From NCBI GenBank assembly GCA_016184005.1, contig JACPDL010000004.1, forward strand, positions 14,107 through 78,106: a stretch of DNA of 64,000 nucleotides. Direction: 5' to 3'. The stretch comes from Candidatus Aenigmatarchaeota archaeon (GTDB lineage: Archaea; Aenigmatarchaeota; Aenigmatarchaeia; GW2011-AR5). This document shows, piece after piece, positions 1 through 64,000 of this stretch. Within the stretch, counting starts at the first letter, position 1. Every line of letters begins with the position of its first letter. Made by a program: the position numbers and the translations under genes. Under the pieces are notes generated by a model. The model saw only the letters and a program-made list of their open reading frames with translations. It ran no database searches and was not told where the DNA came from.

Positions 1-123
1 CTCGTCGCCTGTTATTATTATCTTCTCGGCGTTGGTAACCGTCACTTCTTCGCCCTTAAGCAGTTCTCTTGCTACGCTGCTCGCGAGCCTTCCCAGCACA
101 GCATTCTTGCCGTTGATGATCAT
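1..123 (-). CDS. rpl13: ribosomal protein L13 (N-terminal part, runs off window)
   Basis: Reverse translation from the ATG at 121-123 gives [41 protein letters not shown], an archaeal L13 N-terminus. It overlaps the L18e stop by 4 nt (ATGA coupling). The L18e-L13 order matches the conserved archaeal operon. Confidence 0.75.
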
Positions 124-491
124 ATAAGAATCCTTCCCTTTTCTTTTGCATCAAATATCTTTTCAAGCTCGAGGCATCTGCCGCCTGCTTGCTTAATCTT
201 CTCCCTTGCTGTCTTCGAATACTTCCAGGCGTAGACGTTGACTTTTTTTATTATCTCGCCGCCGCCGACAACCTTGCCTGGCACAACAACATTCTCGCCA
301 TAGTTTGCATGCCTTTCTATCTTTCCGATATTAACGGCAGATTTCCTTCTTCTCGATTTTTCAAGATGTTTTGCAACAACTAGGTAAAACTTCTCTTTTT
401 TCCTTTTCAGATCGCTGATAAGTTTTTCCATGTTCGGGTCTGTAGGCCCTGTTGGGTGCGGCATAACAAGCTCACATTTAATCAGAAACAT
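120..491 (-). CDS. rpl18e: ribosomal protein L18e
   Basis: 123 aa with PTGPTDPN near the N-terminus and a basic C-terminus; lies between rpoD and rpl13 as in archaeal operons. Confidence 0.7.
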
Positions 492-511
492 TTAAGTGCC
501 TTCGTTTTGAG

Positions 512-605
512 GCTACAATATCTATAGGAGGTATCGGAACTCGGTATTGTCTGGTTCAATCTCGGCACAATAACCTGCTACAATATCTATAGGAGGTATC
601 GGAAC
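512..605. repeat. CRISPR-like mini-array: two perfect 29-bp direct repeats (GCTACAATATCTATAGGAGGTATCGGAAC) separated by a 36-bp unique spacer
   Basis: Seen directly: repeat at 512-540 and at 577-605, spacer 541-576. No cas genes in the window. Confidence 0.45.
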
Positions 606-1083
606 CTAGGTTCTGATGCCGGGGAAGAGATATTCTAAGCGTTTCTTTTCCAGGGTTTTCTTTTTGAAAGAAAAGCCTTTTCGAACTCTTGAAGGCACTA
701 AGCCACAGGATTTCTATCACAGCAGCAGCCTTACTGCGTTCTAGACTTAAGCTGTGTCTTAAGTAAGGCCCGATTATTTCTTTCGCAATAACCGTCCTGC
801 CCCTTTGGCCATTCCCTAGCTCTTTTGCTTAAACTGGTTTTTCGCAAGCGTTTTTGCGCGCTTTTCCCGCTTTTTTCAGTTTTTTTCAGTTTTTTTCCGC
901 AAGCGCTTTTTGCGAAGCAAAAAGGGCTTCTCGGGAACCCCGGCCCTGCAATTATAGTCATGCAAAGAAAGAATCGATATATACTTTCTTTGCTGACTAT
1001 ATGTGAAGCAAATAAATTATATCCTGTTTATTTATTTGCTTCACTATAATCTTGGAAAGAAGGAATTAAAAGTAGTTGTGCGT

Positions 1084-1446
1084 TCAAGCATCCAGTATTT
1101 TCTCGAATTCCCTGAATTTGTCCAGATGTCTCTTCAAGGCATTTTGTCGAAGGGACTCAGGCAGCCTATCCAGCATATGCGGGGTTCTGTCAAGAACTCC
1201 CCCGCCGGTTGATACAACATATACAATCTCGGCTCCTTCAGGACTCTCAGTTATTTGCAAGAGATCAGCAGGCTCCTTTGGAACTTCGATGACGCTTATT
1301 GCTCCTTTGTAAGATGTTAACCATTTTGCGAAAGTATAGCTTTTATTGCAGTGCCTTACGACTCTGTGCTCCTGATAAGCTTCTTCATCCGCGTGCCTTA
1401 CTCTGCATGATCTTCCAACGGACAATTCAATCGTCATAAGAATCAC
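1084..1446 (-). CDS. hypothetical protein, translationally coupled downstream of rpoD
   Basis: 120-aa ORF overlapping the rpoD stop by 4 nt; no recognisable motif. Confidence 0.4.
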   Translation of the reverse strand: MILMTIELSVGRSCRVRHADEEAYQEHRVVRHCNKSYTFAKWLTSYKGAISVIEVPKEPADLLQITESPEGAEIVYVVSTGGGVLDRTPHMLDRLPESLRQNALKRHLDKFREFEKILDA

Positions 1447-2219
1447 AGCTTCTTCTTCGCCTCGGCCAGGAAATCTTCTGCCTTCTGCTCCAATACATCC
1501 AGCGCGCTCTCAACGATTTCCCGCGGCTTCAGCCCCGACACGGATTCTATGGTGAATATGAACGAATTCTCGTCAGCCTTGACAGTCACGCCGTCGCTGG
1601 CCTCGACGCATCTCATGCAGAGTATGCAGCTGGATTCCTTTGCCACTCTGGGTTTGCCGTCGCGTTTTTCAAAAACATGCGTGGGGCATACGTCCGCTAT
1701 TTCCGGGCTGGCTTTTTCAGGGTTTACGCGAACAACAGGAAAATTCTGATACCCGACAACAGCCGCCTGCCACTTCACATGTTCCTTCCCGAAGCCTAGC
1801 TGTGCCGTAGCTGAAAACTTGAGTTTCTGCCTTTCCAGGAGTTCAACTATTGGAATATTCGGATCGATTGATGCAGCGTCTGCGTCGCTTTTCATGTCAC
1901 CTGCAGTTACAATACAGGGTCCTTCTTTTTCAACAACAAATGTAATTTCGCAGTTAGCGCAGCCTTTACCCCCGCATTTGCAGTCTTCTTTGAGCCTGTA
2001 CATTTTCTGGTCGAATAAAAGCGGGATCAGGCCAAGCCTGTGGGCAACAGCCTCATCAAAAAGCCCGGAAGTATTCTCTTCAAAATCCACGTCCTCGATA
2101 GCCATTATTGGTATCTCGCCGAACATAGTCCTTCGCAGTGCGTTAGCGAAGGCAAAATCTATTCCTTCTGCAACAAATTTCAGTTTTGTGCCGTTGTGTT
2201 CGAGAATTTTAACCTGCAT
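1443..2219 (-). CDS. rpoD: DNA-directed RNA polymerase subunit D (Rpo3) with ferredoxin-like Cys-rich insert
   Basis: 258 aa containing CPTHVF...CILCMRCVEA and CKCGGKGCANC cysteine clusters, typical of archaeal RpoD; sits after S11 as in the archaeal S13-S4-S11-RpoD operon. Confidence 0.85.
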   Translation of the reverse strand: MQVKILEHNGTKLKFVAEGIDFAFANALRRTMFGEIPIMAIEDVDFEENTSGLFDEAVAHRLGLIPLLFDQKMYRLKEDCKCGGKGCANCEITFVVEKEGPCIVTAGDMKSDADAASIDPNIPIVELLERQKLKFSATAQLGFGKEHVKWQAAVVGYQNFPVVRVNPEKASPEIADVCPTHVFEKRDGKPRVAKESSCILCMRCVEASDGVTVKADENSFIFTIESVSGLKPREIVESALDVLEQKAEDFLAEAKKKL

Positions 2220-2255
2220 AATACCACAGAAATTTCATCAGCAAAGGATTAAAAC

Positions 2256-2654
2256 CTATTTTAGCTTCTTTAGAACTTTGTCAAGCTTTCCCTCTATAAC
2301 ATCCAGTCTTTTCCCGATATCATCCCATGCGTCCAGCATTATCTCGTGAGGCGGTTTTGGCCTTGCTCCGGGAGGCAAAGGTCTTTCTTTTCTCAGGAAA
2401 TCCAGAATCCTTTTGTCTTTCAAAGAATAATATTTCTTGCCGTCTTTTACAGAACTTGTGACAAGCCCTATTTCTTCAAGCAAAGTCAGATGAAAATCAA
2501 CTGTCTGTGGTTTTTTCCCGAGTTCTTTGGATATTTCAGTCAGATATTTGTCGTCTTTCGCAAGGGTAAGAAGTATTTCCCTTCTCATTTCTGACGCCAA
2601 AGCTTTGTGGACAATGTCTTCAAAAAGCGGCATATGATCATCTTCTACTATCAT
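2256..2654 (-). CDS. winged-helix (ArsR-like) transcriptional regulator inserted between rps11 and rpoD
   Basis: 132 aa; the HTH segment ILLTLAKDDKYLTEISKELGKKPQTVDFHLTLLEEIGLV is followed by a wing and a coiled C-terminus. Confidence 0.55.
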   Translation of the reverse strand: MIVEDDHMPLFEDIVHKALASEMRREILLTLAKDDKYLTEISKELGKKPQTVDFHLTLLEEIGLVTSSVKDGKKYYSLKDKRILDFLRKERPLPPGARPKPPHEIMLDAWDDIGKRLDVIEGKLDKVLKKLK

Positions 2655-3031
2655 AGAAAACTCGAAAGCTTTAAATAGTTTGTATTTCTATTATTCTATG
2701 AAACTCGAAAGCAGGAGGTGATAAAAATGCCGCAATGGGAACCGCCGGAAACCGCAGAGGAGCCTTTGTTGCACAGGATGCATCCGCGGGAAATTGAGAC
2801 AACATTGTATGCTATAGGACTAGGCGTACAAACTACACAGCAGTATCCGCATAGAGAACAACTCCATCAAGCCCTGAGAAAGTATGGATTTGATGGCAGC
2901 TGTTTGGATTGCGTAGGCAGAGTCGCAAGAGCAGAAGGCACATTGGTAGGTCAGGGACATTTTGAGAGATTATACGAAGAAGAATGCTGGCCATACTTTT
3001 ACGTCAGATAGCAAGAAGGGTTATGCGCGCG

Positions 3032-3430
3032 CTATACCCTTCTTCCGCGTCTGCCACCCTTTTTCTTGCAGCCGTCGTGGGGTATCGGCGTGACGTCTTC
3101 AATGGAGCCAATCCTGAAACCTGCTCTTGCCAAGGCGCGTATTGCCGGCTGTGCTCCCTGGCCGGGCATTTTTGATTTTATTCCTCCCGGGGCTCTTATG
3201 CGTATGTGAAGATTTGTTATGCCCATGGACAATGCCTTTTCTGCTGCCTTTCTTGATGCAACCATGGCTGTGAATGGTTTTCCCTTGTTCATGTCTTTAT
3301 CCGACACCATGCCGCCTGAGACTGTTGCAATAGTCTCGCTGCCTGTAACGTCGGTTATATGTATGATAGTATTGTTTAGCGACGAAAAAATATGCGCGAC
3401 TCCCCATCGTTCTTTGTCCATTTCATTCAA
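3032..3430 (-). CDS. rps11: ribosomal protein S11
   Basis: C-terminus [57 protein letters not shown] is diagnostic of S11. Confidence 0.85.
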
Positions 3431-3939
3431 CTCTTTGCTTCTTCTTTTTCATTTTTTTCCTTTTCCATGACAGCTGTTTTTATCTTCGGGCTGAGGGAAA
3501 CGCTTCCTTCTTCCTCTTGCTTGATTATGTAACTTGGCCACCTGATTCTTCTTCTGTCCACCAGTATGTGGCCGTGAACAATGAGCTGTCTTGCCTGCCT
3601 TGGGCTGTGTGCAAGGCCTTTTTTGTGCACGATTGTCTGCAATCTTCTTGAAAGCAGATCGTTGAGGTTTGCCTCAAGTATATCATCAAGGGTCTGGCAT
3701 TTTATCCCGAGTTTATTTAATTTTTCTATGAGGTCCTTTTCCTTCTTCTTGTCATGATGCGCTTGCAGGTCTCTGGCGCGCCCGCGGAAATCACGCAGCA
3801 CCCCTTCTGCCCTCCATATTTCTTTTTTTCTGCGTAAGCCATAATCCTGTTCGAGCTTTTTCTCTCTTTCTATCCTGTCCTTGTCATAAGGCTTCTGCGG
3901 CCGCGAATATTTCTTTTCCTGTCTTTTCGGGTGTCCCAT
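3427..3939 (-). CDS. rps4: ribosomal protein S4
   Basis: S4-like C-terminal domain ([28 protein letters not shown]); overlaps the rps11 start by 4 nt. Confidence 0.85.
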
Positions 3940-4251
3940 GATTAATCACTAGATATATGCGTATACTTCTGCTTTTTCGGTCGCTGATAAAACCTCGTGC
4001 CTGTAAAGGGCTCTTATTGATTCCGCATAATTGTGCCGGCCAGGCGAATCAGGCTGCGTGGATTTATATCCCGCCACCGTGTCCCTGTTTCTTGCTGAAA
4101 AATGTCGTTTTGCATCAGCAAGACATCTCTTTCCGCCCGTCCTGAAAGCTTCCTGAATAGCACCCCTGAAAAATATCTTGGGAGAAGCTTCGCTTCTCCG
4201 AGATTCCAAAAAGCTGCGCTTTTTGAGAATCTTGTGTGCCTGAAGCGTCAT

Positions 4252-4755
4252 TTATTTCTTCTCCTCTTTTGCAGCGGGCTTTGCGGCTTGCAGGATCTTC
4301 TTTTTCACAACACCGACAGTTTTCTGGCTGCGGAATGAGGATCTTGTGCGCTGGCCTCTTACAGGCAGGCCAAATTCATGCCTTACGCCCCTGTAGGCGT
4401 GCATTTTTTTGAGGGTGTTTATGTCCTCCATTTTTTTAAACTGCAATTCAGAACCATATACATGCACATTGGTGCCTGTCTCGGTGTCCTTTCTTCTGTT
4501 CATCATCCACGCCGGCATCTCATTGTTTTCTTTTGCCAGTGATTTCACAAAATTTTCAAGCGTTTTTATCTCTGCTTCGGCCATGGTACCAAGCTTCTTT
4601 TTTCCGTCTATACCGGTCTTCTGGAGTATTGCGTTGGTGAGCATGAAACTTATGCCCGGGATTTTTCTCAAGCTTCTGCTTACAGGAAGCTCGCCGTTTA
4701 TATCAGTTGCAAGAAATCTTACTATCCTCCTGACTTCAGTTTTCTGTTCAGCCAT
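4252..4755 (-). CDS. rps13: ribosomal protein S13
   Basis: N-terminus VRRIVRFLATDINGELPVSRSLRKIPGI matches the S13/S18e family. Confidence 0.85.
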   Translation of the reverse strand: MAEQKTEVRRIVRFLATDINGELPVSRSLRKIPGISFMLTNAILQKTGIDGKKKLGTMAEAEIKTLENFVKSLAKENNEMPAWMMNRRKDTETGTNVHVYGSELQFKKMEDINTLKKMHAYRGVRHEFGLPVRGQRTRSSFRSQKTVGVVKKKILQAAKPAAKEEKK

Positions 4756-4919
4756 TAAATCGCCTTAGCCCACTTGAATTTTCTTGGGTCTCTTCCAAGT
4801 TTCATCATATTTTTTTCGCATTTGAGGGCGTCAAACCACAATATTTTGCCTGTTTTACCGATAACCATCTTCCCCGTCCCCTGCTCTACCTTCTTTGAAC
4901 AAAAACTGCAGTTTGCCAT
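4755..4919 (-). CDS. rpl24e: ribosomal protein L24e (start probably Met-16 of the tracked ORF 4755..4961)
   Basis: MANCSFCSKKVEQGTGKMVIGKTGKILWFDALKCEKNMMKLGRDPRKFKW has the TRASH-type C-x2-C...C pattern of L24e; completes the L7Ae-S28e-L24e operon. Confidence 0.7.
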   Translation of the reverse strand: MANCSFCSKKVEQGTGKMVIGKTGKILWFDALKCEKNMMKLGRDPRKFKWAKAI

Positions 4920-4921
4920 TC

Positions 4922-5110
4922 TTATGCACCGCATCTTCTGTAAACAAGCCTTATGAACCATTCACGAACCAAGGATGGCGGCGCTCCTTGCGCATCCATG
5001 TCTCTTGAAAAAAGTTCGTATGCCTGCCTGGCTCTTTCATCCGACCCCACTCGTTTTGCAACCCGTTGCCGGATATCTTCTTGAAATGCAGTTTCGTATG
5101 ATTCTCGCAT
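4922..5110 (-). CDS. small hypothetical protein (62 aa) embedded between rps28e and rpl24e
   Basis: Using the internal Met of ORF 4922..5155, the ORF exactly fills the gap between the S28e stop (5112) and the L24e start (4919) on the same strand. Confidence 0.35.
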   Translation of the reverse strand: MRESYETAFQEDIRQRVAKRVGSDERARQAYELFSRDMDAQGAPPSLVREWFIRLVYRRCGA

Positions 5111-5111
5111 T

Positions 5112-5318
5112 TTATCGCCTGCCGTAACTGCCTGAGGATTCCATTTCAGTCTCACGAAGCATGAGGATGTCGCCTATCCTTACGGGGCCTATAACATTAC
5201 GCGTCAGTATCTTGCCCTTGTCGCGGCCATCAGCAACCCTGGCTTTTACTCGTAAGACTCCTTTGGCGCCTACCCGCCCTATAATATTGATGACTTCTGC
5301 AGGTGAAGCTTCTTGCAT
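5112..5318 (-). CDS. rps28e: ribosomal protein S28e
   Basis: [52 protein letters not shown] closely follows the S28e consensus. Confidence 0.8.
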
Positions 5319-5417
5319 ATTATCACGTTATTTTGGATGCAAATTTCTCAAAAAGCGCAGCTTTTTGGAATTCCCGAAATCCAAAGGATTTCGGAGTTTC
5401 TCCGAAGATATTCTTGA

Positions 5418-5741
5418 TTACTTCAAAACGTCGCCGAGTTTTTTCTTGCCTTCGCCGGCATCAAGCACAGCTACCGCAGCTGTGGACACCTCTATGCCAG
5501 CCGCACGTCCCAGCTCTGATTTGCTGGATACGCGAACAAGCGGTATTTTTTTCTCGTCGCACAATGGCTGCAGATGCATAGCAATTTCTGGAGGATCGAC
5601 ATCATCTGCAACGACAATAAGCTTGGCTATTCCGCGCTCCACGGCCTTTGTTGCCTCGTTAAGGCCTCTCCTGATTTTTCCTGTTTCGCGAGCTATCTCG
5701 ATCACTTCAAGAATTTCATTGACCTTGTTCATTATATACAC
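5418..5741 (-). CDS. rpl7ae: ribosomal protein L7Ae (K-turn binding)
   Basis: IRRGLNEATKAVERGIAKLIVVADDVDPPEIAMHLQPLCDEKKIPLVRVSSKSELGRAAG is an L7Ae/L30e-family hallmark. Confidence 0.85.
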   Translation of the reverse strand: MYIMNKVNEILEVIEIARETGKIRRGLNEATKAVERGIAKLIVVADDVDPPEIAMHLQPLCDEKKIPLVRVSSKSELGRAAGIEVSTAAVAVLDAGEGKKKLGDVLK

Positions 5742-5866
5742 CCTGGTCTCAAATACAAAGCTGTATTAAGAAACGAAACTATTAAAATTAACCTTTTTAA
5801 GGATTTTATCCGAAAGATTGCTGGGTGCCTTGCATCTTCACCCGTCGTCTGCAATGATGAATTTAG

Positions 5867-6073
5867 ATGCTGGATCTAAAGATAGGTGGTGTTCCGGGTA
5901 TGGAAGAAAGAAGCAAATTCCTGAAAGTAAAATGCGAGAAATGCAAGAACGAGCAGATAATATTTAACAGATGCGCTACAGTAGTTAAATGTCTGGTTTG
6001 TGATGCTGTTTTAGCTGAGCCTACAGGCGGCAAAGCCAACATACAAGCAAGCATTCTGCAGGTTCTGGGTTGA
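5867..6073 (+). CDS. rps27e: ribosomal protein S27e (real start likely the MEERSKF Met near 5900)
   Basis: C4 zinc ribbon [37 protein letters not shown] matches S27e. Confidence 0.75.
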
Positions 6074-6119
6074 AGAGAAATCTTGTTTCTTCTTCCAATT
6101 TTCTTCAGGGGTTGATTTT

Positions 6120-6872
6120 ATGGTGAAAAAAAAGGGAGTTCCAGAGGTTGGCGAGCTTGTTATCTGCAGGATAAGCAAGATCAATCCACATTCTGCTTTT
6201 GCCCTTATGGAAGAATACGACATAGAAGGCATGGTGCATATCTCAGAGATCACCAGCGGGTGGGTCAGAGACATAAGACAATTCGTCAAGACAGGCGAAA
6301 CAAAGGTGGCAAGAGTCTTAAGCGTTGACGATCGCGGGCGCGTGTCGCTTTCGCTTAAGCGTGTAGGCGACCTTGACAAGAACAGGAAGATGAAATCCTA
6401 TCGCATGGAACACAGGGCGGAAAAGATGTTAGAGCTGGCTGCCCAGATGCTCAACAAGAAGCCTGAAGAGGCTTATAAGGAAGTGGGCAGCAAACTGATG
6501 GAAGGCATTGGATCTCTTTATGAAGGCTTCCTCGCTGCTATGCAGAAACCGGATTCCCTCCTGAAAATGGGCATTCCGGAGAAATGGATTGCCGTGCTGA
6601 AAGAGATTGCAGAAAAGAACATTGAGCAGAAGGAATTTGAATTCAAGGCAAAACTGGCAATTAAGACTTTTAAACCCGCGGGGATATATGTTATAAAAAG
6701 CATACTGTCAGAAGCAGAAAAAATGCATCTGAAAGTGCATTACATAGCGGCACCCTCGTATTTTGTCAAATATTCATCAAAGAATGCAAAGAAAGGAGAA
6801 AAGGAATTTCAGGAAAAGCTCAACAAGCTTGCGGAAAACAAAGAAGCTGACGTGTCTTTTGTGATTGCATGA
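6120..6872 (+). CDS. eif2a: translation initiation factor 2 alpha subunit (aIF2-alpha)
   Basis: N-terminal S1 domain (PEVGELVICRISKINPHSAFALMEEYDIEGMVHISEI) followed by a helical domain; S27e-aIF2alpha-Nop10 is the conserved archaeal neighbourhood. Confidence 0.8.
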   Translation: MVKKKGVPEVGELVICRISKINPHSAFALMEEYDIEGMVHISEITSGWVRDIRQFVKTGETKVARVLSVDDRGRVSLSLKRVGDLDKNRKMKSYRMEHRAEKMLELAAQMLNKKPEEAYKEVGSKLMEGIGSLYEGFLAAMQKPDSLLKMGIPEKWIAVLKEIAEKNIEQKEFEFKAKLAIKTFKPAGIYVIKSILSEAEKMHLKVHYIAAPSYFVKYSSKNAKKGEKEFQEKLNKLAENKEADVSFVIA

Positions 6873-7021
6873 GATTAAGAAAATGCCCGAAATGCAGCAG
6901 CTATTCGCTTAAGCATGTATGCTGCGGCTCGGCAACAGTCAGCCCGCATCCGGCGAAATATCATCCTGCCCGCGCAGCTTATCTGCGCCTTGCAAAGAAA
7001 CTTGAACATAAAACAGATTGA
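6869..7021 (+). CDS. nop10: H/ACA RNP protein Nop10 (below the ORF-track size cutoff)
   Basis: ATG at 6869 overlaps the aIF2alpha stop; the product MRLRKCPKCSSYSLKHVCCGSATVSPHPAKYHPARAAYLRLAKKLEHKTD has the Nop10 zinc ribbon. Confidence 0.65.
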   Translation: MRLRKCPKCSSYSLKHVCCGSATVSPHPAKYHPARAAYLRLAKKLEHKTD

Positions 7022-7033
7022 TGTTGATTTATA

Positions 7034-7801
7034 ATGCAGACAAAAACGCAGATACTCGAAAGGGTGAAGCTGAACAAACCTGTGCTTATTGAAGGGCTGC
7101 CGGGAATAGGCAATGTTGGCAGGGTTGCTGCGGGCTATCTTATTTCCGAGTTGAAGATGAAGAAATTTGCAGAGCTTTATTCACACCATTTCCTGCCCCT
7201 TGTCATGCTCCAGGAAGACGGAACCGCGAGCTTATTGAAATGCGAGTTCTACTATCAGAAGCAGAACAACCTCATTATTCTGACTGGCGACACGCAGAGC
7301 ATTTCCCCGGAAGGTCATTACGAAGTTTGTGAGGTAATCCTGGATCTCGCTGAAAAGATGGGCGTCAAGGAGATCATAACACTTGGCGGATTTGCAGAAG
7401 GCAAGCAGGTTGACGAACCGCGCGTCGTCGGGGCTGTAAATGACAAATCCCTTCTGAAGAAATATGGAAAGTATGGCATTGATTTTGGAAAAGAGCACCC
7501 GGTTGGCACTGTCGTCGGCGCTAGCGGCCTCCTGTTAGGTCTTGGAAGAAGCCGCGGAATGGATGGCCTGTGCCTGATGGGAGAGACTTTCGGCCTTCCA
7601 CTGATGACGGATCCAAAGGCGGCCGACAGGGTTCTTCACGTGCTTTCAAAGGTTCTCGGCATAAAGCTGGATCTCACAAAGCTTGAAAAGACGATAAAGG
7701 GCATGGAAGACAGGATCAGAACCACAGACAAGATACATAAGAGTATACTGGAACAGATACCAAAACAAGGCAAGGAAGACCAGACGGGATATATTGGCTA
7801 G
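7034..7801 (+). CDS. PAC2-family proteasome assembly chaperone-like protein
   Basis: 255 aa with the GLPGIGNVGRVAAGYL motif; archaeal Nop10 is commonly followed by a PAC2-family gene. Confidence 0.5.
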   Translation: MQTKTQILERVKLNKPVLIEGLPGIGNVGRVAAGYLISELKMKKFAELYSHHFLPLVMLQEDGTASLLKCEFYYQKQNNLIILTGDTQSISPEGHYEVCEVILDLAEKMGVKEIITLGGFAEGKQVDEPRVVGAVNDKSLLKKYGKYGIDFGKEHPVGTVVGASGLLLGLGRSRGMDGLCLMGETFGLPLMTDPKAADRVLHVLSKVLGIKLDLTKLEKTIKGMEDRIRTTDKIHKSILEQIPKQGKEDQTGYIG

Positions 7802-7939
7802 AGAATCAGTTTTGGCCCAATCTAAAAGCTTAAGAATTTGCAGTATGATATGTTCTGAGAACATGTCATCCAGAAAGCATTTAATTGCTTTCTGGGATAA
7901 CAGATAGGCTGTTTAACACTTATTTTCTGAGGATGAAAA

Positions 7940-8134
7940 ATGTTTGAATATAGTGGACTCACAAGATTCGAAAAGACAAGGGTAATATCCGCGCGGGCGC
8001 TGCAGTTATCAATGGGAGCGCCAGTGCTCATTAAGACACACCTGCACGAACCGAAAGAGATAGCTAAACTTGAATTCGAGAAGAACGTACTGCCCATAAC
8101 CGTGAAAAGGCGGGCACCTGTGAAAAATGACTGA
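7940..8134 (+). CDS. rpoK: RNA polymerase subunit K (Rpo6)
   Basis: LTRFEKTRVISARALQLSMGAPVLI is the RpoK/Rpb6 signature. Confidence 0.8.
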   Translation: MFEYSGLTRFEKTRVISARALQLSMGAPVLIKTHLHEPKEIAKLEFEKNVLPITVKRRAPVKND

Positions 8135-8151
8135 ATTCTGCTGGTGATTAT

Positions 8152-8739
8152 ATGCCTGTGAAAAAAGAGAAACTATTGGTGCCGAGAGAACAGTACCTCT
8201 CAGCAGGCGTTCACATAGGGCTGACTGCCAAGACAGCCGACATGGAAAAGTTCATATACAAAGTAAGGCCAAACGGGCTTGCTGTGCTTAATGTCGCTAC
8301 AATCGACAAGCGAATAGGCTATGTTGCAAACATGCTTGCTGGAAAGAAGAACGTGCTTGTTGTATCCAGAAAAGAAAACGGCCAAGATGCAGCAAGAAAG
8401 TTTGCAGAATTGATAGGTGCTAAGTCAATACTTGGCAGATTCATGCCTGGATCGCTTACAAATCCTACTTACAAGGAATTCTTCGAGCCCGACATAATTG
8501 TCATCACAGACCCTCTGGCAGACAAGCAGGTGATGAAAGAAGCTGTCCAGATGCGCATCCCTATTATAGGATTAGCTGACACATTCAACGAGACTACTTT
8601 CCTTGATGTAATAATCCCCTGCAACAACAAAGGCAAGAAGTCTCTGGCCTTAGTCTACTGGATACTTGCAAAACTCATAACTGAAAAGCGCAAGGAGAAG
8701 TTTGAAGCCACACTGGAAGATTTTGGTTACGAGAAATAG
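8152..8739 (+). CDS. rps2: ribosomal protein S2
   Basis: LLVPREQYLSAGVHIGLTAKTADMEKFIYKVRPNGLAVLNV matches S2/Sa; follows rpoK as in archaeal operons. Confidence 0.85.
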   Translation: MPVKKEKLLVPREQYLSAGVHIGLTAKTADMEKFIYKVRPNGLAVLNVATIDKRIGYVANMLAGKKNVLVVSRKENGQDAARKFAELIGAKSILGRFMPGSLTNPTYKEFFEPDIIVITDPLADKQVMKEAVQMRIPIIGLADTFNETTFLDVIIPCNNKGKKSLALVYWILAKLITEKRKEKFEATLEDFGYEK

Positions 8740-8757
8740 TTGGCAACAATTAGAATA

Positions 8758-9648
8758 TTATAACTTAACAACTGCTCTTCTCATTTCTTCAAGTACCCGT
8801 GCTTCATATATTGCTCTTGCTTGAGCCCTGCTTGCAATCGCTTGCTCTTTCTTATCTTCCAGAACCTTAAGCCCTGTTTCAGTATTAAAATCAATAGCAG
8901 GTAACTTTTGGAAAGGTTCTATTATCTTGTACAATTGATCTGCAGTGATATCAAATCTGCCTTGAATAAATTGTCCCGTTTCATTATCATATCCGCCTAC
9001 TATAGAGGCTTTGCTTTTTCCATGACCAACAAAATCGTGTCGTACACAATTGTCTACAAGTTGTGATACAACTACTCCATATTCAGGAGCATCATATTTG
9101 TTTGTTCTTTCACTGAATTGGCGTGTAATTCTTGTATTGTTCTTGAGACTCTTAACTGCTTTTTTTCCGCCCAGAATATCTTCAGCTTCTTTCAATTTAC
9201 GCGCGGTTTCTCTTGCCTGTTCTGCTTTTATGCGCGCTTCTTTCAATTGAGCATCTACTTTTGTTTTTTCTTCAGTTGGGAGTCTATCATACGTTAAAGA
9301 TCCAACAAGTGGCATATCGTCACGATCAGCATCATCAAGCTCCTCTGGCCTGTATCCATTTCTGCGCCTCTGTCCAACAGCATAGCCCACGCCACCAGCT
9401 GCGCTAGTTATCAACGTTGTTGCTAGTGCGTAAGTTGCTGCGTTAGCCAGCTTATATCTAGCATCGTTAGCAATATCAGGAGTCGGTTGCTGTTTACTGT
9501 ATATTCTTTCTTCTACGACGGCAGGAGCAGTTGCTTGGGTATTGCCAGTCGTGTTGTAGCCGACTAAAGCGGCAGCTGATACAAATAATGCCGCTACTGA
9601 TCTTTTGAGCCACCCCATATGTAACCACTCTTTAGTACTATAAAGCAA
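8758..9648 (-). CDS. hypothetical secreted/membrane-anchored coiled-coil protein in an AT-richer island
   Basis: 296 aa with an N-terminal hydrophobic segment and a K/E-rich coiled coil; composition looks AT-richer than the flanking r-protein genes (judged by eye). Confidence 0.5.
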   Translation of the reverse strand: MLYSTKEWLHMGWLKRSVAALFVSAAALVGYNTTGNTQATAPAVVEERIYSKQQPTPDIANDARYKLANAATYALATTLITSAAGGVGYAVGQRRRNGYRPEELDDADRDDMPLVGSLTYDRLPTEEKTKVDAQLKEARIKAEQARETARKLKEAEDILGGKKAVKSLKNNTRITRQFSERTNKYDAPEYGVVVSQLVDNCVRHDFVGHGKSKASIVGGYDNETGQFIQGRFDITADQLYKIIEPFQKLPAIDFNTETGLKVLEDKKEQAIASRAQARAIYEARVLEEMRRAVVKL

Positions 9649-9759
9649 AAGGCTTATAAGCCTTTTGCATGCACGGCTCGTAGCAGAAACTAACTTATTA
9701 CTTGATATTTATTGTACGTGAAAAACATTAAAAACCAGCTTATAATATCATGGTCACCA

Positions 9760-10542
9760 TTACGTAAGCCTTACAAGGCCCCCTGTTTTTCTTGCACGAT
9801 GAAAAACAATCTTGTAAGCCAGAAGCGAGAAGACAGCATAAGCAACAGTTATCAAAAATCCTTCTGTCAAAACGGCTGAATTCGTGGTTCCTGCTGAAAC
9901 CAAAGCCCTAGTCGCTTCGAAGATGTTTGTGAAAGGCATAAGTTTTGATACAACTTGAACTGGTTCCGGGAATATGGAAACAGGGTAGAACGGTGCGGAA
10001 AGCAATATGAATGCCTGGAGTGCAGACCATGCAAGAAAGCTGTATTCTCTGCCTGCTGCAATAATCATGGCGGCAAGTAGTATTGCCAATGTCAACGAAG
10101 CAAACAACGTCAAGGCCGATAAAATTAGTATATCTGATGCGTTAGTCGCTATCAATGAGAGGCCAAACACATAGTAAGATATTCCAAGCATCAGCAGCAT
10201 TATTCCAATGGATATGATTATTGCAAATATCATGCGCGCTGTGAGATACTCAAACTCGGTTATGCCTGTAATGAGTATTTGTTTTAAGCTGCCAGACCAA
10301 GTGTCGTCATTCATTTGCATGTTTACACTGCTTTGCGCAAGATAGGCAAAGTTCCAGAATATGTTGACAACTAGAACAACAAGTCCGGCTTCTACGGCCT
10401 TATCCCGGACAAAAACAGAAAACAAGCCCCATATAATTATTGTAGTTAGCGGAAAGTAAATGAATTCTGCAATCTTCCATCTAGAATTCTTGAATACAAG
10501 CATGTCGTAATAGACTAACGCAGCTATTTTGTACAGTTTCAT
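9760..10542 (-). CDS. ABC-2 type transporter permease
   Basis: 260 aa with six predicted TM helices; overlaps the start of the upstream ABC ATPase gene by 4 nt. Confidence 0.6.
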   Translation of the reverse strand: MKLYKIAALVYYDMLVFKNSRWKIAEFIYFPLTTIIIWGLFSVFVRDKAVEAGLVVLVVNIFWNFAYLAQSSVNMQMNDDTWSGSLKQILITGITEFEYLTARMIFAIIISIGIMLLMLGISYYVFGLSLIATNASDILILSALTLFASLTLAILLAAMIIAAGREYSFLAWSALQAFILLSAPFYPVSIFPEPVQVVSKLMPFTNIFEATRALVSAGTTNSAVLTEGFLITVAYAVFSLLAYKIVFHRARKTGGLVRLT

Positions 10543-11459
10543 TTCTTGCCACCAAGTATTTTTACGAAATAGTCCTCGAGTGTTGGTTTCCTGCTCTCAA
10601 TTTCGGTTATTTCTATGCCTTTTTCAGCAAGCATTGAGAGTGTTTCGCTTATGTTCTCATCAGCAGGCAGTTCTTTTTTCAAAATATTTCCTTTTATGAC
10701 AAAACCTCTTTTCCTTAGAAACTCCTTGTTCTTCACGCTTCTGACTTTAATTATCAGGTCGTATGTGGCGAATTTTCTTAGCTTAACGGATTCAACAGTT
10801 CCAATATCAACTATTCTGCCTTTGTTAATGAAAGCTATCCTGTCACATAGCTGTTCCAATTCATGCATGTAATGGCTTGTCAGTATGATAGTGGTGCCAA
10901 GCTCCTTGTTAATTCTCTTTATCTCATTTCTAGCCTTGATTGCAATGTCAGGATCAAGACCTACTGTCGGCTCATCAAGAAGCAGAAGTTCAGGACTATT
11001 CAATAGTGCTTTAGCCATTATGAGCCGCATTCTTTCGCCTGTAGAGATATTGCTAAACTTGCTTTCCATAATGCGCTCTATCTCAAAGAATTTTGCCAGC
11101 TTTTTTGTTTCTGTTATTCTCTTGTTCTTTGGGATGCCATATAATCGTCCGTGAAACTCAAATATGTCTTTTACTTTCAATGCCCAATGAAATCTTGTTT
11201 CTCCTGAAACAAAATTCATCTTTTCAAATAAATCGTTGTTTTTTAGTGGATTCTTTCCAAAGATTTTTACATTTCCAGAGTCTGGGAATAAGATACCGAT
11301 TAATATATTGAGCAGTGTAGATTTTCCAGCTCCGTTCGGTCCAAGAATGCCGAATATCTCACCTTCTTCTATGTCAAATGAAATGTCTTTCAAGGCGAAG
11401 AAATCTTTACCCTGGTATTTGAACTTTTTAGATACATTCTCAACTTCAACAACAGGCAT
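10539..11459 (-). CDS. ABC transporter ATP-binding protein
   Basis: Walker A GPNGAGKST, signature LSTGERMRLIMAKAL and Walker B LLLLDEP. Confidence 0.85.
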   Translation of the reverse strand: MPVVEVENVSKKFKYQGKDFFALKDISFDIEEGEIFGILGPNGAGKSTLLNILIGILFPDSGNVKIFGKNPLKNNDLFEKMNFVSGETRFHWALKVKDIFEFHGRLYGIPKNKRITETKKLAKFFEIERIMESKFSNISTGERMRLIMAKALLNSPELLLLDEPTVGLDPDIAIKARNEIKRINKELGTTIILTSHYMHELEQLCDRIAFINKGRIVDIGTVESVKLRKFATYDLIIKVRSVKNKEFLRKRGFVIKGNILKKELPADENISETLSMLAEKGIEITEIESRKPTLEDYFVKILGGKK

Positions 11460-11508
11460 GGAACACCGAACTCCGAAGATGTTATAAGAATTTGTCCTGC
11501 AGAAAGAA

Positions 11509-12033
11509 TTACTTCAGGCCCTCTATGGATATCCTTGTAGGCGTCGGCAGTTTGTAGCCTGCTTTTTTTAATGCAGTCTGTGCTACGCCTATTCCAGCTT
11601 TGTTGACCCGCACTTCCATTATTTTCTGCCCTTTTCTGACTCGTGCTGCAGTGCCAATAGGCTTGCCGAAGGACATGCGCATGCCCTGCTGGAATCTGTC
11701 GGCGCCCGCGCCGGTTGCCAGTGCATTTTCTCGAAGCACGTGATGAGGATACACGCGGATCTTCAGGAAAAATGCGGCGCCTTTGCCTATGTTCTTCTCA
11801 AGCGCCTGGACAGCTGTAATCCTGCTTGATTCCAAAGCATTGTGCCTGATTTGCACATCCCTTTCAGAAACAAGGAAAAGGGCATTATCATAATCGCCTT
11901 TCGTGCCCAGTTCAAATTCAGTGATCTTTGGCTTTGGCACTCCTTTCACGTAGCCTTTTCTGGGTGTTTTTCTAGATTGCCTCGTGTAGGGCCTTTCAAG
12001 CCTTCTATAACATCTTCCAGGACGTAGTGCCAT
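11509..12033 (-). CDS. rpl10e: ribosomal protein L10e (L16 family)
   Basis: MALRPGRCYRRLERPYTRQSRKTPRKGYVKGVP matches the L10e N-terminus. Confidence 0.85.
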   Translation of the reverse strand: MALRPGRCYRRLERPYTRQSRKTPRKGYVKGVPKPKITEFELGTKGDYDNALFLVSERDVQIRHNALESSRITAVQALEKNIGKGAAFFLKIRVYPHHVLRENALATGAGADRFQQGMRMSFGKPIGTAARVRKGQKIMEVRVNKAGIGVAQTALKKAGYKLPTPTRISIEGLK

Positions 12034-12049
12034 ATTTATCGCCAGAATG

Positions 12050-12391
12050 TTAACTTCTTACAAATCCAAGTTTCTTAGCTTGCGTTTCATCTGCAATTGT
12101 ATCTAGCCTGTATCCCAAGAGGAGCAATGTAGCACCAAGTTGCGGTTGCGGGCATAAATGATCCAAACGGCTGTCGCCTGCAATAAGCACGCTTTTACCT
12201 CTCATGTCGCTGTCTTTCCAGGGCGCTGGAGGTGAATATCCGACTACTTCAAAGCCTTCATTGTAACCTGTGTCCCTGGTTCTTATCTTGGGGAAAGCCG
12301 CTAGTATTGCCTGTGCTGGTTGTGGCATCTCGCCTATCATTGTAAGCTTGTGAAAATATCTCATCCTGCTATCAACCATAATCTTCTGCAT
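12050..12391 (-). CDS. hypothetical protein
   Basis: 113-aa ORF between rpl10e and the antiporter gene; no recognisable motif. Confidence 0.35.
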   Translation of the reverse strand: MQKIMVDSRMRYFHKLTMIGEMPQPAQAILAAFPKIRTRDTGYNEGFEVVGYSPPAPWKDSDMRGKSVLIAGDSRLDHLCPQPQLGATLLLLGYRLDTIADETQAKKLGFVRS

Positions 12392-12406
12392 ATAATATTT
12401 ATAAGC

Positions 12407-13534
12407 TTATTTTCCGAAAAAGCGCAGGAGAAAGGGAGAAAGAGCCACGCTAACAATAGTAAAAATAATTAGAGTAGAATAGGCGCCTGTGCTTATTATT
12501 GCGGCAGCCAGGGCAATTTGTGCTATGATTATTGTAAATTCTCCCTTTGGAAGCATCGCCAGTATAATTATCTTTTTCTCCCTGTTCTTGAGATTGAAGA
12601 AGTTGCCAAGCAGGCCGTAAACTGCTACCTTGCCCGCAACAGCGGCGGCAATCATGATCACTATAAGCCATACGCTGACGGAACCTATATCCATCGACAG
12701 CGCAGAATAAGCAAAGAAAAGCGGAATGAAGAATCCGTGGCCTATAGTTTTTATTTTCGGCACGATTGTAGACTCTGTAATTTGGAAATTTCTCATCATT
12801 ATGCCGATCAAGAACGCCCCCGCAAGTCCCAGGAGGCCTGTCCTTTCGCTGATGAATGCCGCGATGAACAGGATGATCAAAGGAATAGAGATGTATATTT
12901 GCTCGTCTTTTGCAAAGCGGAACAAAGATAGGAGTTTTTTTGTCACTGCCGGGCCCACTGTAACGGCTGCCGCCAAGAACGCTACGAAAGCTGAAACCAG
13001 GAGGAGGATTGTGAATGTATCAGCCTTCCCGCTAAACAATAAAGACAGGCCGGAAATCACGATTATTGCAAGAAAGCTTTCGGCAAGCTCAGCAGAGATT
13101 ACAAACTTGTAGGCCCTGGTTTTGTACTCCCCGAGCACTGCTATTGCATTCATTGTAGCTGAAGGGCTTGTAGAGAGCAATGCGGCTCCTACTACGCTTG
13201 AAAGAAAAATATCGCCTGAACTGTAAAAAGCAAGCGTGAAGCCGGCCGCAAATGACGCCAGTGAAGAGAGAACGGCAAGAATGCTGCTTGAATACAGCTC
13301 ACTCTTTTCAGATTTCAGATTGAGCCCTATGAGAAAGAATACAAAAAGAATGCCCAAGCCTGCTATCTCCTGCAGTGTTGCAGCCGGAGCGACAAGATGC
13401 AGAACTGGCCCTGCTATGATGCCGCCAAATATTTCACCGGCCAGAGATGCCATTTTCAGCCTTTCAGCAATTTCTCCGAATATCTTGGCGCTGATTATGA
13501 GTATTGCCAGACTGAGAAGTATCTGCACGGCCAT
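12407..13534 (-). CDS. cation:proton antiporter (CPA2/Kef-type)
   Basis: 375 aa, about 11 TM helices, glycine-rich helices typical of the Na+/H+-exchanger family. Confidence 0.65.
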   Translation of the reverse strand: MAVQILLSLAILIISAKIFGEIAERLKMASLAGEIFGGIIAGPVLHLVAPAATLQEIAGLGILFVFFLIGLNLKSEKSELYSSSILAVLSSLASFAAGFTLAFYSSGDIFLSSVVGAALLSTSPSATMNAIAVLGEYKTRAYKFVISAELAESFLAIIVISGLSLLFSGKADTFTILLLVSAFVAFLAAAVTVGPAVTKKLLSLFRFAKDEQIYISIPLIILFIAAFISERTGLLGLAGAFLIGIMMRNFQITESTIVPKIKTIGHGFFIPLFFAYSALSMDIGSVSVWLIVIMIAAAVAGKVAVYGLLGNFFNLKNREKKIIILAMLPKGEFTIIIAQIALAAAIISTGAYSTLIIFTIVSVALSPFLLRFFGK

Positions 13535-13848
13535 ATTTCTAGATTGTTTCGGGAAAATAAATAAGCGCCGAGAGAGGGAATTTCAGGCCTTTCTTTTATT
13601 TCTTTTCGTTTCTTTCAGCTTCTTTCAGCTTCTATCCGTTTCTTTCCGCTGGCGCTTTCTTTCAAAGAAAGGGCCATTTGAACCCTCAAGCCCTTGCGGG
13701 CACCAGCTTTCCAGGCTTGCGCTTTATTGAAATCTTCAATAAATTGGCGCGATACCAGGTTACGCGTACGAGATAGTTTCATTATCTCGGCATCTGCTCG
13801 GCAATAAACTAAAATCTGATCTGATAAGAATTTAATCCAATTGAAGAA

Positions 13849-14016
13849 TTAGAACTTCTCTGCGTCCTCGATGAGCATGTCAGGTATGTCGCCATCAAGA
13901 ACATGATATTTAAGCCTGCATTTGTTGCAGATGATCGCGTTTTTTTTAGCTTCGTACTTTATTTTGCCCTTGCATTTCGGGCAAACGAGTATATCAAGAA
14001 AATCTTTCTTCAACAT
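13849..14016 (-). CDS. Trm112-like zinc-ribbon protein (start likely the MLKKDF Met of ORF 13849..14115)
   Basis: LDILVCPKCKGKIKYEAKKNAIICNKCRLKYHVLDGDIPDML matches Trm112/DUF343. Confidence 0.55.
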   Translation of the reverse strand: MLKKDFLDILVCPKCKGKIKYEAKKNAIICNKCRLKYHVLDGDIPDMLIEDAEKF

Positions 14017-14017
14017 A

Positions 14018-14563
14018 TCAATCTTGTTCCTTCCTGGCTTTCCATTTTGATTTGACAGCTTCAAGGAAATCTTCTGCAATAGGACTGTAGGCTGTATACA
14101 AAGGTCTTCTGCCAAAGCCTATCACAGCCACGTCAACATCTCCCCTGAAAAGTGCATAACCGCCGTGGTTAGACCTTTCCAGTCTATAGCCGTGGCGTGG
14201 AGCTTCTGCCGCCAGCATACTGAACCATCTGTATCCTTCCATGAACTTTTGGGCGCCACGAATCATCTTTCTTATCTTTGCGTCTGATAGCAGAACTGTT
14301 TTATCTTGCCGCCTTGCTTCCGCGGCTTTGAATGTTTCTTCAAACTCAGGGGTGCGGGCTGAATATTCAGGGCCTTTTCCATAACCAAAAGTTCCACCGC
14401 ATAGGCCATCTTTAATAACATAATAACTGCCATCTATGCTTCTTCTCACATCAGAGCCGCGAGGCAGGGAACTCTCCACTGCACGGAACCACCTGTTCAT
14501 GCCGTTGTAAGTTCTAGTGAACTCTCTCGCGCCCGCACCCAGGCCTCTTGCTAGATTTGCCAT
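14018..14563 (-). CDS. hypothetical protein, co-oriented between cbf5 and the Trm112-like gene
   Basis: 181-aa ORF with no confident family assignment. Confidence 0.4.
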   Translation of the reverse strand: MANLARGLGAGAREFTRTYNGMNRWFRAVESSLPRGSDVRRSIDGSYYVIKDGLCGGTFGYGKGPEYSARTPEFEETFKAAEARRQDKTVLLSDAKIRKMIRGAQKFMEGYRWFSMLAAEAPRHGYRLERSNHGGYALFRGDVDVAVIGFGRRPLYTAYSPIAEDFLEAVKSKWKARKEQD

Positions 14564-14598
14564 TAATGCACCTGCTGGACTCTTGTTAAAATATCTTT

Positions 14599-15579
14599 TT
14601 ATTCCTTCTTTAGCTTCGGATAAGCTCCTTTTTCGATTATTACCCTGTCGGTTTTTACTGCAAGAGCCTTTCTTTTTATCATCTCTTCTGCATTAAGTGC
14701 CGACTTCGCCAGTGCCACCAGCTCGCCTTTCAATGACATTATTGCTGTGAGCTCACCGGGCTTAATTCCTTTCTGGACAAAACATATGCCGCCTGTATAA
14801 AGAGGCGAACCGTTGGCTATGGAATGAACAGCAGAATCTTTTATTATCACTTTAGGCAGATGTTCAACTGCCGCTTCTACTGGCAATATATATTCGCGCA
14901 GCTTCTCGTCCCCGTTTTCTTTCCAGTCCATGTAAGCGTCTGAAAGATCCTGTATTTTTACAAGAAAACTTTCATTAAACCTGCCTGCACGTATCCTCCG
15001 CAGTTCGGTCATATTTGCGCCTCCTGTCTCCTTGCCAATCTGGTGGCATAAAGTCCGGACATATGTGCCTGCCTGAGCAGCAACCCTGAATGCAACATCT
15101 TTGTGGTCTTTGTCAAGTATCTCGAATGAATAAACATGCCTTGCCCGCTCTTTTCTTGCTACTGCGCTCCTTACAGGTGGTCTCTGTTTTATTTCTCCGA
15201 TGAATTTTTTGATATTCCTTTCAAGTGTGACATCATCAACATCTTTGTGAAGATGCATCACGCCTGCATACTCCTTATCCAATCCTTGCAGTGCTGGTAT
15301 GGCTTTGCACGCATTGTCAAGTGCTATCGGAAGGACGCCGCTCACAGCAGGATCTAAGGTCCCAGAGTGTCCTGCGCGGGGAAGCGCGAAAAGTTTCTTC
15401 ACTGTTGCAACAACGTCGTGGCTGGTAGGCCCCGGCCACTTGTCAAGAATAATCAGGCCGTTTCTTATCAGTTCTTCAACGCTCCTGGCGCCGGGATATT
15501 TGCCATACTCAAGGCGCGAAACGTCCTCAGACTTTACAAAGAACCCGTCTTTTTCCCGCATGATTAGAACTTGTCGCAA
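14599..15579 (-). CDS. cbf5: H/ACA RNP pseudouridine synthase Cbf5 (TruB family with PUA domain)
   Basis: HSGTLDPAVSGVLPIALDNACK catalytic motif plus a C-terminal PUA-like region. Confidence 0.85.
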   Translation of the reverse strand: MRQVLIMREKDGFFVKSEDVSRLEYGKYPGARSVEELIRNGLIILDKWPGPTSHDVVATVKKLFALPRAGHSGTLDPAVSGVLPIALDNACKAIPALQGLDKEYAGVMHLHKDVDDVTLERNIKKFIGEIKQRPPVRSAVARKERARHVYSFEILDKDHKDVAFRVAAQAGTYVRTLCHQIGKETGGANMTELRRIRAGRFNESFLVKIQDLSDAYMDWKENGDEKLREYILPVEAAVEHLPKVIIKDSAVHSIANGSPLYTGGICFVQKGIKPGELTAIMSLKGELVALAKSALNAEEMIKRKALAVKTDRVIIEKGAYPKLKKE

Positions 15580-15593
15580 AAGTACAAAAACAG

Positions 15594-16082
15594 CTATTTG
15601 CTGTGTCTTTTCTTGTACTCTTTTTTGATAAACTTGAGTGTAAAAGGAAGATACTTTTTCTGCAGTTTTTCAGGCATAGAGAAGAAATCGCTAATAACCC
15701 AGCCAGTACAATTCTTGCTATTACAATGACATTTCCATTTCTGCTTGGTGTAGGCACTAATACGATAATCTACAGTTATTTCCTGTCCAGATTTGATACT
15801 TTTCGATGCAAAATATGATCTGCCCTTTGGAATTGCATTGGGATCGCATGAGTGGTTGATAAAACGTTCAGGTACCCCCATAATTTCCCATTTATCCTTA
15901 TCTAGTTCATTTAGATGGATCTTATCGTCGCGGGATAGTTTTCTGGCAGTTTTTGTATGAAATATTTTTCCCTTTTTGCCTTTGACAATAAGTTCTTCTT
16001 TCTTGAAATCTTTAGCAGCGAATACTCCTTTGCCTTTCTTTCCGGCTTGTTTAACGCAAATTGATTTTATCATCATATCCAC
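15594..16082 (-). CDS. SET-domain protein (putative protein-lysine methyltransferase)
   Basis: ERFINHSCDPNA (the NHSCxPN SET motif), a following Tyr region, and a post-SET CHCNSKNCTG cluster. Confidence 0.7.
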   Translation of the reverse strand: MDMMIKSICVKQAGKKGKGVFAAKDFKKEELIVKGKKGKIFHTKTARKLSRDDKIHLNELDKDKWEIMGVPERFINHSCDPNAIPKGRSYFASKSIKSGQEITVDYRISAYTKQKWKCHCNSKNCTGWVISDFFSMPEKLQKKYLPFTLKFIKKEYKKRHSK

Positions 16083-16084
16083 TT

Positions 16085-16225
16085 TATGAGAGAAGGTTGA
16101 TACATGGCAGATCTAAGATCTGCCTGTACAGGTGGAACTTTGTTCCATCATGCAAGGATGAGATGAGTGGAATGAAGTACCAAAGGTACTTCTAGCTGCT
16201 CGTTCTCGACTTATAAGTAAATCTT
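16085..16225. repeat. structured repeat element A (GAGARGGTTGATAC ... AAGGATGA ... hairpin ... GGTTCTCGACTTAT)
   Basis: Shares 5' and 3' terminal motifs and an internal AAGGATGA box with the elements at 17140-17283 and 17285-17400; the variable internal hairpins differ by compensatory changes. Confidence 0.45.
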
Positions 16226-16837
16226 CATTAGCTTTCGTGTCGTCATCATTACGAAAAAGAAAGAAAGCAAGTACCATCCAAGCCACCTGAGTTCATTCCC
16301 TACAAACGGCGCTTGAAATGGGAGCAGGGCTGCGACCGGCGAGACCTTTACGGCATCACCAGCTACTGCTGCGTCAAAAACATTTTTTCTTTCCTCTAGT
16401 CTGCAGGGCATTTCGCATGTTTTGCCTTCAAACGATACGGAGTTCCCCTCAACTGCAATTGAACCGCCGTTGAATAAAACTTCCCCTTTCCCGTCTGTAA
16501 GTTCTATTATCTTTTCCCCGTAAACGGCCCCTATCCATGGAACCGAGACAAGCGTTATTATCATGGATATAATCATTGGCTTGAAAGACATCCTCATTAT
16601 TTTTCCCTGTTCCTTCATGACTTCTTTGAACAGCACATCAACTTCAGTTTTGTTCTGCGATTTCTGCTGTTCTTTCATCTTCGCATTAAGTTCCTTGATC
16701 CTTTCCCTGGAAGCTTTTGCGTCCTGCTGCTTTACCAGCAGCTTGTAGAAGATGTTTACTACAACTGCCGTGAGTATTGAGAACAAGATTATATCAGCGG
16801 TTATTGAAAAAAATACCATATTTTCACTCCTTGACAA
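16211..16837 (-). CDS. DUF106/EMC3-like (YidC/Oxa1-related) membrane protein
   Basis: 208 aa: TM helix, K/E coiled-coil (KELNAKMKEQQKS), then a TM hairpin, the architecture of archaeal DUF106. Confidence 0.45.
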   Translation of the reverse strand: MSRSENMVFFSITADIILFSILTAVVVNIFYKLLVKQQDAKASRERIKELNAKMKEQQKSQNKTEVDVLFKEVMKEQGKIMRMSFKPMIISMIITLVSVPWIGAVYGEKIIELTDGKGEVLFNGGSIAVEGNSVSFEGKTCEMPCRLEERKNVFDAAVAGDAVKVSPVAALLPFQAPFVGNELRWLGWYLLSFFFVMMTTRKLMKIYL

Positions 16838-17108
16838 ATTCCAGTTTTTTAACCCTGAAACCTTCTCCTATTGAATGCTTCTTCTTGCATTCTGCGCACG
16901 TATAGCGCAGGTCCAGCTTCCTTGTAGGCTTTTCCCTTCCTTTTGGATTTTCTTTCGGGAAAGAACCGTAACCTGCAAGCTTTCTCAAGAATCTTCTCTG
17001 GCTTTTTGTATTCTGCCTTCTAGGCCGTCTTTTCGCCTCATCTGCCGTATGCTCGGTGTGTTTCTTGCAGAACGGGCAGTATCTTTTCTGTTTTTTTGGC
17101 ATTTTCAT
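16824..17108 (-). CDS. rpl44e: ribosomal protein L44e
   Basis: MKMPKKQKRYCPFCKKHTEHT...YTCAECKKKH has the L44e zinc ribbon. Confidence 0.8.
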   Translation of the reverse strand: MKMPKKQKRYCPFCKKHTEHTADEAKRRPRRQNTKSQRRFLRKLAGYGSFPKENPKGREKPTRKLDLRYTCAECKKKHSIGEGFRVKKLEFVKE

Positions 17109-17139
17109 GTTGCATCAAACTTTTTTCCGTTTAATATCT

Positions 17140-17283
17140 TTAATTAGGAGAGGAGGTTGATACGTGCAGAAAGCTTCGCTTTCTGACGTGCCAGAGAAGC
17201 TATGCTTCTCTGAGCAAGGATGACGGATGGAATGAAGCACCTCTGGTGCTTCTAGCCACTTGGTTCTCGACTTATTAATATTT
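17140..17283. repeat. structured repeat element B (same family as 16085-16225)
   Basis: AGGAGAGGAGGTTGATAC...AAGGATGACGGATGG...GGTTCTCGACTTAT; the inner hairpin is GAAGCACC/GGTGCTTC where element A has GAAGTACC/GGTACTTC. Confidence 0.45.
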
Positions 17284-17284
17284 T

Positions 17285-17400
17285 ATTTAGGAGAGGAGTT
17301 TGATCTTCAGAAAGCAAAGCTTTCTGAGATGCCAAAGACATTTACGATGTCTTTGAGCATAAGGATGAGAACCTAGGTTCTCGACTTATTCTTCAACTGT
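17285..17400. repeat. structured repeat element C (same family, shorter)
   Basis: AGGAGAGGAGTTTGATC...AAGGATGAGAACCTAGGTTCTCGACTTAT. Confidence 0.45.
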
Positions 17401-17892
17401 TTCGATTACGCCTTCCTTGAGCAACAAATCATTTAAAGGCTTGGGTAAAAAATCAGTAGAAATTATCTCGTTTTCTTTTAGTTCATAGGTTTTCATGTCG
17501 GGTCCCACGAAAGCCGGCAAGGCTTTCATCACCTTGTACGCCAGCTTTTTGTCCTTTTGGATCTCTGAAAAGAAATTTTCCCGGAAATTCTTTATGCGGC
17601 CTGTCAGGAAATAAAACAGGTCTTGTTCTTCTTTGGTCAGGTTTTCAGGCTGCAGGCCGGTTCTCACGGTATAAAGGGCCCCTTCAAGCAGTTTTTTCTC
17701 CCTCGACTCGAAGAATCTCCGTATTATATTTCTGACATTTTCAAGCTCATGCACATCCGCAGATGATTTTAGCTGTTCTTTTTTCTTTAGATAGTCCCTG
17801 AGATCCGAAAGAAAGTTTTCAGGCAATTTTTGCGGCTTTTTTGATTCCTTCTCGGCTCTTTCGATGTCACGAATCTTGTCAAATGTGAGCAT
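17386..17892 (-). CDS. hypothetical protein, possible GINS-like replication factor (directly downstream of the primase gene)
   Basis: 168-aa helical protein; the call rests on its position after the primase and its size only. Confidence 0.25.
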   Translation of the reverse strand: MLTFDKIRDIERAEKESKKPQKLPENFLSDLRDYLKKKEQLKSSADVHELENVRNIIRRFFESREKKLLEGALYTVRTGLQPENLTKEEQDLFYFLTGRIKNFRENFFSEIQKDKKLAYKVMKALPAFVGPDMKTYELKENEIISTDFLPKPLNDLLLKEGVIETVEE

Positions 17893-17924
17893 AAGGACTG
17901 TATAATTGGAAAGTATTAAAGCCG

Positions 17925-19322
17925 CTAATGCATTCTGCCCTTGTGAAGTTCAAGGCCTTGTCCTGTCTGGAACTGTTTCTTGCAGACAAGGCAGGAGAAG
18001 CCCTGGGGTTTTACGCGCTCTTTTTTTCTTGAACCCATGATTCTAAACGGGTAATTCACGGGGTTCTTTATTGTTATCCTTTCCGTTCTGCCCTTGCATA
18101 CATTGTCAGGTCTGCATATCCCAATGTCTTTGTAATACATTGCAACACTGCAGTTGGCGGGCGGCTTTGCTGTGTGCTGCTCCTGATAGCGCAACTGTGC
18201 AAGGAGATAATTTCTTGGAAGCGGTGGCTTGTTCTTTTCATTCCACTGGAACACCTTTTCCTGTATTTCTTCCAGTTTCCAGTTCATCATCCTTAGGAAA
18301 TTTATCAGGATGAAAAGGCTTCTTTTTCTGCCGTCCTGCATCCCTGAAAGAACAAGCCTGATGCAGGGCGGAAAAATATCCTCGCTGATCTTATTTTCCC
18401 ATTGTATCCTCGGCTTCTTCCCGGTTTCATTTCTTTCTGCTTTCTTGTGCATGGCGCGCCAGTCCATTGCAGCAAGAAACAGCGCTTCTGCAGAATTTTC
18501 TTCGGATATGAAGAATTCGGTTTCAGTGCTGATCTTTTCAGGCTTCGCTTCTGATTCGGAAAATGTCATTATGTCCTTGTGGCTTAATGGCAGCGATGCC
18601 AGCCAAGTCTTTTCGTTTAGGCTGTACGGTGCCCGGAACATGTGCCTTACTCCCCAGTTCTTCTCTACCTCCACGAAATAAAACGGATTCAGTTTGCTTG
18701 GCGGCTCAGCCAGCGAGTTTATGAGCTCGTTTGCTCCTCTTGATTTTACAAGTTCCTTCATTAGTTTTTTTGCTATTTTTTTCCTTATGTAAGCTGCCAG
18801 AATCCTCGCGGCATCCGGGTATAATTTTTGCAGCGGTTTGTAGTCGACCTCTTTTGGGAAGCTTTCCCATGGGATACATATATGGAATCCTCTGCGGCCT
18901 GAGAATTTGATCCCGAATGTCACGCCGTTTTTTTTGAGTAGCCTGCATATTAAGTCGGCAGTAATCTTTGATTCTTGCAAACCGATTTTTGAGTCTATGT
19001 CTATTATCAGGTCCCATCCGGTGCGCAGTTTTTCATAGTTATCCTGCCTGAGTGCCATTGGATTGCTCCAGTGTTCGACAGAAATGTGGAATGAAGTCAC
19101 ACCATTCTTGGCCATCTGGAATACGTCTGTAGGAAACTGAAGTATGTTCGGCCTCTTGTCATATGACCCGTCCCAGAATGCGCCGGCGACTTCCCTGTTT
19201 TTTGAGCTTTTGATAAGAGAATCAGCTATATCTTTCCTGGAGTAGTATTCAAGGATCTGCTGGCGGTTCATAGAACTAGTAAGGGTAAAAGAAATAAAAG
19301 GGTGCAAATCCAGCGTTTGCAA
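17925..19322 (-). CDS. fused DNA primase: PriS catalytic domain plus PriL-like C-terminal domain with a terminal zinc finger
   Basis: DLIIDIDSK and FSGRRGFHICI archaeo-eukaryotic primase motifs at the N-terminus; FPPCIRLVLSG PriL-CTD-like segment; C-terminal CLVCKKQF...H zinc finger. Confidence 0.65.
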   Translation of the reverse strand: MQTLDLHPFISFTLTSSMNRQQILEYYSRKDIADSLIKSSKNREVAGAFWDGSYDKRPNILQFPTDVFQMAKNGVTSFHISVEHWSNPMALRQDNYEKLRTGWDLIIDIDSKIGLQESKITADLICRLLKKNGVTFGIKFSGRRGFHICIPWESFPKEVDYKPLQKLYPDAARILAAYIRKKIAKKLMKELVKSRGANELINSLAEPPSKLNPFYFVEVEKNWGVRHMFRAPYSLNEKTWLASLPLSHKDIMTFSESEAKPEKISTETEFFISEENSAEALFLAAMDWRAMHKKAERNETGKKPRIQWENKISEDIFPPCIRLVLSGMQDGRKRSLFILINFLRMMNWKLEEIQEKVFQWNEKNKPPLPRNYLLAQLRYQEQHTAKPPANCSVAMYYKDIGICRPDNVCKGRTERITIKNPVNYPFRIMGSRKKERVKPQGFSCLVCKKQFQTGQGLELHKGRMH

Positions 19323-19331
19323 GGCTAGTAC

Positions 19332-19790
19332 TTACTTCACAAGCAGCCTTGCCTGGTCTATGCTGTATTTCCAGCCTTTCGGCAATTTTCCTGTCCGGGC
19401 ATAATACTTTCCCAGCCTTCGTATCTTGGATTCGACGAGCTCCACGCCGTGGATGGCCTTTGCATCTGCCTTGTTTTCCCCCAGATGCCTGTGCAGGTTG
19501 ACAGCCTGCTTCATCAGGTTGTACAAATCCTCCGGGACTTGTTTTTTTGCTGCCTTTTCCGTAATCTTTGCTATGCGCAAACCAAAGGCACGAACATCAG
19601 GAATGCCATATTGGTCCCTTAAGACGATGCCTATCTGGCTCGACGGCCTGCCGTCTTTCGCAAGCTTAACTATGAGCTTTTCCGCCTCTTCCTTGTCGTA
19701 AGCAAGCCATTCCTGGCGTATGCGCTTAATAGGCTTCTTGCTGCCGGATCTGCCGTGTTTTCTTGAATGCATTCGTGCCATGTTAATCAC
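19332..19790 (-). CDS. rps15: ribosomal protein S15 (S13e)
   Basis: 152 aa; C-terminal LHRHLGENKADAKAIHGVELVESKIRRLGKYY matches S15. Confidence 0.85.
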   Translation of the reverse strand: MINMARMHSRKHGRSGSKKPIKRIRQEWLAYDKEEAEKLIVKLAKDGRPSSQIGIVLRDQYGIPDVRAFGLRIAKITEKAAKKQVPEDLYNLMKQAVNLHRHLGENKADAKAIHGVELVESKIRRLGKYYARTGKLPKGWKYSIDQARLLVK

Positions 19791-19922
19791 AAAAATAATC
19801 TTCTTTCTTTTCTAGATTTTCTTTTTGGACATCTGCAGGAATTCTTAATTCCTGCGATGCAAGAAAAGCAACGCTTCTCTTCGCATACAAAGACTTTTTC
19901 TTTCTTAAAGAAAAAGGATTTG

Positions 19923-20522
19923 TTATCCAGCTCTTTCTCTGTATCTGCCGCGTTTCTCTATTTCATGCAACGTTTTAATAACTTTCTTTGCTTCGTCAAA
20001 TTTCTCTCCATAGGCTTCGATAGCCATTCTCCATACAATTTCTTTTATTTCATGATGGGTTGACTCAAGCGCTTCTTTGAGCACGTACAGGTCAACGGCT
20101 TTGTCCTCGGCTCTTTTGCTCTGGAAGCCCAGGCCGAAGTCGATTAAGTATACTTCATTCTCTTTTATTATCATGTTGCTTGTCGTCAGGTCGCCGTGTA
20201 TTATGCCGTAGTTGTGAAGCCTTGCAACAGATCCCGCTATTTTTCCCGCCAGCTCCGCTGCGTTTCCCGCGCTTATGGCGTCTCTTACCTTTTCGCCTTC
20301 AATAAACTCCATTTTCAGCGAGAAATCGCTTTCTTCCAGAATTCCCGGCACGTGCACGCCTGCCCTGCGCGCGGCGCGAAGCAGCGTCGCCTCGCTTTTC
20401 GTTCTCTTCCTTCTTAATTTGTCGTCTATCACAGGCAAACGATAGCCTTTTCTGACCCTTTTTTTCAGGATGCTGCCGTTCTCTTTGAGAATAACAGCTT
20501 CCGCGCCGTGGGCTATCTGCAT
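19923..20522 (-). CDS. bud32: KEOPS kinase Bud32
   Basis: RIO-like kinase motifs YGIIHGDLTTSNMIIKENEVYLIDFGLGF. Confidence 0.7.
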   Translation of the reverse strand: MQIAHGAEAVILKENGSILKKRVRKGYRLPVIDDKLRRKRTKSEATLLRAARRAGVHVPGILEESDFSLKMEFIEGEKVRDAISAGNAAELAGKIAGSVARLHNYGIIHGDLTTSNMIIKENEVYLIDFGLGFQSKRAEDKAVDLYVLKEALESTHHEIKEIVWRMAIEAYGEKFDEAKKVIKTLHEIEKRGRYRERAG

Positions 20523-20649
20523 GGATCAATTAACCAAGAATAAGCTTAAATTCTCAAAAAGCGCAGCTTTTTGGAATTCTCGAAATCCAAAGGATTTCAG
20601 AATAGGCGTTCCTGCGAGCAGTTTCTGCCTGTATGCTGCTGCCATAGAA

Positions 20650-21861
20650 TTACCCTTTTATCTCTGCAAGGAATTCTTCTTCGCCCATTTCTTTCCGGCC
20701 GCCCGTGTAAGGCAGCATTTTCTCAAGCTTCTGCCTGAAATTTTCGTCGTTTGCAGCTTTAACCATGAGGCTGTCTATCAACTGCGGGAACATCTTGCCA
20801 AGTTTCTGCAGGCGGTAGTTCGCTTTGATCTCGGGCCCAATGACTTCCCACAGGTCTTTGTCGTACTTCTTGAGAAACTTCTCGCTAACATCATTTTTTT
20901 CCATTGCTTCAATAGCCACTTGTACGGCTACTTTGCTTGATATCATTGCGTTGCCTACGCCTTCGCCGCTCAGCGGATCTATAAGGCTTGCGGCATCGCC
21001 AAGAAGCAGAAAGCCGTCGCCATAGCACTTCCTGTGATAACTCGCTATCGGAAGGCTCCACCCACGAACCCTCTCAACAAGTTCTGCATTTTTGAAGCGT
21101 TCTGTAAAAAGCGGGTTGTTTTTTATCTCATGTAAGAGCGCTTCCTGCAGGTTCACGTTCTTTTCATTCTTGTCCTTGACTATCATCCCGAGACCGACAT
21201 TCGCTTCGCCGTTTGGAAGCGGGAATATCCAGAAATATCCTGGAATGAGGGATTTTACCATGTGTATTTCTATTCTGTCCGTCATGCCTGTAACGCCGCG
21301 GTAATATGTCCGGATGGCAACTATGAAATGTTCCAGGGGGTTTTTGTTAAGGCCCATTTTTGTTGCCAGAACGCTGTTTGCGCCGTCCGCTGCAAGAACA
21401 ATCTTTGCCCTGTGTTCTTCTTTTTCTCCTTTCTTATTCGTGCCAACAATGCCTCTTACGAAGCCGTCTTCAACAATATAATCATTGACTGTCAGAACCC
21501 TGAATTCGGCCATGCTTTTTGCACACTGGAAGAGATAGTTGTCAAATACCATCCTCTTGTGCACGTATCCGGGAGCGGGCTTGTCGCGGCTCTCCACATC
21601 TACGTGGACCAGCGTGCCGTTGGGGCTGCTAAGCGTTATGCCGTATATCTTCTGTCCCGGCAGCTTCTCATAGCCCTCGTAAATACCAAGCTCCTTCATA
21701 ATAGTTGCTGCTTTCCTGCCCTGGGCATCCCCGCATATCTTATCCCTCGGGAACTCTGCCATGTCTACAAGAAGCGCTTTTTTGCCTGCCTTGGAAAGAT
21801 ACATGGCAGCCGTGGCTCCGGAAGGGCCGGCGCCTACAATAATTACATCAAAATCTGTCAT
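20650..21861 (-). CDS. geranylgeranyl reductase (FAD-dependent, archaeal lipid saturation)
   Basis: DVIIVGAGPSGATAAMYL FAD fingerprint plus the PRDKICGDA motif characteristic of GGR. Confidence 0.85.
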   Translation of the reverse strand: MTDFDVIIVGAGPSGATAAMYLSKAGKKALLVDMAEFPRDKICGDAQGRKAATIMKELGIYEGYEKLPGQKIYGITLSSPNGTLVHVDVESRDKPAPGYVHKRMVFDNYLFQCAKSMAEFRVLTVNDYIVEDGFVRGIVGTNKKGEKEEHRAKIVLAADGANSVLATKMGLNKNPLEHFIVAIRTYYRGVTGMTDRIEIHMVKSLIPGYFWIFPLPNGEANVGLGMIVKDKNEKNVNLQEALLHEIKNNPLFTERFKNAELVERVRGWSLPIASYHRKCYGDGFLLLGDAASLIDPLSGEGVGNAMISSKVAVQVAIEAMEKNDVSEKFLKKYDKDLWEVIGPEIKANYRLQKLGKMFPQLIDSLMVKAANDENFRQKLEKMLPYTGGRKEMGEEEFLAEIKG

Positions 21862-22154
21862 GGTAACCAGACTTTCTTAGACAAAAATACTTTTAAAAGT
21901 TAATTTAAGTTGGGTTTTTATACCTTTGGGCCGACACGCTTAGTTCTTTGCAGGTATGATTATATATACTATTTACAGGAAGTATATTCTGTATATGCCA
22001 GAAAATAATAACCACATGTCTACCATACGCATCTCCAAGAAAGCAAAAAAGATGCTTGAATCTTTCGGGCAATTTTCTGATACTTATGAGATTGTAATTG
22101 TGAAATTAGCTGAACACTACAAAAACTGCAAAAAGCACAGCAAGGTGAAAAATA

Positions 22155-24578
22155 ATGGTGCGTCTTGACAGGATAACCATGCAGGGCTTCAAGAGCTTTG
22201 CCGGCAAAGTGACCGTCCCGTTCCCTGCAGGCTTCAATATAGTCTGTGGTCCGAACGGCTCAGGCAAGTCCAATATAGTCGATGCACTAACATTTGTTCT
22301 CGGCACTGCATCGGCGAGAAGCATCCGGGCGCAAAAGCTCCAGAACCTTATCTTCAACGGGGGCGCTGACAAGAAGCCCGCCGAATTTTGCGAGGTTACA
22401 CTTTATCTCGACAACTCCGACAACAAAATACCGACAAACGAGACCGAAGTAAAAATCACTAGGCGAATAACGCGGTCTGGAATAAGCGTATACAAGCTTA
22501 ACGGCCGGACAGTCACAAGGAACAAGATCCAGGATTTGCTGGCAAATGCAAACATGTCTTCTGACGGCTATAACATCATCATGCAGGGCGATGTAACAAG
22601 GATAATTGAAATGGGCCTGCAGGAAAGAAGGGAGATAATAGATGAAGTTGCGGGGATAAAGGAATTCGATGAAAAGCGCGAGAAAGCAACAAGGGAGCTG
22701 GAGCGTGTAGAGCTGCGTGTCAGGGAAAATATGATTGTTGTTGCAGAAAAACAAAGATATGTCCAGCGGTTGAAAACAGAAAAGGAAATTGCAGAAAAAT
22801 ACGTTGATCTCAGCGAGAAATTACATATTTACCGTGCATCTTCGTTGCATAAAAAACTGACGGAGGCTGAGGAAAAGGGGGCTGTCATAGACAACGAAAT
22901 TAATGAAAAAACTTCTCTTTTTGAAGAAAAATCAAGGGTTTTTGAAGAATCTGAAAAGGATCTGGAAAACAAGGAAAAGGCAATGAGGAAGATAGACGAT
23001 GAAATAATGCAGAAGACAAAGAACATAGATATTTTAAGAAAAGCCGATGCCATCCGTACAGAAATAATCAGAAAGAAAGACAGAATTGATTTTAATGAAA
23101 GAGAAATATCCAGGCTAAAGGAATTTGAGGTGCCTGAAAGGAATGCTGCTATTAAAGAAATCCTCGCTATGAAATCGCCGGGGATTCACGGGACAGTTGA
23201 TTCGTTGGTTGATGTCCCAAGCGAGTATTCCACAGCAATCGAGGTAGCTATAGGCAGGCATTCAAAAGATATTGTTGTTGCGGACCATGAAATAGCAACA
23301 GGCTGCATAAAGCACCTGAAAGCTAAAAAGATTGGACGTGCCCGTTTCCTGCCGCTGGATAGGATAAGGGGCAGGGAAAAGAAAGAATACAAGGGAAAAG
23401 AACACATAATAGGTTATGCAATAGATTTAGTCAGATATGACAGGAAATTTTCTCCTGCAATAGAATTCGTTATTGGTTCTACTTTGGTTGTAAAAAATAT
23501 AGACATTGCAAAGAAAATCAAGGGCTTCAGAATAGTCACGCTTGATGGCGATTTGGTCGAGCCTTCTGGTGCAATGATAGGCGGATTCTACAGGAAACAG
23601 CACCGAGAATCTTATGCGGCCAAGATAAGGCAGCTTGGGGAGGATAGTGAAAGGCTTGAAGACGAAATAAGATCTTTGGACAAGGAGCTTGGAAAGTATA
23701 ATCTGCAGGACAAGGGAGAAACTGCAAATGTACGGGAAGACAAGATAAAGATAGAAAAAGATATCGAGTCCGCAAGAAAAAGATGGAAAGACATGTTTGA
23801 GGAAAAAATGATACTGCAGAATAGTATAAGCAGACTGAAGATCGAAAAGGCAAGGATAGAAGCTAATCTTGATAACCTGAAAGTAGAAATGGAAGAATTC
23901 AAGGAGGTAAAAAATTTTGAGGAAGGCTCTGTTGACCTTTTACAGGAAAAAGTGAGGCATTTTGTAGCAGAGATTAACAGGCTTGGGCCTATTAACATGA
24001 AAGCTCTGGAAGAATACAAGACACTGAATGTAGAATTCGAAGAACTGAAGAAGATCTTGGATAAGCTCCTTGAAGAAAAAAATGCAATAGTGAAAATATC
24101 AGAGGATATCGAAAAGAAAAGATACGACAAGTTCATGGAAACTTTCACTGAAATAGCTGCAAAATTCTCGACAATATATTATGATATGTCAGGCGGAACA
24201 GGGAGACTAAGGCTTGAAGAAGAGAACAAGATTGATTCCGGCCTGATTATTGAAGCCAATCCTTCAGGGAAAAAAGTCCTTAACTTGGACAGCATGTCGG
24301 GCGGAGAAAAGACGCTGACGTCCTTGGCGTTCCTTTTTTCCATTCTGCAGCATTACATGACGCCGTTTTATGTCCTGGACGAAGTGGATGCAGCCCTAGA
24401 CAAGCCGAACACAAAGAAGATAGCTGACCTGATCAAGAAATACTCAAAGAACGTGCAGTTCATCGTCATAAGCCACAATGACCTGACAATATCTGAGGCC
24501 GACAAAGTTTTCGGCGTGTCGATGGAAAACGGCGTTTCAAAGGTCTTTGGAATAGAATTGCCTGTGGCTAGCGAGTAA
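22155..24578 (+). CDS. smc: SMC-family chromosome segregation ATPase (short, 807 aa)
   Basis: N-terminal Walker A GPNGSGKSN, central hinge IHGTVDSLVDVPSEYSTAIEVAIG, C-terminal LSGGEKTLTSLAFLFS signature and Walker B YVLDEVDAALD. Confidence 0.8.
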   Translation: MVRLDRITMQGFKSFAGKVTVPFPAGFNIVCGPNGSGKSNIVDALTFVLGTASARSIRAQKLQNLIFNGGADKKPAEFCEVTLYLDNSDNKIPTNETEVKITRRITRSGISVYKLNGRTVTRNKIQDLLANANMSSDGYNIIMQGDVTRIIEMGLQERREIIDEVAGIKEFDEKREKATRELERVELRVRENMIVVAEKQRYVQRLKTEKEIAEKYVDLSEKLHIYRASSLHKKLTEAEEKGAVIDNEINEKTSLFEEKSRVFEESEKDLENKEKAMRKIDDEIMQKTKNIDILRKADAIRTEIIRKKDRIDFNEREISRLKEFEVPERNAAIKEILAMKSPGIHGTVDSLVDVPSEYSTAIEVAIGRHSKDIVVADHEIATGCIKHLKAKKIGRARFLPLDRIRGREKKEYKGKEHIIGYAIDLVRYDRKFSPAIEFVIGSTLVVKNIDIAKKIKGFRIVTLDGDLVEPSGAMIGGFYRKQHRESYAAKIRQLGEDSERLEDEIRSLDKELGKYNLQDKGETANVREDKIKIEKDIESARKRWKDMFEEKMILQNSISRLKIEKARIEANLDNLKVEMEEFKEVKNFEEGSVDLLQEKVRHFVAEINRLGPINMKALEEYKTLNVEFEELKKILDKLLEEKNAIVKISEDIEKKRYDKFMETFTEIAAKFSTIYYDMSGGTGRLRLEEENKIDSGLIIEANPSGKKVLNLDSMSGGEKTLTSLAFLFSILQHYMTPFYVLDEVDAALDKPNTKKIADLIKKYSKNVQFIVISHNDLTISEADKVFGVSMENGVSKVFGIELPVASE

Positions 24579-24591
24579 ATGGGCGGGTTTA

Positions 24592-25248
24592 ATGGTAGAC
24601 GAAGCAAGGCTTATAAGAACAATAGTTCTCGGTGCAGACTGGCACGAGGTACTGGAGAATATAGTTGTCGATGAAGACCTGGACCCTCTTGGGATAGATA
24701 TTGTAAAACTGGCCGAGGCCTTCATGAATTACTTGCAGAGTATCAAGAAGTTCGATTTCCGCATACCGGCCAGATTCATCCTGGTAGCTTCAATACTCCT
24801 CAGAATGAAATGCGAGTTGCTTTTAGAAGAGGAAGAAAAAGCAAGAAGGCAGGAACAGAAACTGCCGGAGATAAATCTGGAGAATATACCCCAGCTTTCG
24901 CCGCCGGTTGTAAGAAAACCTATAAGGAAAGTCACCCTCTCAGAACTGATATCTGCTCTGAATAAAGCCATGGAATTCAAGGAGAAGAAAGAAACAAAAC
25001 AAGTAAGACTCAGGCGGGCAGTAGAGACGCTTATCGAACCTGAAGAGGATATAGAATTAAGGATCTCTGGCATTTTCAGCAAGATTTCAAAGGCCGGCGA
25101 GATAAAATTCTCGGATCTTGTTCCTGCCTGGAAGAGGAGCGAAATAGTTGATACTTTCATGCCTCTTTTGTACTTGTGCATGCGCAGCAAGATATATTGT
25201 GACCAGCCGGAAATGTTCAGTGAAATATTCATCAAAGTTCGGGAATAG
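24592..25248 (+). CDS. scpA: segregation and condensation protein A (kleisin)
   Basis: 218 aa immediately downstream of smc; the FRIPARFILVASILLRMK region is ScpA-like. Confidence 0.55.
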   Translation: MVDEARLIRTIVLGADWHEVLENIVVDEDLDPLGIDIVKLAEAFMNYLQSIKKFDFRIPARFILVASILLRMKCELLLEEEEKARRQEQKLPEINLENIPQLSPPVVRKPIRKVTLSELISALNKAMEFKEKKETKQVRLRRAVETLIEPEEDIELRISGIFSKISKAGEIKFSDLVPAWKRSEIVDTFMPLLYLCMRSKIYCDQPEMFSEIFIKVRE

Positions 25249-25253
25249 ATCTT

Positions 25254-25775
25254 ATGAATGAAAAAACACAGCAAAGGCTTGCATTGCTTGAGGCAGCGCT
25301 TTTCACAACTACCGAACCTCTGAATATCGAGGATCTCCAGAAAACAACTAAGATAAGAAGGGAAGAACTGGAGAGGCTGATGAAAATGCTGGAAGAAAAG
25401 TATTCTTCAGCTGAAAGCGGAATAAAGCTGTCGACTGTAGGCGGCTACAGGCTAATGGTGAAGGAAGCCTTTGAGGAAAAGGTTTCCCACCTCACACCGC
25501 ACGCAGACCTTTCCAGAGGGCTGCTCCGGGTGCTTTCAATCATAGCTTACCACGAGCCCATAAAACAAGCAGACATCGTTAAGATAGTCGGCAACCGCGT
25601 TTATGACTACGTTAAAGAGCTTGAAGAAAAAGGGCTCGTGAAGACAGAGAAGAAGTCCAGGACAAAGGTTCTTTCGCTGACTCCGCAATTCGAGGAATAT
25701 TTCGGCGTTAAGAAGAAATTCATGAAGGAAAAAATAAACGAAATGAAGAATGACGAGCAGGATAAAGAAGAATGA
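25254..25775 (+). CDS. scpB: segregation and condensation protein B
   Basis: LEAALFTTTEPLNIEDL N-terminal motif and tandem winged helices typical of ScpB. Confidence 0.7.
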   Translation: MNEKTQQRLALLEAALFTTTEPLNIEDLQKTTKIRREELERLMKMLEEKYSSAESGIKLSTVGGYRLMVKEAFEEKVSHLTPHADLSRGLLRVLSIIAYHEPIKQADIVKIVGNRVYDYVKELEEKGLVKTEKKSRTKVLSLTPQFEEYFGVKKKFMKEKINEMKNDEQDKEE

Positions 25776-25779
25776 ATGA

Positions 25780-26370
25780 TCAGTTTATCTTGCCTGAAAT
25801 TTTTATTATTTCTCCCAAGACTTCCTCGGGGGCTCTGTTGCCGTCAACAATATACGTTTCTGGGAAAAGGTTTTTCATGGACAAATAGTTCCTTCTTATC
25901 TGCTCCAGTTTGTGCTCCTCTTCGAAGAGCTCCATGTGCGGCCGTGCCTTTTTCATCCTTTCCATGCAGATCTTCGGCTGTGTGTCAATTAAAATGGTAA
26001 TGTGCGGTTTCCTGAAATAGCTGTTTAATTGCTTCAGAACCGGCAACGAGACATCAAGGCTTCCAAATGCATAAGAGGAAAGGATGTACCTGTCACAAAT
26101 GACTATCTTGCCTTTTTTTAGAATCGGCTCGATTTCGCTCTGCACGTGGTGCGCCCTGTCAGCAGCGAAAAGCATCTGCAGTACAAGAGGTGATGTGTTC
26201 CACTCTTTCCTTAAGCAGGATTTTATCAGTCCACCCATCAGGCCTTCTGTCGGTTCTTTTGTGAGCACAGCATCTTTGTTTTTGCTTATGAAATAATTTC
26301 TTAGAAGCGTGGCCTGTGTCGTTATTCCGGACCCGTCTAGCCCCTCAAACACAATAAATTTTCCAGGCAT
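25780..26370 (-). CDS. tmk: thymidylate kinase
   Basis: FIVFEGLDGSGITTQ P-loop and DRY motif (ICDRYILSS). Confidence 0.85.
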   Translation of the reverse strand: MPGKFIVFEGLDGSGITTQATLLRNYFISKNKDAVLTKEPTEGLMGGLIKSCLRKEWNTSPLVLQMLFAADRAHHVQSEIEPILKKGKIVICDRYILSSYAFGSLDVSLPVLKQLNSYFRKPHITILIDTQPKICMERMKKARPHMELFEEEHKLEQIRRNYLSMKNLFPETYIVDGNRAPEEVLGEIIKISGKIN

Positions 26371-26437
26371 GTTTTTTCTTTACGCCCTGCAGCTATAAAT
26401 AGCTGAAATCAGCAGAAAACCAAAAAAGATGATCTAA

Positions 26438-26764
26438 TCAGCGCACAAAATAAGGGCTTCTTCCGGTTGGTTGCACACCTAATGGAGTTTCTGGGGTTTG
26501 GGCTTTTCCGCTGTTTGCTTCGTTGGCAAAGAATCTTGCATGCGCATCTTCTTCGGCACTTAAAGCATGTGCCAGGCAGTCTATTGGTGCAGTTCCAGTA
26601 TGATAGACATTCATTCCTGGATCGTCATGTGCATTTATCACATTGGCGTAACCTGTGTCGACTAAACGTCTATGCACGTATCGTTCTTTATCTTCAGGCT
26701 CTCCTTTAAATTCAGCTTCAAACGTTCTTCTTGCCGTTGCTACTTCTTCCATAGAGTAATTCAT
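26438..26764 (-). CDS. hypothetical protein
   Basis: 108-aa ORF with no recognisable family. Confidence 0.35.
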   Translation of the reverse strand: MNYSMEEVATARRTFEAEFKGEPEDKERYVHRRLVDTGYANVINAHDDPGMNVYHTGTAPIDCLAHALSAEEDAHARFFANEANSGKAQTPETPLGVQPTGRSPYFVR

Positions 26765-26776
26765 CCTTCATTCACC

Positions 26777-27100
26777 TCATTTTTTATTCTGCCTTGTTTC
26801 TTGACCGATCCATTTCAGGTAATCCGGGTTGCCTTTCACAATCTGCAATGCATTCACGCAGGGCATGCTGTAGCTGCTGTTTTCTTTCACGACCTTTATT
26901 ATTTTTTTAACCAGCTCTTTCTTCGTTTTTGCTACCAACAGGCTTTCGCCGTGCTGCTCAACCTTGCTGTTCCACCAGTACATAGACTCTATTTCTGGGA
27001 TTATGTTGATGCAGGCGGCAAGCCTTTCATGCAGCAGGATAGAGCCAATCTTTCGCGCTTCTTTGGCGTTTCTTGTTGTTATGTAAACGGCCACATGCAT
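26777..27100 (-). CDS. cutA: CutA1 divalent-cation tolerance protein (start likely MHVAVY)
   Basis: LAACINIIPEIESMYWWNSKVEQHGESLLVAKT...YSMPCVNALQIVKGNPDYLKWI matches CutA. Confidence 0.75.
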   Translation of the reverse strand: MHVAVYITTRNAKEARKIGSILLHERLAACINIIPEIESMYWWNSKVEQHGESLLVAKTKKELVKKIIKVVKENSSYSMPCVNALQIVKGNPDYLKWIGQETRQNKK

Positions 27101-27236
27101 GATTCTTACATAATTGACGTCCTGTTTTAAATTCTTAATGCAAAACAAACGTATACACTATACTGTATTCATGAGAAATTCGAATTAAAATAGAAGGCTT
27201 AAGAAGAATGCATTGGGATGTTAGGGGTGATAGCTT

Positions 27237-27416
27237 ATGGCTTACGTTAGATACAAGCTGCCTGAAGAGACGCACAAGATATTAAGAAAAGTGTGCAAAA
27301 AACTCGGGACGAAAGAATCAGAAATATCCAGGATAGCACTGATGGAATACCTCAAATCCCTGGGCTTGCTTTCAGAGAAAGTCAGGAGGATGAAGCTGAT
27401 AAGGTGGGGCAAATGA
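27237..27416 (+). CDS. ribbon-helix-helix (CopG/Arc-like) DNA-binding protein, 59 aa (below ORF-track cutoff)
   Basis: MAYVRYKLPEETHKILRKVCKKLGTKESEISRIALMEYL shows the RHH beta-strand plus two helices. Confidence 0.5.
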   Translation: MAYVRYKLPEETHKILRKVCKKLGTKESEISRIALMEYLKSLGLLSEKVRRMKLIRWGK

Positions 27417-27434
27417 TGTTGTCTTTGTACGACC

Positions 27435-27570
27435 ACCGACTTCAGTCGGTGGTTTCTTGAGACAACAGCATCCCAACGGCATTGAGCTTCACATGGTGGA
27501 ACTTCGTTCCACCTATGCAGGAAAAGCTTCGCTTTTCCAAGCATCTGCTGCCTAAAGGCAGCAGTTTTCA
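27435..27570. repeat. compound stem-loop element (CSL family), variant copy
   Basis: Outer stem CCCAACGGCATTGA/TCAATGCCGTTGCGG encloses inner hairpins CACCGACTTCAGTCGGTG and CTGCCTAAAGGCAG. Same architecture as 36555-36676 with compensatory base changes in the outer stem. Confidence 0.55.
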
Positions 27571-27586
27571 ATGCCGTTGCGGATGA

Positions 27587-28060
27587 TCAAGCCAGGGTCT
27601 TTTTCATAAGGTACCTGTGATATCCGATACCGTGATAGTCCTGCTCGAGTTTCTGTATCCTGAACCCGTGTTTTGAATACAGGTTTACAGTCGCGAGATT
27701 GAGGGGGTCTACGGTGGCAAAAACTGCCTGGGCAGACCGGCTCTTCAGCAAATCCAGAAATTTGCTGATCAAGACGGAGCCGATGCCCTTTTTCCTCAAA
27801 GATTCGTCAACGCACATGCTAAGAAGCCAGCCTTCTTTTTTCTCATGTTTCACGGCGCCTAACAGATAGCCAATAATATTTTTGTCAGCATCCCTGCAGA
27901 CCAGGAATGTATCCCCGAATAGCTCGGCAGATTGCCTGAAGAAATAGCGCGGATAGCCGTCAATGCCAAATATTTCTCTTTCGAGTTTGCAGAGTTTTTC
28001 TATATCATGCTTGAGCCTTTTCATATCGAGAAGCTCTATGACTATTTCTTCTTTTTGCAT
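27587..28060 (-). CDS. GNAT family N-acetyltransferase
   Basis: 157 aa with the acetyl-CoA-binding motif RKKGIGSVLISKFL. Confidence 0.75.
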   Translation of the reverse strand: MQKEEIVIELLDMKRLKHDIEKLCKLEREIFGIDGYPRYFFRQSAELFGDTFLVCRDADKNIIGYLLGAVKHEKKEGWLLSMCVDESLRKKGIGSVLISKFLDLLKSRSAQAVFATVDPLNLATVNLYSKHGFRIQKLEQDYHGIGYHRYLMKKTLA

Positions 28061-28114
28061 TTTACATACTCGAATACATAAAAATAAAAGAGTTAAGAAT
28101 AGTCTGGTATTCGG

Positions 28115-28837
28115 GTGCTTAGAATGAAAGTAGTAATTGTTATTCCAGCCTACAACGAAGAGGATACCGTGGGTGGCGTAGTTTCGATTGCAAAACAGTT
28201 CGGAAAAGTCATTGTAATCAACGACGCCTCGTCTGATAACACGGCGCTAATAGCCAGAAAATATGGCGCGACTGTTATCAGCCACTCAAAGAATATGGGC
28301 CTTGGAGCTTCTATACGGGATGGGTTCAAAGAAGCACTCAGGAATGGGGCCGATTTCGTTATAACGCTGGATGCTGACGGCCAGCACGACCCGAAAGACA
28401 TACCCAGGCTGGTTGAAAAGCTGAATGAAAGCTATGATTTTGTTTTGGGTGAAAGGAACCTTTCGCGCTACCCGTTTACAAAGAAGTTCGGCAACTTCTT
28501 CCTTAATCTGGCCACGAACCTTGTTTCAGGCACGGCAATAAGGGATACGGAATCCGGTTTTAGAGCCATAAAATCCGAAGCGTTGAAAAATTTCTACCTT
28601 AAGGCTGAAAGGTATGAAATATCGGTTGAAATAATATTTGAGGTGGGCAAACAAAAACTAAAGACGGCAAATGTCCCCATCAGTTCGCCTGTCTACGTCA
28701 AGGGTGTCGGCGTCCTGGATGGGGTAAAGAATTTCAGATATCTTGTCAAAAGAAGGAAAAGGAACCTCAAGAGCTATGTGGACGATTTCAAGTACGTGGC
28801 AAAGAATTTCATCGGGGCAAAAAGCCAGAGGAATTAA
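28115..28837 (+). CDS. family 2 glycosyltransferase (dolichol-phosphate hexosyltransferase-like)
   Basis: VIVIPAYNEEDTV...INDASSDNT...LDADGQHDP motifs of GT2. Confidence 0.8.
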   Translation: MLRMKVVIVIPAYNEEDTVGGVVSIAKQFGKVIVINDASSDNTALIARKYGATVISHSKNMGLGASIRDGFKEALRNGADFVITLDADGQHDPKDIPRLVEKLNESYDFVLGERNLSRYPFTKKFGNFFLNLATNLVSGTAIRDTESGFRAIKSEALKNFYLKAERYEISVEIIFEVGKQKLKTANVPISSPVYVKGVGVLDGVKNFRYLVKRRKRNLKSYVDDFKYVAKNFIGAKSQRN

Positions 28838-29672
28838 GAACTGACAGGACACCTTCTTCAAGAGAAAACTTCGGTTTCCACCCGAGCTTTTTTATTTTTG
28901 ATATGTCTGCTTTGCTTCTTTTTATTTCGCCTTTTTTTTCAGGCAAGAATTTAACGCTCGGCTTTGCCTTAGAGATATTATGTATGATGTCGACAAGCTG
29001 CAAAAGTGATGTTTCTTTTCCTGTGCCTGCGTTATAAATGCCGTTATTATCAGCTCCAAGAAGCAGTGCATCCACGACGTCGTTAACGAAAACAAAGTCC
29101 CTTGTCTGTAATCCGTTGCCAAATATTGTTATGTCCTTGTATTCCGGTATCTTGCCGCAAAATCTATTTGCAACGCCGTACCCGCGAGGTCCGTATACAT
29201 TGAAGAGCCTAAGAATAAAATAATCGCTCTGCTTTTTCAGCAGGTTTTCGGCCTTGAGCTTGCTCTTTCCATACTGTGAAACTGGTTTGCAGGTATCATC
29301 TTCATTGCAAGGCAGCTTCCCGTCAGCATAAACGGCAGCAGAAGAAGTGAAAATTGTTTTTGCTTTGTTCTTTTCCGCGCATTTGAATACATTTGCAGAA
29401 CCTATGAAATTTGTCTGGAAAACTGCATCTTCTCCGGCTTGTACGTCTGCTATTGCCGCCAAATGAAAGATAACTTTGCAGTCTTTGGCGGCCTTGTTCA
29501 CATCAGGCTGATTCCTTACGTCACCGTTGATGAATTTTGCAGCCTTGTCAAGATTTTCTTTTTTGCCGGTAGAAAGGTTATCAAGAACAACTACATCATG
29601 CCCTATTAAGATCAGCCTGTCCACTAAATGCGAGCCTATAAATCCACACCCGCCTGTAACAAGCACCTTCAT
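28809..29672 (-). CDS. NAD-dependent sugar epimerase/dehydratase
   Basis: MKVLVTGGCGFIGSHLVDRL Rossmann motif and a YxxxK-type SDR fold. Confidence 0.85.
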   Translation of the reverse strand: MKVLVTGGCGFIGSHLVDRLILIGHDVVVLDNLSTGKKENLDKAAKFINGDVRNQPDVNKAAKDCKVIFHLAAIADVQAGEDAVFQTNFIGSANVFKCAEKNKAKTIFTSSAAVYADGKLPCNEDDTCKPVSQYGKSKLKAENLLKKQSDYFILRLFNVYGPRGYGVANRFCGKIPEYKDITIFGNGLQTRDFVFVNDVVDALLLGADNNGIYNAGTGKETSLLQLVDIIHNISKAKPSVKFLPEKKGEIKRSKADISKIKKLGWKPKFSLEEGVLSVLNSSGFLPR

Positions 29673-29739
29673 ACAACAATACCACTATTTTTAGTGACAG
29701 AGAATCTTAAATCATTATGTCAAGGACAGCCGTCCCCTA

Positions 29740-29860
29740 AGATGATATGCTCTTAATACTCCCACGACTAAAGTCGTGGGTTTCTGAGAGCATGTCATCC
29801 CAACATTGTTTATGTAATATCTGCTGTCTAAAGACAGCAGTTTTAAGCAATGTTGCGGAT
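29740..29860. repeat. compound stem-loop element (CSL family) copy
   Basis: CACGACTAAAGTCGTG hairpin, then ATCCCAACATTGTTTATGTAATATCT GCTGTCTAAAGACAGC ...AAGCAATGTTGCGGATAA. Confidence 0.55.
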
Positions 29861-29954
29861 AACTTTGTTAGATAGGTGGTATGTTCAGGTATCACTGTGG
29901 TATTCTCTATCCCGGAAAGCAAAGCTTCCTGCAGATTTGCCCGCTTTTTGATTT

Positions 29955-30113
29955 TCAGGCCAGGAGCTTAAGCGCCATGACAAGTCCTGCAAATAAGAAC
30001 GAAGCTGCAACAATATGGGCAGGTTTGAGCCTGATGCCGGTTTCCTCGACGTCGTAGTATCTTATCAGGCCTGCCGTTGATTGCGGCATGTATGTTTTCT
30101 CTTTATCAGCCAT
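29955..30113 (-). CDS. secG: preprotein translocase subunit Sec61-beta (52 aa, below ORF-track cutoff)
   Basis: MADKEKTYMPQSTAGLIRYYDVEETGIRLKPAHIVAASFLFAGLVMALKLLA has the archaeal Sec61beta pattern (GLxRYxDxE then a TM helix). Confidence 0.55.
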   Translation of the reverse strand: MADKEKTYMPQSTAGLIRYYDVEETGIRLKPAHIVAASFLFAGLVMALKLLA

Positions 30114-30135
30114 GATTATTAGTTATTCTCTGCGC

Positions 30136-30390
30136 TTAAATTCTTTTGTTGTGCCTTTTGAGGAAAACTGCTCGTGCTTCCAGGCGCTTTCTATGGGCTT
30201 CAAGGTTTTTTCTAAATTCCTTTATTTCCTTTTCAATTGCCTCTATAGTCTCATCAGTATCTGACAGCAGCTGTTCTTTGTGATTGGCGATTTCTTTTTT
30301 GTATAGAGAATTATGGCTTTTGATGAGCCTCTCGATTTCGAGCGATATATTTTCTGTGCTTCTTTTTGCTTTGATTAATTCCGGCCACAT
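30136..30390 (-). CDS. hypothetical coiled-coil protein
   Basis: 84-aa K/E-rich helical ORF. Confidence 0.3.
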   Translation of the reverse strand: MWPELIKAKRSTENISLEIERLIKSHNSLYKKEIANHKEQLLSDTDETIEAIEKEIKEFRKNLEAHRKRLEARAVFLKRHNKRI

Positions 30391-30413
30391 AATCAGATAT
30401 CCAGGAGATTTAT

Positions 30414-31355
30414 TTAAGTCTTAGTCTTGGCGGATTTGGCAAGTGATAGTTCATTCTTCGACTTCCAGAAAAAGTAGCTTATCAAGAGTATTGTTATTAT
30501 CGGAGAGATCCATGGCGGGATATGCATGCCAAAGCTGTCCATTACCATAATAGTCCCTAGAAAGGCAACGGAATACATGGCGCCATTCTTCAGGTATTTG
30601 TATTTCTTGACGTTTTCTATATTGCTCACGGTCAGCTGGCGTACAACCACGGCCCCCATGCCGTTTCCTATGAGTATTATTGGAACAGAAAGGGTGAATG
30701 CGAAAGCGCCAAAAACGCCGTCTATGGAAAATGACGCATCGATTACTTCCAGATACATTATCTTGCTCCAGTCGCTCATTTTGCTGTTTTCCAGCATTTC
30801 CGCTTCTTTTTTCTCTGCATTTTCCCTGAAGCCGTGAACTATGAAGAATATGCTGGAGCCAACGACAGCGCCAAAAGCCATCAATGGGTTGATGTGTATG
30901 GAATACCATACTATTGTCGTCAGCAATACCGAAACGAGTGCAAAGAACCACACGCCTTTCCTTTCAATGTAATTCTCAACCATTAGCCCGTAGTATTTTG
31001 GTTCCAGGAACAGCCAGTGAAGGAAAAGGAATATTAGAAAAATACCTCCAGCCATCAGGAGGGGGGGTGCCGAGTTCTCAATAGCTTGGCTGATTGCAGG
31101 ATCTTCGTTGAAGGCTGCCGTCATAGTGCCCCAAAAGCCTAGCTGCGGATTCAATGAATAAACTATAATGAGTGGCAAAAGCCCCCGTATAAGGAATACG
31201 GCGATAAATATGCCCCATATAAGGAACCAGCGTCTCGCCTGTTTCGACATGGTTCTGAGCACGTCGGCGTTTATTACTGCATTGTCGACACTCGTCACAA
31301 TTTCAAAAAGAGAAAGCCCTACAAGGGTTAAAATGAGAAAAAATATCTCTGGCAT
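30414..31355 (-). CDS. TerC/DUF475-family integral membrane protein
   Basis: SVDNAVINADV and SIDGVFGAFAFT motifs in a multi-TM protein. Confidence 0.55.
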   Translation of the reverse strand: MPEIFFLILTLVGLSLFEIVTSVDNAVINADVLRTMSKQARRWFLIWGIFIAVFLIRGLLPLIIVYSLNPQLGFWGTMTAAFNEDPAISQAIENSAPPLLMAGGIFLIFLFLHWLFLEPKYYGLMVENYIERKGVWFFALVSVLLTTIVWYSIHINPLMAFGAVVGSSIFFIVHGFRENAEKKEAEMLENSKMSDWSKIMYLEVIDASFSIDGVFGAFAFTLSVPIILIGNGMGAVVVRQLTVSNIENVKKYKYLKNGAMYSVAFLGTIMVMDSFGMHIPPWISPIITILLISYFFWKSKNELSLAKSAKTKT

Positions 31356-31516
31356 AAGGAATCAGTTATAAACACTGAATGCAAGATTTATAAGTTTGTT
31401 GGTTTCTCTGCAAATATTCTGCAGAACATTTTTTGCCAACATGGGCAGTCGCATGGCAGATGAACAGTGTAATTTTTAATACTATGCTGTGTAATCTATT
31501 ATTGGAGGATTAACCT

Positions 31517-32023
31517 GTGAATAGAACAGTGTATCTGATTTTTGTGTTGTCTGTTGTTGCTTCAGTGGCCGGCGCTCACGAAGAAATGCAGACGCCGGAA
31601 GAGATGATGAACGTGATAATGGCACGCCAGGGCGTTTCAAGCATAGGCGAGGTGGATTGCGGCAGTGTTTTAGAAGTGGATTTCGAGATGCTGGGGGACG
31701 CCGTGATGGGAAGGATGGCCGGAAGCCACGAGCTGCACGAGCAGATGGACAGCATGATGGGCGGCGAGGGCTCGGCGGGCCTGCAAAGCACGCACGTTGC
31801 GATGGGAAAAAACTGGCTTGGCTGCAGCCAGGGAGTAATGGGCAGTGGAATGATGGGCGTGAATATGATGCCGATGATGATGAGGATGATGGGCAATTAC
31901 TACCCTGCATACTACAGCGGCTACGATGCTGTTCTTTTGCTTGCTGTTGCCGGCTGGATTCTTTTCTTTGCGATGCTTTATTTATATCTGTCAAGGATGT
32001 CCAAGAAAACGCGCAGGAGATGA
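31517..32023 (+). CDS. secreted Met-rich protein with C-terminal TM anchor (putative Cu(I)-binding)
   Basis: Signal peptide ending VAGAHEE, multiple MxxM/MMxM runs (GVMGSGMMGVNMMPMMMRMMGNYY) and a C-terminal TM helix. Confidence 0.55.
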   Translation: MNRTVYLIFVLSVVASVAGAHEEMQTPEEMMNVIMARQGVSSIGEVDCGSVLEVDFEMLGDAVMGRMAGSHELHEQMDSMMGGEGSAGLQSTHVAMGKNWLGCSQGVMGSGMMGVNMMPMMMRMMGNYYPAYYSGYDAVLLLAVAGWILFFAMLYLYLSRMSKKTRRR

Positions 32024-32213
32024 AAATCCTCTATGTTACCATCAACTAATTCGAGAAAAGCAAAGCTTTCCTGAATTTCTCAAAGGGTTTCTGTGAAATC
32101 CTTTGCAGAAAGGTTGATGGTTTCTTTGTGGATTTCTTTCAAGAACATTGCTTTCATCTACTATCTGAAGATAGTAGTTTTTAATGTTCTTAGAATAAGG
32201 CTGCTTTTGCAAG

Positions 32214-32774
32214 GTGACAAATATTCTTGAAGATTTCATGGTTCCTTTTGTTTCAATCCTTGTTGCAGAATTCGGCGACAAGAGCCAGATGGCGCTGTTC
32301 CTTTTGTCAGCCAGGACAAAAATGCACAAGCGGCTGCTTGCTGGGGCTTTTCTGGCGTTTCTTGTTGTAGACGGCGTTGCAATACTGGCAGGCCACTACA
32401 TCCTGAATATTATTCCTGTTCAGGCTGTCAGGTTCGCAGCCGGCGCTGTTTTTGCTGCCGTGGGGATATTTTATTTGTTTCACATGCCATCGGAAGAAAA
32501 GGAAACCGCAAGGCTGGTTTCCCCGTTTTATTCTGGCTTCGCTGTAACGTTCTTTTCAGAATGGGGCGACAAGACGCAGCTGGCTTCAGGCCTCCTTGCA
32601 ACAAAATTCATTCCTTTTTTTGTTCTGTCCGGAGTCCTTGCTTCTCTGCTTCTGCTTTCTTATCTGGCAGTGCGTTCCGGGAAGTTTATTCATGCGCGGG
32701 TTGACAGGAAAGTCATGCAGAAAATATCAGGCGCAATATTTATAGTGCTTGGCATAACATTTATCATAGGCTGA
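32214..32774 (+). CDS. UPF0016/GDT1-family cation (Ca2+/Mn2+):H+ antiporter
   Basis: Two E-x-G-D-(KR)-(ST) motifs (EFGDKSQ and EWGDKTQ), one in each repeat unit. Confidence 0.75.
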   Translation: MTNILEDFMVPFVSILVAEFGDKSQMALFLLSARTKMHKRLLAGAFLAFLVVDGVAILAGHYILNIIPVQAVRFAAGAVFAAVGIFYLFHMPSEEKETARLVSPFYSGFAVTFFSEWGDKTQLASGLLATKFIPFFVLSGVLASLLLLSYLAVRSGKFIHARVDRKVMQKISGAIFIVLGITFIIG

Positions 32775-32778
32775 GCGA

Positions 32779-34593
32779 ATGAAAAACCAGAAACTGAAAA
32801 AAGAGCTGTCTCTTTTCACGGCTACCCTGTACGGCGTCGGCATAATCCTGGGTGCCGGCATCTACGTCCTCATCGGCCAAGGGGCAGGCGTAGCCGGGAA
32901 TGCTATATGGCTTTCTTTTGTCGTGGCTGCTATAATCGCAGCCTTTACAGGCCTGAGCTATGCAGAGCTTGCCAGCATGTTCCCCCGGGTCGCCGCGGAA
33001 TATGTTTATACAAAGCACGCGTTCAGCAGGAATTATCTTTCTTTCATCGTGCAGTGGATAATGATATTCACACTTATCGTTAGCGCCTCGACGGTGGCGC
33101 TGGGCTTCGGGGGATACGCCTCTTTCATGTTCGGTATATCGCCGGTTGTTGCTGCCGCCGGCCTTCTTGTCGTGCTTTCGGCCATAAACTACATAGGCAT
33201 AAAAGAATCGGCCCGCTATAATATCCTGTCAACGGTTGTTGAGGTTTCTGGGCTTGTATTCGTCGCAATAATCGGGCTGTTTTTTATCGGAAAGGCAGAA
33301 ATAGATTACTTTTCCTCCCCTGCCGGTCTTGGCGGCGTCCTCTCCGCAACTGCGCTCATATTCTTTGCTTACATAGGGTTTGAGGAACTTGTGAACCTCT
33401 CGGAAGAGACGAAAAACGCAAGGAAAGTGATACCGAAGGCACTTGTTTTGTCGCTGGGGATATCCACGCTCCTTTACATCCTTGTTTCCGTGTCCTCCAT
33501 AAGCATCATCGGAGCTGAGGAGCTTGGGAAATCGCCCGCGCCCCTGACAGCTGTTGTGTCCGCGGCATTGCCTGAAGCCGGATTTCTGATGTCGCTGATA
33601 GCCCTGTTTGCAACCTCCAACACCGTGCTCGTCATCCTGATAGTTGTTTCACGCATGCTGTACGGCCTGGCCTGCAACAACACGTTCCCCGCTGTCTGCG
33701 GCAGGGTGGGCGGCAGAAAAACGCCGTATGTTTCCGTGTTTATTGTAATGGTCATGTCTCTTGTTTTTTTGCTCATCGGCGGCATAAAAACGATTGCCAT
33801 GCTCACTGATGTCGGCATATTTGTTGTCTATGTCTTTGTTAACGCGTCGCTGATACGGCTCAGGTACAAGGCGCCGGGCGCAAAGAGGACTTTCAGGTCG
33901 CCGGTGAATATCGGCCGTTTTCCTGTGCTCGCGTTGCTGGGCATCATAAGCTCCGGCCTGATGCTGCTTCATTTCGAGCCGATGCTTATTATTTACGAGA
34001 TGATAGTTGTTTTTGTAGGCCTGGTGTTCTATAAGACCTTTACAAAAGTGCAGAAGCTGCACGAACGGGAAAAGATATACACAAAACTGTTCAGGAAGTC
34101 CATATTCACGTCAAAGGAAAGGGATTTAATCCGAGCTGTTATAAAATATCCTATGAAAATCTCACCTATCATGGTAAGAAATGTAAAAACGGTGGCGTCG
34201 CGGGACACTGTCAGGAAAGCCGTCACAGTCATGAACAGGCATAAAATCGGCAGTGTTGTTGTTCTGGACAAAGGCAAGGTTGTAGGCATCGTGACCGAGA
34301 GGGATGTGCTCAAGCGCGTCGTGGCTGTGAACAAAAAACCGGAGAGCGTCCGCTGCAAAAGTATAATGAGCAGGCCTGTGAAAACAATCGATGCGGAGGA
34401 AAGCGTTGTGGATGCAATAGAGCTCATGGCAAGATACAGGATAAAGAAGCTTGTTGTAACAAAGGGCCGCGAAATTGCAGGCATCATAACCGCTACTGAT
34501 ATACTCAGGAGCGGCGAGCGGATAGAGTACGCCGCCTTGAAAAAGCTGGCGCAGTTTTTCCCTGTTTACCAGCCGGCTGCGCAGGCCGGATGA
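32779..34593 (+). CDS. APC-family amino acid permease fused to a C-terminal CBS-domain pair
   Basis: About 12 TM helices of APC type followed by two CBS motifs (IMVRNVKTVASRDTVRKAVTVM... and GIVTERDVLKRV...). Confidence 0.8.
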   Translation: MKNQKLKKELSLFTATLYGVGIILGAGIYVLIGQGAGVAGNAIWLSFVVAAIIAAFTGLSYAELASMFPRVAAEYVYTKHAFSRNYLSFIVQWIMIFTLIVSASTVALGFGGYASFMFGISPVVAAAGLLVVLSAINYIGIKESARYNILSTVVEVSGLVFVAIIGLFFIGKAEIDYFSSPAGLGGVLSATALIFFAYIGFEELVNLSEETKNARKVIPKALVLSLGISTLLYILVSVSSISIIGAEELGKSPAPLTAVVSAALPEAGFLMSLIALFATSNTVLVILIVVSRMLYGLACNNTFPAVCGRVGGRKTPYVSVFIVMVMSLVFLLIGGIKTIAMLTDVGIFVVYVFVNASLIRLRYKAPGAKRTFRSPVNIGRFPVLALLGIISSGLMLLHFEPMLIIYEMIVVFVGLVFYKTFTKVQKLHEREKIYTKLFRKSIFTSKERDLIRAVIKYPMKISPIMVRNVKTVASRDTVRKAVTVMNRHKIGSVVVLDKGKVVGIVTERDVLKRVVAVNKKPESVRCKSIMSRPVKTIDAEESVVDAIELMARYRIKKLVVTKGREIAGIITATDILRSGERIEYAALKKLAQFFPVYQPAAQAG

Positions 34594-34611
34594 TGGAATC
34601 TTTTAATCCGT

Positions 34612-35124
34612 TTGCAATTATGTTTTCTCATGCCGGCGCAAAATATGGACAACGTGACAAGAATATTTCTTGTGGCTTTTGTGGTTGCCGCGGCTTATCT
34701 TGTTCTCAGCATAATCATAAGGCCCTTATTCGTGCAGCAGCCGGAAACAATGTACGGAATGATGCAGCAGGCGATGGGCTTTTCCCAGCAAAGCGCTATA
34801 CCAAATATGCTGGCTTTGGTGGCTGCGTTGGGATTGGGCATACTTGCTTCCCTGAAATTTAAGACGAAAACGGTTACAGGAATAAGGGGCGGCAGGGAAC
34901 GGGCTCTTTCCATAGTCAGGAAAAGGCTTTCTGACGACGAAAAGAAAATGCTGAAGGAAATAGAAAGGGCGGGATCAATAACCCAGGACTCGCTTCGCGC
35001 AAGGCTCGCCTGGAGCAAGGCAAAGGTTTCCACGACACTTACAAGATTTGACAAGATGAATCTCATCCAGCGGGAAAGGCAGGGAAAGACGTACAGGGTT
35101 TTCCTGCCGAAGGACCTGAAATGA
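34612..35124 (+). CDS. membrane-anchored winged-helix regulator with a Met-rich extracytoplasmic loop
   Basis: Two TM helices flank the loop QQPETMYGMMQQAMGFSQQ; the cytoplasmic C-terminus KKMLKEIERAGSITQDSLRARLAWSKAKVSTTLTRFDKMNLI is a wHTH. Confidence 0.5.
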   Translation: MQLCFLMPAQNMDNVTRIFLVAFVVAAAYLVLSIIIRPLFVQQPETMYGMMQQAMGFSQQSAIPNMLALVAALGLGILASLKFKTKTVTGIRGGRERALSIVRKRLSDDEKKMLKEIERAGSITQDSLRARLAWSKAKVSTTLTRFDKMNLIQRERQGKTYRVFLPKDLK

Positions 35125-35136
35125 GAGGAACTGCTT

Positions 35137-35865
35137 ATGGAAGAAAAAATAGAATGCCGGGACTGCGGGAAAAGATTTTCCGTGCAGGAAGCCCTTGAGC
35201 AGCACAGGAAGGCGAAGCACGAGGAAATGAAAAAGGAGAGAAAACTGAAGCTCCCGATGAAATGGATTGCAGTTACGGCAATTGTCATAATTATTGCTGC
35301 AGGCGGGTACATGCTGGTTTCGTCCGCACCAAAATACACACCTGTATCAGGGTATAGCGAGCATTTTTTGGGCGCGGAAAACGCTTCTGTGGTTGTCATA
35401 GAGTACAGTGATTTCCAGTGCTCTTTCTGCGGAAGATTCTACCAGCAAACAGAGCCCCAGATTATCGAGGAATATGTTGACACAGGAAAGGTGAAGTTTG
35501 TCTACAGGCACTTCCCGCTGGCGCAGACGCACCAGTATGCACAGAAGGCTGCCGAGGCAAGCGAATGTGCATCTGACCAGGGCAAGTTCTGGGAGTATCA
35601 CGACAGGCTGTTTGATAATCAGAACGCGCTTTTCCCGGCATCACTGAAGAAATACGCTGCGGATATCGGTCTTGACAAGGCCGCGTTTGATGCATGTTTA
35701 GATTCTGGTGTGATGGCTTCCAGGGTGCAAAGCGGTTTTGAAGAGGGTCAGGGCAGGGGCGTGAGGTCAACGCCAACCTTTTTTGTAAATAACGTGAAAA
35801 TAGAGGGTGCCCAGCCTTTTGCTTCATTCAAGCAGGCAATAGAGTCGGAGCTTGGCAAGACGTGA
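35137..35865 (+). CDS. membrane-anchored DsbA-like thiol:disulfide oxidoreductase with N-terminal C2H2 zinc finger
   Basis: N-terminal CRDCGKRF...H...H finger, one TM helix, then a thioredoxin fold with CSFC active site and DsbA-like helical insert. Confidence 0.65.
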   Translation: MEEKIECRDCGKRFSVQEALEQHRKAKHEEMKKERKLKLPMKWIAVTAIVIIIAAGGYMLVSSAPKYTPVSGYSEHFLGAENASVVVIEYSDFQCSFCGRFYQQTEPQIIEEYVDTGKVKFVYRHFPLAQTHQYAQKAAEASECASDQGKFWEYHDRLFDNQNALFPASLKKYAADIGLDKAAFDACLDSGVMASRVQSGFEEGQGRGVRSTPTFFVNNVKIEGAQPFASFKQAIESELGKT

Positions 35866-35987
35866 ACGGGTAAAAATCATGATCTTGGCGGTAGCCCTTG
35901 GTTCGGTGCCGGGCTGAAAACCGTTTTAAACCGTTCCAGAGGCAACCTAGTTATTCCGGCCGCTACTATAGTTATATGGTGATTAAG

Positions 35988-36287
35988 ATGGAAAACAAAT
36001 ATGTGCTAGCGCTGCTGCTCGCCGCGGCAGTTGGAATATTGGCCGTAAGCGTAGCAGGCGCGCACAGCAATGGCAATCAAAACGCTATGATGGGTGATGG
36101 GAACTCCGGCATGATGGGGATGATGGGTGGCATGGGAATGATGAACGGCATGATGAGCACAGACGGCTTTGTCCACAACGAAGATGACATAGACTGGATG
36201 AGAGAAGAGATGAAAGAGCACATGAATTTCACGGACGAGGAATTCGACGGGATGGCCGAGCACTGCCCGATGATGAGAGGGCGCTGA
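35988..36287 (+). CDS. secreted Met-rich protein, paralog of 31517..32023 (start at MENKYV inside tracked ORF 35898..36287)
   Basis: Signal peptide ending VAGAHSNG followed by MMGDGNSGMMGMMGGMGMMNGMM repeats. Confidence 0.5.
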   Translation: MENKYVLALLLAAAVGILAVSVAGAHSNGNQNAMMGDGNSGMMGMMGGMGMMNGMMSTDGFVHNEDDIDWMREEMKEHMNFTDEEFDGMAEHCPMMRGR

Positions 36288-36361
36288 TTTTTATTTTTTC
36301 TTTTCTGATTATGCCCATGGAAGTAAAAGATATTCTGACAAAATAGAAAGAGGATTGGAAA

Positions 36362-36547
36362 ATGAGAAAGAAAAACCGCAATGACAATAACATGGCAATC
36401 ACAGTCATTATACTCGTTCTGCTGCTTCTGGTTGGCTTCGGATGGGGTTTCGGCCATACAGGCGGCATGTTTTTGGGGCCGGCTTTCATGATACTTGTGC
36501 TGTTTCTTGTAGTCTGGCTGGTAATGTCGTTGACTCAAAATAAATGA
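36362..36547 (+). CDS. small membrane protein
   Basis: 61 aa with two hydrophobic helices. Confidence 0.3.
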   Translation: MRKKNRNDNNMAITVIILVLLLLVGFGWGFGHTGGMFLGPAFMILVLFLVVWLVMSLTQNK

Positions 36548-36554
36548 GGTGAAA

Positions 36555-36676
36555 TCATATCGTTCTTGATATAACCCACAACTTTAGTTGTGGGTTTGTT
36601 GAACGATGTGATCCCAACATTGTTTATGTAGTATCTACCGACTAAAGTCGGTAGTTTTAAACAATGTTGAGGATAA
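36555..36676. repeat. compound stem-loop element (CSL family), near-identical to 44098-44222; its 3' end abuts the osmC start codon
   Basis: ATCATATCGTTC..[ACCCACAACTTTAGTTGTGGGT]..GAACGATGTGAT then CCCAACATTGTTTA..[ACCGACTAAAGTCGGT]..TAAACAATGTTGAGGATA followed by ATG at 36676. Confidence 0.6.
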
Positions 36677-37206
36677 TGACTATACATGAAGATGATATGA
36701 AACTAAACAATGTAGACATGAACAAGGCTGGCGCTTTTTTGGAAGAGGTAAAGGCCGACAGAAACAAGGCAATAAAAATAAAGCGCGTGGAAGGCGAATG
36801 GAATTTCTCGGGTGTGCAATTCGCTGCAACATTAGAGCATGCGACTGGAAAGACTATCGTTGAGGCAGACGGCCCTCCTATAATGGGCGGCTCCGGTTTG
36901 AAGCCCGACCCTGTGCAGTACTGTTTGTTTGGCCTTGCAGCATGCTTTGCGCAGACATTCGCGTCGATAGCTGCCGAAAAGGGCATTGAGCTCAAGCGCC
37001 TGAAGGTGTCTGCAGAAAATAAAGTCAACCTGTCGAGGTCTTTGGGAATTGGCGACGAGCCGATAGTGGAAAATGTGAAACTATTTGTCACTGCTTCCGG
37101 CAGCGGCGACCTGAAAGAAGTGGAGCAGCTTGCGAAGGATAGGTGCCCGGGCGTTTACTGCCTGACGAACCCGATAAAACTGGATATAGAAAGCGACTTC
37201 TCCTAA
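36676..37206 (+). CDS. OsmC/Ohr-family thiol peroxidase
   Basis: GGSGLKPDPVQYCLFGLAACFAQTF and CPGVYCL motifs carry the two conserved Cys of OsmC/Ohr. Confidence 0.7.
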   Translation: MTIHEDDMKLNNVDMNKAGAFLEEVKADRNKAIKIKRVEGEWNFSGVQFAATLEHATGKTIVEADGPPIMGGSGLKPDPVQYCLFGLAACFAQTFASIAAEKGIELKRLKVSAENKVNLSRSLGIGDEPIVENVKLFVTASGSGDLKEVEQLAKDRCPGVYCLTNPIKLDIESDFS

Positions 37207-37414
37207 GGAATAAACGGTGACCTGCCATAGCCCGTCATTAAAACTGTAATCTGCCGACTAATTCATGGAGAGCAAAGCTCTACTGAATTCATTAGAAAAT
37301 CTGTAAGATTTTCTATGCACCGGAATAGCTATGCTATTCCGAGTGTCTCAAAGGGCTTCATACGAAACCCTTTGCAGAAAAGTCGGTAGTTTTAAACAAT
37401 GTTGGGGATAATTA

Positions 37415-37645
37415 ATGACTATGAAAATAGTATTCGACAGGAACAAGTGCACAGGCGCTTACTCGTGCGTGCAGGAAGAGCCTGAGAAATGGAAGCCTGC
37501 AAGCGACGGCAAAGTGGATCTGGACGGCTCAGTCCAGAAGAAGCCAGGGATCTTCGAGTGCGCAATAACGCAGGAAGAACTGGAAAAAGCCAGGATTGCG
37601 GCCGCTGTCTGTCCTGCATCCGCCATAAAGGTTGTTGAAGAGTAA
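37415..37645 (+). CDS. single-cluster [Fe-S] ferredoxin
   Basis: 76 aa with C-x5-C ... C ... CP spacing (CTGAYSC...FECAIT...AVCPASAI). Confidence 0.55.
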   Translation: MTMKIVFDRNKCTGAYSCVQEEPEKWKPASDGKVDLDGSVQKKPGIFECAITQEELEKARIAAAVCPASAIKVVEE

Positions 37646-37697
37646 ATTTTGCCGCAATGTAACATCTGGATAAAATCTCGAGAGGCTGTGATACTTA

Positions 37698-38081
37698 ATG
37701 AAAAGGAAAAAAATCATTTATGTTGCAGGCAATCCGCTTGTGAAGGAAGACAGCATACCGCTGCGCATAATGGCGAAGCTGCAGGAAGATTTCAAGCACT
37801 TTGAATTCCGCGAGCTTGAGCCTACAGACAACCCGCCAGAAGAAAAAACGCTGCACATAATAGATACGGTAATAGGCATAGATAATGTCAGGGTGATAAA
37901 GGATATAGACAGCCTCGTTACGGGCAAGGTTTACTCCTTGCACGACTTCGATCTTGGCTTCAACCTCAAGCTTATGAAAAAAATGGGAAAGCTGAAAGGC
38001 GTGCGCATAATTGGCGTGCCTGCGCACATGAAAGAGCACCTCGCGCTGAAAGGTGTAAGAAAGGCCCTAAGAAACATGTAG
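37698..38081 (+). CDS. hycI: [NiFe]-hydrogenase maturation endopeptidase (HycI/HyaD family)
   Basis: 127 aa with a GNPLVKEDSIPLRIM N-terminus, the IDTVIG metal-ligand region and a HDFDLG motif. Confidence 0.65.
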   Translation: MKRKKIIYVAGNPLVKEDSIPLRIMAKLQEDFKHFEFRELEPTDNPPEEKTLHIIDTVIGIDNVRVIKDIDSLVTGKVYSLHDFDLGFNLKLMKKMGKLKGVRIIGVPAHMKEHLALKGVRKALRNM

Positions 38082-38099
38082 TGCCTGGATGAGGGACGT

Positions 38100-38290
38100 T
38101 GCGGCTGAATGTTTTCCGGCTGCATGCGTTTATCTTGGGAGAAGCGAAGCTTCTCCCAAGATATATGGCAGAAACTTCGTTTCTGCCTATACAGGCGGAG
38201 CTTTGCTCCGCCATGTTCCCTAAATCCTTTGGATTTCGGGAATTCCAAAAAGCTGCGCTTTTTGAGAATGTTGGTTTTCCTGTTGCCCTT
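38100..38290. repeat. cluster of short hairpin repeat modules (HPR family)
   Basis: TTGGGAGAAGCGAAGCTTCTCCCAAG, CAGAAACTTCGTTTCTG, GGCGGAGCTTTGCTCCGCC, CCGAAATCCAAAGGATTTCGG and CCAAAAAGCTGCGCTTTTTGAG; the same modules recur at about 10 other sites. Confidence 0.6.
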
Positions 38291-38295
38291 TTTCT

Positions 38296-39585
38296 CTAGA
38301 GCCACTTTACCTTCAGGAAATGGCTTGCGCAGCTCAGGCAGGGATCGTAGGCGCGCAGGAGCTTCTCTATTTCGTATTCTATCTTTTCCTTCGGCAGCTT
38401 TTCCACGCTGTCCTGCACAAGTTTCGCGATGTCTTTTTCTATGTTTATCTGGTTTTGGGCTGTGGGCACAACGACATTTGCCTTCTTTATCTTTCCCGAT
38501 TTGCCAACTGTAAGCCTGTAATATAAAGTGCCGCGGGGCGCCTCTATAACACCTACGCCCACATTTTCCTCCTTTATATCGGTCTTCTGCAGCTCTTCCT
38601 TATGGAACGACGCGGTTTCCAGAAGCTCAATGGAATGGTCTATGCTGTGAAGGATTTCTATTGCCTGCGCCACATTGTTGTGAAAGATGTTGGTTGAAGG
38701 GAATGCCTGCACGTATTCCCTGGCGCTGTCTTTTGTTTCGGGATGCAGCATGCCCTTATTGAGATTGAGGCGCGAAAGGGCGCCCACCATGAACTCCTCA
38801 CCTTCGAATTCAAAGCCAGAAGCTTGCGAATATGGTATGATAACCCTGATAAGATGATCTAAATAGTCCTTCTCTTTTATGCAGATGCCCCTGCTGCTTT
38901 TTATCTCGCCTTCAAGGAAGCTGTAATCGTTCGTTGCCAGTGCCACAAAGTCCGTCTCCCTATCGAATCTTTCATCCCATCTGAAGAACGTATCTATCAG
39001 GTCGATCGCAAGAGGCCTGACGTACCTGAGCTCTTTTATCGCCTTTTTTACGCCTTCTTCGTCAGGTGTGTGCAGAAAGCCGCCTACTGTCGGATAAGGC
39101 GCATGCACGGCTTTGCCTGCCACTAGAGTGGAAAGCGTGTTGCCTGCGCGCTTCAGGTCGAATGAGTCATGTAGCAGCTTGTGTTCCCTTTCGTTTTTTT
39201 CGTCAAAATCCAGTATGGAGTCCTTTCCTATCAGGTCTGGCAGGCTGAAAAAATAAAGATGAAGCGCGTGATCCCTTATCATAAGCCCGTACATCGCAAG
39301 CTTCTTCATTAGCAGCGCCTGCTCCGTAGGCTCTATGCCTACGGCGTTCTCGATTGCCTCGATGCAACACGTCATGTGAGCTATGCTGCACGTGCCGCAT
39401 ATGCGCGACATAAGCTGTGGAGCGGTTGTTATCGGCTGCCCTCTTACAGCCTGCTCGTAAAATCTCTGGTTCTCTGTTATCTGCAACTTTACGTATTCAA
39501 CCTTGTCGTCGCGCACGCGGACATCCAGGTTTGCATGGCCTTCCACCTTTGTCAGGTTTTCTATGTTTATGTCAAAGCTGTGCAT
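38296..39585 (-). CDS. [NiFe]-hydrogenase large (catalytic) subunit, group-3-like size
   Basis: N-terminal EGH and RICGTCSIAH motifs and C-terminal DPCLSCASHF motif for Ni-Fe ligation; 429 aa as in sulfhydrogenase alpha subunits. Confidence 0.85.
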   Translation of the reverse strand: MHSFDINIENLTKVEGHANLDVRVRDDKVEYVKLQITENQRFYEQAVRGQPITTAPQLMSRICGTCSIAHMTCCIEAIENAVGIEPTEQALLMKKLAMYGLMIRDHALHLYFFSLPDLIGKDSILDFDEKNEREHKLLHDSFDLKRAGNTLSTLVAGKAVHAPYPTVGGFLHTPDEEGVKKAIKELRYVRPLAIDLIDTFFRWDERFDRETDFVALATNDYSFLEGEIKSSRGICIKEKDYLDHLIRVIIPYSQASGFEFEGEEFMVGALSRLNLNKGMLHPETKDSAREYVQAFPSTNIFHNNVAQAIEILHSIDHSIELLETASFHKEELQKTDIKEENVGVGVIEAPRGTLYYRLTVGKSGKIKKANVVVPTAQNQINIEKDIAKLVQDSVEKLPKEKIEYEIEKLLRAYDPCLSCASHFLKVKWL

Positions 39586-41080
39586 CTATGCCTAACCCCT
39601 TTATTTGTCTGTTCATGACTGCAAGAAATCCTGTTTCCGTCATCGGGCAGCCTGGAACGATATCGTCCACTTTCACGATTTCATGAAGCGGCTTGACCTC
39701 TTTGCTGTAGCTGAAAGTGCTGACTATCGGCTCTATTTCCCTGCTCCTTCTTTCGTCAAATGTATTTCTCTGTCCCGAAGGCATGCCTGTTATGGCGCAT
39801 GCGCCGATGGCGATAAGCACCTTTGAATTTTCCCTTATCTTTCTCAGCTCTTCGGCGGCTTTCTCGTTTGATATCGCGCCCTCAACGAAAGCTATGTCCA
39901 GGTTCGTCATGTCGTTCTGTTTTCTCAGCGCTCTTGCGTAAGTTATGTCAGCCACGCTTTTTATTTTGTCGTAGTAGTCGTTGAGGATTTCGGTGAACAC
40001 TATAGTGCTGTCCTCGCAGCAACTGAAGGAGAACCACCCGATGCGAAGCTTCCTTTTCGGCGCAGCCGGTTCTGCGATCCTTCTGGCTGTTGTGACTGCG
40101 GCCTGAACCGGTGTTGACGACGACGCTTGCGCTGTCTGCTGCGCTGATGTCCCGTGCACATAATCGAAGTAAAGTTCCCGTGAGCGCAGGTATTTGATGA
40201 CATTCACGGCGGCGTTGCAGCCGTCGCCGACGTTTTTTGCTATCTGCCTGCAGCGGCCCGCGCAGTTGCCAGCCGCGAAAGCGCCCTCCATGCTCGTCAT
40301 GTTATTTTCGTCCACAACAAGCACGTTGTCCCTTATTTCCAGTCCGAGATCTGTGGCAAAATCCAGTGCGCCGGCTGTGCCGCATGCCATGAAAACGCCG
40401 TCAAATTTCAGCTTCGTTCCGTCTTCCAGAACAACGCCTTCAAACCATTTTCCGCCAGTGAATTCCTTTACATTCGACACGAGCGTCTCTATCCGCCATT
40501 TTTTAATTTCCCTGCCGTAATTTTCGGAGAAATCGAATTTCGTGGCATTCGATATTATTGTTATGTCTTTCGTATAGGAAAGCGCCTCTACGGCGTCCTC
40601 TGCCGCATGATTGCCGCTGCCTATTATGGCAAGCTTCTTGTTCTTGTACAGGGGGCCGTCGCATGACACGCAGTAATGCACGCCCTTGCCTGTCAGCTCC
40701 TGCTCGTTTTTGATACCCGAAAGCCTTATCGGCACGCCCGTAGCTATTATCATGGCCCTGCTTTTCAGGTTTTCTCCTTTGCTTGTCTTTATCGAGAAGA
40801 ATTTTTTGCCGCTTTCTTCGCAAGCAGTAGCAGCGACAACCTCATCTTTGAGGAACTTGACATCGAATTTTTGCGCCTGCCTTATTCCTTTGTTCAAAAG
40901 CATGGAGCCGTCTACGCCTTCCGGAAAACCAAAATAATTTTCTATGTGCATTGCCAGCTGCGCCTGGCTCTTCTCAACCATTCCTATTATCAGCGTTTTC
41001 AGTTCAGCGCGGCCGCAGAAAATAGCTGCCGACAGGCCCGCAGGGCCGCAGCCAACTATTATGACGTCGCATTCCTCCAC
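39572..41080 (-). CDS. fusion protein: thioredoxin-reductase-like flavoprotein (CVSC redox-active disulfide, no NADPH-binding Arg pair) plus [NiFe]-hydrogenase small subunit proximal-cluster domain
   Basis: Residues 1-300 resemble TrxR: IVGCGPAGLSAA FAD site, CVSCDG, second GSGNHAAEDA dinucleotide fold; the HRR NADPH motif is replaced by ISNATKF. A Q/A/S/T-rich linker follows. Residues about 340-502: GWFSFSCCEDS...DIAFVEGAIS...AIGACAITGMPS...VPGCPM match the small-subunit four-Cys proximal FeS site. Confidence 0.75.
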   Translation of the reverse strand: MEECDVIIVGCGPAGLSAAIFCGRAELKTLIIGMVEKSQAQLAMHIENYFGFPEGVDGSMLLNKGIRQAQKFDVKFLKDEVVAATACEESGKKFFSIKTSKGENLKSRAMIIATGVPIRLSGIKNEQELTGKGVHYCVSCDGPLYKNKKLAIIGSGNHAAEDAVEALSYTKDITIISNATKFDFSENYGREIKKWRIETLVSNVKEFTGGKWFEGVVLEDGTKLKFDGVFMACGTAGALDFATDLGLEIRDNVLVVDENNMTSMEGAFAAGNCAGRCRQIAKNVGDGCNAAVNVIKYLRSRELYFDYVHGTSAQQTAQASSSTPVQAAVTTARRIAEPAAPKRKLRIGWFSFSCCEDSTIVFTEILNDYYDKIKSVADITYARALRKQNDMTNLDIAFVEGAISNEKAAEELRKIRENSKVLIAIGACAITGMPSGQRNTFDERRSREIEPIVSTFSYSKEVKPLHEIVKVDDIVPGCPMTETGFLAVMNRQIKGLGIDAQL

Positions 41081-41997
41081 TAGATTCCCCTCTGCTCACT
41101 TTTTATTCCTGCAGCAAGATAGGCGCCTATCAGTATAACGGCGGAGCCCGCAAGCTGCACGGGCGGTGTAGGTTCACCCAGGAATGCCGCGCCTATGGCG
41201 AGCGAAACAACAGGAGCCAGCAGAAGCAGGACCGCCGCCTTTGACACGTTGATGAGCTTCAGCGAGCAGTAGTAGAAAAGGACGTAGCTGAACAGCAGAA
41301 GCGTGGACATGCCTATGTTGAGGATCTGCGCGTTTGTCAGTGCGAGCAGTGTGTCCGTCTTATTCATCAGCAGGGCGGCGCCGAATAAAATAAGCCCGCC
41401 GAAAAACATCCTTGCGAATGACACTATGAAATTTGTTTCACCCTTTACCATGGCTTTTTTCGCTATGACATTTTCAGCTGCCCAGAGTAATGTGGCTAAA
41501 ATAACGAGCATGTCTCCAAGTTGGGGGTTTAACCACAGTTCAGAAGGAACTATCGATGAGAAGTATATCGCAACGGTGCCTGCAAACATAAGCGACGTTG
41601 CGGCAAGATATTTTTTTGTTATCCGCTCCCTGAGGAAGAAGAATGCAAGCAAGGCGGTGTAGAGTGGCAGCGTTTTGTGGAGGAACGCCGCATGGCCAGC
41701 CGTGGTCAGCTTAAGCCCTGTAAAGTACAGGAAAAATGCAGCGGAGCCGCCAATGACTGCTATGGCTGCCAGGTATTTCCAGGAAACGGAAATGAATCTT
41801 TGCCTTTTCTTCGCTTTTGATTTGAACAGCCACCACGAAAGAAGAAGGAAAACCGTGCCGATAATTACGGAGCGCACGGCAGTGAAAACCAGCGGCTCGA
41901 TGTTTACTATGAAAATCTTGTTGGCAGGTATGGCTATGCCGCTGACAAAAGCTGCAATAGCCGCCAGTAGCGTTCCAAGCGTCTCTTTTTTCATCAC
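41080..41997 (-). CDS. EamA/DMT-superfamily transporter located inside the hydrogenase operon
   Basis: 305 aa, 10 TM helices, duplicated EamA domains. Confidence 0.65.
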   Translation of the reverse strand: MMKKETLGTLLAAIAAFVSGIAIPANKIFIVNIEPLVFTAVRSVIIGTVFLLLSWWLFKSKAKKRQRFISVSWKYLAAIAVIGGSAAFFLYFTGLKLTTAGHAAFLHKTLPLYTALLAFFFLRERITKKYLAATSLMFAGTVAIYFSSIVPSELWLNPQLGDMLVILATLLWAAENVIAKKAMVKGETNFIVSFARMFFGGLILFGAALLMNKTDTLLALTNAQILNIGMSTLLLFSYVLFYYCSLKLINVSKAAVLLLLAPVVSLAIGAAFLGEPTPPVQLAGSAVILIGAYLAAGIKSEQRGI

Positions 41998-42515
41998 AAT
42001 ACCTGCAGCTGTTTTTTCTGTTTTTTCATTTTTTCCGTTGTTGCCCTGTCTATTTTCTCCACGATAAAATCCCAGTGCGTAACAACCAGGTCGCCTTCTT
42101 TCACGTCACAGTAATCTGCCTTGTACCTGCTCCTGCCAAGAGAATTTTCAACGACAGCGAAGCCGTTACCCATCTTACGAACTACTCCGGGTCTTATGCG
42201 GCACGCCTGTGGATCGAAGTCGCCCATCTCGCCATACCTTTTGCTGACGGCCGTATCGTGACCGAACAGGAAATATTGGTGTACGATGTCCGCATCTATT
42301 TCTTTTTTTCCGCTGTCCTTGGCTATCAGGGAGCAGGCGGCAAAGGCGACCTTGAAAATTCTCTCCGCATCTTTGGGTATCGGCCTGTTGTTTTTTACAG
42401 CGGCTATTAGCATGTCGACGTACTCCTGCCTTGCGCTGCCGCGCTGCACAAGCGTGCCTGCACACGGCACTGCATATTTCATGAAGAGCATGCGGCTTTT
42501 TTCCTCTATTTCCAT
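41994..42515 (-). CDS. protein with C-terminal HypC-like domain and about 100-aa N-terminal extension
   Basis: The C-terminal 60 aa (ACRIRPGVVRKMGNGFAVVENSLGRSRYKADYCDVKEGDLVVTHWDFIVEKI) align with HypC, but the conserved Cys is internal rather than at position 2. Confidence 0.4.
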   Translation of the reverse strand: MEIEEKSRMLFMKYAVPCAGTLVQRGSARQEYVDMLIAAVKNNRPIPKDAERIFKVAFAACSLIAKDSGKKEIDADIVHQYFLFGHDTAVSKRYGEMGDFDPQACRIRPGVVRKMGNGFAVVENSLGRSRYKADYCDVKEGDLVVTHWDFIVEKIDRATTEKMKKQKKQLQVL

Positions 42516-42524
42516 TGACACTAC

Positions 42525-42686
42525 CTATTCTGCCTTCTCCACGGCCATTCCTGCGGCGCAGTATACATAATCGCCTGTCTTTGCGTCGACAAGGTCTATC
42601 CGCACCTCGGAAAGCTTGCCGTTTATGTCAACAACGGCCGTGTTGCCTTTTATTTCCAATACCTTTCCAACAGAGGTGACGCACAC
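42525..42686 (-). CDS. hypC: hydrogenase assembly chaperone HypC (GTG start, 53 aa, below ORF-track cutoff)
   Basis: Reverse translation gives (M)CVTSVGKVLEIKGNTAVVDINGKLSEVRIDLVDAKTGDYVYCAAGMAVEKAE with Cys at position 2 and a HypC beta-barrel pattern. Confidence 0.55.
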   Translation of the reverse strand: MCVTSVGKVLEIKGNTAVVDINGKLSEVRIDLVDAKTGDYVYCAAGMAVEKAE

Positions 42687-42719
42687 AAATATATTTTCCT
42701 GTTTTGTATTTATAACATG

Positions 42720-44048
42720 TTACCAGAGCAGCCCTATGAATGCGAGGAGCAGAAGGCCGATGAAGGCTATCACTATTCCGGCTTTTGCTATGTCCTTCAT
42801 GTTTACGAATTTTGTTCCGTATGCAATAGCCGTTGGGGGCGTGCCGAAGGGGAACATGAAATCGAGGGAAACGCCCATGGCTGCAACAACGACTATGTTT
42901 GTTGTATCTGCTCCTAATGTGGATGCGAGGGCGACGATGATAGGCAAGTAAACAGCTGCTGCTGTCGTATTGCTTACGACGACCGTCATAAGGATGCCAA
43001 AGAACCCAAGAAACAACAGGAGCGCAAGGATGCTCTGGCCACTGACAACATTTGAAAGAATAGAAGCGAAGGAGCTGTCTAGAGCCGATTGATGTATTCC
43101 AAAACCGAGCGCAAGCCCCCCGCCTACAAGGAGCAGCGTTGGCCAGTCAATTCTTGTAAAGTCCTCTGCCTCAAGAAGCCCCGCAAAATAGAATAGAATT
43201 ATTGGAACAATGGCAACAACGCTGCTGGATATGCCGTGCAAAGGCTCAGAAAGCCACAAGATGATTGTAAGCAGAAATATCACCAGTACTTTTTTTTGGT
43301 TTCTGTTTATTTGTGGCGCCTTCTCCAGGGTTGAAATGTTTCTTTTTTCGGGTTTGTACAGCAGAACAAGTATAGCCCAGCAGAATACCAGCAAAATTAA
43401 CATGAATGGGAAGCCTCGGTAGAACCATTCAAAAAAGCCGAAGGAAGTTCCAGAATCCTGTAGGAATTTTGCTGCTATGACATTCGGCGTGCTTCCGACT
43501 ATAGTTCCCAAGCCGCCTATTGTTGCGCCGTAAGCAACAGCAAGGACGGATGCTTTTCCAAAATTTGATTTTCCGGCTTTCATTCTGTTTTTTGCAAGTA
43601 TCACAAGTGCTATTGGCATGATTATTGCTGCAGCTGCAGAATTGCTTATCCACATTGATATGAAAGCGGTTGTAAACAGGAGCGCAAAAACAACGTTTTT
43701 CGTGCTTCTGCCGGCTGTTTTTATGATCTTATACGCTATGTACTCGTCCAAGCCGTATTTTCTCATTGCCATGGCGATCACGAATCCGCCAAGTAAAAGC
43801 ACTATAACCGGATCGAAGTATTGGGAGAAAACTTCTTTGGAGTCAATGTCTGCCACTGTTGTCAGAAGGAACGCAACAAAAAGTGCCGTTACATGGAGAG
43901 GAATAGCCTCTGTTATCCACAAACAAACAGCAAGTGCCATGACAGCGAGCATGACTTGTTGGTTGCCTGGCAGCCCAAAAGGGAGCACATAAACCAAAAA
44001 GGCCGCGACAAATGACAAAGTTATGAATTTTGCGCGCACGTTCTTCAT
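42720..44048 (-). CDS. ArsB/NhaD-superfamily (SLC13/DASS-like) anion permease
   Basis: 442 aa, more than 12 TM helices, internal duplication typical of the ArsB/CitT/NhaD fold. Confidence 0.65.
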   Translation of the reverse strand: MKNVRAKFITLSFVAAFLVYVLPFGLPGNQQVMLAVMALAVCLWITEAIPLHVTALFVAFLLTTVADIDSKEVFSQYFDPVIVLLLGGFVIAMAMRKYGLDEYIAYKIIKTAGRSTKNVVFALLFTTAFISMWISNSAAAAIIMPIALVILAKNRMKAGKSNFGKASVLAVAYGATIGGLGTIVGSTPNVIAAKFLQDSGTSFGFFEWFYRGFPFMLILLVFCWAILVLLYKPEKRNISTLEKAPQINRNQKKVLVIFLLTIILWLSEPLHGISSSVVAIVPIILFYFAGLLEAEDFTRIDWPTLLLVGGGLALGFGIHQSALDSSFASILSNVVSGQSILALLLFLGFFGILMTVVVSNTTAAAVYLPIIVALASTLGADTTNIVVVAAMGVSLDFMFPFGTPPTAIAYGTKFVNMKDIAKAGIVIAFIGLLLLAFIGLLW

Positions 44049-44097
44049 TAGATAAAACTTTATCTCGCGGCTATATATTCATTATCAGAATGCCAGA

Positions 44098-44222
44098 AAA
44101 ATCATATCGTTCTTGATATAACCCACAACTAAAGTTGTGGGTTTGTTGAACGATGTGATCCCAACATTGTTTATGTAGTATCTACCGACTAAAGTCGGTA
44201 GTTTTAAACAATGTTGAGGATG
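44098..44222. repeat. compound stem-loop element (CSL family), near-identical to 36555-36676
   Basis: About 120 nt nearly identical to the osmC-upstream copy; ends AAACAATGTTGAGGATGAGC. Confidence 0.6.
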
Positions 44223-44271
44223 AGCATAAAGGTGGCCTGCCATCAAGGATGCGGAGAAGGAAGGCGGCTGC

Positions 44272-44691
44272 TCACTTGATTTTGCCCTGCTTGTAATAAT
44301 ACGTGACCAGTCCTGCGCCCAGAGTCACGGCCATCACAATTGCGCTGCCGTATAGAAATTTGTCGATGTGCTGCCATGGCCATGTTTCCGGCGGGTACGG
44401 GAAGAAGAACACCCGGAATACAAATGCTTTCAGGCCATGTATGATGACTGAAAACAGAATGCCTGTGAAAAATATGTGCTTTGGCCCGAATTTGTGCTTC
44501 CAGACCAGCGTAAAGGCAGCTGCCGCGACAAAAATTTCCCATAGCCACTGTGTTATTCTTGCCACAAGAGGGTCATATCCCATCTGGGCGATCATGCCTT
44601 CGTACTGGAAAATAACAACGATAACGGACGCAATGACATACCACTTGACCGGCCAGAGGTATTCATAAAGCGATTTGCCGAAGACTTTCAT
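44272..44691 (-). CDS. hypothetical membrane protein
   Basis: 139 aa with four hydrophobic helices. Confidence 0.45.
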   Translation of the reverse strand: MKVFGKSLYEYLWPVKWYVIASVIVVIFQYEGMIAQMGYDPLVARITQWLWEIFVAAAAFTLVWKHKFGPKHIFFTGILFSVIIHGLKAFVFRVFFFPYPPETWPWQHIDKFLYGSAIVMAVTLGAGLVTYYYKQGKIK

Positions 44692-45204
44692 AAGGATACT
44701 TGATGCAGGAAATTTAAATATAGCCCGGCCAGATAAGGTGGGAAAAAGAAGCGGTGACCTGCCATAGCCCGTCTTCTGTAAGCCCTCTTTTGCTTCCTGA
44801 GAAGTTTTCTTTTCCCAGGGGTTTTCTTTTGCAAAAAGAAAAGGCCTTGCAACATTTGTCTGTGCGTTTGAAACTTACACCCGCGTGTAGCAGGCCGTTT
44901 CAACTGGTCGCATGTTTTACCACGCACGGCATATCACAGCGTTTGCTCTATGCCCCAGTATCGTTTCTGTTCCTGCCAATGACTTCTCAGCCATGCAATT
45001 TGCTTGCCACGCCTTTTCACAAGGGGCAATGACACAGCGAAGCCGCGTCAGTCCTTCTCATGAGAGTGGACAGAGCTTCCTCAATCAGAACCTATGGTTC
45101 CGATACCTCCCTTTAGGAAGGATTTCAGATAAAGTTCCGACCGGTGGTTGCTTGACAGGTCACCGAGGATATAATGCTAGAGAGGGTTAATAAAGATTTG
45201 GGAT

Positions 45205-45507
45205 TTATCGACTTTGTCCTGTAAGCCAATATCGAAGGGCTTTTGATCGGGTCTGAAATGGACCTTTAAGATCGAAACCAAATTGTCTCAAATCCGTTCT
45301 AATGCGCGCGAACATAGGACTGAATATATCAATATCCCTTGTAGCTGCATATTTCCTGTTATCCGATGAAGGGACTAATCGATCAATTGTAACATCATAC
45401 TCTTCTAGAAGATTACGAATTTGAATAGCAACACCACCATCCAAAAGCGGATCTCGAGAGCTTTCATCTCGCACAAGCACGTAATAAGACATAGGTTCTC
45501 GTATCAA
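45205..45507 (-). CDS. hypothetical protein
   Basis: 100-aa ORF in a low-density region; no family recognised. Confidence 0.3.
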   Translation of the reverse strand: MIREPMSYYVLVRDESSRDPLLDGGVAIQIRNLLEEYDVTIDRLVPSSDNRKYAATRDIDIFSPMFARIRTDLRQFGFDLKGPFQTRSKALRYWLTGQSR

Positions 45508-45712
45508 AATAAAATATTAAAAGCCGCCCCAAAAGGGGGTTTTGGGGCGAAAATGGCAAAGAAATCCATATTGTGTTGAATGCAATGCATTCGCACAATC
45601 TGGCAATCTTCTTTGGTTGCGCCAACATTTAAGGCTAACCGTTTTAAATACATTTGTAGGTTAAAATAATAGAAATAGCCCGCCAGTAAGCCGGTCAAAT
45701 GTATCTAGACAT

Positions 45713-45859
45713 CTAAAGTCTAAATTCTTTGCCGCAAAATCCGCAAAAAACAACACCGCGGGCTTTGACTACCTGTCCTCTGAAGCCGTCGCCACAGTAA
45801 TGTATCTTCTTTGCAGATGGCAAACCATATTTGTTTGTCTTGCTTGTCTTCTTTTTCAT
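45713..45859 (-). CDS. small zinc-ribbon protein, ribosomal S27ae-like (48 aa, below ORF-track cutoff)
   Basis: MKKKTSKTNKYGLPSAKKIHYCGDGFRGQVVKARGVVFCGFCGKEFRL has a basic N-terminus and a C-x-x...C-x-x-C ribbon. Confidence 0.35.
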   Translation of the reverse strand: MKKKTSKTNKYGLPSAKKIHYCGDGFRGQVVKARGVVFCGFCGKEFRL

Positions 45860-46058
45860 CATACCACACCACCAAATGACCAGCTAGTAAATTCTCAAAA
45901 AGCGAAGCTTTTTGGAATCTCGGAAAGCTATGCTTTCCCGAGATAGCTTAATCTAATATCCATTTTAGGATTCCCACAGAAATCCCACACCCTTAACACC
46001 GTTATTATGGTTTTGCGGGTTTATATTGATTTCTCTGATCAAGAGGCTAGATGTTAAC

Positions 46059-46244
46059 CTACGTCAAATGCCTCTTCTCTTGCCTTTTGACATGAAGCGC
46101 ATAACCACTACTTGGCTTGAATTCGACTATTGCGCCTTCTTTGTAACAGGCAACATCTCCTGCTCTCAGCCTGTAATACCTGCCGTCAGAAGCTGCAACT
46201 GTGCCATCTCGCGTAACTTTGCCTGTAAGATTGTGTTTTATCAT
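46059..46244 (-). CDS. hypothetical small beta-rich protein
   Basis: 61-aa ORF; no family recognised. Confidence 0.25.
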   Translation of the reverse strand: MIKHNLTGKVTRDGTVAASDGRYYRLRAGDVACYKEGAIVEFKPSSGYALHVKRQEKRHLT

Positions 46245-46379
46245 AGGGATTACACTTTGGACACTATTAAACTACTACAATGTGATGCCTCACCACCCTA
46301 AAGGGTGGTGCGTCCGCTTTCGTTTCGCATACCGTCCATCTACACCTTGAAGGGTGAGCGTTGCGAAACGAAAGTAAAC

Positions 46380-46515
46380 AATATATACGATTTTCTCTTG
46401 GGAGAAGCGAAGCTTCTCCGAGATCTTCGGAGAAACTCCGTCTCTCCGAGATTCCGAAATCCTTTGGATTTCGAGAATTCCAAAAAGCTATGCTTTTTGA
46501 GAATTTAGCAGGTTA
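46380..46515. repeat. HPR hairpin-module cluster
   Basis: TTGGGAGAAGCGAAGCTTCTCCGAG, CCGAAATCCTTTGGATTTCGAG and CCAAAAAGCTATGCTTTTTGAG, the same modules as at 38100-38290. Confidence 0.55.
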
Positions 46516-46539
46516 TATATTCTTTAACCTACTTTATGC

Positions 46540-46735
46540 AGAAATCATATCTTCTTAATATACCACCGACTAAAGTCGGTGGTTTGTGAGAAGATGTGAT
46601 CCCAGAGACATTGTGTTTCATCTGCTGTCTAATCCTAAATCAAGCAAAGCTTGATTTGAATTTCTCAAAGGATTTTGAAGAAATCCTTTGCAGAAAAGAC
46701 AGCAGTTTTCAATGTCTCTGAGGATAATTAGAGTA
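46540..46735. repeat. CSL-family element carrying inserted HPR modules, abutting the 23S 3' end
   Basis: ACCGACTAAAGTCGGTGG, then outer stem CCCAGAGACATTG...CAATGTCTCTGAGGATAA enclosing HPR hairpins. The outer stem covaries relative to the other copies. Confidence 0.55.
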
Positions 46736-47136
46736 AAGCAGAATTCACAGGTCCGGAGGCCAAGAATATATCTTGGATCGCAAAGCCGCAACTGTGCGAT
46801 TTTAAAGGCTAGCATTGGCTTAGGAGAGCATGAGCTGAACATCTCGCTTGCGCTTGATGCGTACACCCTGCTTCCATATCTGGTCGTCTTCCAGCGCCGA
46901 TTGCCTCTTTTCGAGAGTGGCTTGGGGCTTAGATGCCTTCAGCCCTTATCCACATGGGGCGTGGCTACCCGGCGATGCCTTGTCAGACAACCGGTACACT
47001 AGAGGCCCCGAAAGGATGTTCCTTTCGTACTTATCCTTCCTTTCTCTCAGGCAAAAACACCTCCAGCAGATATAGACCAAACTGGCTATGGTGCCAATTC
47101 TGCAAGATAATTAAAGCTAAGTTCAACTGAACTAAG

Positions 47137-47793
47137 CTAAAGCATAACATCAGAACTCACAGAAACGGTCACACCGTTCTGAATTGCTGAAGAATCAGGA
47201 ATCCATTTTTTTATCAGAATATCAAATTTTCTCTGTTTTTCTGGGTGTGGAATTTGTATTGTTTTATAGAATTTCAATACATCTTCCTTTCTACCTATTC
47301 TTAAGATAAACTCGGTTTTGTTTTTTTCTAGAAAACATGTTGATTCTATATCCATTTCTCTTAGAACGTCTTTAAACCACATTATCATTTCTTGGTTTTT
47401 TGACCAGATTTCTACTTTTGCTCTCATTCTATCATGAGTAACGCTTCCATCGCCAGCTATCCATCCACACAAATAATCTTTTCGATTTTTTATGGAAAAT
47501 AGTTGAGGTGGTTTAATTGTTTTTGATTTTGCGCCCGCTGGAATGTTATATTGCTCCACAAGCGTTTTCCATAAATCTCGTGAAGCTACGCGAACTACAT
47601 ACTTACCATCACTAAAACCTGATGAAATAAAAGAAATCTTTGGTGTCTTTTTTGTATTTGCAATAAACAGAGGAATTACAATTCTTTCTAGAAATTCTAA
47701 ATCTTTGTTTATTACATAAACTGAATAGCCACCTAATTTTTGTATGTGACCGTCACTTCCAACTATTCCAGCTAGCAAATCTAAATCAGACAT
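47137..47793 (-). CDS. LAGLIDADG homing endonuclease (double-motif) encoded in a 23S rRNA intron (intron about 47118-47835)
   Basis: LLAGIVGSDGHI and LCGWIAGDGSV motifs about 100 aa apart. The flanking exons join as ...AGCTGGGCAAGAATCAGG / CCAGTTTGGTC, corresponding to the E. coli 23S region around position 2593. Confidence 0.8.
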   Translation of the reverse strand: MSDLDLLAGIVGSDGHIQKLGGYSVYVINKDLEFLERIVIPLFIANTKKTPKISFISSGFSDGKYVVRVASRDLWKTLVEQYNIPAGAKSKTIKPPQLFSIKNRKDYLCGWIAGDGSVTHDRMRAKVEIWSKNQEMIMWFKDVLREMDIESTCFLEKNKTEFILRIGRKEDVLKFYKTIQIPHPEKQRKFDILIKKWIPDSSAIQNGVTVSVSSDVML

Positions 47794-49039
47794 GTCTAAC
47801 TTTTATTAGTTTGTTTTATACTGATTTCTATATTGCGTTAGATAGTATATAGATATCCTGATTCTTGCCCAGCTAACGTGCCCTTTTAATCTGTGAACTC
47901 CAGCACCCTTGGCTGCTGCTGCACAGCCAGGAGAGGACGAGCCGACAGCGACGCCGCAACGCACGGGGTCGATTTGTTCTCCGCATTGCATGGAATAAGC
48001 GTAGTAACGCCAATTTCATTGCTAGGTAAATCAACACTTATCCTGATACTAACGCCAATTTTCATTGTAAGCTTTTTGCTTAACTCTATCGGTTGAGGGT
48101 ATCAGGATTCGCCTAATCAGCCTGAGCACATCTGAGCTCTTCGTTTGGCTAAAACTGCTAAGGCAAAGATAGCTCTGAATAAGTTTTGATTAAGCTAACT
48201 TTGACTTCCAATTAAAGAGTCAGACTTTCAGGCCTGCGGATAAGAACTCTCACCCGCCACGACACCATTATCCCCGAGGTAGCTTTTCTCATGTCACAGT
48301 CAGCCATCTAGGCCAAACTGCGTATCGCTAACTCACGCTTTCACGGTTGGACACCATTATGTTAGGAGTCCAATCAATGCAGCTTTTGCGTTTGCACTCT
48401 ACCCGCGATTTCTGACCGCGGTGAGCTGCACTTTGAGGGCCTTTGATATAACCTCGAGCATCGCAAGGGATTATACATGCTATGCTTGATACAATTTCAA
48501 AGGCGTACCGCCCCAGTCAAACTATCCACCTGCTGCTGTCACGCTTTCGCGTTAAGCAGTAGAGTCAAAAAAGGGTAGTGTTACATTGTCGCCGAAGCTC
48601 CTACCTACACTATACAATCCCAACTCAACCACAACAACAAGCTATAGTAAAGCTCTACGGGGTCTACTCTTCCCACTGGAGGTCTCTGGCCTAATCACCA
48701 GAACAATAGTTTCGCCGAGTTCCAGTTCGGGACAGCACCCATCTGGTTAATCTATCATGCAGGCCAACTGTTACAGCCTTTTCCTCATAATATGCTTTCT
48801 TTTTCCCAAGGGTTTCTCTTTGCGAAAGAAAAAGGCTTATTTAATTGGCAAGGGATTTAACGAATCCTCTAACATGACGTTTTTAGTCGTGATAGGATTT
48901 TACGCTACCTTAAGACCCTCAGAGTTAGGGCCGGCCTACAGCGGGGCTTCGACCGGTTGAAACCAGTTTTAACACACCGCTAGTGGCCACGACTCGCTGG
49001 CTATACTAAGCCTTTCGGCTTTGCAGCCAGCTATGTTTG

Positions 49040-49591
49040 TTAACTCCGAAGAATAGGTTTCCTTATCTTGATTCCACGGACGCTTTTCCTGAAAATTTCT
49101 ATAGATTTCGCTCTGTATATCTGAACTCCAAATATTTTGCCGAATCTATAGATTTTGCAGGTCAAACCTTGCTTGCTAAGGAACTCTGAAATTGCTTCCA
49201 GAAGCTTGAGGTGGCTGTTATAGATTACAATTCTGTCTGTAACAGTCCCTTCTGCGTCAAAAAATCCTGAAATGAAATCCCATTTATCTTTATCCTGTAG
49301 ATTATCAAAAAACTCTACAGGATTTTCTCTTAGGATCTCGAATTCTTTGTACAAATTTTTGGAATAAACTAATGATCTAGTCTTATCCAAAAATCCGTAC
49401 TGATGAACTCGTAATTCCATTTCTCTGAATTTTTTAGACGCTTCTTCGGCAATTTCCTTATTTCTGTTGCACTGATCTATCCATACTGCGAACGCACGAT
49501 TCTTTCCGTGATTCATCGTACCGTCGCCGTACAGCAGACCTGCAAGGTAAGCATCCATCAAGAATTTACATGCTGCGTGGCACATAAACAT
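49040..49591 (-). CDS. LAGLIDADG homing endonuclease (double-motif) encoded in a second 23S rRNA intron (intron about 49030-49615)
   Basis: LAGLLYGDGT and ISGFFDAEGTV motifs. The ORF begins right after the exon sequence GGACTGTTTAACAAAC (the conserved GACUGUUUAAUAAAAACA region). Confidence 0.8.
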   Translation of the reverse strand: MFMCHAACKFLMDAYLAGLLYGDGTMNHGKNRAFAVWIDQCNRNKEIAEEASKKFREMELRVHQYGFLDKTRSLVYSKNLYKEFEILRENPVEFFDNLQDKDKWDFISGFFDAEGTVTDRIVIYNSHLKLLEAISEFLSKQGLTCKIYRFGKIFGVQIYRAKSIEIFRKSVRGIKIRKPILRS

Positions 49592-52500
49592 TTCTGTTTT
49601 CTACTCTTCAGGTTTGTTAAACAGTCCGATGGATCTTGTCACTGCGACCTGCCCATCACTGAGCAGGCACGTCATATACCTAAGATACGACGCTAATTTG
49701 CCGAGTTCCCTAAACTGGATTATCTCGAACACCTTCGCCTTCTCGGCGAGGGGCACCTGTTTCCCGAATCCTTTCCGTAAACGCTTTTCGCGTGAGTCGG
49801 AAAGGGTTTGTCGGTTCTGAGTACGAGCGTTCAATGTCATAACATACCAGGATTTTCAAGGGCTCCAGGAATTATCCAAAGCCGCCATACGGCAGCCTTA
49901 TCGCGCCTTCCCAAAGTTCTCGTCATGATGACACTCCCTTTGGTTGAGCGTTTAAACATAGCGACAACCATGTTCGGACTATCCCGAAGCGTCTCCGGTA
50001 TGGTAAACATAGAGCGGTTCGGGAATATTAACCCGATCTCCATTCGCGCACTTCTTCTTAAGGGTGCACTTAGGCTCGACTTACCCCCAGCAGATAAACT
50101 TTACTGGGGAACCCTTGCCCCTTAGGTGGACGAGATTCTCACTCGTCTGAATTGCTACTCCCGGCAGGATCTTCATTGCTGCTAGGTCCACACCCGCTTA
50201 CGCGGACGCTTCTGCCCTCGCAGCACGCCTCCCTACCACATGCAGTTTGCTGCATGTCATTTGTATCGGCAAGGGACTTAGCCCCGTCCATTTTCCCCGC
50301 CCTGAAGCTCGGTGGGTCCGCTATATCGCGAGAAGCCCCTTCTCTTGTAAGAGAAAGGCCCTTGGGTTCAAAGAGAACTTTTACTCGCTTCGCTCGAATA
50401 TTATATTTTGTAATAATGCGAACACAGCGAGCCCATTAGTTTTCTTTTCCCAAGGTCTTTTCTTTTCTGCAGAAGACGAACGTCTTCTGCAGAAATCCAA
50501 GAAGCTTTTGCTTCTTAGGATTTGCAAAAAGAAAAGCCTTCTTTACGCGTTGTTTGAAGGGTGGCTGCTTCTAAGCCTACCTTCCCACTGTCTGAGCTTC
50601 AAGACCAAGTTCGATACACTTAGTCCCTATTTAGGGGCCTTAACAAATGTCTCGGTTGTTTCCGTCTCGGATGCCAAACTTACTCCAGGCACCCTCACTC
50701 CCGCCTGCGCAACAGCAGATTTGGAGTTTGACAAGGTGGTTGGACCTCTCGGCCCTTAGCCATCTAATCAGTGCTCTACCCTGCTGTCAGCCATAGGCGA
50801 GGCTGCACTTAGATGCATTTCGGGAGGAACCAGCTATCACCAGACTCGATTGGCTTTTCACCCCTAACCCCAGGTCACCCGACAAGTTTGGACTATGTTC
50901 GGTATCAGGCCTCCATTTCGCTTTCGCGAAACTTCACCTTGCCCAGGGCTAGATCGTCTGGTTTCGGGTCTCAATCCCGTGACTAATCGCGCGTTAACAC
51001 GACGAACCTTGTTGCCTGCGTTCTATCGCTTTCGCTTCGCATTTCTGCTCGCCACGAGAATGAACTCCCTGCCCCGTTTTTCGAAACGGACGACGGAATC
51101 ATCTGCTCTTGCGAGCAGCGTTACCCGTCTAACTATAGGTACCTGGTTTCAGGCTCTTTTTATTGGGTGTTACCCCTTCTTTTCAGCTTTCCGTCACCGT
51201 ACTACTGCGCTATCGGTTTCAGGCAGTATTTAGGATTGGATCTAGATGAGACCCGTATTCCTGCTCCTAATTCAAGAAACAGTACTCTGGATACTCGCCA
51301 TTCACCTTCTCAACTTCGGATACGCGGCTGTCACGCTTTGGCGCGCTGCTTATGCTGAAACTTTTCAGAAGTTTTTGATCAAACTTTTTCTAAAAAGTTT
51401 ATCCAGCAGACTTCTCCTCGTTGAATGAGGCAAGACACGAGTCCAAACACCACATTGCTTTGTCTTTTCAGCAAAGCTTCGGTTTGTCCTTTGCTGCTTT
51501 CACTCGCCGTTACTAACAGCATCGCAATTGCTTTCTTTTCCTGGCCGTAATAAGATGTTTCAATTCTGGCCGTTCGCCCTCCCTTGCGGGAGTATACAGG
51601 ATGTCCCATTCGGCAATTCTCGGTTCGAAGACTGCATGCGTCTCGCCGAGACTTTTGGCAGCTTACCACCGCCTTCGTCGCCACCTGAACCAAGCCATCC
51701 ACCAAATACCATGGGAGCTAGCTATCTTTACCTCCGGACCTGTGACCGCTTCATATGTTTTTGAAAAGGAAAACGCTAAAAGCGTATTCCATTTGCTCTG
51801 CGCTTAACCCAGCAAATTTCTTCGTGGGCCGCAATCATACTAGATGATTATGAAATTACCAGATATTTTTGAACGATCAAAGCTTCATTCGACATTATTC
51901 ACATCTTGTTAACACTGTTCAGAATTAGACAGAGAGAAAGCATAGATACGTTCTTGATTTTGCCATATGCCATCTACCTGCTGCAAACTTCGTCTTTTGC
52001 CACAAAGACCAAAGCCACTCTGAACAGCTTTCGGTAGTTCAACTTTATTGTAGAAATGCAGGATTTCTGACCCTGCGTAACCAGAAGTAATGTATAAAAA
52101 TATAAAAAGGTTTGGGTGGGCTCAATAAACAAGTTCTGGATGATCTTTGCGCAAAAAACATCTTATAGCTGGAACAAGTTGCATAACTACTGCGTCATCT
52201 TGTTTACGAGCAAAGACATCGTAATGAAATTCTCCATGAGTTACTGTACGAAGATATGTTAATTCTGGGTTTAACGCACCCTTGCGCTCATTTTGAGAAT
52301 GAACGAATTCTTCTGCCGTGAATGGTCACTAATTAATCTATTGTCCAGAACCCCTTTATTAATTTTCAAAGTATGAAGAAACACGCAAATTTAAAATCAG
52401 AGTTCATACAATTAAGATTCAAGCGGGGGTTCCCTAGCCTGGTCAACAAATCCCTTTCTTTAAAGAAAGGTCTTTGTATGTCCCAAAGAACATTTGGGAT

Positions 52501-52753
52501 ATTAATTTGACTATTGGGGCAAGGTTGAGGGCCTTGTGACTTAGTGTCTACGAGAGTTCAAAGAAGCCCTTTTTCCTAATGAAATGACGTACCATAGGTA
52601 CGTCTTGGTGTTTGAAAAAGCGCTTGCGGAAAAAGAATTAAGAAGAATGAGAAAGGGTTTGGAAATTCTCTCCCCCCGCATTTTTAATCCAAATGTTTGG
52701 TACGAAGTCAGGCTTAAATTAGTTTTTAGCTTTAATTAAAATTAAAGAGCGGG

Positions 52754-53071
52754 TTGATCCCTATGGAAAAGAAAAACAAAAATTTCAGTTTCTATTGGGA
52801 AGAAAATCATAAACAGGGCAAAACATCTGAGATAAACATAGAGCTTCCCGGATTCAACAAAAATGAAATTAATGTTTCTATAGAAAACGGTTTCATCAAT
52901 ATATCTGCAGAAAAGAAAAGCCATGAACAGGAAAAGGGAAAAAATTTCTATAGAGAAGAATTCTTTCAGCAAGCCCTCAGACGTTCTATATCATTGCCAG
53001 AAGGAGCAAACCCTAAAGGCCTTGAAATCAAAATAGGAAATGGCTCTGTAAACATTAGAAGAAAAGGCTGA
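52754..53071 (+). CDS. small Hsp20/alpha-crystallin-domain protein
   Basis: IELPGFNKNEINVSIENGFINISAEKK ... RSISLPEGANPKGLEIKIGNGSVNI follows the ACD beta-sandwich pattern. Confidence 0.55.
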   Translation: MIPMEKKNKNFSFYWEENHKQGKTSEINIELPGFNKNEINVSIENGFINISAEKKSHEQEKGKNFYREEFFQQALRRSISLPEGANPKGLEIKIGNGSVNIRRKG

Positions 53072-53102
53072 GATATATTCAAATACTTCTTTTTGCAATT
53101 AC

Positions 53103-53468
53103 ATGTTAATGGGTGGACAAAGAGAAAAAAGATTCTGGTACTTTACTGAATTGAAAGATACAGCAGAGTTGCGAGAATGCAGAAAAAAGTATTCTGCAGA
53201 AAGGCTGTTAAATCCGGACTTAACATTTCCACAATTTGCAGTTCAATATATGGGAAGACCAGTGCCAACTATAGCTGATGTGTTTACTCAATTGAAAAAG
53301 AAAGGTTATGATCCTCAAACGCCCCCAGTAAAAGATGGATCTGGTAAAGTGATTGCACAAGATATGTCGTCTGAATTATACCAAGCTGTTTCTTTCTGGG
53401 TCAGCAAACCAATTTCAGAAGAAGACTCTAAAGCAGTAACTGATCTCGGTTTTGAACTTTCCCAATAG
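53103..53468 (+). CDS. hypothetical protein
   Basis: 121-aa ORF between Hsp20 and the 16S rRNA; no family recognised. Confidence 0.35.
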   Translation: MLMGGQREKRFWYFTELKDTAELRECRKKYSAERLLNPDLTFPQFAVQYMGRPVPTIADVFTQLKKKGYDPQTPPVKDGSGKVIAQDMSSELYQAVSFWVSKPISEEDSKAVTDLGFELSQ

Positions 53469-53791
53469 GGCCCCTTATTAACCTTTATATAACTTTCTCC
53501 GGTATTATAACTGTTTTTGATGTGAATTTTCATTTACATCATTGGGCGGTCAGGTTTGGCAAAACTTGTTTTCTAAACTTGGGTATGCCCATCTATCTCA
53601 ATATCATATTGATGTCTGCATCAAGGCGCGGTTTCAGATAAGGCTGTTTGCCATGCGTGAAGAAATCATTTTTCCAGATGCAGACAAGCGTGATTGCGTG
53701 ATGTTGTCATTATGCAAGATAGAAGCACGAAGAGACGCAACTCTATCATGAATAGAGGGACAGTAAATATATTAGTAGTGCTAACCTAACA

Positions 53792-56406
<2,615 letters not shown>

Positions 56407-56636
56407 TAAATTTTTTATATGCAAGGTCATGATAGGCGCCAAATCGCAGAAGCTGCGGCTTCTGTGTTTTTCCAGAAACCTTTTTCTGAGAAAATCTTCG
56501 TGCTTCTGTCAAAACTTGTCAAGGACCACCGTCTGAAGACGGTGGCATGCTGAAATTGGTGAATCCTTGAGCATCCCGCATTCCACCTTGAACCACTGTT
56601 TGAAAACAGTGGAATGCAAGATTTCCAAGAAGGTAT

Positions 56637-56828
56637 ATGATGTTCCAATGCATCAAATGTAAATGTGATCTCGATATACTATCGACTGCAAAATTCTCAA
56701 CAAAGAACTGCAATCTCCTTGGTGCTATGACTGTAGCAAACGTAGAATGCGGCAAATGCAATGCCCTGCAGCTTGTTTCAGTTGGTCACGGAATTCTTTT
56801 CAGCAAGGTTGAAGAAAAGAAGAAGTGA
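56637..56828 (+). CDS. hypothetical zinc-ribbon protein
   Basis: CIKCKC...ECGKCN cysteine pairs; 63 aa. Confidence 0.25.
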   Translation: MMFQCIKCKCDLDILSTAKFSTKNCNLLGAMTVANVECGKCNALQLVSVGHGILFSKVEEKKK

Positions 56829-57124
56829 ACATACGTAATTTTCTCGTGGTGCTCAGAAATTACTTGCTTCTGGCTTAAAAGATTTTGTGTCTTATTTTTA
56901 TTATGAAGTCTGTTATATTTCTAACTGTGCTGGTTGGAATGTTATTGCTGTTGGCTATTCCGGCCCATGCACTGTTCAGGACAAACGTTGATGTTTCATA
57001 TGGCATATTCAAGCCGAAGGTTTTCAGCGGCGGTCTTGGTATAAGTGTTTTTCACAGAAGCTTCGCACCCCAGTTTTCTGGTGGTGGAATGTTTTCTTTT
57101 AGATTACGTTTTGTAGATCCGTAG

Positions 57125-57688
57125 CTAATTCTTTTTGTATTTTTCTACAAGCCTGCTTATTCTTTCTCTAACAGCTTCAGACGGTTTTTGCATCTGCACG
57201 CCGAGGTGCCAGTATTTGCCTCTGTGATAAATAAGTGGTTTCTTTTCGTTGGCTGAAGCTTCAAGAGCTTCACCTACGATCATTGTATGGTCGCCTAGTT
57301 TTTCCATTTTCAGGAGTTTGCATTCAATATTCAGCACAGCCCCTTTCACCATGAGGGCATCTATTTTTTTGCCTTTGTAGAATTCAGTTCCTAATTCCTT
57401 AAGCACCTTTATTTTGTCGACGTCTTTTCCGCTGCTGCCGCCGGATATGCTAGCAGCAACATCCTGGTCAAAAGCAGCTAGACTGACACCAAATTGTTTT
57501 GTGTTTGTGATATTAGCTTCCGTAGCTTTGTTGAAGCCGACGTTGACCATTATAAGACCCGGAGAATAAGATACCTGATGCGTCCATTCGGCTGCCATGA
57601 TGTTGTAGCCGTACGGTCCATTGCTCGTTATCAATCCTACGTTTGTTACAAACTTTGTCGTCTTCTCGTCTCCCCATGGCAGGTCCAT
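57125..57688 (-). CDS. flavin reductase-like (FMN-binding split-barrel) protein
   Basis: LITSNGPYGYNIMAAEWTHQVSYSPGLIMVNVG matches the flavin reductase/DIM6 domain. Confidence 0.7.
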   Translation of the reverse strand: MDLPWGDEKTTKFVTNVGLITSNGPYGYNIMAAEWTHQVSYSPGLIMVNVGFNKATEANITNTKQFGVSLAAFDQDVAASISGGSSGKDVDKIKVLKELGTEFYKGKKIDALMVKGAVLNIECKLLKMEKLGDHTMIVGEALEASANEKKPLIYHRGKYWHLGVQMQKPSEAVRERISRLVEKYKKN

Positions 57689-57746
57689 ATAATCACCTAT
57701 TCACAAAAATCAACGGAAAAATAAAATGAAAAATTAAAAGCAGTTT

Positions 57747-58013
57747 TTATTCTTCTAGAGCATCTTTGAGCTTTTCTCTTATTTCACCGCTTTTTGCATC
57801 TGCTTCCTGCGCTCTTTTCATCTTATTTCTTGAAGCTTCTACAAGAAGTTCTGCTATTTTCTCGAGTTTTTCTCCTTCTTGCTGCTCTATTTTCTGCTTT
57901 ATCTTCTCAAAGAGGACTTCTTTGTGTGCCCAGAAAGTCATCTGCATCAGTCTGTGCTCCATCAAATCGTACATGTCCTCTTTATCGCAGTTTTCTATGC
58001 ATATAGAGTCCAT
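57747..58013 (-). CDS. hypothetical helical protein
   Basis: 88-aa ORF; no family recognised. Confidence 0.3.
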   Translation of the reverse strand: MDSICIENCDKEDMYDLMEHRLMQMTFWAHKEVLFEKIKQKIEQQEGEKLEKIAELLVEASRNKMKRAQEADAKSGEIREKLKDALEE

Positions 58014-58115
58014 TGTTATTACCTCCGCTGTTGTTATTTATCCCATATAGGATATCCTATACATGGCTCGCTCAAGTATTTAAATATATAGGATGCCCAA
58101 TATATTGTAGTTAAT

Positions 58116-58445
58116 ATGAAGCGTAAATATGGTTGCGACATGCGGGGAATGCTGTCTTTCCACATTTTGTGGCTGCTTTCCAAGAAGCCTATGCATGGCG
58201 AGCAGCTTGCTGAAGAAATAGGAAACCGCCGCGGCGAGAAACCTAAGCCTGGCACCATTTATCCTGCACTGAAAGACCTCAAGGAAAAGCGCCTAATTAA
58301 GGGTGAGAAAAAGGGTAAAACAGTCGTATACTCAATCACGCCCGAAGGGCGGAAAACCGTCAGATATGCGCGCGATTATTTCTGCCGCGCCTTCGAAGAC
58401 ATCTTCGAACACTACAAGAAGATTAAGCCTTGGACAGAACATTAG
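58116..58445 (+). CDS. PadR-family transcriptional regulator
   Basis: LSFHILWLLSKKPMHGEQLAEEI...GTIYPALKDLKEKRLIKGE wHTH of PadR. Confidence 0.75.
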   Translation: MKRKYGCDMRGMLSFHILWLLSKKPMHGEQLAEEIGNRRGEKPKPGTIYPALKDLKEKRLIKGEKKGKTVVYSITPEGRKTVRYARDYFCRAFEDIFEHYKKIKPWTEH

Positions 58446-59251
58446 TCTATCTCGTTCGGATTCCAGCACGTTCTGTAATCCTCATTAAGCTCGTCCAGAA
58501 CCTTCATGTCTCCTTCAGACAGCCTGAAATCGAAGATGTCTGCGTTCTCTAATATCCTTTCCCTGCTTCTGGATTTAGGTATTATTACAATATCCTTTTG
58601 CAGCGCCCACCGGAGAATTATCTGTGCCGGGGATTTCTTGTTCTTTGTGGCAACTGCTGCTAATTCTAAATCACCAAGCTTTCGCCCTCTTGTCAGCGGG
58701 CTGTAGGCTTCGAGTCCTATGCCTTTTGACTTGCAGAACTCAAGAAGTTCTTTTTGATAAAGGAAAGGCGAGAATTCCACCTGGTTCACAGCCGGCATGA
58801 TCTTTGCTGTTTTCATTAGCTCTGTAAGATGTTTTATAGTGAAGTTGCTGACTCCTATAGACTTGCATTTTCCATCTTTTAGAAACTGCTCAAGTTTCTT
58901 CCACGTCTCATTTCTTTGCTTTGCAGGCCAATGAATAAGATAAAGATCAACATAACCCATCCCGAGCTTTTGCAGGCTGGATTCCAGTGCCTTTTCGGGA
59001 TTCTTGTGGTCGGAGTTCCACAGCTTCGTTGTAACAAATATTTCTTCGCGCGGAACCTTGCTTTTTTTGATTGCGCTGCCCACTTCTTTCTCGTTGCCGT
59101 AGATAGAAGCAGTATCGATGTGCCTGTAGCCGGCTTCAAGGGCCCACAACACAGACTGTTCGGCGTTTTTGCCGGTGAGTTCCCAAGTGCCCAAACCGAG
59201 GATAGGTATCTTGCTGCTATTGTTCAGTTTTATTGTGGTTTTTATGTCCAT
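58442..59251 (-). CDS. aldo/keto reductase (start likely MDIKTT, i.e. 59251 rather than the tracked 59371)
   Basis: IPILGLGTWELTG...GYRHIDTASIYGNEKEVG...LIHWP motifs of the AKR family. Confidence 0.8.
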   Translation of the reverse strand: MDIKTTIKLNNSSKIPILGLGTWELTGKNAEQSVLWALEAGYRHIDTASIYGNEKEVGSAIKKSKVPREEIFVTTKLWNSDHKNPEKALESSLQKLGMGYVDLYLIHWPAKQRNETWKKLEQFLKDGKCKSIGVSNFTIKHLTELMKTAKIMPAVNQVEFSPFLYQKELLEFCKSKGIGLEAYSPLTRGRKLGDLELAAVATKNKKSPAQIILRWALQKDIVIIPKSRSRERILENADIFDFRLSEGDMKVLDELNEDYRTCWNPNEID

Positions 59252-59307
59252 AGTGACCAACATCAGAAACAATTTATTTAAGCTCTCTACTAATATCTCT
59301 AAGTCTC

Positions 59308-59498
59308 GGGCCGGTAGATCAACACAAATCCCTTTCTTGAAAGAAAGGTCTTTGTAATGCTCAAAGAACATTCAAAGATATTAGGGATTTTGGGAGAAGG
59401 AAGATCGCTTGCTTTGCAATAACCTTTCTTAAAAAGAAAGGTTAATCAAAGAATAACTGAACAGCAAGAGGCTCTGGGTTCAAATCCCAGCCGGTCCA
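59308..59498 (+). tRNA. probable tRNA-Ala(UGC) with two introns (D-loop and canonical 37/38)
   Basis: Acceptor GGGCCGG (59308-14) pairs 7/7, with one G-U, to CCGGTCC (59491-97), followed by discriminator A. D-stem GATC (59317-20) pairs GATC (59403-06). Anticodon stem CTTGC (59408-12) / GCAAG (59464-68) with loop TTTGCAA. T-arm CTGGG-TTCAAAT-CCCAG (59474-90). Intron 1 is about 80 nt and carries HPR hairpins; intron 2 is about 44 nt and carries the CCTTTCTTAAAAAGAAAGG hairpin. Confidence 0.35.
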
Positions 59499-59614
59499 TA
59501 AGAGGATTTGAATCCTTGGGTTCATCCTCAAATAATCAGAGGTTATTTGGGAGCTCAAAGAGCTCCGCTCTTTGCAGCAATCCCGGCAGGTCCATTGGAC
59601 TTTCCAGTTAATTC

Positions 59615-60481
59615 GTGATGTTTTTAATTGTTGCACGCCATTATGTTCTTATGGGAAAAATGCACACCCTTCTGGCCCTTTTGCTCTTTGCGCTCCCTGC
59701 TTATGCGCAGCAGGAGGCGAACATAACTTTTGATATCCAGCCAGACAGCTCTGTCAAGCACGCGATTGTCTTTTCTTTCAGCAGCCCCTTAACGGCTGCG
59801 TCAATAGACTACGCGCTTGACGGCATTGTACGCGATACTGAGGTTTCAGGCGGCGGGCAAAAGATGGAACACGAGCTGATCAGGTCTGACAGCGGATACA
59901 TCATGCGAATTTTCCTCAAGGGACCGACAAGATCGCTTTCAATCAGCTACACCGCCGACAATGTGGTATTCCGCAGCGATTCAGTGAACCATTTCTTTAC
60001 TGAACTTTCGTTTGAACAGCCAACAAACATCAGCGCCCGGCTGGAGCTGCCGGCAGGCTATGGACTCTACCAGGATTCGTACAGGCCAGCGGGTGCGAGC
60101 ACTGTTTCCGATGGCAGGCGAATAATCTTGTTGTGGAGACCGACAAATGTTCAGTCCGTCTTTTTCTCCGTGAAATTCGCCAAGCTTGAGGAAGGCGGGT
60201 TACTGATTGCTTCTGTAGCCGTGCTTTCCGGTCTGACTATATTTCTTTTCCTTTACTTGAGGCACAAGACAAGGGAGGAATTCCTGAGGGGCTTCCGCGA
60301 GGACGAGAAAAGGGTAATAGAGTACCTGCAGGAGAGAAAGACAGCCCTGCAAAGCGACTTGGAGCATGAGTTCAAGTTCTCCCGCGCAAAGGCGACAAGG
60401 ATTGTTTCAAAGCTGCAGGAGAAAAACCTTGTCGGAAAGCAGAAATATGGAAGGACTAACAAGCTTTTCTGGCTGAAGTAG
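59615..60481 (+). CDS. membrane-anchored regulator: signal peptide, about 190-aa extracellular domain, TM helix, cytoplasmic winged-helix
   Basis: MHTLLALLLFALPAYAQQ signal, single TM LLIASVAVLSGLTIFLFLYL, C-terminal EKRVIEYLQERKTALQSDLEHEFKFSRAKATRIVSKLQEKNLV wHTH. Confidence 0.5.
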   Translation: MMFLIVARHYVLMGKMHTLLALLLFALPAYAQQEANITFDIQPDSSVKHAIVFSFSSPLTAASIDYALDGIVRDTEVSGGGQKMEHELIRSDSGYIMRIFLKGPTRSLSISYTADNVVFRSDSVNHFFTELSFEQPTNISARLELPAGYGLYQDSYRPAGASTVSDGRRIILLWRPTNVQSVFFSVKFAKLEEGGLLIASVAVLSGLTIFLFLYLRHKTREEFLRGFREDEKRVIEYLQERKTALQSDLEHEFKFSRAKATRIVSKLQEKNLVGKQKYGRTNKLFWLK

Positions 60482-60578
60482 CAGCCGCTTCTTTCTGGAC
60501 TTATAGCGACCGTTTCACGAACGTTTCACCACACTCTCTTGTGGGTGAAACATACTATATTCTATCAGGTGATTTTGC

Positions 60579-60851
60579 ATGCTGCGAACCATCCAAAGGC
60601 TGCTTGGAAAAGAAAAGGAAGTCGTTTACGACAAAACCCTCGGATATCTGACACGAGAAGACATAGAGAGGCTGAAGGAGGCGACAAAGAAGCCGGAAAG
60701 CCCCGTTAGGAAGAAATTTTACAAGACGTGGATTTGCGGTTCGGGCCACCTGTTTTTTTACAGGATTCTGAGGTGCCCTCTTTGCGAATCCCGGAAAATA
60801 GAAGAGCAAACAAATGCAACGAGCAGCGAATTAGTGCTGGAGGCGGAGTAA
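60579..60851 (+). CDS. small zinc-ribbon protein
   Basis: CGSGH...CPLCES; 90 aa. Confidence 0.35.
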   Translation: MLRTIQRLLGKEKEVVYDKTLGYLTREDIERLKEATKKPESPVRKKFYKTWICGSGHLFFYRILRCPLCESRKIEEQTNATSSELVLEAE

Positions 60852-61121
60852 TAAATGCACTACAAGGACGAGAAATACAGGATAGCAGACAAGATTTACA
60901 CCGTGGACTGCCCGCTTTGCAGCACATATCATGAATTAAGGCTGAAGCGTCTCTGGCGGGAATTATGAACTGCATAGTTTGCAGAAAATGGGCGGCGGCG
61001 ATTATCAAGCGGGGAGAAGTGGGAGTGGTGTTTTGTCACCGCCACTTTCCCCTCAAAGAAGCGAGAGCCAGAATATGGCATCCCGTCCGTTGAAGACTGG
61101 TGATGAATGGAGGTGTAGAAC

Positions 61122-62210
61122 ATGAAATGGATTGCAGGGCTTCTGGCAGCGCTTGTATTGGCGATGCCACTGGCTGTTGCCCAGGAGGCGACAGTTCAGG
61201 CAGAAACAAAAGCGGAAGCAAAGACGGTTTCCGTTTTCGACCTTAGATTAAGGCAGATAGGCCAAGCCTTCGGCGATTTCGTCTTCCATATAAAAAAGGT
61301 ATTAACGTTCGATGAGAAAGCAAAGGTCGAGCTGATTAAGGAAAGGAACGCGGAGATGAAGGCAAGGCAGCAGGCATGGCTGGAAACAAAGGCAAATGCC
61401 CTGGCACAGTTCGAATCCGGCAACATGACAGCCGAAGAGAAGCAGCAGGTGATAAGCACCCTGCATGCAGAGCATGAGGCGATAATAAAAGAGCACCTCA
61501 GGACTACAGAAGAAATAAGGGAGCTCCAGCTCAGGGCAAAGGCAAAAGGCGATGCAGAGCTTGAGCACAAAGCACAAACAGAAGCTGAGCTAACAGAGGA
61601 ATCGGGGCTTTCAGAGGGCCTGAAAATCAGGGAGGCACTGAAAGCAGGAGCCAGGGTACAGGGCAATGTTGCCCTCAATGAAGAAGCAAGAGCAACACTA
61701 AGCGCGCTTGTTTCCAGCCTTTCCAGCACGCAGAGCAACGCTGAACTGGAAATGGAAGTGAAGAAGGAAAACGGAAGCGCTGAGGTGGATGCAGAAGTTG
61801 AAGGAAGCCTCACAGCTGAACAGAACAGCCTCTGGTTAAGGTTGCAGGACCAGGCAAATGCCCTTGTAGAAGCTTCTTCGTCCAGCAACGCAAAGCTGAA
61901 GATTGAAATAGAAAGCGCCTTTGCTGCGAAAGGGGAAACAAACCTGACATCTGAAGAGGCAAAGCTGCTTGTGAAGACAAAGCTGGGGTTTGAGACGGGC
62001 GCAGTGACAACACAGTCTCGGGGCGGCACAACTTTCTTTGTTGTGACAGGAACGGATACAGAGACAACCGGCGGGTTTGTACTCGCGAAGAACTTTGAGG
62101 TGTGGGTGCAGGCAGACACGGGGCTCATAACATCCGTGGATCTGGACACGCATATAGAGGCGATATCTGTCGGTGCGGGAGGCAACAGCGGTGTCGGGAT
62201 AGGTGTGTAA
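61122..62210 (+). CDS. secreted acidic coiled-coil protein (signal peptide), paralog of 62255..63229
   Basis: MKWIAGLLAALVLAMPLAVAQE signal peptide; the N-terminal domain FxxxFTFDxxAKxxL is shared with the next ORF. Confidence 0.5.
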   Translation: MKWIAGLLAALVLAMPLAVAQEATVQAETKAEAKTVSVFDLRLRQIGQAFGDFVFHIKKVLTFDEKAKVELIKERNAEMKARQQAWLETKANALAQFESGNMTAEEKQQVISTLHAEHEAIIKEHLRTTEEIRELQLRAKAKGDAELEHKAQTEAELTEESGLSEGLKIREALKAGARVQGNVALNEEARATLSALVSSLSSTQSNAELEMEVKKENGSAEVDAEVEGSLTAEQNSLWLRLQDQANALVEASSSSNAKLKIEIESAFAAKGETNLTSEEAKLLVKTKLGFETGAVTTQSRGGTTFFVVTGTDTETTGGFVLAKNFEVWVQADTGLITSVDLDTHIEAISVGAGGNSGVGIGV

Positions 62211-62254
62211 GCAGCTAGGAGACCTCCCTTTTTATTTTTTCTTTTTAACATAAA

Positions 62255-63229
62255 ATGTATAGAGACAAGAAAATGAAAATACATTCGATAATTCTGATAC
62301 AGGCGGTACTTATTGCGGCTTTCGTTAGCCCTGCCCATGCGCAGCTTGCTGCGCAAACCTTCCCTGATGTAAACTTCAAAGATAATGTAGTTACTAAAGC
62401 AGAGCTTGATCTGGTGGAGACTGAGTTTTCACGTCCAGGCTTGCTGCCAGACCAGCCGCTTTATTTCCTGAAAAGATTTGCAGAGCGTATTAGATTATTT
62501 TTCACATTTGATGCTGCGGAAAAGGCAAAGCTCCATCTGGATTTTGCCAAGGTTCGCCTGGCGGAGGCGAAAGGCCTTGTAGAAAAGAACAAGACAGAGG
62601 AAGCAGATCAGGCACTCGGCGAATACAACAAGGAGCTTACTGAATTCGAGTCAACGGCGGGAAGGAACGTATCACTGCTTGTTAAAGAAAGCTCTGATGC
62701 CTTGGAAAAAAGCTCGATTGTACTTGATCTTGTTTTGCAAAAGGTCCCTGAGCAGGCAAGACCCGCAATAGAGAAGGCGCTGAATAATTCCATCGAGAAA
62801 AAAGTCAGGATAGAAGCCAACGAAACGCAGGAAACAGGGAAGGAAATCCAGGCAAATGTCATCCGGGAAAAAAGACGGAACACTGAGATCATGGAAGAAA
62901 TCATGAAAATACAGCGCACAGAAAGAACGGAGAAAACAGGAGAAAAGAAACCAGGAATTTGCATCCAGGTCATCACTCCGGCAAGAAGCCCGGAAGGCGA
63001 ATGCAGGGAATTTCCTACGCCCTGCGACGTGCCGGAAGGATGGGAAACGATGGTTATTTGCCCAACACAAAAGCCTGTGGCAGACATTTCAATTGAGACT
63101 CCAGCCGAAAAATCAGATGAAACGCAGAAACGCGGGAAAACATCAGAACCAGAGAACGTTGTTCCAGTTTCCAGTCCTGCTGAAATCCCGGCCCAAGTAA
63201 AAACCCAGCTTCCGTCAGGATCTATTTAA
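62255..63229 (+). CDS. secreted protein (signal peptide), paralog of 61122..62210, with a Cys-containing C-terminal domain
   Basis: MKIHSIILIQAVLIAAFVSPAHAQ signal; shared FTFDAAEKAKLHLDFAKVRLAEAK region; C-terminal CIQVITPARSPEGECREFPTPCDVPEGWETMVICP. Confidence 0.5.
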   Translation: MYRDKKMKIHSIILIQAVLIAAFVSPAHAQLAAQTFPDVNFKDNVVTKAELDLVETEFSRPGLLPDQPLYFLKRFAERIRLFFTFDAAEKAKLHLDFAKVRLAEAKGLVEKNKTEEADQALGEYNKELTEFESTAGRNVSLLVKESSDALEKSSIVLDLVLQKVPEQARPAIEKALNNSIEKKVRIEANETQETGKEIQANVIREKRRNTEIMEEIMKIQRTERTEKTGEKKPGICIQVITPARSPEGECREFPTPCDVPEGWETMVICPTQKPVADISIETPAEKSDETQKRGKTSEPENVVPVSSPAEIPAQVKTQLPSGSI

Positions 63230-63263
63230 GCGAATGTGAAATCTTGCATTCCAGCCGGTCCAT

Positions 63264-63971
63264 TCAGCACCAGTCCTGTTTCTTCTTTTCTTTCGGCTGC
63301 GGGTTAGTGTACAGCGCAGTTTCATCTTTGCCAGCCCCGTAACCTGATATACCAGCAAGTTGCGATTCTGAAGAATATCCGGACTTCTTTTCTGACGTAG
63401 TTGTTTTTCCCATAGATATCGTGGTAAGCGTCGCTTCCGGTATGGACTTTATCTGGTCTTCGCTCAGGTTCGAGCCTATGAGGCATGACCATGTCAGGTT
63501 TGCATTCTCTATGCTGCTTCTTGCAAGGTCGCTTTCGCAGAGATGGGCCCACATCAGGTTTGCCCTGCCCAGCCGCGTGTTCTCGAAGTATGCGTTTTTA
63601 AGCGTCGCGTAGCTGAGGTCAGCTTCTTCGAAATTCGTCTTTTTGAGAACTGCGCCAAAGAAGGAACATCTTGTCATATGGCAGTTGCTGAAATCTGCGC
63701 CTGACAGGTCGCTGTGGTCAAAATGCGTGTCAGATAAGTTGCAATTCTTGAATACCGCTCCTTCCAAAATTATCCCGGAAAGATTTGCATTTGTGAGTTT
63801 TATGCCTGAGAAATCCCTCCTGCCCTTCCTGTATTCTTCCAAAAGCTGATTAGAATCCATAGTAACCGGTAATAAACTACTGATCCAAGCAATTAAAATA
63901 GAACTTCTGTCATTACGAGGATGTGATTGGCTTTTCTGCTGCAGAAAAAGACAGAGAAGATAGCATGTCAT
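63264..63971 (-). CDS. pentapeptide-repeat protein
   Basis: Tandem A(D/N)LSx repeats (ANLSGIILEGAVFKNCNLSDTHFDHSDLSGADFSNCHMTRCSFFGAVLKKTNFEEADLSYATLKNAYFEN...). Confidence 0.7.
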   Translation of the reverse strand: MTCYLLCLFLQQKSQSHPRNDRSSILIAWISSLLPVTMDSNQLLEEYRKGRRDFSGIKLTNANLSGIILEGAVFKNCNLSDTHFDHSDLSGADFSNCHMTRCSFFGAVLKKTNFEEADLSYATLKNAYFENTRLGRANLMWAHLCESDLARSSIENANLTWSCLIGSNLSEDQIKSIPEATLTTISMGKTTTSEKKSGYSSESQLAGISGYGAGKDETALYTNPQPKEKKKQDWC

Positions 63972-64000
63972 CTAGGAAGCAATAAGAATTGCTGGCTTTC

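Follow-up and report, generated by a model that had tools for sequence, protein, structure and literature searches.

Ten predicted BHB introns interrupt the 23S rRNA gene of an Aenigmarchaeota (DPANN) genome

What interrupts the 23S rRNA gene in this stretch of DNA, and how could such a gene still yield a continuous rRNA? The window, by which we mean the whole 64,000-nt stretch analysed, comes from a MAG of an uncultivated Candidatus Aenigmarchaeota, a mesophilic groundwater archaeon of the DPANN, in keeping with the DPANN or CPR type of lineage named in the initial annotation. We predict that the gene carries ten archaeal BHB introns removed by protein splicing, and give this reading a probability of about 0.85. 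The initial annotation had recognised two introns and additional short insertions; the short insertions exist, but their number was underestimated.

The archaeal LSU rRNA model (Rfam RF02540) matches with its 5′ end at 51726. No strand had been given earlier; the gene lies on the minus strand. The interrupted gene of about 5 kb previously placed at 46736-51715 was recovered with slightly different limits (Table 1), and the extra ~65 nt at the low end hold the 3′ strand of a 14-bp processing stem, in which no canonical BHB was recognised. When cmscan is run on the whole window, the match spans 47816..51726 and its 3′ end is forced, 1 kb too early, because the covariance model cannot place a 14-nt micro-exon, UUCAGAACGGUGUG. 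A sub-range cmscan puts model position 2987 on 46802, the true 3′ end. The gene measures 4925 nt, against 2987 positions in the model. Conserved 23S cores align at posterior ~0.98-0.99 and are separated in the sub-range cmscan by unaligned blocks of 52, 221, 51, 576, 125, 45, 270 and 776 nt; these large blocks are real, and the alignment is not the uninterrupted one that would have spoken against the initial annotation. The "125-nt" block is made up of two introns, and the "776-nt" block of two introns plus the micro-exon. Introns total 2084 nt (42% of the gene), and the predicted mature 23S rRNA is ~2841 nt. Eight introns are ORF-less and without an endonuclease; six of these are 43-82 nt long and the other two 219 and 268 nt.

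Table 1. Features of the interrupted 23S rRNA gene, in window coordinates. Bulge nucleotides stand in square brackets. The E. coli numbers of all insertion sites are presumed, placed by reference to the E. coli sequence and its modified or functional residues.
Feature	Position	Strand	Length and location	Junction motif	Relatives lacking it
23S (LSU) rRNA gene	46802..51726	minus	4925 nt including ten introns; cmscan RF02540		
Processing stem, 5′ strand (CACAGGUCCGGAGG)	51731..51744	minus	perfect 14-bp complement of 46746..46759		
Processing stem, 3′ strand (CCUCCGGACCUGUG)	46746..46759	minus	pairs with 51731..51744		
Intron 1	51352..51401	minus	50 nt; domain I, Rfam model position ~340	GCUG[GAU]AAACUUUUUAGAA...UUCUGAAAAGUUU CAGC[AUA]	L001 (exactly the same bounds)
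Intron 2	50325..50543	minus	219 nt; H44 loop of the GTPase-associated centre, about A1095/A1096	CGCG[UAA]AGAAG...CUUCU CGCG[AUA]	
Intron 3	49761..49809	minus	49 nt; about C1615/A1616	ACCG[ACA]AACCCUUUCCG...CGGAAAGGAUU CGGG[AAA]	L011
Intron 4	49039..49613	minus	575 nt; domain IV, GACUGUUUAACAA^AAACAUAGC, about 1784/1785; carries ORF2	UAAC[AAA]CCUGAAGAGUAG...CUAUUCUUCGG(A)GUUA[ACA]	L011, L012
Intron 5a	48857..48900	minus	44 nt; 1937/1938, within GGUAGCGUA^AUCCCUUGCC	AGCG[UAA]AAUCCU...AGGAUU CGUU[AAA]	L001, L010, L013
Intron 5b	48769..48838	minus	70 nt; 1955/1956	UUAA[AUA]AGCCUUUUUCUU...GAGGAAAAGGCU GUAA[CAG]	L013
Intron 6	48448..48490	minus	43 nt; hairpin loop 3′ of the P-loop, about 2273/2274	GCCUUUGA AAUU[GUA]UC...GA GGUU[AUA]UCAAAGGC	L014
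Intron 7	47974..48241	minus	268 nt, ORF-less; 2477/2478	GUUC[UUA]UCCGCA...UGCGGA GAAC[AAA]	L004 (exon length identical)
Intron 8A	47184..47867	minus	684 nt; peptidyl-transferase centre, after G2583; carries ORF1	GCUG[GGC]AAGAAUCAGGA...UCCUGAUUCUU CAGC[AAU]	L008, L009, L010, L011, L013, L014
Micro-exon	47170..47183	minus	14 nt; between introns 8A and 9B, 2584-2597		
Intron 9B	47088..47169	minus	82 nt, ORF-less; H93 loop, after G2597	GGUG[UGA]CCGUUUCUG...CAGAAUUGG CACC[AUA]	L014
ORF1	47137..47793	minus	218 aa, double-motif LAGLIDADG; intron 8A region		
ORF2	49040..49591	minus	183 aa, double-motif LAGLIDADG; within intron 4		

Junctions were set without a structure model, against the 23S genes of related Aenigmarchaeota MAGs (L001 and others) that lack individual insertions. 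Repeats at some junctions allowed the boundary to shift by a few nucleotides; there we chose the register fitting a BHB, with the definition and geometry of PMC4090602. The BHB motifs, which the initial annotation had left to be mapped, were located at all ten insertions, each with two 3-nt bulges and an exon/intron central helix in exact register. Eight of the ten junction pairs combine a 4/4 central helix with an inner helix of 5 bp or more; introns 3 and 5b reach 3/4. None of 90 mismatched 5′/3′ pairs does so even with shifts of ±3 nt, a control that is a partial remedy for statistics that are not fully independent, because the register was picked to fit a BHB where repeats left a choice. 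The inner helix h′ is strong in every intron (6-13 paired positions, one mismatch allowed), and MFE folding recovers the central helix in six of the ten, including intron 1, the best-scoring match in a gene-wide BHB scan. The outer, exon-exon helix h has 8 bp in intron 6, which shows a full hBHBh′ motif, 5 bp in intron 5b, 4 bp in intron 4 and 0-2 bp in the other seven; most motifs are therefore of the relaxed type rather than strict hBHBh′.

A cut after the second nucleotide of each bulge gives products that match intron-less relatives in length for nine of the ten introns, with 0-2 substitutions. The product predicted for intron 3, CCGAC^ACAGGUG, is the same as in L011; another register with a 4/4 central helix exists and would leave 2 extra nucleotides. 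That of intron 5b, GCCAAUUAAAU^GUUGGCC, equals L013 (GCCAACUAAAUAUUGGCC) in length, and that of intron 9B, GGUGUG^AGCCAGUUUGG, is the same as in intron-less relatives. L014 reads GCCTTTGAAAATGTATCAAAGGC at the intron 6 site, and relatives hold 84-310 nt at the intron 7 site. No intron-less relative was found for intron 2: all relatives examined carry an H44 insertion, of 49-164 nt. Joining the exons there is predicted to give ACGCGUA^AUAGCGG and would restore the conserved universal H44 loop GCGUAAUAGC, and intron 2 itself appears to be composite. Short insertions do interrupt the GGUAGCGUAA..CCUUGCC core, as had been proposed.

The peptidyl-transferase centre contains the micro-exon, which was unplaced by cmscan and also missed by consensus pattern searches. 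We found it by comparison with the sequence GCTGGGTTCAGAACGGTGTGAGCCAGTTTGG of intron-less relatives, and take it to be U2584/U2585 plus the 5′ half of H93. Introns and micro-exon are arranged in the same way in L004, and the L007 homologue of intron 8A is displaced by 1 nt.

Inner helices of introns 8A and 4 differ completely in sequence between lineages with pairing kept, while the 4-bp helix and bulges are constant. The inner helix of intron 8A is AAGAAUCAGGA/UCCUGAUUCUU in this genome, AGGGUUCUGGAAGUC/GACUUCCAGAUCCCU in L004 and GAAGCCGAGAAG/CUUCUUGGUUUU in L007, and covaries in L001 and L004. Intron 4 has four different inner helices in four phyla, with covarying homologues at the same site in Woesearchaeota, Micrarchaeota and "Terraquivivens". 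In L016, the central helix UAAC/GUUA has become UAAU/GUUA, with a G-U pair.

From these motifs we predict the following pathway, in which cleavage, ligation, the enzymes involved, endonuclease activity and the mechanism of transposition are all inferred from sequence. The four exon nucleotides just 5′ of each 5′ splice site would pair with four nucleotides near the 3′ end of the intron, forming a 4-bp helix between two 3-nt bulges that is backed by the intron-internal helix. The tRNA-splicing endonuclease (EndA) may then cut after the second nucleotide of each bulge, and an RtcB-type ligase may join the exons and probably circularise the introns. The outcome would be a continuous rRNA of ~2.84 kb with its GTPase-associated centre and peptidyl-transferase centre intact. 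Introns 4 and 8A may be spread at the DNA level into intron-less alleles by their monomeric double-motif LAGLIDADG homing endonucleases.

That BHB introns are found alongside group I introns in the rRNA genes of DPANN is already known (Nawrocki, Jones & Eddy 2018, PMC6125680) and agrees with the reading given here. On a rival reading, the insertions are group I (or group II) introns that splice themselves, as in some DPANN rRNA genes and CPR bacteria. In DPANN LSU rRNA genes, group I introns often carry LAGLIDADG genes, and one such intron lies at LSU/1923 in an Aenigmarchaeota MAG (PMC6125680); the present insertions are likewise concentrated at conserved positions of domains IV and V. However, Rfam models for Intron_gpI and group II gave no match at E<=5 in 46700..56500 and none at E<=1 in 46000..48500; none of the ten introns matches the group I model, and all ten have BHB junctions, with covariation. 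A group I core (P3-P9) takes up some 200 nt or more of structured non-coding RNA, and only ~23 nt of intron 4 lie outside its 552-nt ORF; with eight others of 43-268 nt, there is no room for a ribozyme core. We regard self-splicing as very improbable here. It is also unlikely, if less so, that the insertions stay in the rRNA as expansion segments or are excised without ligation to give a fragmented 23S, like bacterial intervening sequences. Unusual rRNAs are a known feature of DPANN and CPR, and an H44 insertion in every relative is what a lineage-specific expansion would produce. Against this, several insertions fall inside functional single-stranded loops that are universally conserved (H44 GUAAUA, the peptidyl-transferase centre between G2583 and U2584, the H93 loop, and the 530 loop of 16S), where retention would be incompatible with function. 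The junction structure is a specific splicing endonuclease substrate, not one of RNase III, and excision without ligation at ten sites would leave eleven fragments, one of 14 nt. The insertions are also present or absent between near-identical relatives: L014 lacks three of the introns (6, 8A and 9B) and has, at E. coli 2449/2450, another BHB intron that bears an endonuclease. Such variation indicates recent gain or loss.

Since the sequence comes from a MAG, one could also think of an assembly error in the metagenome or of an rRNA pseudogene in decay, and 18 nt of the peptidyl-transferase centre that the covariance model left unplaced looked at first like a deletion. A deletion was rejected, as the "missing" segment is present as the micro-exon. 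Independent assemblies (ENA, JGI, Logan and NCBI) have homologous introns at these sites, the exons are 95-100% identical to those of L014, and the predicted mature sequence is uninterrupted. With the well-aligned cores, this leaves hardly any probability for an artefact or a decaying gene.

On the reading of protein-spliced BHB introns, the two ORFs are the candidate mobility genes. The initial annotation had described both as full-length double-motif LAGLIDADG ORFs within conserved 23S cores, with correct coordinates; both are intact and pass the Pfam LAGLIDADG_3 cut-off of 22.5 bits (ORF1: 54.4 bits, E 1.5e-14; ORF2: 42.8 bits, E 6e-11). It had rightly placed ORF2 in domain IV, within the stretch formed by GACUGUUUAACAAA and AACAUAG. 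ORF1 had been assigned to positions ~2593-2600; the H93 region of the peptidyl-transferase centre was correct, but the actual site is G2583/U2584, ~10 nt upstream of the "classic" 2593. Motifs with an acidic residue are LLAGIVGSDG and WIAGDGSV in ORF1 and YLAGLLYGDG and FISGFFDAEG in ORF2. Among solved structures, the two ORFs come closest to endonucleases encoded by BHB introns of archaeal rRNA: 2DCH (E 6.4e-8) and I-DmoI (~1e-3) for ORF1, and I-DmoI (E 1.6e-4, residues 13-157) for ORF2. This similarity is weak but consistent and suggests distant kinship to I-DmoI and I-Tsp061I. ORF1 is 100% identical to NCBI HYU56_05040 of Ca. Aenigmarchaeota; a frame comparison shows that the usual stop is lost through a 1-nt deletion relative to L001, so that the last ~20 codons of ORF1 cross the micro-exon and end in intron 9B. 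There are 90 homologues of ORF2. Endonuclease-intron homologues are found at the same rRNA site across phyla, with intron-plus and intron-minus alleles among close relatives.

Unexpectedly, the small ORF-less introns fall into sequence families whose members turn up at different sites of 23S and also in 16S, a tRNA-like gene and an RNase P-like RNA. Intron 5b belongs to mini-intron family 1 and intron 3 to family 2. Intron 3 and the H44-site intron of L007, at two different sites, are 94% identical over 48 nt, and in related mini-introns the 4-nt exon-pairing segment changes to match each new site. There are signs that small introns move between sites, and some of the ORF-less introns belong to families that appear to have done so. 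The 16S and 23S genes together contain at least 16 introns. The kind of element is already known; the high density and the spread between sites are notable.

Several described systems resemble this gene. Crenarchaeal rRNA introns (Pyrobaculum, Thermoproteus, Aeropyrum, with I-Tsp061I = PDB 2DCH) and the Desulfurococcus mobilis I-DmoI 23S intron are likewise BHB-bounded with a monomeric double-motif LAGLIDADG endonuclease, and processing by the tRNA-splicing endonuclease is expected. Their hosts are hyperthermophilic crenarchaeotes with one to few introns, whereas here a mesophilic DPANN has ten in one 23S gene. Unlike I-DmoI-type introns, the endonuclease-bearing ones lie at E. coli ~1784 and 2583, the outer helices are mostly weak, and the similarity of the ORFs to I-DmoI is very low (E 1e-3 to 2e-4). 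Within the Archaea, rRNA introns have been described as most numerous in Thermoproteales (Jay & Inskeep 2015, PMC4496867). The 16S and 23S genes of that order also hold several BHB introns each, some with LAGLIDADG ORFs and many ORF-less, with conserved cores at the junctions and presence or absence varying among close relatives; the present case differs in the DPANN host, the number of introns over two rRNA genes and the micro-exon. Near-identical short BHB introns at different positions of tRNA genes were reported in a 2010 study, in the summary of which in PMC4090602 the hosts mentioned are tRNA genes only. The present mini-introns share this pattern over a wider range of host RNAs, and near-identical introns at different positions therefore point to intron movement between sites. 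CPR rRNA insertions (Brown et al. 2015; Tsurumaki et al. 2024, PMC11270868) also occur in heavily interrupted rRNA genes of ultra-small host-dependent lineages, most commonly encode LAGLIDADG proteins and are grouped around the peptidyl-transferase centre, as here. They are bacterial and largely group I-like, and the LAGLIDADG proteins that they encode are mostly single-domain, in contrast to the archaeal, BHB-type, double-motif elements of this gene.

Rfam identifies two archaeal rRNA genes in the window, LSU on the minus strand and SSU on the plus strand. A whole-window cmscan placed the 23S rRNA gene at 47816..51726 (model positions 1-2987), leaving ORF1, one of two LAGLIDADG reading frames, outside the gene. 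This placement was rejected because a scan of 46000..48500 alone aligns model positions 2356-2987 down to 46802. Since the sub-range alignments reach this point, we set the gene at 46802..51726 (4925 nt); the cmscan 3′ end is ~1 kb too early and misses a 14-nt micro-exon in the peptidyl-transferase centre (PTC). The initial annotation had described a 23S gene of ~5 kb with two LAGLIDADG introns and short insertions, to be doubted if a covariance model aligned continuously. Large unaligned blocks are present: 52 nt in the first alignment of the gene, 776 (enclosing ORF1), 270, and 45 nt in the scan of 46000..48500, and 576 (enclosing ORF2), 125, 51, and 221 nt in scans of 48200..49900 and 49850..51040. 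The observation is real, and the interpretation given with it was essentially right: we recognize ten bulge-helix-bulge (BHB) introns, two of which carry ORFs above the Pfam LAGLIDADG_3 cut-off, with two motifs apiece as claimed. The introns sum to 2084 nt (~42% of the gene), which gives a predicted mature 23S rRNA of ~2841 nt.

The 23S (minus) and 16S (plus) genes are divergently transcribed from a ~2-kb spacer (51727..53791) rather than together as a 16S-23S operon. The 23S gene is provided with a separate 14-bp processing stem (51731..51744 paired with 46746..46759); a canonical BHB was looked for in this stem, and the 14-bp helix alone was found. The window's host genes (SMC, geranylgeranyl reductase, and NiFe hydrogenase) are of archaeal type.

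Junctions were set by blastn and pairwise alignment against relatives that lack individual insertions, and the 125-nt block resolves into two introns, 5a and 5b. Relatives contributed fourteen 23S loci (L001-L014) to the comparison. Contigs encoding ORF1 homologues supplied L001-L006, and a single exact-pattern search in reference genomes supplied the other eight (L007-L014). Of the latter, six carry the label Aenigmatarchaeota; that of L008-L010 (two assemblies) is uncultured archaeon. E. coli numbering is anchored on residues that we take to be A1067/A1095, m6A1618, psi1911-1917, m5U1939, m5C1962, G2251-2253, A2451, A2503-U2506, G2583-U2585, and A2602.

Positions of the rRNA introns, their ORFs, the mini-intron copies, and the other RNA-like genes (introns 1-9B are in the 23S gene, minus strand; sites in E. 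coli numbering unless stated)
Feature	Position	Length	Site or sequence
Intron 1		50 nt	Rfam model position ~340, domain I
Intron 2	50325..50543	219 nt	~1095/6 (H44 loop)
Intron 3	49761..49809	49 nt	~1615/6
Intron 4 (carries ORF2)		575 nt	~1784/5
Intron 5a		44 nt	1937/8
Intron 5b		70 nt	1955/6
Intron 6		43 nt	~2273/4
Intron 7		268 nt	2477/8
Intron 8A (carries ORF1)		684 nt	2583/4
Intron 9B		82 nt	2597/8
ORF1	47137..47793		putative intron-less target GTTAGCTGGG^TTCAGAACGGTGTGAGCC
ORF2	49040..49591		putative intron-less target GACTGTTTAACAA^AAACATAGC
16S insertion 1 (+)	~54215..54283
16S insertion 2 (+)	54331..54418		530 loop
16S insertion 3 (+)	~54500..54640
16S insertion 4 (+)	~54736..54810
16S insertion 5 (+)	55441..56033
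16S insertion 6 (+)	56077..56247
16S-intron ORF (+)	55444..56022	192 aa
Family 1, window	48769..48838, 50436..50467, 54215..54283, 44781..44845, 639..674
Family 1, L001	2890..2963, 3888..3943
Family 1, L010	602..666
Family 1, L011	3845..3889
Family 1, L013	45..107
Family 1, L014	300..340, 3947..3994
RNase P-like RNA (-)	44753..45164
tRNA-like gene (-)	~617..944

An archaeal BHB motif has a 4-bp helix between two 3-nt bulges, with one strand of the helix exonic (PMC4090602). This arrangement occurs at all ten 23S junction pairs. Eight of the ten introns combine a 4/4 central helix with an inner helix 5 bp or longer, and the other two have a 3/4 helix; among 90 mismatched combinations of 5′ and 3′ junctions, none reaches the 4/4 level together with such an inner helix, even with ±3-nt freedom. 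The central helix also appears in the minimum free energy fold of six introns. If each bulge is cut after its second nucleotide, the predicted product agrees with intron-less relatives for nine introns, and for intron 2 it restores the universal H44 loop. For intron 3, a 4/4 register, CCGA[CAA]...UCGG[GAA] (exon helix[bulge]...intron helix[bulge]), was rejected in favor of a 3/4 register, as it leaves 2 extra nt relative to CCGACACAGGUG of the relatives.

Homologues of intron 8A keep GCUG[GGN]...CAGC[AAU] with three unrelated inner helices. For intron 4, UAAC/UAAU[AAA]...GUUA[ANA] is conserved in the homologues from Woesearchaeota, Micrarchaeota, and ‘Terraquivivens’, with four unrelated inner helices. 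The covariation of both inner helices is clear. Group I and II intron models had no match at E<=5 in the Rfam search of the rRNA region, and the ORF-bearing introns contain almost no non-coding sequence. Most of the motifs are of the relaxed kind because the outer exon-exon helix is mostly weak. By sequence and predicted structure, the elements are archaeal BHB rRNA introns, a known kind, some with LAGLIDADG homing endonucleases, and we infer that the ten 23S introns are spliced.

The covariance model leaves E. coli 2584-2601 unaligned, and a pattern search for AGAACGTCGTGAGACAG, the universal H93/PTC sequence, and for variants of it found no match in the whole window. Alignment with relatives resolved this: the lineage has GAACGGUGUGAGCC, split by intron 9B. 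Intron-less relatives read GCTGGGTTCAGAACGGTGTGAGCCAGTTTGGTC here. In the window, TTCAGAACGGTGTG occupies 47183..47170, within the 3′-terminal part of ORF1, and 82 nt separate it from AGCCAGTTTGG downstream. The 776-nt insertion thus comprises two introns, 8A and 9B, with a 14-nt micro-exon between them, a layout also present in L004. Compared with L001, ORF1 has lost 1 nt and with it the usual stop (ATC TCC TGA to ATT CCT GAT); only for this reason do its last ~20 codons cross the micro-exon, and we regard this C-terminal tail as incidental. The site at 2593-2600 that the initial annotation had assigned to an endonuclease intron is approximately right for the ORF-less intron 9B and wrong for the intron of ORF1.

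A Candidatus Aenigmarchaeota MAG encodes a hypothetical protein with 100% identity to ORF1. The nearest solved structures are 2DCH (E 6e-8) and I-DmoI for ORF1 and I-DmoI (E 2e-4) for ORF2; these two enzymes come from BHB introns in crenarchaeal rRNA. Homologues of ORF1 (23) and ORF2 (90) are nearly all unannotated metagenomic proteins, encoded at the same 23S sites wherever the DNA context was checked. ORF2 homologues in a Woesearchaeota, ‘Terraquivivens tikiterensis’, and a Micrarchaeota locus (L015, L016, and L017) all occupy GACUGUUUAAYAA^A, in introns with conserved bulges and covarying inner helices; therefore, this intron-endonuclease pair spans DPANN and non-DPANN archaea.

In the closest relative, L014, the exons are 95-100% identical to those of the window, but introns 6, 8A, and 9B are missing. 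L014 has a 602-nt intron (811..1411) at E. coli U2449/A2450, absent from the window, with a 186-aa LAGLIDADG ORF and a perfect BHB, GGGG[AUA]GAUUUAUAAG...CUUGUAAAUC CCCU[AUA]. This position is the classic omega/I-SceI site. The 23S gene of L001 (1..7300; likewise L002) contains four LAGLIDADG ORFs. At the PTC site of L001 there are two abutting introns, after G2583 and after U2584, the latter a 35-nt mini-intron with CUGG[GUU]...CCAG[AUU], and the 8A-site intron is shifted by 1 nt in L007 and L012.

The 16S gene (53792..~56407, plus strand, ~2.6 kb) is also interrupted, and its global cmscan match (53792..55534) ends ~0.9 kb early. It contains at least six insertions with BHB-type junctions; that in the 530 loop has the predicted product GCCGCGGUA^AUAACC. 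An ORF fills the 593-nt intron. The ORF product falls in no LAGLIDADG, Pfam, or PHROG family, gives only sub-threshold MarR-type HTH matches, and may be an unrecognized or degenerate intron-encoded protein.

Comparing the 23S gene with the window by self-BLAST to detect repeated insertions yielded one palindrome only; family relationships are visible only by cross-locus BLAST and an nhmmer profile. Family 1 is a ~60-70-nt hairpin mini-intron, AAGCCUUUUUCUUU...CCCUUGGGAAAAAGAAA...AAAAGGCU (middle segment also written AAAGAGAAACCCUUGGGAAAAAGAAA), with matches at 23S and 16S sites at E 1e-15 to 1e-8. It occupies E. coli 1955 (window, L010, and L014), the H44 site (~1095; L001, L011, L013, and within intron 2 of the window), ~1615 (L001), and the 16S gene of the window. 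Weaker but recognizable copies occur in the T-loop of a tRNA-like gene and 5′ of ACAGAAG in an RNase P-like RNA. The family 1 copies as a whole are probably the HPR hairpins of the initial annotation. In family 2, intron 3 is 94% identical over 48 nt to an intron at the H44 site of another Aenigmatarchaeota MAG (L007 4124..4171), and the main differences are the exon-pairing tetranucleotide (CGGG vs CGCG in L007) and the first few intron nucleotides. Relatives have 49-164 nt at the junctions of intron 2. The window copy has extra hairpins, including a 32-nt palindrome (50464..50495), and the family 1-like segment, which suggests a composite intron with nested insertions.

These shared families are sequence-level evidence for movement of ORF-less introns between sites. 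We put at roughly 50% the probability that Aenigmarchaeota have actively transposing ORF-less BHB mini-introns that colonize any structured RNA gene and are retargeted largely by altering the 4 exon-pairing nt close to the 3′ end of the intron. Their hosts would be several 23S sites, the 16S gene, the tRNA-like gene, and possibly RNase P RNA. Transposition of tRNA introns has been reported in Thermoproteales (summarized in PMC4090602); the process proposed here is similar but would act across sites and RNA classes. In our incomplete coverage of the literature, we met no account of BHB introns in Aenigmarchaeota rRNA genes or of mini-intron families in rRNA.

The case is above routine in its density (ten 23S introns and at least 16 in both rRNA genes together), the micro-exon in the catalytic centre, and the signs of inter-site movement. 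How ORF-less archaeal introns move has been a question since the Thermoproteales tRNA observations, and the site-sharing families offer a concrete system for it. Transposition, if true, would broaden the phenomenon reported for tRNA introns to include rRNA and several RNA classes, and would account for the rRNA intron load in a reduced genome. With ~42% intron and splice sites 14 nt apart in the catalytic centre, the 23S gene would show how heavily protein-dependent BHB splicing can be loaded. Such a load implies that ribosome biogenesis in this reduced-genome organism would rely heavily on EndA and RtcB. Standard rRNA callers set the ends of both genes wrongly here, and universal primer and probe sites are interrupted, including the 16S 515-530 region; such lineages are consequently under-counted and their rRNAs mis-annotated in MAGs.

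The RNase P-like RNA has a P1 helix (GGUGACCUG/CAGGUCACC), a CR-I-like segment (GAGGAAGCUCUGUCC), and a CR-V-like segment (ACAGAAGACGGGCUAU), which make it a probable RNase P RNA; Rfam reports none there at the gathering threshold. A family 1 element lies next to CR-V, directly 5′ of ACAGAAG, as in L014, and its BHB assignment is ambiguous because a U-rich/A-rich helix permits slippage.

The tRNA-like gene has several long insertions and a GCCGGGG/CCCCGGC+A acceptor. ARAGORN reports zero tRNAs in the whole 64-kb window. After deletion of BHB candidates from the locus, all listed ARAGORN calls needed the family 1 element removed, and the best-scoring solution is unconvincing. With 631..679 removed, the sequence reads as a perfect T arm (AAGAG-UUCGAAU-CUCUU) and the acceptor strand.
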